A DNA stretch of 33,122 bases from a virus. The stretch lies in UHGV virus genome UHGV-0150051, one strand, 5' to 3'. Numbering within the stretch: the first letter of the stretch is position 1; every line of letters begins with the position of its first letter. Below, piece after piece: positions 1 through 33,122 of the stretch. Below the pieces are notes generated by a model that ran no database searches, was not told the origin of the DNA, and saw nothing but the letters and a program-made list of their open reading frames with translations. Position numbers and translations under genes: made by a program.

Positions 1-49
1 TACAATGCGGGTTTGAGCGGCATAAATTACCACTGAAAGCCCTTAAACG

Positions 50-1063
50 TTACTCTACTGTGGACACTGTGTGGACACTCTCGGCCTCAGTACCACCTCT
101 TAGCGGATTAAGAGAAATGGCGTCCTGAAGGTACTCTGGCGCAAAATGAGCGTAAACCATAGTTTGCTCAATCCGCGTGTGACCTAGTATCCGTTGTAGC
201 GTGATAATACTTCCTCCATTAATCATGAAATGAGTGGCAAAGCTGTGCCTTAGTGCATGTGTGGCTTGCCCCATTGGCAAATCCGGTTTTATTGCTTTCA
301 TTGTTCGTCTGAAGCGAGGGTAATCAGCATCAGGGAATAAAAAACCTCGTTTGTTATCCGCGATCATTTTGGCAACAGCCTCTGAGATCGGGACGGTGCG
401 TGGTTTGTTTGTTTTCGTTTTAACAAACGTGACGCGGTTATGGATGATATTTTCTGCTTTCAAACGAGCTGCTTCTCCCCAACGTGCTCCAGTACTCAGG
501 CAAAGAATCGCAATCTTTTTGTTGTCGCCGTCAAGAGCAGCAAGCAGTAAGGCAATTTCTTCCTGCGTGAGATAGCCTGTGTCTGGTTTTTCCTCCTTAA
601 GCCTTTTTGTCCCTCTGATAGGGTGCTCACCAAAGAATAACTCCGCTTCAATCAGGGCTGTAAACATGCCGCTAATACATGTTAAATCACGATTGATACT
701 CGAAGGTTTAATACCCTGACTTCTTCGGGTGGCGCAGTACTGGCTGATAAGCGATTTCGTAATTTGAAATGCGCATGGGTCATTCGTTATTTTTGTGAAG
801 ATTTCAATTTTCCCAAGATTAGATTTCCCATGCTCTTCGTGTTTACCCTTTAAATCCCACCAGATCTGTGTCAGCTCCGACAGACGTCGCTTGTCTGTTG
901 GTTTTGATAGCCATTCTTTATTGTGGTGGTTGTACAACGTGTATTTCTCGAAAGCGACAGCTTCGCTTTTCTTATCAAACTTCCTACGGATGCGTTTTCC
1001 ATTACGTCCGGTAGGGCGGATGTCCACTTCATATCGACCATCATCGAGTTTTTTGATTGCCAT
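50..1063 (-). CDS. int: Phage integrase, tyrosine recombinase (P2 Int-like)
   Basis: 337-aa ORF, same length as P2 Int as I recall it; C-terminal region has the tyrosine-recombinase pattern (HALRHSF...GHTRIEQTMVYAHF); sits at the prophage end next to the C repressor as in P2. Confidence 0.93.
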   Translation of the reverse strand: MAIKKLDDGRYEVDIRPTGRNGKRIRRKFDKKSEAVAFEKYTLYNHHNKEWLSKPTDKRRLSELTQIWWDLKGKHEEHGKSNLGKIEIFTKITNDPCAFQITKSLISQYCATRRSQGIKPSSINRDLTCISGMFTALIEAELFFGEHPIRGTKRLKEEKPDTGYLTQEEIALLLAALDGDNKKIAILCLSTGARWGEAARLKAENIIHNRVTFVKTKTNKPRTVPISEAVAKMIADNKRGFLFPDADYPRFRRTMKAIKPDLPMGQATHALRHSFATHFMINGGSIITLQRILGHTRIEQTMVYAHFAPEYLQDAISLNPLRGGTEAESVHTVSTVE

Positions 1064-1178
1064 CAGAAAACCCTCCGAGTGGTGTGTTTTTTTGCGACTA
1101 CTAATCGCTTTTTTCGTGGTGGCTGAAATTTAGCCACCAATAGTAGGCACTTGTGATGAATATATTCACGATGAATTG

Positions 1179-1478
1179 TTAACCAGTCTTTTGACCGGAG
1201 TGGGGCGACGTTGTTTCGTTTTGCCCAAAGTGTGCGAGAGCGGGCGCAATTTGCCCGGACTCAGGAGCGATCTGATTGGTCATGAACCATAAAGTGTATT
1301 TGGTGAATTGTGGGGTCTGCAGGATGTTCATCATGACATCTGTTGGAGGTGTTGAACGACCACTTTCATAGTAACTCAGCGTGCCATACGGAACCCCTGT
1401 TAAATCAGCAAGTTGTTGTCTGCTCAAATACTCTGATTTTCGCATTAAGACTATCTTCTCGCTTATCGTGTTTGACAT
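1179..1478 (-). CDS. C: Immunity repressor C
   Basis: 99-aa ORF (P2 C is 99 aa) with an HTH-like segment (SRQQLADLTGVPYGTLSYYESG); divergent from cox across an operator-bearing intergenic region. Confidence 0.9.
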   Translation of the reverse strand: MSNTISEKIVLMRKSEYLSRQQLADLTGVPYGTLSYYESGRSTPPTDVMMNILQTPQFTKYTLWFMTNQIAPESGQIAPALAHFGQNETTSPHSGQKTG

Positions 1479-1511
1479 GGTGTTTAGATCTCAATAGTAT
1501 TTAGTTTAGAT
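1472..1511 (+). promoter_or_regulatory. Early promoter Pe (-35 TTGACA at 1472-1477, 17-nt spacer, -10 TAGTAT at 1495-1500) with two direct GTTTAGAT repeats (1482-1489, 1504-1511) as candidate C operator half-sites
   Basis: Read directly: consensus -35 hexamer, correctly spaced -10-like hexamer, and two identical 8-mers 22 bp apart (two helical turns) straddling the -10, in the C/cox intergenic region. Matches my recollection that P2 C binds direct repeats overlapping Pe. Confidence 0.6.
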
Positions 1512-1592
1512 GTAGATTGTTTAGTGCTTGGATGTGGGCACTAAAAGGCATTATAAGACATTAAACGCAATTCATGAGGGCTAGAGGACGAC

Positions 1593-1868
1593 ATGAGCAA
1601 GCAAGTAACACTCATGACTGATGCGATTCCTTATCAGGAGTTCGCAAAACTAATAGGAAAATCGACAGGAGCGGTTCGTCGGATGATCGATAAAGGAAAG
1701 CTGCCTGTAATTGATATGACCGATCCACAATCAGCTTCAGGTCGTGCAGGTGAATATTGGGTATACCTTCCGGCATGGAATAACGGACTAAAACTGGCTT
1801 ATGAAAGCCGACCTAAAGAGATTCGTGACGGCTGGTTGATGTGGTTAGGTCTCGGTGAACCACGTTAA
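1593..1868 (+). CDS. cox: Cox, excisionase / Pc repressor
   Basis: 91-aa ORF (P2 Cox is 91 aa), first gene rightward of the switch region. Confidence 0.9.
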   Translation: MSKQVTLMTDAIPYQEFAKLIGKSTGAVRRMIDKGKLPVIDMTDPQSASGRAGEYWVYLPAWNNGLKLAYESRPKEIRDGWLMWLGLGEPR

Positions 1869-2049
1869 GGAGAACCGTATGAATGAGCCTCGTTGTATTG
1901 CTCAGTTACTGCGTAACGAAAGCCCCAGGGCGATTGACTTCACCATCACCCACGGTAAGGGGCGTAAGGGAATCATTATCCGCACCAAAAAACAGAGTCC
2001 GTTAAAAAAGGCTCTGACCTTTCTGAAAAGCCGGAGGGTATGGAAATGA
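1855..2049 (+). CDS. Small early protein (P2 orf78 position)
   Basis: 64-aa ORF between cox and B, overlapping both ends in operon fashion; start codon uncertain. Confidence 0.5.
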   Translation: MNHVKENRMNEPRCIAQLLRNESPRAIDFTITHGKGRKGIIIRTKKQSPLKKALTFLKSRRVWK

Positions 2050-2546
2050 CAGTGATGACGCTCAATCTCGTTGAAAAACAGCCAGCAGCTATGCGCCGGA
2101 TAATTGGTAAGCATCTTGCCGTTCCTCGCTGGCAGGATACATGTGATTATTATAATCAGATGATGGAGCGCGAACGGCTAACAGTTTGCTTTCATGCGCA
2201 GTTAAAACAGCGTCACGCAACGATGCGTTTTGAAGAAATGAACGACGTCGAACGTGAACGACTGGTATGTGCAATTGATGAATTGCGTGGGGCATTCTCA
2301 AAACGTCGTCAGGTCGGTGCAAGTGAGTATGCATATATTAGTTTTTTAACAGTCAGTCAGCGTCGTACTTTATTTATGCATGCCGGATTGACTGAAAAAG
2401 AATTTAACCAGCCATACTGGCGAATTAATGAAGAGTCATGTTACTGGCGTGATGCTTTATTCCGTGCATTACGTGAATTATTCAGCCTGTTTGAGTATGC
2501 ACCGACAATTCTGACGTCGGTAAAACCAGAGCAATATCTGCATTAA
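2040..2546 (+). CDS. B: Replication protein B (helicase-loader-like)
   Basis: 168-aa ORF at the P2 B position (P2 B about 166 aa); synteny. Confidence 0.85.
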   Translation: MEMTVMTLNLVEKQPAAMRRIIGKHLAVPRWQDTCDYYNQMMERERLTVCFHAQLKQRHATMRFEEMNDVERERLVCAIDELRGAFSKRRQVGASEYAYISFLTVSQRRTLFMHAGLTEKEFNQPYWRINEESCYWRDALFRALRELFSLFEYAPTILTSVKPEQYLH

Positions 2547-2567
2547 GTAATTAACCAGAGTTTTTAA

Positions 2568-2595
2568 CGCACTTAATCGTGCGGGGCTTCTTTTT
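2568..2595 (+). terminator. Weak hairpin plus T-tract after B (possible attenuator)
   Basis: cgcac-ttaatc-gtgcg stem-loop followed by gggcttcttttt; short stem, so low confidence. Confidence 0.25.
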
Positions 2596-2609
2596 GCCTG
2601 GAGAAAGTT

Positions 2610-2834
2610 ATGCATACAGTTTCTGAAAATCAGTGCGGTAAATACGCATTACTGTTGCAACAGGCCAGAACCGAAGCACAGGCCGACGCTGCGACGCGCT
2701 TTTCTTCTCATCTTGATGCCATGATTCGCCACATCACAAAGGCGGAGTTATCCCGCGTGGAGATAGTCGAGCTGCTCAGTCAGGAGTCGGAAAAATTTCA
2801 CAATATCGGATTGTCTCGCGAGGAGGTGCTTTGA
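2610..2834 (+). CDS. Early hypothetical protein (P2 orf80 position)
   Basis: 74-aa ORF, in the early operon between B and A. Confidence 0.7.
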
Positions 2835-3136
2835 TGTCCTGTTCTCGTTCAGTTGTATTACTGAATAACGCCTTAAAAATCGCCGTTATGAAAAATGGCG
2901 ATTTGTCTCTTATTCAACTTGGTCTTGATAAAGAAAAACGCGAAATAACTGAGTCTGTTATCGCGATTTATCAGAACGAATTAAACCTCCTGTCTGATGT
3001 GGTCAATTTGCTTGTTAAACGCGCTGTGTTTCACAAGCAAATCTCCTCCGTGGATGAACTGACGAAATTAACGACAGAAATCGCCAGCTATTGCGCTGAT
3101 GAATTTAAAAACCTTAACGACAAAAGGAACTGGTAA
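2831..3136 (+). CDS. Early hypothetical protein (P2 orf81 position)
   Basis: 101-aa ORF with 4-nt overlap to the upstream ORF. Confidence 0.7.
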
Positions 3137-3360
3137 TGCCGGACAACGTAGATTTTATTCAGGCACAACAGGCTGAATTACTGGAGCGCCAGATTAACGC
3201 GGCAAGGGTAAAACATTGCGGTGCTTCTGCGATGGTTTGCGAAGAGTGTGACGCGCCAATACCTGCTGCCCGTCGTGCGGCTTATCCGTCAGCCACGCGT
3301 TGTGTTTCCTGTCAGTCAGTTTTTGAAGCAAAAAACAAACATTACCGGAGAACGGCATGA
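3136..3360 (+). CDS. TraR/DksA-type C4 zinc-finger protein (P2 orf82 position)
   Basis: 74-aa ORF with paired Cys motifs CEEC ... CVSC typical of TraR-family zinc fingers. Confidence 0.8.
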   Translation: MPDNVDFIQAQQAELLERQINAARVKHCGASAMVCEECDAPIPAARRAAYPSATRCVSCQSVFEAKNKHYRRTA

Positions 3361-3632
3361 GTATTCGTATTGAAATTGGCGAACGTTATGTCGTTACCAG
3401 TGACAGCTTTCAGTTTATTCTCCACGAGAAAAAGAGAGCTGAAAGCGGTAAAAACGCCGGTCAGGAATGGCTGGCGGTGGTTGGTTATTACCCGAAATTA
3501 AGCCAGCTCGTTTCCGGCCTGATGCATCACGATATTCTGACCGGAAGCGCAAAGTCTTTTGCTGATTTAAACGCGCAGGTTGAGCAACTCAGCAAGCGTT
3601 GTTCAAAGGCTTTTGGCTCATATGGCCGTTAA
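3357..3632 (+). CDS. Early hypothetical protein (P2 orf83 position)
   Basis: 91-aa ORF immediately upstream of A, 4-nt overlap with the zinc-finger ORF. Confidence 0.7.
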   Translation: MSIRIEIGERYVVTSDSFQFILHEKKRAESGKNAGQEWLAVVGYYPKLSQLVSGLMHHDILTGSAKSFADLNAQVEQLSKRCSKAFGSYGR

Positions 3633-5910
3633 AGCCTCCGGGCGTTTTGTCCCTCCGTCAGCATTTGCCGCAGGCACCGGTAAGACGTTTACCGGTGCTT
3701 ATGCATGGAACGCGTCACGCGAGGCCGTCGGGCGCGAAAGACCCCTTACACGTGACGAGATGCGTCAGGTGCAAGGTGTTTTATCCACGATTAACCGCCT
3801 GCCTTACTTTTTGCGCTCGCTGTTTACTTCACGCTATGACTACATCCGGCGCAATAAAAGCCCGGTGCACGGGTTTTATTTCCTCACATCCACTTTTCAG
3901 CGTCGTTTATGGCCGCGCATTGAGCGTGTGAATCAGCGCCATGAAATGAACACCGACGCGTCGTTGCTGTTTCTGGCAGAGCGTGATCACTATGCGCGCC
4001 TGCCGGGAATGAATGACAAGGAACTGAAAAAGTTTGCCGCCCGTATCTCATCGCAGCTTTTCATGATGTATGAGGAACTCAGCGATGCCTGGGTGGATGC
4101 GCATGGCGAAAAAGAATCACTATTTACGGATGAGGCTCAGGATCACCTGTATGGTCATGTTGCTGGCGCTGCACGAGCTTTCAATATTTCCCCTCTCTAC
4201 TGGAAAAAATACCGTAAAAGACAGATGACCACGAGGCAGGCATATTCTGCCATTGCCCGTCTGTTTAACGATGAGTGGTGGACTCATCAGCTTAAAGGCC
4301 AGCGTATGCGCTGGCATGAAGCGTTACTGATAGCTGTCGGGGAGGTCAATAAAGACCGTTCTCCTTATGCCAGTAAACACGCCATTCGTGATGTGCGTGC
4401 GCGCCGCCAGGCAAATCTGGAATTTCTTAAATCGTGTGACCTTGAAAACAGGGAAACCGGCGAGCGCATCGACCTTATCAGTAAGGTGATGGGCAGTATT
4501 TCTAATCCTGAAATTCGCCGGATGGAGCTGATGAACACCATTGCCGGTATTGAGCGTTACGCCGCTGCAGAGGGTGATGTGGGGATGTTTATCACGCTGA
4601 CCGCGCCGTCAAAGTATCACCCGACACGTCAGGTAGGAAAAGGCGAAAGTAAAACCGTGCAGCTTAATCACGGCTGGAACGATGAGGCATTTAATCCAAA
4701 GGATGCGCAGCGTTATCTCTGCCGTATCTGGAGCCTGATGCGCACGGCATTCAAGGATAATGATTTACAGGTCTACGGTTTGCGTGTCGTCGAGCCACAC
4801 CACGACGGAACGCCGCACTGGCATATGATGCTTTTTTGTAATTCACGCCAGCGTAACCAGATTATCGAAATCATGCGTCGCTATGCGCTCAAAGAGGATG
4901 GCGACGAAAGAGGAGCCGCGCGAAACCGTTTTCAGGCAAAACACCTTAACCGGGGCGGTGCTGCGGGATATATCGCGAAATACATTTCAAAAAACATCGA
5001 CGGCTATGCACTGGATGGTCAGCTCGATAACGACACCGGCAGGCCGCTGAAAGACACTGCAGCGGCTGTTACTGCATGGGCGTCAACGTGGCGCATCCCG
5101 CAATTTAAAACGGTTGGCCTGCCGACAATGGGGGCTTACCGTGAACTACGCAAATTGCCGCGCGGCGTCAGCATTGCTGATGAGTTTGACGAGCGCGTCG
5201 AGGCTGCACGCGCCGCCGCAGACAGTGGTGATTTTGCGTTGTATATCAGCGCGCAGGGTGGGGCAAATGTCCCGCGCGATTGTCAGACTGTCAGAGTCGC
5301 CCGTAGCCCGTCGGATGAAGTTAACGAGTACGAGGAAGAAGTCGAGAGAGTGGTCGGCATTTACGCGCCGCATCTCGGCGCGCGTCATATTCATATCACC
5401 AGAACGACGGACTGGCGCATTGTGCCGAAAGTTCCGGTCGTTGAGCCTTTGACTTTAAAAAGCGGCATCGCCGCGCCTCGGAGTCCTGTCAATAACTGTG
5501 GAAAGCCTGCCAGCAGTGATACTTCGTTACTGGCTCCCACGCCTTCTGAACACGCCGCAGCAGTGCTTAATCTGGTAGATGACGGTGTTATCGAATGGAA
5601 TGACCCGGAGGTCGTGAGGGCGCTAAGGGGCGCATTAAAACACGACCTGAGAACGCCAAATCGTCAGCAAAGAAACGGAAGCCCGTTAAAACCGCATGAG
5701 ATAGCGCCATCGGCCAGACTGACTAGGTCGGAACGAATGCAAATTACCCGTATCCGCGTTGACCTCGCTCAGAACGGTATCAGGCCGCAGCGATGGGAGC
5801 TTGAGGCGCTGGCGCGTGGCGCGACGGTAAAGTTTGACGGACGAAAGTTTATATATCCAATAAGTGGTGAGTGGAAGCAGTTTTTTAGTGGCTTTGATCT
5901 TTTTAAGTAA
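3622..5910 (+). CDS. A: Replication initiator A (rolling-circle HUH endonuclease)
   Basis: Long ORF; I place the start at the in-frame ATG 3622 (MAVKASGRF...), not the upstream ATG 3580 that overlaps the preceding ORF. Contains HUH-like PHWHMMLF and paired active-site tyrosines in YIAKYISK. Confidence 0.9.
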   Translation: MAVKASGRFVPPSAFAAGTGKTFTGAYAWNASREAVGRERPLTRDEMRQVQGVLSTINRLPYFLRSLFTSRYDYIRRNKSPVHGFYFLTSTFQRRLWPRIERVNQRHEMNTDASLLFLAERDHYARLPGMNDKELKKFAARISSQLFMMYEELSDAWVDAHGEKESLFTDEAQDHLYGHVAGAARAFNISPLYWKKYRKRQMTTRQAYSAIARLFNDEWWTHQLKGQRMRWHEALLIAVGEVNKDRSPYASKHAIRDVRARRQANLEFLKSCDLENRETGERIDLISKVMGSISNPEIRRMELMNTIAGIERYAAAEGDVGMFITLTAPSKYHPTRQVGKGESKTVQLNHGWNDEAFNPKDAQRYLCRIWSLMRTAFKDNDLQVYGLRVVEPHHDGTPHWHMMLFCNSRQRNQIIEIMRRYALKEDGDERGAARNRFQAKHLNRGGAAGYIAKYISKNIDGYALDGQLDNDTGRPLKDTAAAVTAWASTWRIPQFKTVGLPTMGAYRELRKLPRGVSIADEFDERVEAARAAADSGDFALYISAQGGANVPRDCQTVRVARSPSDEVNEYEEEVERVVGIYAPHLGARHIHITRTTDWRIVPKVPVVEPLTLKSGIAAPRSPVNNCGKPASSDTSLLAPTPSEHAAAVLNLVDDGVIEWNDPEVVRALRGALKHDLRTPNRQQRNGSPLKPHEIAPSARLTRSERMQITRIRVDLAQNGIRPQRWELEALARGATVKFDGRKFIYPISGEWKQFFSGFDLFK

Positions 5911-6090
5911 TTGCCTTAGAATACCCACGTTACCGCTTGGGAAATCTACCTAGCAATGCTCTTAGTATTAGCTTTATACAAAGGGTATAAAGGCTGCCAT
6001 TGGCAACAATGGTGCCAGCATGGAGATAATCTCATGTTAAGGTTAGTGAATGTACGACAGTACAACCGCTACCGCTTTGGGCGCTGGGAG

Positions 6091-6115
6091 ACGGTGCGTA
6101 AGCACCGTCGTTCTT
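6091..6115 (+). terminator. Hairpin (acggtgc-gtaa-gcaccgt) with weak T-tract, about 180 nt downstream of A
   Basis: 7-bp perfect stem with a 4-nt loop followed by cgttctt; orientation and function uncertain. Confidence 0.3.
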
Positions 6116-6137
6116 ACCCGAATCGGTAATATGCGGC

Positions 6138-8345
6138 CTAAGCGGTAACATTTACCTCTTCTTCACCCATCATTGTTAAGTAATGTTTCTCATCACCAGT
6201 CATTCTGAATATTTTGTGCAAGAGTTCTAAGTATTTCTCAGGTTCAATATCGCCCATATCTGTTATGTTTATTGCGTCGGAGTGAGAGCCTCTGTTTATA
6301 TATCTGTAAAAGGCACGGAAATGGCTGTTATTTTCATCATTTGTTAATTCAGTAAGCTTTGCCTCTAATGCGTCAGTTCTATGAACAAATGCAAAGTAAT
6401 ACTCAAGTATATTTCTCATAATATTGGGGATTATTATTTTGTTGATTTTTTTCTCTTTTGCATCTTTTAATACTTGCCAAAGGGATTGGTATTCATTTTG
6501 CACACTTTTTTTATCTATAGCACTAATGATGCTAAATTCATTTTTATTTATTCTGCCAAGAAAGTAGTCACGTTTAAAATTTATTCCTTTTTTAGAGGCG
6601 AGTTTTATTAACTCATGGAAGAAATAAAGATTATGGGTGAGGATTATTATTTTTGATGAAATGCCTTTTTCAATTATGTCATGATGGATCATGGATGCTA
6701 TGTCGAAAACATAGTTTTGAGATAAACTTGATATAGGATCATCTATAACTATGAGTTTATCACGCATATCAGTATCATTTTCATTTGTTTTACCCTTGCA
6801 ACATTCTAAAAAATATAGAAACGTTATTAATGTTTTTTCACCTTCGCTTAATGACCGATATACATCTTGTTTTCTATTGTTTCCATCGCGGGATATTATA
6901 TACTTATCTTTGAGTTCGGCGTGTTTATCAATGCTAAAACCAGAGATGCCAAGAAATTTAAGTCGTGAGTTTATTGCATCTATTGTTGCATCTACACTTG
7001 ATGTTTTATTTCTTAGTTCATTGATTTCATTTGTGTTGATCTCTTCTTTTCTTTTTATTTCCTGCATGAAGGATGCAGCGTTTTCATATTTTTCTTGAAA
7101 GTTTCTTTCGCAGTCTGATAGTATTTCAAATTCCGCGCTACATAAGTCTCTGATTGCTGCCCACATCTTTTCGCGAATATCTATTTCGCTATTATTAAAT
7201 CTTTTTACTTTGTCATTGAACTCGTTAATTTTATTGTTGTATTGTTCTATATCTTCTAATAGTTTTTCCTCTATCGACTTTTCAAACTCCAGCACAATGC
7301 TTATAGATGGATTCTCTATTTTATTATCCAATAGTTTAATGTTTTTTTCTGCAATAGTTTCTAATGCCTTAACATATGAAAGACTTTTATCTTTTTCGTC
7401 TTGGTTTATCACCTCACATGATAAAATGTTACTCTTTATTTCTTCATGATGATTTTTAATGGCATTATCATAAGATAGTTTTATTTGTTGTATTTGATCT
7501 ACTTTTCTTGAGTATGTTTCATCAAAGATAGATTCAATGGCTTTAATAAAATTATCATCTATTGTGTCCCTTTGGCAAAATGGACAAATTTCTCCATTTA
7601 AATATAGCTCTTTGCCTTGTTTAATCCAATCAATATTTTGTAGCTCTTTTATTGCTTCAGATAAATAGCTGTTGCTAGAGTCAATAATTGGTGTGGATAA
7701 TGTTTTTTGAGTTTCTTCAGATAAAACATATCCTTTATAAGGAGTTATCAGAGGTATTTCTTTTCCTTTAAACTCGAGAAGTTTGCTATAAGATTGTATT
7801 AATGATTTTATATCAATATCAGTTTGTGGAGTATACTTTTTTAGATGGTAATAGAAAGTGGCTTTGCTTCCTATTTGACCTTTCATTAATTGTTTTAATT
7901 CTGAACTTCTTATGTCTTTGGTCTTATTCCATATGGAATTTATGCATTCTTGCTCTTTTTTGTTTTTCGCTTCATGGAGTTTTTCGATAAATTCTTTTTT
8001 TTCTTTATGCTGATGTGCTAGTGATTTGTTTAGCTCTTCTTTTTCAGATAGTATTTTTTCAATTTCTGCATTTTTTTGACTGAGGGTAAATATACCTTTT
8101 TGCTCTTTTGCATTATAAAAATTATCTTCTATATATTTTGAGTTGTAGACTAGGGTTCGATAATTATCGATGGGTTCGCATACACATTCCTTATAGGCGG
8201 TGTCTTTAGGATTGTAAAAATAATTTGATATGGTAGATTTTCCACAACCATTTTGCCCATACAATATGTTTATTTTTTTGGATAAATCTAACTCAGTAAA
8301 ATATTCTTTATGATAGCTTGTTACGTTTTTGAGTTTTAATTTCAT
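6138..8345 (-). CDS. Rad50/SMC-like ABC ATPase with long coiled-coil insert and C-terminal domain of unknown function; candidate single-gene anti-phage defence (RloC-like?)
   Basis: 735-aa ORF, visibly AT-rich against the backbone. Walker A GQNGCGKST (res 30-38), ABC signature-like LSEGEK (499-504), Walker B LIVIDDP (531-537), H-loop LTHN (569-572). About 400 K/E-rich residues lie between Walker A and the signature; CPFC at res 254-257 (nt 7575-7586). Good RBS (GAGGG) upstream of the ATG. Confidence 0.85.
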   Translation of the reverse strand: MKLKLKNVTSYHKEYFTELDLSKKINILYGQNGCGKSTISNYFYNPKDTAYKECVCEPIDNYRTLVYNSKYIEDNFYNAKEQKGIFTLSQKNAEIEKILSEKEELNKSLAHQHKEKKEFIEKLHEAKNKKEQECINSIWNKTKDIRSSELKQLMKGQIGSKATFYYHLKKYTPQTDIDIKSLIQSYSKLLEFKGKEIPLITPYKGYVLSEETQKTLSTPIIDSSNSYLSEAIKELQNIDWIKQGKELYLNGEICPFCQRDTIDDNFIKAIESIFDETYSRKVDQIQQIKLSYDNAIKNHHEEIKSNILSCEVINQDEKDKSLSYVKALETIAEKNIKLLDNKIENPSISIVLEFEKSIEEKLLEDIEQYNNKINEFNDKVKRFNNSEIDIREKMWAAIRDLCSAEFEILSDCERNFQEKYENAASFMQEIKRKEEINTNEINELRNKTSSVDATIDAINSRLKFLGISGFSIDKHAELKDKYIISRDGNNRKQDVYRSLSEGEKTLITFLYFLECCKGKTNENDTDMRDKLIVIDDPISSLSQNYVFDIASMIHHDIIEKGISSKIIILTHNLYFFHELIKLASKKGINFKRDYFLGRINKNEFSIISAIDKKSVQNEYQSLWQVLKDAKEKKINKIIIPNIMRNILEYYFAFVHRTDALEAKLTELTNDENNSHFRAFYRYINRGSHSDAINITDMGDIEPEKYLELLHKIFRMTGDEKHYLTMMGEEEVNVTA

Positions 8346-8631
8346 TTTATCCCTCTTTTTATTCTTTTTATATTTAGCCTTAAGTGTTCGAGGTTGCCTT
8401 CCTCAACGATAGAGATCTAACCTAACTTTTTGATTTATTCAAGAGAATTTAGTGAGTTATATGTAAAGATGTGGATGCTTAGCTATGTGGTTGGGGGTTA
8501 TTTCAGTATGAATTCATTTGATGCATCATTTTGCATGTACCTGTTAGGCATTTTCTAACTTTGCAGTGTCAGAACTGGCGTACTTTAGGCCATTCATGCA
8601 AGTGCATTAAAACCGCCCCATTAAGCGGGCG

Positions 8632-8650
8632 GGCGAGGCGGGGAAAGCAC
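8632..8650 (+). other. cos: cos site (19-nt cohesive end sequence GGCGAGGCGGGGAAAGCAC)
   Basis: Exact match to the P2 cohesive-end sequence as I recall it, between the cargo gene and portal gene Q where P2 cos lies. Confidence 0.7.
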
Positions 8651-8791
8651 TGCGCGCTGGCGGTGTTGCTGATTTTATTTTTTCAGCGTCTCAGCGCGTC
8701 GTGACGGCGCTTAGTCTGTCCGTTGGGCGTTGGTTTGCCTGCGGGCTGTTTTGTGCGGTGGTGAGTGTGTGAGGGCGTGATGACGGGATGT

Positions 8792-8813
8792 AAAAAAGCC
8801 GCCCGCAGGCGGC
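8792..8813 (-). terminator. Rho-independent terminator downstream of Q (minus strand)
   Basis: gccgcc-cgca-ggcggc hairpin preceded on the plus strand by AAAAAA (a U-tract after the hairpin on the minus strand), directly after the Q stop. Confidence 0.55.
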
Positions 8814-8818
8814 GATGT

Positions 8819-9853
8819 TCAGCTGTTGTCAGTGTCCAGTGAGTAGTTTTTAAAGCGGATGACCTCCTGACCGAGCCAGCCGTTTATTTCCCGAATCCTG
8901 TCCTGTAACGGGATAAGCTCATTGCGGACAAAGACCTTTGCCACTTTCTCAATATCACCCAGCGACCCGACGTTCTCCGGCTTACCGCCCATCAACTGAA
9001 AGGGGATGCGGTGCGCGTCCAGCAGGTCAGCGGCGCTTGCTTTTTTGATATTAAAAAAATCGTCCTTCGTTGCCACTTCACTGAGCGGGATAATTTTAAT
9101 GCCGTCGGCTTTCCCCTGTGGGGCATAGAGAAACAGATTTTTAAAGTTGTTGCGGCCTTTCGACTTCACCATGTTTTCGCGGAGCATTTCGATATCGTTG
9201 CGATCCTGCACGGCATCGGTGACGTACATGATGTATCCAGCATGTGCGCCGTTTTCGTAATACTTGCGGCGGAACAGCGTGGCCGATTCATTCAGCCAGG
9301 CAGAGTTAAGGGCGCTGAGATATTCCGGCAGGCCGTACAGTTCCTGATTAATATCCGGCTCCAGCAGATGAAACACGGAGCCGGGCGCGAAAGGTGTCGG
9401 CTCGTTGAAGGACGGCACCCACCAGTAAACATCCTCCTCCACGCCACGGCGGGTATATTTTGCCGGTGAGGTTTCCAGTCTGATGACCTTACCGGTGGTG
9501 CTGTAACGCTTTTCCAGAAACGCATTACCGAAAACCAGAAAATCCAGCACAAAGCGGCTGAAATCCTGCTGGGAAAGCCACGGATGCGGGATAAACGTTG
9601 AAGCCAGAATATTACGTTTGACGTAAATCGGTGAGCTGTGATGTACGGCAGCACGCAGGCTTTTTGCCAGACCGGTAAAGCTGACCGGTGGCTCATACCA
9701 TCTGCCGTTACTGATGCACTCGACGTAATCCAGAATGTCACGGCGGTCGAGTACCGGCACCGGCTCACCAAAGGTGAATGCCTCCATTTTCGGGGCGCTG
9801 GCGGTCATTGTTTTCACCGCTGGCTGCGGTGTTTTCCCTTTTTTCTTGCTCAT
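8819..9853 (-). CDS. Q: Portal protein Q
   Basis: 344-aa ORF (P2 Q is 344 aa); adjacent to cos and to terminase P with a 1-nt overlap. Confidence 0.95.
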   Translation of the reverse strand: MSKKKGKTPQPAVKTMTASAPKMEAFTFGEPVPVLDRRDILDYVECISNGRWYEPPVSFTGLAKSLRAAVHHSSPIYVKRNILASTFIPHPWLSQQDFSRFVLDFLVFGNAFLEKRYSTTGKVIRLETSPAKYTRRGVEEDVYWWVPSFNEPTPFAPGSVFHLLEPDINQELYGLPEYLSALNSAWLNESATLFRRKYYENGAHAGYIMYVTDAVQDRNDIEMLRENMVKSKGRNNFKNLFLYAPQGKADGIKIIPLSEVATKDDFFNIKKASAADLLDAHRIPFQLMGGKPENVGSLGDIEKVAKVFVRNELIPLQDRIREINGWLGQEVIRFKNYSLDTDNS

Positions 9854-11625
9854 CAGTAAAACTCCAGAATGGTGGATGTCAGCGGGGTGCTGATACCGGC
9901 GGTGAGTGGCTCATTTAACAGGGCGTGCATGGTCGCCCAGGCGAGGTCGGCGTGGCTGGCTTCCTCGCTGCGGCTGGCCTCATAGGTGGCGCTGCGTCCG
10001 CTGCTGGTCATGGTCTTGCGGATAGCCATAAACGAGCTGGTGATGTCGGTGGCGCTGACGTCGTATTCCAGACAGCCACGGCGGATAACGTCTTTTGCCT
10101 TGAGCACCATTGCGGTTTTCATTTCCGGCGTGTAGCGGATATCGCGCGCGGCGGGATAGAACGAGCGAACGAGCTGGAACACGCCGACACCGAGGCCGGT
10201 GGCATCAATTCCGATGTATTCGACGTTGTATTTTTCGGTGAGTTTGCGGATGGATTCAGCCTGAGTGGCAAAGTCCATGCCTTTCCACTGGTGACGCTCA
10301 AGTATTCTGAATTTGCCACCGGCCACCACCGGCGGTGCCAGCACCACGCATCCGGCACTGTCGCCACGGTGTGACGGGTCGTAACCAATCCATACCGGGC
10401 GGGAGCCGAACGGATTGGCGGCAAACGGCGCATAGTCTTCCCATTCTTCCAGCGTGTCGACCATGCAGCGTTGCAGCTCCTCGAACGGGAACACCGACGC
10501 CTTGTCGTCAACAAATTCACACATGAACAGGTTTTTAAAATCGTCGGCGCTGTTTTCACGTTTGAGCTGCTCAATGTCGAACAGCGTGCAGCCGCCTTTC
10601 AGCGCGTCCTCAATGGTGACAATCTGCCGCCACTGGCCGTCCGCACAGAGAAGACCTCCGGCAAGGGCGTTATGACTGACGTCGATTTCCACGCGTTCGG
10701 CGGCGCTGGCGCGACCCCGGTTGAACAGTTCACCCGACCAGAACGGGTAGGCGTCGTGCGCCAGCGTGGACGGGGTGGAGAAATAGGTCGAGCGCAGGTG
10801 ACTCTGTGAGGCCATACCTGATGCCACCTTACGCAGTACCTGAAAATTCGGGATCCAGAAAATCTCATCGACGTACAGGTCGCCGTTATGGCTCTGTGCG
10901 GTGTTGGAGTTGGTGCCGAGAAAAATCAGTTTTGCGCTGTTATTGCCCAGGACAATCGGGTCACCGGTCAGGTCAACGTCAACCAGCCGGGCAAAGGCGA
11001 TGATGTATTCGCGGAACACATACGCCTGCGTTTTACTGGCCGACAGAAAAATCTGGTTATGACCGGTTTTCAGGGCGCGCAGCAGCGCCTCGCGGGAAAA
11101 ATAAAACGTCGCGCCAATCTGGCGGGATTTCAGGATATCGCGGATGCGGTGCTCAAGCCCGGCGCGATACCAGTGCAACTGATATTCGAAAGACTGCTCA
11201 AAGAAAATCTGCTCCAGCTTTTCGATGGCCTCGTCACTGAAAAAATTCTTTTTCGGTTTGCGACGCCCGCCTTTGTTGCGGTTAGCGACGTTCGGATTAA
11301 GGTCTGCCTCGTTGCCGGTCTGACTGTAACGGTTGACCCGTGCCAGTCGTTCAATCTGGCGTCCGAGCAGGTCAATTTCCTTGAAGTCACCGCCGGTTTT
11401 CTGCGGTTTGATGATGAGCTGGGTCAGCCGCGCTTCCAGACTCATTTCGACACGGCTGATGGGGGCAACGCTGTCCCAGCCGTCGCGCTGTTTCCAGCTC
11501 TGCACCGTCGGGCGTTTCATCTGCAACATGGCGGCAATCTGCGGCACGGAAAATCCCTGCCAGTACAGCAGCGCCGCCTGACGACGCGGGTCGTGTAAAA
11601 GAGTGGTGTCTGTGGTGATGGTCAT
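9853..11625 (-). CDS. P: Terminase large subunit P (ATPase)
   Basis: Long ORF; start set at the internal ATG 11625 (MTITTDTTLLHDP...), about 590 aa, the P2 P length as I recall it. Confidence 0.92.
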   Translation of the reverse strand: MTITTDTTLLHDPRRQAALLYWQGFSVPQIAAMLQMKRPTVQSWKQRDGWDSVAPISRVEMSLEARLTQLIIKPQKTGGDFKEIDLLGRQIERLARVNRYSQTGNEADLNPNVANRNKGGRRKPKKNFFSDEAIEKLEQIFFEQSFEYQLHWYRAGLEHRIRDILKSRQIGATFYFSREALLRALKTGHNQIFLSASKTQAYVFREYIIAFARLVDVDLTGDPIVLGNNSAKLIFLGTNSNTAQSHNGDLYVDEIFWIPNFQVLRKVASGMASQSHLRSTYFSTPSTLAHDAYPFWSGELFNRGRASAAERVEIDVSHNALAGGLLCADGQWRQIVTIEDALKGGCTLFDIEQLKRENSADDFKNLFMCEFVDDKASVFPFEELQRCMVDTLEEWEDYAPFAANPFGSRPVWIGYDPSHRGDSAGCVVLAPPVVAGGKFRILERHQWKGMDFATQAESIRKLTEKYNVEYIGIDATGLGVGVFQLVRSFYPAARDIRYTPEMKTAMVLKAKDVIRRGCLEYDVSATDITSSFMAIRKTMTSSGRSATYEASRSEEASHADLAWATMHALLNEPLTAGISTPLTSTILEFY

Positions 11626-11798
11626 GAATACCTCGCCGTGATGAATACACGGCAAGGCTACTGAGTCGCGCCCCGCGATTCGCTAAGGTGCTGTTGTGTC
11701 AGTGATAAGCCATCCGGGACTGATGGCGGAGGATGCGCATCGTCGGGAAACTGATGCCGACATGTGACTCCTCTAATCACTATTCAGGACTCCTGACA
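11626..11798 (+). promoter_or_regulatory. Divergent late promoter region between P and O
   Basis: Intergenic region between divergently transcribed late operons; contains the inverted repeat CCGTG-N7-CACGG at 11634-11650. Individual promoter elements not resolved. Confidence 0.4.
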
Positions 11799-12653
11799 AT
11801 GGCAAAAAAAGTCTCAAAATTCTTTCGTATCGGCGTTGAGGGTGACACCTGTGACGGGCGTGTCATCAGTGCGCAGGATATTCAGGAAATGGCCGAAACC
11901 TTTGACCCGCGTGTCTATGGTTGCCGCATTAACCTGGAACATCTGCGCGGCATCCTGCCTGACGGTATTTTTAAACGTTATGGCGATGTGGCCGAACTGA
12001 AGGCCGAAAAGATTGACGATGATTCGGCGCTGAAAGGCAAATGGGCGCTGTTTGCGAAAATCACCCCGACCGATGACCTTATCGCGATGAACAAGGCCGC
12101 GCAGAAGGTCTATACCTCAATGGAAATTCAGCCGAACTTTGCCAATACCGGCAAATGTTATCTGGTGGGTCTGGCCGTCACCGATGACCCGGCAAGCCTC
12201 GGCACGGAATACCTGGAATTCTGCCGCACGGCAAAACACAACCCTCTGAACCGCTTCAAATTAAGCCCTGAAAACCTGATTTCAGTGGCAACGCCTGTTG
12301 AGCTGGAATTTGAAGACCTGCCTGAAACCGTGTTCACCGCCCTGACCGAAAAGGTGAAATCCATTTTTGGCCGCAAACAGGCCAGCGATGACGCCCGTCT
12401 GAATGACGTGCATGAAGCGGTGACCGCTGTCGCTGAGCATGTGCAGGAAAAACTGAGCGCCACTGAGCAGCGCCTTGCTGAGATGGAAACCGCCTTTTCG
12501 GCACTTAAGCAGGATGTGACTGACAGGGCGGATGAAACCAGTCAGGCATTCACCCGCCTGAAAAACAGTCTCGACCACACCGAAAGTCTGACCCAGCAGC
12601 GCCGCAGCAAAGCCACCGGCGGTGGCGGTGACGCCCTGATGACGAACTGCTGA
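11799..12653 (+). CDS. O: Capsid scaffolding protein O
   Basis: Start at ATG 11799 (MAKKVSKFFRIG...), 284 aa, matching P2 O; the upstream in-frame extension in the ORF track is rejected. Confidence 0.92.
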   Translation: MAKKVSKFFRIGVEGDTCDGRVISAQDIQEMAETFDPRVYGCRINLEHLRGILPDGIFKRYGDVAELKAEKIDDDSALKGKWALFAKITPTDDLIAMNKAAQKVYTSMEIQPNFANTGKCYLVGLAVTDDPASLGTEYLEFCRTAKHNPLNRFKLSPENLISVATPVELEFEDLPETVFTALTEKVKSIFGRKQASDDARLNDVHEAVTAVAEHVQEKLSATEQRLAEMETAFSALKQDVTDRADETSQAFTRLKNSLDHTESLTQQRRSKATGGGGDALMTNC

Positions 12654-12711
12654 CCGGCGTCAGTCAGTCCGGGAAAACCTTCACGATTAACCCTTAATTT
12701 CAGGAAAAACT

Positions 12712-13785
12712 ATGCGCCAGGAAACCCGCTTTAAATTTAATGCCTACCTGTCCCGTGTTGCCGAACTGAACGGCATCGACGCCGGTGATGTGTCGAAAAA
12801 ATTCACCGTTGAACCGTCGGTCACCCAGACCCTGATGAACACCATGCAGGAGTCCTCTGACTTTCTGACCCGCATCAACATTGTGCCGGTCAGCGAAATG
12901 AAAGGGGAAAAAATTGGTATTGGTGTCACCGGCTCCATCGCCAGCACCACCGACACCGCCGGTGGCACCGAGCGTCAGCCGAAGGACTTCTCGAAGCTGG
13001 CGTCAAACAAGTACGAATGCGACCGGATTAACTTCGATTTTTATATCCGCTACAAAACGCTGGACCTGTGGGCGCGTTATCAGGATTTCCAGCTCCGTGT
13101 CCGTAACGCCATTATCAAACGCCAGTCCCTTGATTTAATCATGGCCGGTTTTAACGGCGTGAGGCGTGCCGAAACCTCTGACCGCAGCAGCAATCCGATG
13201 CTGCAGGATGTGGCGGTCGGCTGGCTGCAGAAATACCGCAATGAAGCCCCGGCGCGCGTGATGAGCAAGGTCACTGACGAGGAAGGGCACACCACCTCTG
13301 AGGTCATCCGCGTGGGTAAGGGCGGTGATTATGCCAGCCTTGATGCACTGGTGATGGATGCGACCAACAACCTGATTGAGCCGTGGTATCAGGAAGACCC
13401 TGACCTTGTGGTGATTGTGGGACGTCAGCTACTGGCGGACAAGTATTTTCCCATCGTCAACAAGGAGCAGGACAACAGCGAAATGCTGGCCGCTGACGTC
13501 ATCATCAGCCAGAAACGCATCGGCAACCTGCCAGCGGTACGCGTCCCGTACTTCCCGGCGGATGCGATGCTCATCACAAAGCTGGAAAACCTGTCCATCT
13601 ACTACATGGATGACAGCCATCGCCGCGTGATTGAGGAAAACCCGAAACTCGACCGCGTGGAGAACTACGAGTCAATGAACATTGATTACGTGGTGGAAGA
13701 CTACGCCGCCGGTTGTCTGGTGGAAAAAATTAAGGTCGGTGATTTCTCCACACTGGCTAAAGCGACCGCAGAGCCGGGAGCGTAA
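12712..13785 (+). CDS. N: Major capsid protein N
   Basis: 357-aa ORF (P2 N is 357 aa), between O and M. Confidence 0.95.
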   Translation: MRQETRFKFNAYLSRVAELNGIDAGDVSKKFTVEPSVTQTLMNTMQESSDFLTRINIVPVSEMKGEKIGIGVTGSIASTTDTAGGTERQPKDFSKLASNKYECDRINFDFYIRYKTLDLWARYQDFQLRVRNAIIKRQSLDLIMAGFNGVRRAETSDRSSNPMLQDVAVGWLQKYRNEAPARVMSKVTDEEGHTTSEVIRVGKGGDYASLDALVMDATNNLIEPWYQEDPDLVVIVGRQLLADKYFPIVNKEQDNSEMLAADVIISQKRIGNLPAVRVPYFPADAMLITKLENLSIYYMDDSHRRVIEENPKLDRVENYESMNIDYVVEDYAAGCLVEKIKVGDFSTLAKATAEPGA

Positions 13786-13788
13786 CCG

Positions 13789-14532
13789 ATGACGAGTCCC
13801 GCACAGCGCCACATGATGCGGGTCTCGGCAGCGATGACCGCGCAGCGGGAAGCCGCCCCGCTGCGACATGCAACTGTCTATGAGCAGATGCTGGTTAAGC
13901 TCGCCGCAGACCAGCGCACACTGAAAGCGATTTATTCAAAAGAGCTGAAGGCCGCGAAAAAACGCGAACTGCTGCCGTTCTGGTTGCCGTGGGTGAACGG
14001 CGTGCTGGAGCAGGGCAAAGGTGCACAGGATGACATTCTGATGACGGTCATGCTGTGGCGTCTGGATACCGGCGATATTGCCGGTGCGCTGGAGATTGCC
14101 CGTTATGCCCTGAAGTACGGTCTGACCATGCCGGGTAAACACCGCCGCACCCCGCCGTACATGTTCACCGAGGAGGTGGCGCTCGCGGCCATGCGTGCTC
14201 ACGCTGCCGGTGAGTCTGTGGATACCCGCCTGCTGACGGAGACCCTCGAACTGACCGCCACGGCTGACATGCCTGATGAAGTGCGCGCAAAGCTGCACAA
14301 AATCACCGGTCTGTTTCTGCGTGACGCTGGTGATGCCGCAGGTGCGCTGGCGCACCTGCAACGTGCGACACAGCTCGACTGTCAGGCAGGCGTCAAAAAA
14401 GAGATTGAACGACTGGAGCGGGAGCTGAAACCGAAGCCGGAGCCGCAGCCAAAAGCGGTCACCCGCGCCCCGCGTAAGACCCGGAGCGTGACCCCGGCAA
14501 AACGTGGACGCCCGAAAAAGAAAGCCAGTTAA
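13789..14532 (+). CDS. M: Terminase small (endonuclease) subunit M
   Basis: 247-aa ORF (P2 M is 247 aa) with a basic K/R-rich C-terminal tail. Confidence 0.92.
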   Translation: MTSPAQRHMMRVSAAMTAQREAAPLRHATVYEQMLVKLAADQRTLKAIYSKELKAAKKRELLPFWLPWVNGVLEQGKGAQDDILMTVMLWRLDTGDIAGALEIARYALKYGLTMPGKHRRTPPYMFTEEVALAAMRAHAAGESVDTRLLTETLELTATADMPDEVRAKLHKITGLFLRDAGDAAGALAHLQRATQLDCQAGVKKEIERLERELKPKPEPQPKAVTRAPRKTRSVTPAKRGRPKKKAS

Positions 14533-14631
14533 CAACCGAATGCGCCCCGCGCCAGGGCGGCACGCCGGTCAGTGACGGTGAATCACCTGACACTGCACCG
14601 GCGTCCACCGCCCGACTTTTCAGAGGTAGTC

Positions 14632-15141
14632 ATGATGACGCTGATTATTCCGCGAAAGGAGGCTCCCGTGTCCGGTGAGGGTACGGTGGTCATCCCGCAA
14701 CCGGCAGGCGACGAGCCGGTGATTAAAAACACGTTCTTTTTTCCCGATATCGACCCGAAGCGTGTCCGGGAACGTATGCGCCTTGAGCAGACCGTCGCCC
14801 CCGCCCGTCTGCGTGAGGCCATCAAGTCAGGCATGGCGGAGATGAATGCGGAGCTGTACGAGTACCGCGAACAGAAAATTGCCGCCGGTTTTACGCGTCT
14901 GGCGGACGTCCCGGCGGACGACATCGACGGTGAAAGCATCAAAGTTTTTTACTACGAGCGCGCCGTGTGTGCGATGGCGACCGCATCGCTTTATGAGCGT
15001 TATCGCGGCGTGGATGCCAGTGCCAAGGGCGACAAGAAGGCCGACAGCATTGACAGCACCATTGATGAACTGTGGCGGGATATGCGCTGGGCGGTGGCAC
15101 GTATCCAGGACAAGCCGCGCTGCATCGTGAGTCAAATCTGA
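14632..15141 (+). CDS. L: Head completion protein L
   Basis: Start at ATG 14632 (MMTLIIPRKEAP...), 169 aa, matching P2 L; the ORF-track start at 14572 is a spurious extension. Confidence 0.9.
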   Translation: MMTLIIPRKEAPVSGEGTVVIPQPAGDEPVIKNTFFFPDIDPKRVRERMRLEQTVAPARLREAIKSGMAEMNAELYEYREQKIAAGFTRLADVPADDIDGESIKVFYYERAVCAMATASLYERYRGVDASAKGDKKADSIDSTIDELWRDMRWAVARIQDKPRCIVSQI

Positions 15142-15344
15142 TGAAGACCTTTGCGCTACAGGGCGACACGCTCGACGCCATTTGTGTCCGGTATTACGGG
15201 CGCACTGAGGGCGTGGTTGAGACCGTGCTCGCCGCAAATCCGGGACTGGCTGAACTGGGTGCGATGCTGCCGCACGGCACCGCCGTCGAACTGCCCGACG
15301 TTCAGACCGCGCCCGTGGCTGAAACTGTCAATCTGTGGGAGTAA
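15141..15344 (+). CDS. X: Tail protein X (LysM-like)
   Basis: ATG at 15141 overlaps the L stop (tgATG); 67 aa (MKTFALQGDTLDAICVRYYG...), LysM-like; the ORF-track 90-aa version is an upstream extension. Confidence 0.88.
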   Translation: MKTFALQGDTLDAICVRYYGRTEGVVETVLAANPGLAELGAMLPHGTAVELPDVQTAPVAETVNLWE

Positions 15345-15347
15345 CGC

Positions 15348-15629
15348 ATGACAGCAGAAGAAAAAAGCGTTCTGTCGCTTTTCATGATTGGAGTGCTGAT
15401 TGTTGTCGGCAAGGTGCTTGCCGGTGGTGAACCCATCACCCCGCGTCTGTTTATCGGGCGCATGTTGCTCGGTGGTTTTGTCTCGATGGTTGCCGGTGTT
15501 GTTCTGGTGCAGTTTCCTGACCTGTCACTGCCTGCGGTGTGCGGCATCGGCTCCATGCTGGGTATCGCCGGTTATCAGGTGATTGAGATTGCCATTCAGC
15601 GCCGCTTTAAGGGCAGGGGGAAACAGTAA
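15348..15629 (+). CDS. Y: Holin Y
   Basis: 93-aa hydrophobic ORF with transmembrane segments, immediately upstream of the endolysin. Confidence 0.9.
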   Translation: MTAEEKSVLSLFMIGVLIVVGKVLAGGEPITPRLFIGRMLLGGFVSMVAGVVLVQFPDLSLPAVCGIGSMLGIAGYQVIEIAIQRRFKGRGKQ

Positions 15630-16126
15630 TGCCGGTAATGAACACGCATCAGAATATCGCCGCCTTTCTCGACATGCTGGCCGTGTCCGAAGGGACGGCG
15701 AATCATCCACTGACGAAAAACCGGGGCTATGACGTGATAGTCACCGGACTGGACGGAAAGCCGGAAATTTTCACCGACTACAGTGACCACCCGTTCGCGC
15801 ATGGCCGACCGGCGAAGGTGTTTAACCGTCGTGGTGAAAAATCCACGGCCTCCGGTCGCTATCAGCAGCTTTACCTGTTCTGGCCGCATTACCGCAAACA
15901 GCTTGCCCTGCCGGATTTCAGTCCGTTGTCACAGGACAGACTTGCCATTCAGTTGATCCGCGAACGCGGTGCACTGGATGACATCCGGGCGGGACGCATT
16001 GAGCGCGCCATTTCACGCTGTCGCAATATCTGGGCGTCCCTGCCGGGTGCCGGTTACGGTCAGCGTGAGCATTCACTGGAAAAACTGGTCACCGTCTGGC
16101 GTACCGCTGGCGGCGTACCGGCTTAA
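15629..16126 (+). CDS. K: Endolysin K (lambda R-like lytic transglycosylase)
   Basis: 165-aa ORF; the AFLDMLA.SEGT ... GYDVIV ... FTDYSDHP ... NIWASLPGAGYGQ pattern resembles lambda R endolysin from memory. Confidence 0.92.
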   Translation: MPVMNTHQNIAAFLDMLAVSEGTANHPLTKNRGYDVIVTGLDGKPEIFTDYSDHPFAHGRPAKVFNRRGEKSTASGRYQQLYLFWPHYRKQLALPDFSPLSQDRLAIQLIRERGALDDIRAGRIERAISRCRNIWASLPGAGYGQREHSLEKLVTVWRTAGGVPA

Positions 16127-16140
16127 ACGGAGTAAACACC

Positions 16141-16566
16141 ATGAAGAAATTATCCCTTTCACTGATGCTGAATGTGTCGCTGGCGCTGATGCTGGCACTG
16201 TCCCTGATTTACCCGCAGAGCGTGGCCGTCAATTTTGTCGCCGCCTGGGCGATTCTGGCGACGGTTATCTGTGTGGTTGCCGGTGGTGTCGGCGTGTATG
16301 CCACTGAGTATGTGCTAGAACGCTACGGGCGGGAGCTGCCACCGGAATCGCTGGCCGTGAAGATTGTCACGTCGCTGTTTTTGCAGCCGGTGCCGTGGCG
16401 CAGACGGGCGGCGGCTCTGGTAGTGATGGTGGCGACGTTTATCTCGCTGGTCGCTGCCGGGTGGATTTTTACCGCGCTGATTTACCTCGTGGCGTCGGTG
16501 TTCTTCCGGCTGATACGTACGGCCTGTCGTCAGCGTTTTGAGGGGCGGGAACCATGTCAAAGCTGA
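16141..16566 (+). CDS. lysA: Lysis timing protein LysA (membrane)
   Basis: 141-aa ORF with several hydrophobic segments, following K as in P2. Confidence 0.85.
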   Translation: MKKLSLSLMLNVSLALMLALSLIYPQSVAVNFVAAWAILATVICVVAGGVGVYATEYVLERYGRELPPESLAVKIVTSLFLQPVPWRRRAAALVVMVATFISLVAAGWIFTALIYLVASVFFRLIRTACRQRFEGREPCQS

Positions 16567-16979
16567 TGATTGTGCTGGTTGTGTTGTTATCACTGGCGGT
16601 GGCCGGTCTGTTTCTGGCGAAGCATGAAAACGCCAGCCTGCGCACCTCGCTGGACAGGGCGAACAACGTCGCCAACGGGCAGCAGACGACCATCACCATG
16701 CTGAAAAATCAGCTTCATGTTGCCCTCACCAGGGCAGACAAAAACGAGCTGGCGCAGGTGGCACTGCGTCAGGAACTGGAGAACGCGGCGAAGCGTGAAG
16801 CACAGCGCGAGAAAACCATCACGAGGTTACTGAATGAAAACGAAGATTTTCGCCGCTGGTACGGCGCTGGCCTGCCTGATGCTGTGCGCCGGTTGCACCA
16901 GCGCCCGGCCTGCACCGACGCCAGTGATTGTCGCCAACGCCTGCCCGAAAGTGAGCCTTTGCCCGATGCCGGGCAGTGA
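16554..16979 (+). CDS. lysB: Rz-like spanin LysB
   Basis: 141-aa ORF with N-terminal TM (MSKLMIVLVVLLSLAVAGLFLA) and a coiled-coil periplasmic part. Confidence 0.85.
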   Translation: MSKLMIVLVVLLSLAVAGLFLAKHENASLRTSLDRANNVANGQQTTITMLKNQLHVALTRADKNELAQVALRQELENAAKREAQREKTITRLLNENEDFRRWYGAGLPDAVRRLHQRPACTDASDCRQRLPESEPLPDAGQ

Positions 16980-17124
16980 CCCGGAGATGAACGGCGATTT
17001 AAGTGCCGATATCCGACAGCTTGAGAACGCGCTGGCACGCTGTGCCAGCCAGGTAAAAATGATTAAACACTGTCAGGACGAAAACGATGCTCAAACCCGA
17101 CAGCCTGCGCAGGGCGCTGACTGA
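16834..17124 (+). CDS. lysC: Rz1-like outer-membrane lipoprotein spanin LysC (starts inside lysB in another frame)
   Basis: 96-aa ORF whose start is embedded in lysB; signal peptide with lipobox LCAGC. Confidence 0.75.
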   Translation: MKTKIFAAGTALACLMLCAGCTSARPAPTPVIVANACPKVSLCPMPGSDPEMNGDLSADIRQLENALARCASQVKMIKHCQDENDAQTRQPAQGAD

Positions 17125-17554
17125 TGCCGTCACGGTGCTGAAAACCAGTCCCGAGATGCTGCGGATATTCGTTGATAACGGGAGTATTGCCTCCACGCTG
17201 GCGACGTCGTTGTCATTCGAAAAGCGTTACACGCTCAATGTGATTGTGACCGACTTTACCGGTGATTTTGACCTGCTCATCGTGCCGGTGCTGGCGTGGC
17301 TGCGGGAAAATCAGCCCGACATCATGACCACCGACGCAGGCCAGAAAAAGGGCTTCACGTTTTATGCAGACATCAACAATGACAGCAGCTTTGATATCAG
17401 CATCAGCCTGATGCTGACCGAGCGCACGCTGGTCAGTGAGGTGGACGGCGCACTGCATGTGAAGAATATCCCGGAACCCACGCCGCCGGAGCCGGTCACC
17501 CGCCCGGTGGAGCTTTATATCAATGGCGAACTGGTGAGCAAGTGGGATGAATGA
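17087..17554 (+). CDS. R: Tail completion protein R
   Basis: 155-aa ORF (P2 R is 155 aa), synteny. Confidence 0.9.
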   Translation: MLKPDSLRRALTDAVTVLKTSPEMLRIFVDNGSIASTLATSLSFEKRYTLNVIVTDFTGDFDLLIVPVLAWLRENQPDIMTTDAGQKKGFTFYADINNDSSFDISISLMLTERTLVSEVDGALHVKNIPEPTPPEPVTRPVELYINGELVSKWDE

Positions 17555-17999
17555 GTTTAAGCGTTTTGAAGACCGGCTGACCGGACTGATTGAATCGCTG
17601 TCACCGTCAGGGCGTCGGCGACTGAGCGCCGAACTGGCGAAACGTCTGCGGCAGAGTCAGCAGCGCCGGGTGATGGCACAGAAAGCCCCGGACGGCACAC
17701 CCTACGCGCCACGCCAGCAGCAGAGCGCCAGAAAAAAGACCGGTCGCGTTAAGCGAAAAATGTTTGCGAAACTTATCACCAGTCGTTTTTTGCATATTCG
17801 CGCCAGCCCGGAACAGGCATCAATGGAGTTTTACGGCGGGAAGTCACCGAAAATCGCCAGTGTGCATCAGTTCGGTCTGTCGGAAGAAACCCGGAAAGAC
17901 GGTAAGAAAATTGATTATCCGGCGCGTCCTCTGCTCGGCTTTACCGGTGAGGATGTGCAGATGATTGAAGAGATTATCCTGGCTCACCTTGAGCGTTAG
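17547..17999 (+). CDS. S: Tail completion protein S
   Basis: 150-aa ORF (P2 S is 150 aa), synteny. Confidence 0.9.
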   Translation: MNEFKRFEDRLTGLIESLSPSGRRRLSAELAKRLRQSQQRRVMAQKAPDGTPYAPRQQQSARKKTGRVKRKMFAKLITSRFLHIRASPEQASMEFYGGKSPKIASVHQFGLSEETRKDGKKIDYPARPLLGFTGEDVQMIEEIILAHLER

Positions 18000-18032
18000 T
18001 TTTATCCAGGCAGAGGCTGATGCGCAATTAAA

Positions 18033-18064
18033 CATTGAGCGGCCATGCTGGTCGCTCAATGTTT
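18033..18064. terminator. Candidate bidirectional terminator between S and the convergent cargo gene
   Basis: 9-bp perfect inverted repeat cattgagcg ... cgctcaatg (18033-18041 / 18053-18061) with T-rich flanks on both strands, between two convergent stop codons. Confidence 0.45.
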
Positions 18065-18070
18065 AGAGGC

Positions 18071-33122: not shown

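What the first reader, a model, noticed from the sequence alone, without database searches (positions are those of the whole stretch)
6138..8345. Single 735-aa Rad50/SMC-like ABC ATPase as the only cargo at the tin/old hotspot
Between replication gene A and cos, where P2 carries orf91, tin and old, this element has one large AT-rich gene antisense to A. The protein has a split ABC ATPase head: Walker A GQNGCGKST near the N-terminus, then signature LSEGEK, Walker B LIVIDDP and H-loop LTHN about 460 residues later. The intervening ~400 residues are K/E-rich and coiled-coil-like. This position is a known defence-gene hotspot in P2-like phages. It has no TOPRIM-like region (unlike Old) and no partner gene (unlike PARIS, Septu or Gabija), so it may be a single-gene defence of the RloC/AAA_13 type or something not yet described.
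Basis: partly seen in the sequence, partly recalled or inferred. Interest (0 to 1): 0.8.

Follow-up and report, generated by a model that had tools for sequence, protein, structure and literature searches.

The report
RloC-like tRNA nuclease with hidden partner
The large AT-rich gene in this P2-like prophage's defence slot belongs to the known RloC family of DNA-damage-sensing tRNA-cutting enzymes (already catalogued at this slot but never tested there), and it is not alone: a conserved, unannotated 31-residue peptide gene with a structured RNA leader always travels with it.

Summary

It is a full-length member of Pfam AAA_13 (E 5e-104) and PADLOC candidate PDC-S06 (E 4e-254). It meets every sequence-level criterion of RloC:
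- a Rad50-like ABC head;
- a helical insert with an invariant CPFC hook (C254/C257);
- a C-terminal HEPN-type anticodon-nuclease triad, R644-X3-E648-X39-S687-H688.

Rousset et al. 2022 (Table S5B) already list this cargo as P2-hotspot system #5, 'AAA_13, RloC-like', with 420 occurrences and no test. The main call is therefore a known kind.

New here: 'only cargo, no partner' is wrong. A convergent 31-codon ORF (6034-6129, +) follows a three-hairpin leader. It accompanies every enterobacterial RloC-like allele I examined, including copies outside P2 prophages. It is better conserved than the nuclease gene (79-89% vs 60-68% DNA identity). It shows coding selection (pN/pS 0.27) and covariation in the leader. 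Its function is unknown.

Most likely mechanism, by inference: DNA ends and ATP activate tRNA anticodon cleavage, causing abortive infection. This parallels the tRNase activity recently reported for P2 Old.

The parts
6138..8345 (-). RloC-like gene, 735 aa. Domain order: ABC ATPase N-lobe, coiled-coil with zinc hook, ABC ATPase C-lobe, HEPN-type anticodon-nuclease domain.
   Evidence: ORF. Pfam AAA_13 full length, E 4.9e-104. PADLOC PDC-S06 E 4e-254 and PrrC model E 3.4e-16 on aa 434-716. AF2 model with mean pLDDT 82. Rad50 is the top structural match.
8232..8258 (-). Walker A / P-loop GQNGCGKST (aa 30-38; K36).
   Evidence: G30, N32, G35, K36 and T38 are invariant in 66 homologues. Corresponds to GkaRloC K44, whose mutation abolishes ACNase.
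6951..8078 (-). Helical K/E-rich insert (aa ~90-465) that splits the ATPase head. It forms the coiled-coil arms.
   Evidence: AF2 helices 90-141, 264-309, 315-344, 356-401 and 403-448. Composition 13% K and 13% E.
7575..7586 (-). CxxC zinc-hook motif C254-P-F-C257 (followed by Q258), in the loop at the middle of the insert.
   Evidence: C254 and C257 are invariant in 66 sequences; P255, F256 and Q258 are conserved in at least 90%. They lie in the non-helical loop 249-263 of the model. This is RloC's defining CX2C.
6837..6851 (-). ABC signature LSEGE (aa 499-503).
   Evidence: Invariant.
6726..6755 (-). Walker B / D-loop LIVIDDPISS (aa 531-540; D535, D536).
   Evidence: I534, D535, D536, P537, S539 and S540 are invariant. 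Corresponds to GkaRloC D572.
6633..6638 (-). H-loop / switch T570-H571.
   Evidence: H571 is invariant and T570 is conserved in at least 90%.
6141..6518 (-). C-terminal helical domain (aa ~610-735) carrying the triad R644 (6414-6416), E648 (6402-6404) and S687-H688 (6282-6287). It ends in an acidic tail, EEEVNVTA.
6034..6129 (+). Unannotated 31-codon ORF, MLRLVNVRQYNRYRFGRWETVRKHRRSYPNR. It is convergent with the RloC-like gene, the two stop codons 8 nt apart, and has GGAG 8 nt upstream of the ATG.
   Evidence: Present beside every enterobacterial RloC-like allele examined, in P2 prophages and at 3 kinds of non-P2 site. In-frame pN/pS is 0.27, against 1.6 and 2.2 out of frame. PHROG 21154, E 1.5e-9.
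5972..6037 (+). Structured leader of the small ORF. H1 is 5972-5992. H2 is 5993-6015, with a GCAA loop. H3 is 6018-6037 and pairs the GGAG and the AUG.
   Evidence: H1 is paired in 100% of cells, including a UA to CG double change and G.U changes that work only on the + strand. H2 has a pair that is UA, AU or CG. Folding gives z -3.4 on the + strand and -1.8 on the - strand. Sub-threshold full-length Rfam hit to RT-6 (RF03027), 23.1 bits, E 0.004.
6090..6109 (.). 8-bp hairpin GACGGTGC-GTAA-GCACCGTC inside the small ORF, 29-48 nt beyond the RloC-like stop. It could be a 3' stem-loop for either convergent transcript.
   Evidence: Inverted repeat. It is paired in 85% of cells and the covariation is weak. 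No U-tract follows it, so a terminator role is not shown.
5875..8567 (.). Variable cassette of the hotspot. Backbone homology to a P2-like phage that carries cdtABC in the same slot ends at 5874, inside the last 12 codons of A, and resumes at 8568.
   Evidence: blastn against L011 (KC618326).
8632..8650 (+). P2 cos cohesive-end 19-mer.
   Evidence: Exact match; 0.01 expected by chance. The 19-mer sequence was recalled from memory.

Best explanation
The gene encodes an RloC-family anticodon nuclease carried as lysogenic-conversion cargo in the tin/old hotspot of a P2-like prophage.

Proposed mechanism, by analogy with G. kaustophilus and A. baylyi RloC (inferred, not shown here):
1. The protein dimerises through its Rad50-like ABC head.
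2. Intramolecular Zn-hook joints at the tip of the coiled coil keep the C-terminal HEPN-type RNase silent.
3. Linear DNA ends appear, from phage-induced chromosome breakdown, replicating or packaged phage DNA, or RecBCD inhibition. They bind the head, and one round of ATP hydrolysis releases the nuclease.
4. The nuclease cuts tRNA anticodon loops, possibly excising the wobble nucleotide so that phage Pnk/Rnl repair fails.
5. Translation stops and the infection aborts.

Shown here: family membership by sequence motifs and fold, the genomic position, and the gene's distribution. Inferred: the trigger, the substrate and the phenotype.

This clade also has an obligately linked, convergently encoded 31-aa highly basic peptide. 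A leader hairpin occludes that peptide's ribosome-binding site. I propose that it modulates the nuclease, as an antidote, a silencer or an expression governor. That role is a hypothesis.
For: - Full-length AAA_13 match and PDC-S06 and PrrC HMM matches.
- Invariant Walker A, signature, Walker B, H-loop, CPFC and R-X3-E...S-H across 22-66 homologues down to 19% identity.
- These are exactly the RloC criteria of Davidov & Kaufmann 2008: CX2C in a helical insert, R-X3-E-X36-52-H with Ser before His, and 658-897 aa.
- The spacing matches GkaRloC's mutationally validated residues K44/C291/D572/R692/E696/H737, against K36/C254/D535/R644/E648/H688 here. C to D is 281 vs 281, R to E is 4 vs 4, and E to H is 41 vs 40.
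- Distant homologues are named 'wobble nucleotide-excising tRNase' by JGI.
- The AF2 model has a Rad50-like head with long helices, and its top PDB matches are Rad50. The C-domain resembles HEPN RNases and is classed as HEPN in the literature.
- The same slot, portal | X | A, is occupied by diverged alleles in E. coli, Enterobacter, Yersinia and Serratia prophages.
- Rousset 2022 labels this hotspot cargo 'RloC-like'.
- RloC's DNA-end and ATP switch is documented.
- A 2026 preprint reports that P2 Old, the classical occupant of this slot, is an ABC-ATPase-gated abortive tRNase triggered by DNA ends and hairpins. The logic therefore fits the niche.
- Small-ORF linkage and selection.
Against: - No experiment in the papers I found shows that any RloC protects against phage. 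It is listed as 'not tested', and Klaiman 2013 discusses persistence as an alternative role.
- Identity to classical RloCs from other phyla is only about 25-30%. I could not align directly to the G. kaustophilus or A. baylyi sequences, because neither was retrieved.
- The catalytic His lies in a low-confidence loop of the model (pLDDT below 50 at 686-697).
- The 2025 language-model preprint discusses a PDC-S06 E. coli ATPase among high-scoring proteins as a probable true positive called by PADLOC. I read this as suggesting that DefenseFinder's RloC model may not call the clade, but the passage does not say so.
- No convincing promoter was found for the gene.
- The role of the small peptide is unknown. 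Its relatives also occur without an adjacent AAA_13 gene.
Confidence: 0.6

Rival explanations
1. It is an RloC-like protein in architecture but works differently. The HEPN domain cleaves other RNA (mRNA or rRNA), or the trigger is a phage protein, or loss of the small peptide, rather than DNA ends. On this view the enterobacterial clade is a functionally distinct two-component toxin-antidote type Abi system.
For: - Identity to characterised-type RloCs is only 25-31%.
- The clade has a linked peptide gene that is absent from distant RloC loci L008-L043.
- The clade has an acidic C-terminal tail that the distant members lack.
- Peptide relatives sit next to other ABC-ATPase and Abi genes.
- PADLOC keeps it as a separate candidate family.
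Against: All the residues that matter for the RloC switch and for catalysis are invariant and co-linear. That is most simply explained by the same chemistry and the same gating.
Confidence: 0.22
2. It is a Rad50/SbcC- or Lamassu/OLD-like DNA-directed defence or repair ATPase. It recognises and helps destroy or process foreign DNA, and the C-terminal domain is a non-catalytic adaptor.
For: The top structural matches are Rad50, SMC heads, Lamassu LmuB and AriA. The hotspot classically holds Old, long thought to be a DNase.
Against: - There is no Mre11/SbcD, LmuA or TOPRIM partner or domain.
- The C-domain carries the invariant PrrC/RloC catalytic triad and matches the PrrC HMM.
- Old itself is now reported to be a tRNase.
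Confidence: 0.05
3. It is not primarily antiviral. It could be a prophage-borne stress or persistence factor, or an addiction (post-segregational) module. In that case the labile or tightly regulated small peptide counteracts the stable nuclease and so stabilises the prophage or island.
For: - Klaiman 2013 raise persistence as an alternative role, and they saw only partial tRNA cleavage in the native host.
- The pair travels as a unit on several mobile contexts and at one chromosomal site.
- The convergent small gene with an occluded RBS resembles toxin-antitoxin layouts.
Against: - The slot is a documented defence hotspot, with many validated systems there.
- A very basic 31-aa peptide is not a typical antitoxin for an RNase.
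- There is no evidence of toxicity here.
Confidence: 0.1
4. The small ORF and its leader are unrelated to the nuclease. They would be a separate small moron, or a cis element (3' end of the A operon, terminator or recombination junction), that happens to sit at the cassette edge.
For: - It lies just after gene A, on the A strand.
- Relatives occur in Stx phages, plasmids and islands with no AAA_13 neighbour.
- The leader resembles an Rfam motif defined next to reverse-transcriptase genes.
Against: - It is absent from a P2-like phage with other cargo.
- It keeps the same convergent, 8-35 nt stop-to-stop position beside RloC-like genes outside P2 altogether: L055, L005-7 and L065.
- It is more conserved than the nuclease gene and shows codon-level purifying selection.
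Confidence: 0.2

Closest known systems
RloC (Geobacillus kaustophilus GkaRloC; Acinetobacter baylyi AbaRloC), COG4694 / Pfam AAA_13
   Same: Same domain order and size. The ABC ATPase motifs, the CX2C hook in the middle of a helical insert, and the C-terminal R-X3-E-X~40-(S)H triad are all present, with near-identical spacing. It is a stand-alone gene not linked to restriction-modification and sits on horizontally moving DNA.
   Different: Identity to RloC-type proteins of other phyla is only about 25-30%. This clade has an acidic C-terminal tail and an obligately linked convergent 31-aa peptide gene with a structured leader, which I did not find at the distant RloC loci I held. No activity data exist for this clade.
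PADLOC candidate PDC-S06, and 'AAA_13, RloC-like' system #5 of the P2 hotspot (Rousset et al. 2022, Table S5B)
   Same: This is the same protein family at the same locus. The match to the PDLC04886 model is full length. Rousset's representative is 47% identical over its 399 listed residues with no gaps. WP_021547827, listed in their table, sits in an equivalent locus (L045).
   Different: Both catalogues treat it as a single gene and neither tested it. The small ORF is not in their tables as held.
PrrC anticodon nuclease (E. coli prr locus)
   Same: It has an ABC-type NTPase followed by a HEPN ACNase with the Arg-Glu-His triad. The PrrC HMM matches aa 434-716 (E 3e-16). Both fit an abortive-infection logic.
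   Different: PrrC has no coiled-coil or hook insert and is about 400 aa. It is always embedded in a type Ic hsd locus that silences it, it is triggered by T4 Stp, and it nicks tRNA-Lys rather than excising a nucleotide.
P2 Old (ABC ATPase + TOPRIM), the classical occupant of this slot
   Same: It occupies the same prophage slot. Per the 2026 preprint it follows the same logic: an ABC ATPase senses aberrant DNA or DNA ends and gates a tRNase, whose double cut defeats repair.
   Different: The effector is unrelated (TOPRIM, not HEPN). Old has no coiled-coil hook, and its autoinhibited form is a tetramer. There is no sequence relationship beyond the ABC fold.
Rad50/SbcC and Lamassu LmuB
   Same: Best structural matches for the head plus coiled coil. 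Rad50 shares the CxxC zinc hook.
   Different: Those proteins act with a separate nuclease (Mre11/SbcD, LmuA) on DNA and lack a C-terminal RNase domain. Their coiled coils are longer.
PHROG 21154 (small phage protein, unknown function) and Rfam RT-6 motif (RF03027)
   Same: The 31-aa peptide matches PHROG 21154 (E 1.5e-9). Its leader gives a full-length but sub-threshold RT-6 hit, and the model's terminal 'aug' aligns with the ORF's start codon.
   Different: Neither has a known function. The RT-6 score of 23 bits is far below the gathering score of 46.7, so membership is not established. RT-6 was defined by proximity to reverse-transcriptase genes, and none is in this window.

Membership tests
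RloC (wobble nucleotide-excising anticodon nuclease) | N-terminal ABC ATPase motifs: Walker A, signature, Walker B/D-loop, switch His. | tested here: met
   GQNGCGKST 30-38, LSEGE 499-503, IDDPISS 534-540 and H571 are invariant in 66 homologues.
RloC (wobble nucleotide-excising anticodon nuclease) | The ATPase is split by a long alpha-helical (coiled-coil) insert with a central CX2C zinc-hook loop. | tested here: met
   C254-P-F-C257 is invariant and lies in loop 249-263 between long predicted helices. Rad50 is the top fold match. Zinc binding itself cannot be tested here.
RloC (wobble nucleotide-excising anticodon nuclease) | C-terminal Arg-X3-Glu-X36-52-His motif, with Ser often before His (Davidov & Kaufmann 2008). 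| tested here: met
   R644-X3-E648-X39-S687-H688. R and E are invariant and S-H is conserved in at least 90%, down to 16-23% identity.
RloC (wobble nucleotide-excising anticodon nuclease) | Size 658-897 aa and co-linearity with the mutationally validated GkaRloC residues K44, C291, D572, R692, E696 and H737. | tested here: met
   735 aa. The spacings are C to D 281 vs 281, R to E 4 vs 4, and E to H 40 vs 41. This compares published residue numbers, not an alignment to the Gka sequence, which I could not retrieve.
RloC (wobble nucleotide-excising anticodon nuclease) | Family-model match (Pfam AAA_13 / COG4694). | tested here: met
   PF13166 covers positions 9-712 of 713, E 4.9e-104. Homologues P0059 and P0065 are named 'wobble nucleotide-excising tRNase' by JGI.
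RloC (wobble nucleotide-excising anticodon nuclease) | Excises the tRNA wobble nucleotide; the ACNase is switched on by linear DNA plus ATP hydrolysis, and hook mutants are constitutive. | not testable with these tools
   Needs biochemistry or tRNA-seq. Known only for the Gka and Aba orthologues.
RloC (wobble nucleotide-excising anticodon nuclease) | Stand-alone gene with an internal switch and no external silencer gene. | tested here: inconclusive
   There is no R-M gene in the cassette. However, a conserved 31-aa ORF is always adjacent in this clade, and its role is unknown.
HEPN RNase superfamily (PrrC/RloC/APECO1_4465 family of Anantharaman 2013) | All-helical HEPN fold of the nuclease domain with conserved catalytic Arg and His. 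| tested here: inconclusive
   [not shown]
PrrC | Contiguous ABC NTPase without a coiled-coil insert (about 400 aa); gene embedded in a type Ic hsd (R-M) locus. | tested here: not met
   A 375-aa helical insert is present, and there are no hsd genes in the window cassette or in homologous loci. Only the PrrC HMM's C-terminal two-thirds match.
Rad50/SbcC DNA-repair ATPases | Operonic Mre11/SbcD nuclease partner; no C-terminal RNase domain. | tested here: not met
   No such neighbour exists in any locus. An extra C-terminal domain with the ACNase triad is present.
OLD family (P2 Old, Gabija GajA, PARIS AriAB) | ABC ATPase fused to, or paired with, a TOPRIM nuclease. | tested here: not met
   There is no TOPRIM hit in Pfam or PADLOC, only weak ATPase-level hits to AriA and PtuA.
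PADLOC PDC-S06 (candidate single-gene system) | Full-length match to a PDC-S06 HMM. | tested here: met
   PDLC04886 E 4e-254, aa 2-728 against profile positions 4-724 of 727.
Rfam RT-6 RNA (RF03027), for the leader of the small ORF | Score at or above the gathering threshold (46.7 bits). | tested here: not met
   23.1 bits, E 0.004-0.009, full model length. This is a resemblance only.

The most novel reading that the evidence does not exclude
The enterobacterial RloC-like clade is not a single-gene system but an obligate two-part module. It pairs a DNA-end-gated HEPN tRNase with a convergently encoded 31-aa arginine-rich peptide. Translation of the peptide is controlled by a leader hairpin that occludes the Shine-Dalgarno site. 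The peptide would act as the nuclease's silencer, antidote or sensor, for example by binding the clade-specific acidic C-terminal tail or by reporting translational or tRNA status. The same peptide family (PHROG 21154) would serve as a portable regulator for other ABC-ATPase and Abi nucleases on plasmids and phages.
Probability: 0.3. Interest if true: 0.7.

Novelty: new variant of a known kind. Interest (0 to 1): 0.45.

Why it matters
RloC has been on defence-system lists since 2008 on biochemical grounds alone. No paper I could find shows it stopping a phage. This E. coli prophage version sits in a validated defence hotspot of a genetically tractable host, so that long-open question can be tested directly.

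The 2026 report that P2 Old is a DNA-defect-gated tRNase adds a second point. The same prophage slot would then alternate between two unrelated nucleases, TOPRIM and HEPN, that implement the same rule: sense broken or aberrant DNA, then cut tRNA beyond repair.

The conserved but unannotated micro-ORF and its leader matter practically. Catalogues and cloning designs that treat the system as one gene may omit a needed component. That omission could explain toxicity or lack of phenotype.

Tried and rejected
- PDB sequence search found no hit.
- The genome scan meant to retrieve the experimentally studied G. kaustophilus and A. baylyi RloCs returned 32 other species. Residue mapping to them therefore rests on published numbers.
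- NCBIfam has no specific model, and PHROG 2801 has unknown function.
- Megablast against INPHARED phages found only the cos/portal flank, so this allele is not in a sequenced free phage. Enterobacter phage ENT4 carries a related allele.
- The promoter scan gave no more sites than shuffled sequence and none convincing upstream of the gene.
- I rejected the mechanically listed 57-aa ORF (5956-6129). Its first 26 codons are broken by stops in other alleles, and only the last 31 codons are conserved.
- Hairpins H3 and H4 show no real covariation, so I keep them as tentative.
- The other Rfam hits (snoRNAs, RAGATH-16) are noise.
- Literature searches for 'PDC-S06', 'AAA_13' and 'RloC + efficiency of plating' found no functional test of this family.
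The alignment search found only 16 called proteins.
Full report
**1. The observation**

The window is a P2-like prophage. Gene A (replication endonuclease) lies at 3580-5910 (+), and portal Q and terminase P lie at 8819-11655 (-). The P2 cos 19-mer, which I recalled from memory, matches exactly at 8632-8650.

Between A and cos lies one 735-codon ORF, 6138-8345 (-). Its GC is 0.30 and its GC3 0.26, against 0.53-0.57 in the flanking genes.
- GQNGCGKST at 30-38;
- LSEGE at 499-503;
- LIVIDDP at 531-537;
- LTHN at 569-572.

The intervening 375 residues are 13% K and 13% E and are predicted as long helices.

I compared the window with a P2-like phage that carries cdtABC in the same slot. Backbone homology stops at 5874 and resumes at 8568, so the variable cassette is about 5875-8567.

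**2. What the protein is**

Family models:
- It matches Pfam AAA_13 over the whole model (E 4.9e-104).
- It matches the PADLOC candidate family PDC-S06 (E 4e-254).
- It gives a weaker match to the PrrC model over aa 434-716 (E 3.4e-16).
- NCBIfam and PHROGs give no function, and no solved structure is detectable by sequence.

Conservation was read from alignments of 22 and 66 homologues, reaching down to 19% identity.
- C254-P-F-C257-Q in the middle of the insert;
- N641, R644-x-x-x-E648 and S687-H688 in the C-terminal domain.

Davidov & Kaufmann (2008) define RloC as an ABC ATPase split by a coiled-coil/CX2C zinc-hook insert, plus a C-terminal 'Arg-X3-Glu-X36-52-His, where Ser often precedes His'. 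They give a size of 658-897 aa and note that it is rarely linked to R-M. This protein fits every point.

The published functional residues of G. kaustophilus RloC are K44, C291, D572, R692, E696 and H737. They map co-linearly onto K36, C254, D535, R644, E648 and H688, with almost identical spacing. JGI names two of the distant homologues 'wobble nucleotide-excising tRNase'.

Structure:
- An AlphaFold2 model (mean pLDDT 82) has a two-lobed head, long helices and the CxxC in a loop.
- Its best PDB matches are Rad50 in Mre11-Rad50 complexes, then SMC heads, Lamassu LmuB, AriA and PtuA.
- These scores are modest. They agree with the published assignment of the PrrC/RloC nuclease domains to the HEPN superfamily.

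**3. What was already known about it at this locus**

Their representative is 47% identical to this protein over the 399 residues shown.
- It is not among the systems they tested: AAA_13 does not occur in their Table S2.
- Anantharaman et al. 2013 list a PrrC/RloC/APECO1_4465 HEPN family and say the E. coli type 'is also found in prophages'.
- A 2025 preprint notes an E. coli PDC-S06 ATPase as a likely true positive.
- RefSeq calls the gene 'AAA family ATPase'.

Distribution:
- This allele (at least 95% DNA identity) is in 13 complete E. coli genomes. Diverged alleles bring the total to 126 of 5426.
- The exact protein's 90% cluster has 133 members in E. coli, E. albertii and Shigella.
- Alleles 44-64% identical occupy the same portal | X | A slot in prophages of Enterobacter, Yersinia and Serratia, and in metagenomic contigs.
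- Alleles of 40-41% identity sit in other mobile islands.
- RloC-type proteins 24-33% identical are spread over many phyla.

**4. Mechanism**

The Kaufmann laboratory showed the following for the G. kaustophilus and A. baylyi enzymes:
- The C-terminal triad is the anticodon nuclease.
- Walker A and Walker B mutants are nuclease-null.
- Linear DNA plus ATP or GTP hydrolysis switches the nuclease on, and circular DNA does not.
- Hook mutants are constitutively active.
- DSB inducers activate the enzyme in vivo.
- The enzyme excises the wobble nucleotide, a lesion that phage Pnk/Rnl repair should not be able to reverse.

All of these residues are invariant here. The best-supported explanation is therefore the same: a DNA-end- and ATP-gated tRNase that aborts infection. 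This is inference; nothing here measures activity.

I found no paper demonstrating phage protection by any RloC.

A July 2026 preprint reports that P2 Old, the classical occupant of this slot, is an ABC-ATPase-gated abortive tRNase. It is triggered by unresolved DNA ends and ssDNA hairpins and removes the anticodon arm by two cuts. The RloC-like cargo would then be a functional analogue of the gene it replaces, built with an unrelated nuclease.

**5. The gene is not alone**

The 227 nt between the stop of A and the stop of the RloC-like gene are 79-89% identical among alleles. The nuclease genes of those same alleles are only 60-68% identical in DNA and 51-65% in protein.

Within this stretch a 31-codon ORF is preserved in every allele. 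It runs 6034-6129 (+), reads MLRLVNVRQYNRYRFGRWETVRKHRRSYPNR, and has GGAG 8 nt upstream. The longer 57-codon reading is not preserved.

Coding signature:
- in-frame pN/pS is 0.27 (pS 0.62), against 1.6 and 2.2 in the other two frames;
- variable columns by codon position number 13, 11 and 27.

The ORF is convergent with the nuclease gene, the stop codons 8 nt apart in the P2-type loci.

It is not a P2 backbone feature:
- It is absent from the cdt-carrying phage.
- It is present at the same relative position (stop codons 8-35 nt apart) next to RloC-like genes in an E. coli integrase/radical-SAM island (L055), in a Pectobacterium relaxase/ToxN/TIR island (L005-7), and at a chromosomal site between chemoreceptor and NUDIX genes (L065).
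- A profile of the peptide finds nothing (E above 0.01) at the distant RloC loci L008-L043.

The ORF is preceded by a leader that folds well on the + strand (-24.7 kcal/mol, z -3.4, against z -1.8 on the - strand). On 11 sequences:
- Hairpin 1 (5972-5992) is paired in 100% of cells. Four of its pairs vary, including a UA to CG double change and G.U changes that are valid only on the + strand.
- Hairpin 2 (5993-6015, GCAA loop) has one pair that is UA, AU or CG.
- Hairpin 3 (6018-6037) pairs the GGAG and the AUG but does not vary.
- Overall 88% of cells pair, against 25-55% for slid partners. The covariation score is reached by 9 of 500 shuffles.

The sample is small, so I regard H1 and H2 as supported and H3 and H4 as tentative.

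Rfam gives a full-length but sub-threshold hit to RT-6 (RF03027; 23 bits against a gathering score of 46.7; E 0.004). RT-6 is an uncharacterised motif defined next to reverse-transcriptase genes. This is a resemblance, not membership.

The peptide matches PHROG 21154, of unknown function (E 1.5e-9). It has tblastn relatives on 130 plasmids and in some Stx phages. In the few contexts I inspected, these relatives lie:
- convergent with an 'Abi family protein';
- head-to-head with AAA_15/DUF2813 ABC ATPases;
- in accessory slots with no obvious ATPase.

Its function is unknown. I propose a regulator or antidote of the nuclease as a hypothesis. I note without evidence that this clade, unlike distant RloCs, ends in an acidic tail.

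**6. Verdict**

It is RloC/AAA_13-type, it is not undescribed, and it has a partner.

The main gene is a new member of a known, already catalogued kind. The obligately linked micro-ORF and its leader are, as far as I could find, unreported. They make this clade a variant of the kind.

Interest is moderate. There is no surprise in the protein, but it offers a tractable route to the still-missing in vivo proof of RloC defence, a neat parallel with Old, and a practical warning that the 'single gene' may need its small neighbour.

Noticed in passing
window 5972-6129 (+): Unannotated 31-codon basic ORF (6034-6129) with a three-hairpin leader, convergent with the RloC-like gene. It is more conserved than that gene, linked to it in and outside P2 prophages, and matches PHROG 21154. 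The leader gives a sub-threshold Rfam RT-6 hit.
   Followed up: yes
window 18071-19242 (-): A second low-GC island (about 0.34) holds two ORFs, 261 aa and 128 aa. It lies between tail-completion-like and baseplate-like genes, which is the position of P2 orf30. There is no PADLOC hit and only a sub-threshold DUF6535 hit. It could be another cargo or defence slot.
   Followed up: partly
window 24224-26768: A third low-GC island (0.32-0.39) lies at the Z/fun slot, between the tail-fibre gene (21366-24224) and the sheath-like gene (26769-27959). It has a 372-aa family-2 glycosyltransferase (24434-25552, -; PF00535, E 1.6e-28), possibly for O-antigen or receptor modification. About 1.2 kb (25553-26768) has no ORF of at least 90 aa apart from two overlapping 91-116-aa ones.
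   Followed up: partly
window 8356-8593: The roughly 240 nt upstream of the RloC-like start codon, between the gene and the conserved cos flank, cannot be aligned between alleles that otherwise align on both sides. The promoter or regulatory region therefore seems allele-specific. A good RBS (AGAGGG) precedes the ATG, but no convincing sigma-70 promoter was found.
   Followed up: partly
window 5875-5910: The homology break with a P2-like phage carrying other cargo falls inside the last 12 codons of gene A. Cassette exchange therefore replaces the C-terminal tip of the replication protein.
   Followed up: no
[not shown]
   Followed up: no
window 6141-6170 (aa 726-735) and alignment A1: Enterobacterial RloC-like proteins end in an acidic tail, commonly finishing in V/A-T-A, that distant RloCs lack. 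The tail occurs in the same clade as the very basic peptide.
   Followed up: no
L049 3159-5087 (Acinetobacter plasmid p3_010034): A relative of the small peptide lies convergent with an 'Abi family protein', beside DUF4145 and Fic genes. Other relatives lie head-to-head with AAA_15/DUF2813 ATPases (L056, L057, L059). The peptide family may be a recurrent companion of abortive-infection genes.
   Followed up: partly

Follow-up and report, generated by a model that had tools for sequence, protein, structure and literature searches.

RloC proteins are 658–897 aa long, usually stand without a linked R-M locus, and carry an anticodon-nuclease (ACNase) triad of the pattern R-X3-E-X36-52-H, often with a Ser before the His (Davidov and Kaufmann 2008, PMC2610378). 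A wobble-nucleotide-excising tRNase with a DNA-dependent ATPase switch is known only for GkaRloC, whose hook mutants are hyperactive and whose C291G mutation uncouples the nuclease from the DNA-dependent ATPase (PMC2610378, PMC3458546). PrrC has no coiled-coil/CxxC insert and sits in a type I R-M locus, which silences it (PMC2610378, PMC3458546). P2 Old is reported to cleave tRNA upon sensing aberrant DNA (2026 preprint), and many LmuB proteins of the Lamassu system bear CxxC hooks on SMC-like ATPases used in defence.

The window, the whole stretch of 33,122 nucleotides of viral DNA that was analyzed, encodes a 735-aa protein on its minus strand. The ORF is open throughout, has a good ribosome-binding site and contains 30% GC versus 50% in the window. 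RefSeq labels the protein (WP_023146974.1) only as an “AAA family ATPase,” whereas we found the features listed below. Conservation was counted in an alignment of 225 full-length homologues, which included 148 representatives of 50%-identity clusters and had a median identity to the query of 32%. All features lie on the minus strand and are given from the start of the gene to its end.

8351..8355, minus strand: Shine-Dalgarno sequence GAGGG, 5 nt upstream of the ATG at 8345, read from the sequence.
6138..8345, minus strand: predicted RloC-family ABC-ATPase/HEPN anticodon-nuclease fusion, 735 aa, WP_023146974.1.
8235..8258, minus strand: Walker A GQNGCGKS, residues 30–37; K36 kept in 223/225.
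7923..8069, minus strand: predicted ascending stalk helix, residues 93–141 (AlphaFold2 DSSP; DCA coupling to 392–468).
7473..7715, minus strand: hook module, residues 211–291, a predicted helical hairpin with its arms antiparallel around the CPFC loop.
7557..7601, minus strand: non-helical loop LNGEICPFCQRDTID, residues 249–263, at the helix reversal (AlphaFold2 DSSP, two models).
7575..7586, minus strand: CPFC, residues 254–257, putative zinc-hook half-site, from the translated reverse complement; invariant in 225/225.
7143..7520, minus strand: predicted distal helices 276–309, 315–344 and 356–401 with tip loop 345–355 (AlphaFold2, weaker DCA).
6954..7139, minus strand: predicted descending stalk helices, residues 403–464 (AlphaFold2, DCA).
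6837..6851, minus strand: ABC signature LSEGE, residues 499–503; S500 and E503 kept in 225/225.
6738..6755, minus strand: Walker B/D-loop LIVIDD, residues 531–536; D535 and D536 kept in 224/225.
6633..6635, minus strand: H-loop (switch) histidine H571, kept in 225/225.
6141..6518, minus strand: predicted C-terminal HEPN-type anticodon-nuclease domain, about residues 610–735 (triad; PADLOC PrrC match).
6414..6416, 6402..6404 and 6282..6284, minus strand: nuclease triad R644, E648 and H688, conserved in the family.

Judged by its sequence, the 735-aa protein belongs to the RloC family, with a predicted Rad50/SMC-like ABC-ATPase head and a predicted HEPN-type anticodon nuclease. The three features by which Davidov and Kaufmann screened for the family (ABC motifs, CXXC and ACNase triad) are all present. 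The four ABC motifs are conserved in at least 223 of the 225 homologues; a helical insert, modeled by AlphaFold2 at about residues 89–466, splits the ATPase and holds CPFC in the loop 249–263; and the triad reads R644-x3-E648-x39-H688, with S687 just before H688 (R644 in 224 sequences, E648 in 217 plus 7 with Asp, S687 in 220 and H688 in 224). The length falls within the RloC range, and the neighboring genes encode a P2 replication endonuclease and a portal protein rather than an R-M locus. Pfam AAA_13 matched residues 16–713 (E 4.9e-104), the PADLOC PrrC model matched residues 434–716 (E 3.4e-16), and homologues with 28–31% identity over 99% coverage bear the JGI name “wobble nucleotide-excising tRNase.” The PADLOC model PDC-S06 also matched (E 4e-254); in PADLOC it has the status of a predicted candidate defence system. 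A Foldseek search with the full-length model returned Rad50 as the best PDB match of the head, followed by SMC and Lamassu LmuB, and nothing informative on the hook. A PDB sequence search with the whole protein gave no matches at E up to 1, so the protein has no solved relative. The sequence-only reading had named RloC as a carrier of such a hook, and that comparison proved apt, as the protein has every sequence hallmark of RloC.

We compared the protein (735 aa) with GkaRloC (804 aa) by published landmarks. Both match Pfam AAA_13 and share the order ABC-ATPase head, helical insert with CxxC and C-terminal anticodon nuclease. The landmarks occur at similar offsets (K44 of GkaRloC versus K36 here, C291 versus C257 and D572 versus D535), as does the triad R692/E696/H737 versus R644/E648/H688. 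The context of the hook differs, being CPFCQ..TI....F.....FDETY here versus H..K.ECAFCG...W..L..HF in the Gka type (the latter from a machine-read supplementary alignment), and aligned sequences with a Gka-type CAFC/CGFC context have ~18–22% identity to the query. Unlike GkaRloC, the 735-aa protein is prophage-borne.

Table S1 of Davidov and Kaufmann 2008 (PMC2610378) gives the E. coli APEC O1 protein YP_852004 (738 aa) among its RloC orthologues, with “phage replication initiation” and “capsid” genes as its flanks, and we matched it by length and flanks to WP_000423308.1, APECO1_RS04465. The 735-aa protein and this APEC O1 protein are 58% identical over their full length, with CPFC at residues 254–257 in both, and their genes occupy the same slot of a P2-like prophage between replication endonuclease and portal, with shared flanking DNA. 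The APEC O1 gene is a diverged allele; 44 of 5426 complete E. coli genomes have it, versus 30 with the allele of the window, and at the DNA level the similarity of the two alleles is a mosaic, with 76–80% over the 3′ third but 67% over the 5′ part. Anantharaman et al. 2013 described a prophage “APECO1_4465” ABC-HEPN group as distinct from RloC proper, although this locus may differ from APECO1_RS04465.

The protein resembles PrrC in combining an ABC-ATPase with a HEPN anticodon nuclease that has an R..E..H triad. It differs from PrrC by its insert of ~380 residues and by a neighborhood free of hsd genes, and an assignment to PrrC was rejected on these grounds. It resembles P2 Old, which likewise joins an ABC-ATPase to a nuclease and whose gene occupies the same P2 immunity hotspot, but Old has a TOPRIM effector and no hook. 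LmuB structures were among the fold matches of the model; Lamassu, however, has separate LmuA and LmuC proteins, whereas here the predicted sensor, hook and HEPN effector lie on one polypeptide.

The CPFC motif had been proposed as the only closely spaced cysteine pair of the insert, near its midpoint. Translation of the reverse complement confirmed it at residues 254–257, and it is the sole CxxC in the entire protein, the remaining cysteines being C34, C54, C56, C134, C310, C402, C412, C515 and C516. It lies at 0.47 of the interval from Walker A to the signature and at 0.44 of the helical insert 89–466, which agrees with a position near the midpoint. In a protein of 735 residues with 11 Cys, one or more CxxC would arise by chance with a probability of 0.14 over the whole length and of 0.07 inside the insert; on composition alone, the motif is weak evidence and not significant. 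That it is non-random follows from its conservation: in alignments of 28, 75 and 225 full-length homologues, every sequence had both C254 and C257, which settles in favor of the sequence-only reading the question of whether the cysteines are conserved. In the 225-sequence alignment they are as conserved as K36 (the Walker A lysine), S500 and H571, and the motif reads CPFC in 210 sequences, CAFC in 6, CPLC in 5, CGFC in 2, and CEYC and CEFC in 1 each. At no other position of residues 85–470 do half or more of the 225 sequences have Cys or His, and the sole conserved acidic residues there are D239 (186/225) and D275 (201/225). Two conserved thiol ligands per chain would fit a half-site completed by a partner chain, and because each chain has only these two, a half-site is the likely function. 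CPFC is the CxxC of the RloC family; since this “zinc hook” of the family was described in 2008, the finding is correct but not new.

AlphaFold2 was run twice, on the full-length protein (pLDDT 82.5) and on the insert only (87.1), and helices were assigned by DSSP. In both models, CPFC lies in the loop 249–263 (pLDDT ~78–82), flanked by helices 238–248 and 264–273/276–309. Covariation was examined by DCA on 179 low-gap sequences from which gap columns had been removed; a first mean-field run, dominated by gap-rich columns, and APC-corrected mutual information, dominated by the clade-marker positions 89, 150, 226, 450 and 467, were discarded. As a positive control, the antiparallel stalk (93–141 versus 392–468) accounted for 19 of the top 200 pairs where 4.8 were expected (p 4e-7). 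The hook hairpin band (210–248 versus 264–300) accounted for 11 of the top 200 with 1.8 expected, and it contains the strongest pair of the insert, 218–281, which shows salt-bridge swaps. DCA thus indicated that segments 211–238 and 266–291 are antiparallel, with a reversal point at ~246–256. The AlphaFold2 loop and the antiparallel flanks in DCA together place CPFC at a helix reversal and not buried in a globular fold, the location that would have spoken against a hook.

The hook module 211–291 is the most conserved block of the insert. Beyond it, DCA gave weaker support for antiparallel pairing of 276–309 with 315–353 and of 315–346 with 348–401, as well as for the pair 196–381, which shows a charge swap; K342, P346 and S347 are conserved in the tip loop region. 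The DCA block counts of the hook module against the tip, the upper stalk or the lower stalk were at expectation, and covariation therefore does not place the module along the stalk. A crude heptad-periodicity scan, too coarse to serve as a coiled-coil prediction, was strong at 93–141 and 358–470 with a minimum at ~246–260, and fold searches did not discriminate on the apex position. Only chain topology would put CPFC at the far tip of the stalk. Of the proposal that the motif sits at the apex of a coiled coil, the helix reversal is upheld by AlphaFold2 and DCA, but the plain two-helix coiled coil is not: as modeled, the insert of ~380 residues consists of a stalk and a distal helical module rather than a uniform two-stranded coil.

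In common with Rad50/SbcC, the protein has C-P-x-C at a predicted turn between antiparallel helical arms, in an insert that interrupts an SMC-like ABC head after Walker A and before the signature motif. We searched 177,635 PDB sequences with a profile of residues 222–300, and the P. furiosus Rad50 hook ranked first and second (6zff, E 0.018; 1l8d, E 0.029), with CPFC aligned on its CPVC. These scores (~16 bits) are marginal and come mostly from the C-P-x-C columns. The third match was 3zq6, deposited as a putative arsenical pump-driving ATPase, which we take to be of the Get3 type; lower matches included single-chain CPFC zinc ribbons such as ribosomal protein L44e. The insert differs from that of Rad50/SbcC in being much shorter and not a uniform two-stranded coiled coil, and the 735-aa protein differs further in the RNase domain fused at its C terminus. 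There is no Mre11/SbcD partner gene adjacent to 6138..8345 and the effector is the fused HEPN domain. The protein is therefore no orthologue of Rad50/SbcC, but its hook may work on the same principle.

We know of no direct demonstration of zinc binding or hook-mediated dimerization for any RloC, and to our knowledge the zinc-hook idea for this family rests on mutagenesis from 2008–2012 and never on structure. Our main reading, to which we assign a probability of about 0.72, is that CPFC lies at the turn of the hairpin 211–291, in the distal part of the insert of an RloC-family protein, and is a zinc-hook half-site that joins two chains. Each of two chains would contribute two of the four cysteines around one Zn2+, the arrangement of the Rad50 hook, and by analogy with Geobacillus RloC, this joint would keep the nuclease silent. 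Binding of DNA ends by the ATPase heads, together with ATP hydrolysis, would release the nuclease, which would excise the wobble nucleotide of tRNA; translation would then stop, and the superinfecting phage would be aborted.

It is unlikely, though it deserves a hearing, that the hook is part of a distinct distal module of ~80 residues (211–291) serving as an intradimer latch or trigger-sensing domain rather than as a Rad50-like apex. The insert would then fold back at an elbow, the zinc-clasped module would hold the HEPN domains apart, and DNA ends or a phage factor would open it. The module, whose residues include W240, G244, F274 and D275, would pack close to the K342/P346/S347 tip loop. 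This proposal keeps its place because RloC has no structure and because hook mutations activate the nuclease. We regard as improbable an intramolecular structural metal site or knuckle that stabilizes 211–291 and the 342–347 tip without dimerizing, with D239, D275 or C54 as further ligands. The highly conserved module of short helices around CPFC, which is not a plain coiled coil, would suit such a site, as would the two conserved aspartates nearby, the presence of C54, a residue of the head, in 200/225 sequences and the several single-chain zinc ribbons lower in the profile search. However, the insert has no third or fourth conserved Cys/His, the cysteines surpass the aspartates in conservation, and structural Cys sites seldom use Asp as a ligand. 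C54 was ruled out as an obligatory third ligand, since the 25 sequences without it retain CxxC, and every top profile match is a zinc site formed by CxxC motifs between subunits (the Rad50 hook twice, then 3zq6, if it is of the Get3 type).

We give very little credence to a metal-free role of CPFC as a redox-active dithiol/disulfide switch of the glutaredoxin CPxC type, gating the nuclease by oxidative or thiol stress. Pig thioltransferase (1kte), itself a weak profile match (E 1.1), has CPFC at its active site, and such a switch would also predict altered regulation in the Cys-to-Gly hook mutants of GkaRloC; but better profile matches are zinc sites, and no redox partner gene lies nearby. Thioredoxin-fold CxxC sites stand at the N terminus of a helix, whereas AlphaFold2 places CPFC in the middle of a loop within an all-helical fold that has no thioredoxin-like strands. 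Decay of the gene is just as hard to credit: as a decaying moron whose nuclease domain or hook no longer functions, it would keep CPFC by descent only, and the catalytic His loop (residues 686–696) is indeed modeled with pLDDT below 50. Against this, the ORF is intact behind a good ribosome-binding site, every catalytic and ATPase residue is present, and the gene is 98–100% identical, with the full ORF annotated, in 10 carrier genomes listed out of 30. The invariance of CPFC over 225 diverse sequences indicates purifying selection on CxxC across the family.

Taken with its genomic context, the gene encoding this putative zinc-hook protein is, as far as its sequence tells, a single-gene, low-GC cargo, with a predicted role in defence, that a P2-like E. 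coli prophage carries in its tin/old hotspot. It lies between the P2 replication endonuclease and portal genes without a partner gene. Of 5426 complete E. coli genomes, 2153 match some part or all of the query, conserved P2 flanks included, and 30 have the cargo itself. The main text of two papers on the P2 hotspot (PMC9122126, PMC13586616) makes no mention of RloC, AAA_13 or PDC-S06.

A hook of the RloC type in this protein will not surprise a specialist. What the analysis adds is that a gene known as “AAA family ATPase” (RefSeq) or PDC-S06 (PADLOC) can be named as a probable RloC-type anticodon nuclease with a regulatory hook, and that a predicted tRNA-targeting abortive-infection gene joins the known cargo of the P2 tin/old hotspot. 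A small RloC member native to E. coli is also a convenient test case for the zinc-hook idea. DNA ends are the presumed trigger of the RloC family. The P2 hotspot alternates Old (ABC ATPase plus TOPRIM) and RloC (ABC ATPase plus HEPN), and these unrelated effectors on related sensors suggest interchangeable modules that give a similar output.

The sequence-only reading had picked out CPFC as the only closely spaced CxxC pair in the coiled-coil insert, near the midpoint of that insert, and had read it as a putative zinc hook of the Rad50 and RloC type. The observation is real. The motif (7575..7586, minus strand; reverse complement TGT CCA TTT TGC = C-P-F-C, residues 254–257) is the sole CxxC in the whole protein and lies 0.44–0.47 of the way through the region from Walker A to the ABC signature. 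A CxxC says little by itself: given that 11 of the 735 residues are cysteines, the chance of at least one is 14% for the whole protein and 7% within the insert. The gene and its main motifs are as follows.

6138..8345, minus strand: RloC gene, 735-codon ORF
GAGGG, 5 nt before the ATG, minus strand: ribosome-binding site
Residues 30–37, minus strand: Walker A, GQNGCGKS
Residues 499–503, minus strand: ABC signature, LSEGE
Residues 531–536, minus strand: Walker B, LIVIDD
Residue 571, minus strand: switch histidine H571, conserved in 225/225 sequences

The zinc-hook reading depended on the cysteines being conserved in the family, and both turned out to be invariant. We gathered 80 homologues, and searching 1.84 billion cluster representatives with a profile returned 13,400 relatives at E ≤ 1e-3 and 4,551 at 1e-30. 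Among 225 full-length sequences aligned with MAFFT (identity to the window protein: median 32%, minimum 19%), C254 and C257 were both kept in 225/225, equal to the signature serine S500 and H571 and marginally above the Walker A lysine K36 (223/225). Most sequences (210) have CPFC; the others have CAFC (6), CPLC (5), CGFC (2), CEYC (1) or CEFC (1). Just upstream, W240 (223/225) and G244 (222/225) are conserved nearly as well, and the block at ~215–275 is the most conserved of the entire insert. Within residues 85–470 of this alignment, no further position carries Cys or His in as many as half of the sequences, and therefore each chain offers only two thiol ligands; the only conserved acidic positions there are D239 (186/225) and D275 (201/225). 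This is the pattern expected of a site to which a second chain adds the remaining ligands.

To place the motif in the fold, AlphaFold2 was run with a 75-sequence alignment on the full-length protein (mean pLDDT 82.5) and on the isolated insert (87.1), and the two models had identical secondary structure. The insert was predicted to consist of the following elements, all encoded on the minus strand.

Residues 93–141: long ascending helix
Residues 143–248: six short helices
Residues 249–263: 15-residue loop containing CPFC
Residues 264–273, 276–309, 315–344, 356–401, 403–448 and 451–464: later helices

Mean-field direct-coupling analysis of residues 85–470 (179 low-gap sequences, Neff 154) recovered the antiparallel band 86–155/392–468, used as a positive control, with 19 of the top 200 couplings compared to 4.8 expected (p 4e-7). 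A hook hairpin band, 210–248/264–300 (i+j 492–512), which was chosen after the top pairs had been seen, held 11 of the top 200 compared to 1.8 expected (p 3e-6). Its reversal point, (i+j)/2 = 246–256, is the CPFC loop; the proposed position of CPFC at a helix reversal is thus supported by both the modeled loop and the covariation turn. In the chain topology, an ascending arm (89–199) pairs with a descending arm (467–374), beyond which lie four arms (211–248, 264–309, 315–344 and 356–373). By this topology the CPFC loop would belong to the distal portion of the insert and may be its outermost point; block statistics of the couplings did not locate the hook module along the stalk axis. A second loop, 345–355 (7281..7313, minus strand), between helices 315–344 and 356–401, carries a conserved K..NPS motif (K342 219/225, P346 195/225, S347 181/225); the same topology puts it at the insert's distal end, where it and the hook module may form a common surface.

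The best PDB matches to the head were Rad50 (7zr1, 9bi4, 9q9h, 5da9), followed by SMC heads and Lamassu LmuB; when the insert was searched by itself, only generic coiled coils came up. A profile of residues 222–300 from 25 diverse family members, compared with all 177,635 distinct PDB sequences, ranked the Pyrococcus furiosus Rad50 zinc-hook crystals first and second (6zff, E 0.018; 1l8d, E 0.029), with CPVC aligned to CPFC and a match that extended for 45 residues into the descending helix. Third was 3zq6, whose deposited name is putative arsenical pump-driving ATPase and which we take to be Get3-like, with a CxxC that presumably also binds zinc across the dimer interface. Lower in the ranking came zinc ribbons formed by single chains and a glutaredoxin whose active site reads CPFC. 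The Rad50-hook scores are marginal (~16 bits, mostly from C-P-x-C), and the sequence link to Rad50 is suggestive only.

A glutaredoxin-like redox switch at CPFC is disfavoured by the predicted fold, which is all-helical with the motif in mid-loop. CPFC might also belong to an intramolecular structural site with D239, D275 or C54, a reading that is disfavoured because these candidate ligands are less conserved than the two cysteines and sequences without C54 keep the CxxC. That the gene is decaying is likewise disfavoured: its ORF and motifs are intact, and identity is 98–100% among the 10 carrier genomes listed, of 30.

The assignment to an RloC-type family held as well. Pfam AAA_13 matches residues 16–713 (E 4.9e-104), the PADLOC family PDC-S06, of a class that holds candidates only, matches at E 4e-254, and the C-terminal part (residues 434–716) matches PADLOC's model of PrrC (E 3.4e-16). 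An anticodon-nuclease triad, Arg-X3-Glu-X36–52-His, is common to RloC and PrrC, and each of its residues is essential in RloC of Geobacillus kaustophilus (GkaRloC) (PMC2610378). The window protein fits this spacing with R644-x3-E648-x39-(S687)H688, conserved in 224/225, 217/225 (plus 7 Asp) and 224/225, respectively. It thus carries all three of the features, and there were exactly three, by which Davidov and Kaufmann screened for RloC: ABC motifs, CXXC and the triad (PMC2610378). It is an unstudied RloC-family member annotated only as "AAA family ATPase." The sole internal stretch modeled at pLDDT <50 is residues 686–696 (6258..6290, minus strand), including the catalytic S687-H688; this would fit an active site that, like those of other HEPN RNases, takes on order only once the enzyme is activated or dimerises.

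Table S1 of Davidov and Kaufmann includes YP_852004 (738 aa), an orthologue from Escherichia coli APEC O1 whose neighbours are given as "phage replication initiation" and "capsid" genes (PMC2610378). In NC_008563, a 738-aa gene lies between a replication endonuclease and portal, terminase and scaffold genes; its product and the window protein share 58% identity along their whole length and have CPFC at the same residue numbers. Their supplementary alignment includes a sequence with the hook context of the window protein, GSDSRCPFCQNTLDDEFKKELERYFDDTF, and the Geobacillus-type context ...ECAFCG... (PMC2610378), and therefore the published family covers both subtypes. Finding the putative CPFC hook amounts to recovering a feature that has defined the family since its description in 2008; judged by length and flanking genes, the published members already count among them the 58%-identical allele of this prophage locus. 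Compared with a Shigella/E. coli allele, 5425..8787 is 76–80% identical in DNA over the 3' third of the gene and the gpA flank, 67% over the 5' two-thirds and 93% in the upstream intergenic segment 8594..8787; this mosaic similarity suggests recombination inside the gene.

The window is a P2-like prophage with the order integrase, repressor-like HTH, cox, small genes, replication endonuclease (gpA), RloC gene, portal, terminase, scaffold and capsid. The RloC gene (30% GC, against 50% for the window) occupies the site where P2 carries tin and old, called the P2 immunity hotspot in the literature, and no partner gene was found in the prophage neighbourhood. Among 5426 complete E. coli genomes, 30 have this cargo and 44 the APEC O1 allele; at least partial matches to the query, conserved P2 flanks included, occur in 2153. 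Relatives occur in an Enterobacter P2-like phage (60% identity) and in Streptococcus prophages, where the gene is annotated "translation-disabling ACNase." An E. coli relative, P0053 (729 aa, 40% identity; gene 5001..7190 in loci L005–L007), lies outside P2 prophages in an integrase island adjoining smpB, beside HxsD and two radical-SAM genes, and therefore the family moves among different mobile defence islands. Further features of the prophage are listed below.

8613..8632 and 8798..8813, minus strand: two GC-rich terminator-like hairpins between the portal and RloC genes
24434..25552, minus strand: second low-GC cargo ORF (372 aa, ~36% GC), family-2 glycosyltransferase (PF00535, E 1.6e-28)
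18071..18856, minus strand: third low-GC ORF (261 aa, ~35% GC), by position apparently among tail/baseplate genes

The RloC gene is probably transcribed from a promoter of its own within 8346..8612, where no strong sigma-70 match was found. The glycosyltransferase ORF has no PADLOC match; from ORF order it appears to occupy the P2 Z/fun hotspot, between tail-fibre and tail-sheath genes, and it may be a surface-polysaccharide-modifying (seroconversion) gene. The third ORF has no PADLOC match and no Pfam match above cutoff (weak DUF6535, E 8.5e-4).

In GkaRloC, hook mutations raise nuclease activity, C291G frees the nuclease from its ATP and DNA requirement, linear DNA activates better than circular DNA, and the wobble base is cut first 3' and then 5' (PMC2610378, PMC3458546). 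In purer fractions, Zn2+ inhibits the wild type, a hook mutant and PrrC alike, and double-strand breaks did not activate an Acinetobacter orthologue in vivo (PMC3458546). Sequence and model together indicate an RloC-family protein in which the ATPase and the nuclease triad are intact and a loop with two invariant cysteines lies at a predicted distal helix reversal, and the reading of CPFC as a putative Rad50-type/RloC zinc hook is supported. Two chains would clasp one Zn2+ through C254 and C257 and thereby hold the nuclease off, and DNA ends and ATP hydrolysis would open the switch. Loss of the wobble nucleotide from tRNA would then stop translation, and a P2 lysogen would thereby abort a superinfecting phage.

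What the first reader, a model, noticed from the sequence alone, without database searches (positions are those of the whole stretch)
6141..6578. C-terminal ~145-aa domain of the ATPase with R-E-H spacing reminiscent of PrrC/RloC anticodon nuclease
After the H-loop the protein continues for ~145 residues with no ATPase motifs. It contains R656, E661 and H688 (VHRTDALEAKL ... NRGSHSD). The PrrC anticodon nuclease catalytic triad is Arg-x3-Glu with a His about 32 residues later, as I recall. The spacing here is similar but not identical, so this is a hypothesis about the effector (tRNA cleavage), not a call.
Basis: inference. Interest (0 to 1): 0.6.

Follow-up and report, generated by a model that had tools for sequence, protein, structure and literature searches.

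The report
RloC-like anticodon nuclease in P2 prophage

Summary
The 735-aa ORF (6138-8345, minus strand) is the only gene in the low-GC "hotspot" of a P2-like prophage, between replication gene A and cos/portal gene Q. R656, E661 and H688 exist at the stated coordinates. The conserved residues are N641, R644, E648, S687 and H688, invariant or nearly so in 115 divergent relatives. They form R-x3-E-x39-SH, which fits the published RloC motif (Arg-X3-Glu-X36-52-His, Ser before His). A profile-profile alignment to PrrC (97.6%, E 2.6e-12) places R644, E648 and H688 on the PrrC triad. The ATPase carries a helical insert with an invariant CPFC zinc-hook motif, and its predicted structure resembles Rad50/SMC heads, as in RloC. 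There is no linked R-M system and no partner gene. Rousset 2022 lists this exact protein accession as AAA_13 in its P2 hotspot table and notes a related AAA_13 system as "RloC-like". A 58%-identical APEC O1 protein occupies the same locus. Verdict: the anticodon-nuclease reading is supported by homology, with the triad corrected. The family is known, but this subfamily is untested experimentally. Interest is low.

The parts
6138..8345 (-). Whole gene: 735-aa RloC-like ABC-ATPase / anticodon-nuclease-type protein (identical or near-identical to WP_023146974, annotated 'AAA family ATPase')
   Evidence: ORF list. Pfam AAA_13 over residues 16-713, E 4.9e-104. PADLOC PDC-S06, E 4e-254. RefSeq annotation in NZ_CP059003.
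8079..8345 (-). ATPase head, N-terminal lobe (res 1-89), with Walker A GQNGCGKST (res 30-38, nt 8232-8258)
   Evidence: Motif positions. G30, G35 and K36 conserved 113/115. Strands and helices in the AF2 model. Rad50/SMC head matches.
6951..8078 (-). Helical (coiled-coil type) insert splitting the ATPase head (res 90-465)
   Evidence: AF2 full-length model: long helices 90-141 and 403-448 flank a mostly helical region. Profile hits to coiled-coil proteins over 270-470.
7575..7586 (-). CPFC (res 254-257): CxxC zinc-hook motif in a loop inside the insert
   Evidence: C254 115/115 and C257 114/115. Invariant in A1 and A4. Lies in loop 249-263 of the model. Weak profile match of 253-311 to the Rad50 zinc-hook structure 6zff (E 0.053). 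The RloC definition is in PMC2610378.
6510..6950 (-). ATPase head, C-terminal lobe (res 466-612): ABC signature LSEGEK (499-504, nt 6834-6851), Walker B/D-loop LIVIDDPISSL (531-541, nt 6723-6755), H-loop LTHN (569-572, nt 6630-6641)
   Evidence: L499, S500, G502, E503, D535, D536, P537 and H571 all 115/115. Aligned to the corresponding PrrC motifs.
6141..6509 (-). C-terminal all-helical domain (res 613-735): PrrC/RloC-type anticodon-nuclease (HEPN-class) domain
   Evidence: Helices 618-630, 636-653, 657-668, 674-684, 691-699, 702-715 and 719-725. 3144 cluster representatives match the domain profile, almost always at the C-terminus of ~720-760-aa proteins.
6402..6425 (-). N641-I-M-R644-N-I-L-E648: the conserved Arg-x3-Glu of the predicted catalytic triad (plus invariant N641)
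   Evidence: N641 and R644 115/115, E648 114/115. Aligned to PrrC LLRNLYE, i.e. R320/E324 of E. coli PrrC.
6282..6287 (-). S687-H688: predicted catalytic His preceded by Ser
   Evidence: Both 115/115. Aligned to PrrC TSH (H356 of E. coli PrrC). 'Ser often precedes His' in RloC.
6363..6380 (-).
   Evidence: R656 8/115 (G, K and N are commoner). E661 33/115.
6180..6185 (-). H721-Y722: a further invariant His in the last helix, of unknown role
   Evidence: H721 115/115, Y722 105/115.
8632..8650 (+). P2 cos cohesive-end sequence. It marks the gene as lying in the cos-proximal P2 hotspot.
   Evidence: Exact 19-nt match, 0 expected by chance. The sequence was recalled from memory. The hotspot definition is in PMC9122126.
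3580..5910 (+). Flank: P2 gpA-type replication endonuclease
8819..9853 (-). Flank: P2 gpQ-type portal protein

Best explanation
The gene encodes a stand-alone RloC-type abortive-infection or superinfection-exclusion enzyme carried as a moron in the cos-proximal hotspot of a P2-like prophage.

Shown here:
- a Rad50/SMC-like ABC ATPase head with all motifs intact
- a helical insert splitting the head, carrying an invariant CxxC zinc-hook motif
- a C-terminal helical domain homologous to the PrrC/RloC anticodon-nuclease domain, with the triad R644-x3-E648-x39-(S687)H688

Inferred by analogy with Geobacillus and Acinetobacter RloC:
- In the lysogen the nuclease is held inactive by its own ATPase/zinc-hook switch.
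- A DNA-level signal of infection, such as DNA ends or breaks, drives ATP-dependent activation.
- The C-domain then cleaves tRNA anticodon loops without metal, leaving 2',3'-cyclic phosphate ends and possibly excising the wobble nucleotide. This halts translation and blocks the competing phage.
For: Family and domain: Pfam AAA_13 matches full length (E 4.9e-104), and the 146-aa C-domain alone hits its C-terminal part (E 6e-19). PADLOC gives PDC-S06 (4e-254) and the PrrC model over 434-716 (3.4e-16).

Triad: hhalign against PrrC gives 97.6% and E 2.6e-12, with R644/E648/S687-H688 on PrrC R/E/SH. The C-domain-only hhalign gives the same register, E 0.0035. N641, R644, S687 and H688 are 115/115 and E648 is 114/115 in relatives only 22-43% identical. 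The motif fits the published Arg-X3-Glu-X36-52-His with Ser before His, and Ala substitution of each triad residue abolished GkaRloC activity (PMC2610378).

Zinc hook and head: CPFC is 115/115 and 114/115. The predicted head resembles Rad50/SMC, and the insert is helical.

Naming: relatives are named 'wobble nucleotide-excising tRNase' by JGI (P0059 at 31% identity, P0065) and 'translation-disabling ACNase' in Streptococcus prophages.

Context: the gene is the only one between gpA and cos/portal, which is the P2 hotspot that holds old/tin in P2 itself (PMC9122126). Rousset Table S5A lists WP_023146974 as AAA_13. Table S5B notes system 5, another AAA_13 protein 47% identical over its first 399 residues, as 'RloC-like'. 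No conserved partner and no R-M system appears in other genera.

Mechanism: the RloC internal switch and its activation by DNA breaks are from PMC3458546 and PMC3874168.
Against: - No experiment exists on this subfamily. It was not among the eight additional P2 hotspot systems that Rousset et al. cloned and tested, as far as the main text shows. PADLOC lists it only as a candidate (PDC-S06), and PHROGs gives 'unknown function'.
- Identity to the ~800-aa canonical-length RloC-like proteins is only 18-23%.
- I did not align it directly to the GkaRloC or AbaRloC sequences.
- The C-domain-only profile match to PrrC is modest (E 0.0035, probability 9%).
- The loop holding S687-H688 has pLDDT below 50 in the full-length model.
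- The classical HEPN R-x4-6-H arginine (R681 here) is not conserved (33/115).
- The RNA target, cleavage chemistry and trigger are all inferred.
Confidence: 0.7

Rival explanations
1. A PrrC-type system in the strict sense: a tRNA-Lys anticodon nuclease kept silent by a linked type I R-M enzyme and released by a phage anti-restriction peptide.
For: The C-lobe of the ATPase and the nuclease domain align to PrrC.
Against: No hsd/R-M genes are in the window; the gene sits alone between gpA and cos. The protein is 735 aa with a roughly 375-residue helical insert and a CxxC motif that PrrC (~396-400 aa) lacks. The PrrC region KYGDSNKSFSY, implicated in tRNA-Lys recognition (motif and role recalled from memory, not checked in a paper), aligns to unrelated sequence (DKKSVQNEYQSL). 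The best PADLOC model is PDC-S06, not PrrC.
Confidence: 0.04
2. A Rad50/SMC-like DNA-sensing ATPase whose C-terminal domain is regulatory or RNA/DNA-binding rather than catalytic. Defence, if any, would work through a partner nuclease supplied in trans, as in the Lamassu, PARIS or retron PtuA logic.
For: Structural neighbours of the head include LmuB, AriA and retron ATPases, which act with separate effectors. The C-domain fold search gives no decisive HEPN match. The HEPN R-x4-6-H arginine is not conserved.
Against: No partner gene is conserved next to it in E. coli, Pantoea or Zhongshania. The residues that are catalytic in PrrC and GkaRloC are invariant across 115 divergent clusters, which would not be expected of a purely structural domain. 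RloC itself needs no partner (PMC3458546).
Confidence: 0.1
3. A HEPN-class RNase of the same family but with a different substrate (mRNA, rRNA or phage transcripts) or a different trigger from canonical RloC.
For: Identity to canonical-length RloC-like proteins is only about 20%. There are extra invariant residues (N641, H721-Y722) not part of the published triad. Substrate preference already differs between PrrC and RloC.
Against: Every characterised member of the PrrC/RloC clade cuts tRNA anticodon loops. Nothing in the sequence points to another substrate.
Confidence: 0.15

Closest known systems
RloC (COG4694, 'wobble nucleotide-excising tRNase'); characterised in Geobacillus kaustophilus (R692/E696/H737) and Acinetobacter baylyi ADP1 (826 aa)
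   Same: ABC ATPase head split by a helical insert with a CxxC zinc hook. C-terminal domain with Arg-x3-Glu-x36-52-(Ser)His. Stand-alone gene, laterally mobile, not linked to R-M. Near relatives (31% identity, full length) carry the RloC name from JGI.
   Different: Shorter (735 aa against about 800-826 aa). Only about 20% identical to the ~800-aa group. The best PADLOC sub-model (PDLC04886) differs from the one that best matches the Acinetobacter-type protein (PDLC04887). Resident in a P2 prophage hotspot. Activity, target and trigger are untested.
Prophage-borne ABC-HEPN family prototyped by APECO1_4465 (Anantharaman et al. 2013), and the 'RloC-like' AAA_13 system no. 5 of the P2 hotspot (Rousset et al. 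2022, Table S5B)
   Same: Same locus (gpA-[gene]-cos-portal) in P2-like prophages of E. coli. The APEC O1 protein WP_000423308 at that locus is 58% identical over its full length. The representative of Rousset system 5 is 47% identical over its first 399 residues. The exact accession WP_023146974 is listed in Table S5A.
   Different: A different allele or cluster of the same family. That WP_000423308 is the protein called APECO1_4465 is my inference from gene order and the paper's description, and is not verified. Neither paper tested the protein.
PrrC anticodon nuclease (E. coli prr locus)
   Same: ABC-ATPase C-lobe motifs and a C-terminal nuclease domain with a triad in the same register (R320/E324/H356 against R644/E648/H688).
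   Different: PrrC is about 400 aa, has no coiled-coil or zinc-hook insert, is embedded in a type Ic hsd locus that silences it, and has a 31-residue Glu-His gap against 39 here.
Rad50 / SMC-type ABC ATPases, and defence ATPases built on them (Lamassu LmuB, PARIS AriA, retron PtuA-type)
   Same: Head fold and a coiled-coil insertion. The zinc-hook CxxC is as in Rad50.
   Different: Those proteins lack the C-terminal PrrC/RloC nuclease domain and work with separate nuclease partners.

Membership tests
RloC | ABC-ATPase motifs (Walker A, signature, Walker B/D-loop, H-loop) present and conserved | tested here: met
   GQNGCGKST 30-38, LSEGEK 499-504, VIDDPISSL 533-541, LTHN 569-572. All key residues are 113-115 of 115.
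RloC | Coiled-coil insert in the ATPase domain carrying a loop with a conserved CxxC zinc hook (Rad50-like) | tested here: met
   CPFC 254-257, with C254 115/115 and C257 114/115. Helical insert 90-465 with CPFC in loop 249-263 of the AF2 model. Rad50 proteins are the top structural matches. Zinc binding itself was not tested.
RloC | C-terminal Arg-X3-Glu-X36-52-His motif, with Ser often preceding His (PMC2610378) | tested here: met
   R644-x3-E648-x39-S687-H688. Conserved 114-115 of 115. The motif with SH occurs in 1.2% of shuffles.
RloC | Detectable homology of the C-domain to the PrrC ACNase domain | tested here: met
   hhalign 97.6%, E 2.6e-12 over 482-717. C-domain only: E 0.0035, same register. 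PADLOC PrrC model to residue 716.
RloC | Direct sequence relationship to an experimentally characterised RloC (GkaRloC or AbaRloC) | not tested
The only links are indirect: JGI-named 'wobble nucleotide-excising tRNase' relatives, and a ~815-aa Acinetobacter pittii protein that falls under the same PADLOC PDC-S06 model set.
RloC | tRNA anticodon-loop cleavage with wobble-nucleotide excision; activation by the DNA-dependent ATPase and zinc-hook switch | not testable with these tools
   Biochemical property (PMC2610378, PMC3458546).
PrrC | Gene embedded in, and silenced by, a type I R-M (hsd) locus | tested here: not met
   Single gene between P2 gpA and cos/portal. No hsd genes in the window.
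PrrC | About 400-aa architecture without a coiled-coil/zinc-hook insert | tested here: not met
   735 aa with a ~375-residue insert and CPFC. PrrC proteins are 374-411 aa.
HEPN superfamily (as assigned to PrrC/RloC by Anantharaman 2013) | Four-helix-bundle-type all-alpha fold | tested here: inconclusive
HEPN superfamily (as assigned to PrrC/RloC by Anantharaman 2013) | Conserved R-x4-6-H motif | tested here: inconclusive
   H688 is invariant. This protein has R681-x6-H688, but R681 is conserved in only 33/115 relatives. PrrC proteins do have an invariant R-x6-H (R352...H359 in P0081 numbering).
P2 cos-proximal defence hotspot cargo (Rousset 2022) | Located between gpA and gpQ next to cos in a P2-like prophage | tested here: met
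   gpA 3580-5910, gene 6138-8345, cos 8632-8650, portal 8819-9853. GC is 29-35% against about 55% in the flanks. The accession is listed in Table S5A.

The most novel reading that the evidence does not exclude
This ~735-aa prophage-borne branch (PADLOC PDLC04886/04890 type, about 20% identical to canonical RloC) may be a functionally distinct anticodon nuclease. It has extra invariant residues (N641, H721-Y722). Its RNA target or cleavage mode could differ from RloC. Its Rad50-like head could sense the DNA ends of an incoming competitor phage directly, without any R-M involvement, giving P2 lysogens a self-contained sensor-effector.
Probability: 0.25. Interest if true: 0.45.

Novelty: already known. 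Interest (0 to 1): 0.2.

Why it matters
The result matters mainly as a correction and an annotation. RefSeq calls the protein 'AAA family ATPase', PHROGs 'unknown function' and PADLOC a candidate (PDC-S06). The evidence supports calling it an RloC-like anticodon nuclease carried by a P2 prophage.

The corrected triad (R644/E648/H688) is what a mutagenesis experiment should target.

Two gaps remain. No member of this prophage subfamily has been tested for phage defence or tRNA cleavage. No PrrC or RloC nuclease-domain structure was found in the PDB copy searched, so an experimental structure or assay would still be modestly useful. Conceptually it adds nothing beyond what Davidov & Kaufmann 2008, Anantharaman 2013 and Rousset 2022 already describe.

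Tried and rejected
- **PrrC sequence from memory.** The best database cluster was only 89% identical, so the recalled sequence is not exact and I did not use it as evidence. All PrrC comparisons use 16 database proteins (A2), several named 'anticodon nuclease' and one confirmed by the PADLOC PrrC model at E 3.4e-147.
- **PDB by sequence.** The single-sequence search found nothing. The profile search found only ATPase-head and coiled-coil matches and no solved PrrC/RloC nuclease domain.
- **Foldseek against afdb50.** The library was unavailable.
- **Partner gene.** Small ORFs in the 5911-6137 and 8346-8818 gaps show nothing convincing. The promoter scan is at background; the terminator-like hairpins above background lie around cos.
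- **Classical HEPN R-x4-6-H.** Present here (R681-x6-H688) but not conserved in the subfamily, so I rejected it as a family-wide feature.
- **APECO1_4465 identity.** I tried to confirm it from the HEPN paper's supplement, which is not held. The first 50-kb stretch of APEC O1 that I fetched was the wrong region.
- **Other.** No tRNA genes are in the window. The third homologous-protein search and the genome and metagenome scans were not needed.
Full report
**Observation**

The finding covers window 6141-6578 on the minus strand. This is residues 590-735 of a 735-aa ORF (6138-8345, minus strand). R656 and E661 lie in VHRTDALEAKL and H688 in NRGSHSD, as stated, and no ATPase motif follows the H-loop LTHN (569-572). 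The description is therefore accurate.

As evidence the pattern is empty. R-x3-4-E followed 20-45 residues later by His appears in 51% of 5000 shuffles of this 146-aa segment.

**What is conserved**

I aligned 31 homologues down to 18% identity (A1). I then aligned 115 full-length representatives of different 50%-identity clusters, 22-43% identical to the query, recovered with a profile of the C-domain from 1.84 billion representatives.

| Residue | Conservation (of 115) |
|---|---|
| N641 | 115 |
| R644 | 115 |
| E648 | 114 (+1 Asp) |
| S687 | 115 |
| H688 | 115 |
| H721 | 115 |

The conserved motif is NIMRNILEYYF ... GSH, that is R644-x3-E648-x39-S687-H688. Davidov & Kaufmann defined the RloC motif as 'Arg-X3-Glu-X36-52His (where Ser often precedes His)', matching PrrC R320/E324/H356 and GkaRloC R692/E696/H737. 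They showed that Ala substitution of any of the three abolishes GkaRloC activity (PMC2610378). The Glu-His gap in the 115 relatives is 34-40 residues. The motif with SH arises in 1.2% of shuffles.

**Homology to anticodon nucleases**

- Pfam AAA_13 matches residues 16-713 (E 4.9e-104).
- The 146-aa segment alone matches profile positions 597-712 of 713 (E 6e-19, above the gathering score). The domain is therefore part of that family model despite its name, 'AAA domain'.
- PADLOC gives PDC-S06 (E 4e-254). Its PrrC model covers residues 434-716 (E 3.4e-16).
- I built a PrrC alignment from 16 database proteins (A2). Several are named 'anticodon nuclease' by NCBI, and one scores E 3.4e-147 on the PADLOC PrrC model.
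- hhalign of A1 against A2 gives 97.6% probability and E 2.6e-12 over residues 482-717 against PrrC 157-386. [quoted passage not shown] R644 aligns to the PrrC Arg, E648 to the Glu and S687-H688 to SH.
- The C-domains alone give the same register at E 0.0035.

Neither part is met.

**RloC-like rather than PrrC-like**

The ATPase head is split by an insert of about 375 residues. The full-length AlphaFold model (mean pLDDT 81.8) shows this insert as largely helical, with long helices 90-141 and 403-448 at its base. CPFC (254-257) sits in a loop. C254 is 115/115 and C257 is 114/115. This is the coiled-coil/zinc-hook insert that distinguishes RloC from PrrC.

Foldseek of the full model against the PDB returns Rad50 first, then SMC heads, then Lamassu LmuB, retron ATPases and AriA. 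A profile search also touches the Rad50 zinc-hook structure 6zff at residues 253-311, but weakly (E 0.053).

JGI names near relatives 'wobble nucleotide-excising tRNase' (P0059, 31% identity over 99% of the length; P0065). Streptococcus prophage records annotate homologues as 'translation-disabling ACNase'. The PADLOC PDC-S06 model set also covers the ~800-aa Acinetobacter-type proteins, so PDC-S06 corresponds to the broad RloC family.

The defining features of PrrC are not met. There is no hsd locus and the protein does not have the ~400-aa architecture.

**Fold**

The classical HEPN Arg is present here (R681-x6-H688) but not conserved in the subfamily. No PrrC or RloC nuclease domain was found in the PDB copy by sequence or by fold.

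**Context**

The window is a P2-like prophage: integrase, C/Cox, gpA, then this gene, then cos, portal, terminase, capsid, lysis and tail genes.

- The gene is the only credible ORF in a 29-35% GC island, against about 55% in the flanks.
- The 19-nt P2 cohesive end lies at 8632-8650.
- This is the cos-proximal hotspot between gpA and gpQ that holds old and tin in P2 and was shown to be a reservoir of anti-phage systems (PMC9122126).
- 30 of 5426 complete E. coli genomes carry a place that covers at least 80% of the 2,951-nt query (gene plus flanks). The first 12 listed are 98-100% identical; the next three are about 73-74%.
- Homologues in Pantoea (in an integrative element) and Zhongshania (chromosomal) have no conserved neighbour and no R-M system. 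This matches the stand-alone, laterally mobile habit described for RloC.

**Prior knowledge**

Rousset et al. list the exact accession annotated here, WP_023146974, as 'AAA_13' in their table of P2 hotspot loci. Their summary table notes AAA_13 system no. 5 (420 occurrences) as 'RloC-like'. That representative is 47% identical to this protein over its first 399 residues, without gaps. The main text does not name it among the cloned and tested systems.

Anantharaman et al. described ABC-HEPN proteins 'prototyped by APECO1_4465' in integrated prophages and proposed a role in superinfection exclusion. APEC O1 carries a P2-like prophage with a 738-aa AAA ATPase at the same locus, 58% identical to this protein over its full length. 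That this is APECO1_4465 is my inference and is not verified.

**Mechanism**

Shown: the domain architecture, the conserved triad, the zinc-hook motif, the single-gene organisation and the hotspot location.

Inferred from characterised RloC: self-silencing by the ATPase/zinc-hook switch, activation by ATP hydrolysis in the presence of DNA or DNA breaks, metal-independent cleavage of tRNA anticodon loops, and the resulting arrest of translation that excludes a competing phage.

My confidence is about 0.85 that this is an RloC-family protein by sequence criteria. It is about 0.65-0.7 that it acts as a tRNA-cleaving abortive-infection enzyme.

**Verdict**

The protein family and its likely role are already in the literature. 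Interest is low (0.2). The useful outputs are the corrected triad, the zinc hook, and the observation that this subfamily remains experimentally untested.

Noticed in passing
window 8632-8650 (+): Exact 19-nt P2 cohesive-end (cos) sequence GGCGAGGCGGGGAAAGCAC between the RloC-like gene and the portal gene. G+C-rich hairpins flank it (8613-8632, 8646-8667).
   Followed up: partly
window 24434-25552 (-): A second low-GC island (35-37% GC) downstream of the long tail-fibre-region ORF. It encodes a 372-aa family-2 glycosyltransferase (Pfam Glycos_transf_2, E 1.6e-28) with no PADLOC hit. It may be a moron that modifies the surface or O-antigen.
   Followed up: partly
window 18071-18856 (-): A third low-GC island (35% GC), inserted among the phage late genes. 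It encodes a 261-aa protein with no significant Pfam or PADLOC match (only DUF6535, below threshold). Function unknown.
   Followed up: partly
window 6180-6185 (-), residues H721-Y722: A further invariant His (115/115), followed by Tyr/Phe, in the last helix of the nuclease domain. It is not part of the published PrrC/RloC triad, and its role is unknown.
   Followed up: partly
L007 35932-38148 (E. coli APEC O1, NC_008563 925932-928148): APEC O1 carries a P2-like prophage with a 58%-identical, 738-aa allele of the same gene at the same gpA/portal locus. It is probably the 'APECO1_4465' ABC-HEPN prototype of Anantharaman 2013.
   Followed up: partly
L003 2182-5585 (Pantoea ananatis CP020943): A 40%-identical homologue sits in an integrative or mobilisable element (relaxase, resolvase, ParB/RepB), directly downstream of an HxsD plus two radical-SAM gene cluster. 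I did not examine whether this adjacency is meaningful.
   Followed up: no
window residue 611 (nt 6513-6515): The window protein has Ile where the database cluster representative P0001 has Thr (EFSIISAI against EFSTISAI). This is a single-residue allele difference in a non-conserved position.
   Followed up: no
PADLOC models PDLC04886-04898 (PDC-S06): The PADLOC 'candidate' system PDC-S06 appears to be the broad RloC family. Its sub-models give the top hits for this protein, for a JGI-named wobble-nucleotide-excising tRNase, and for ~800-aa Acinetobacter-type proteins. A 2025 preprint mentions another E. coli AAA-ATPase that PADLOC calls PDC-S06, among high-scoring proteins its authors think may be true positives.
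   Followed up: partly
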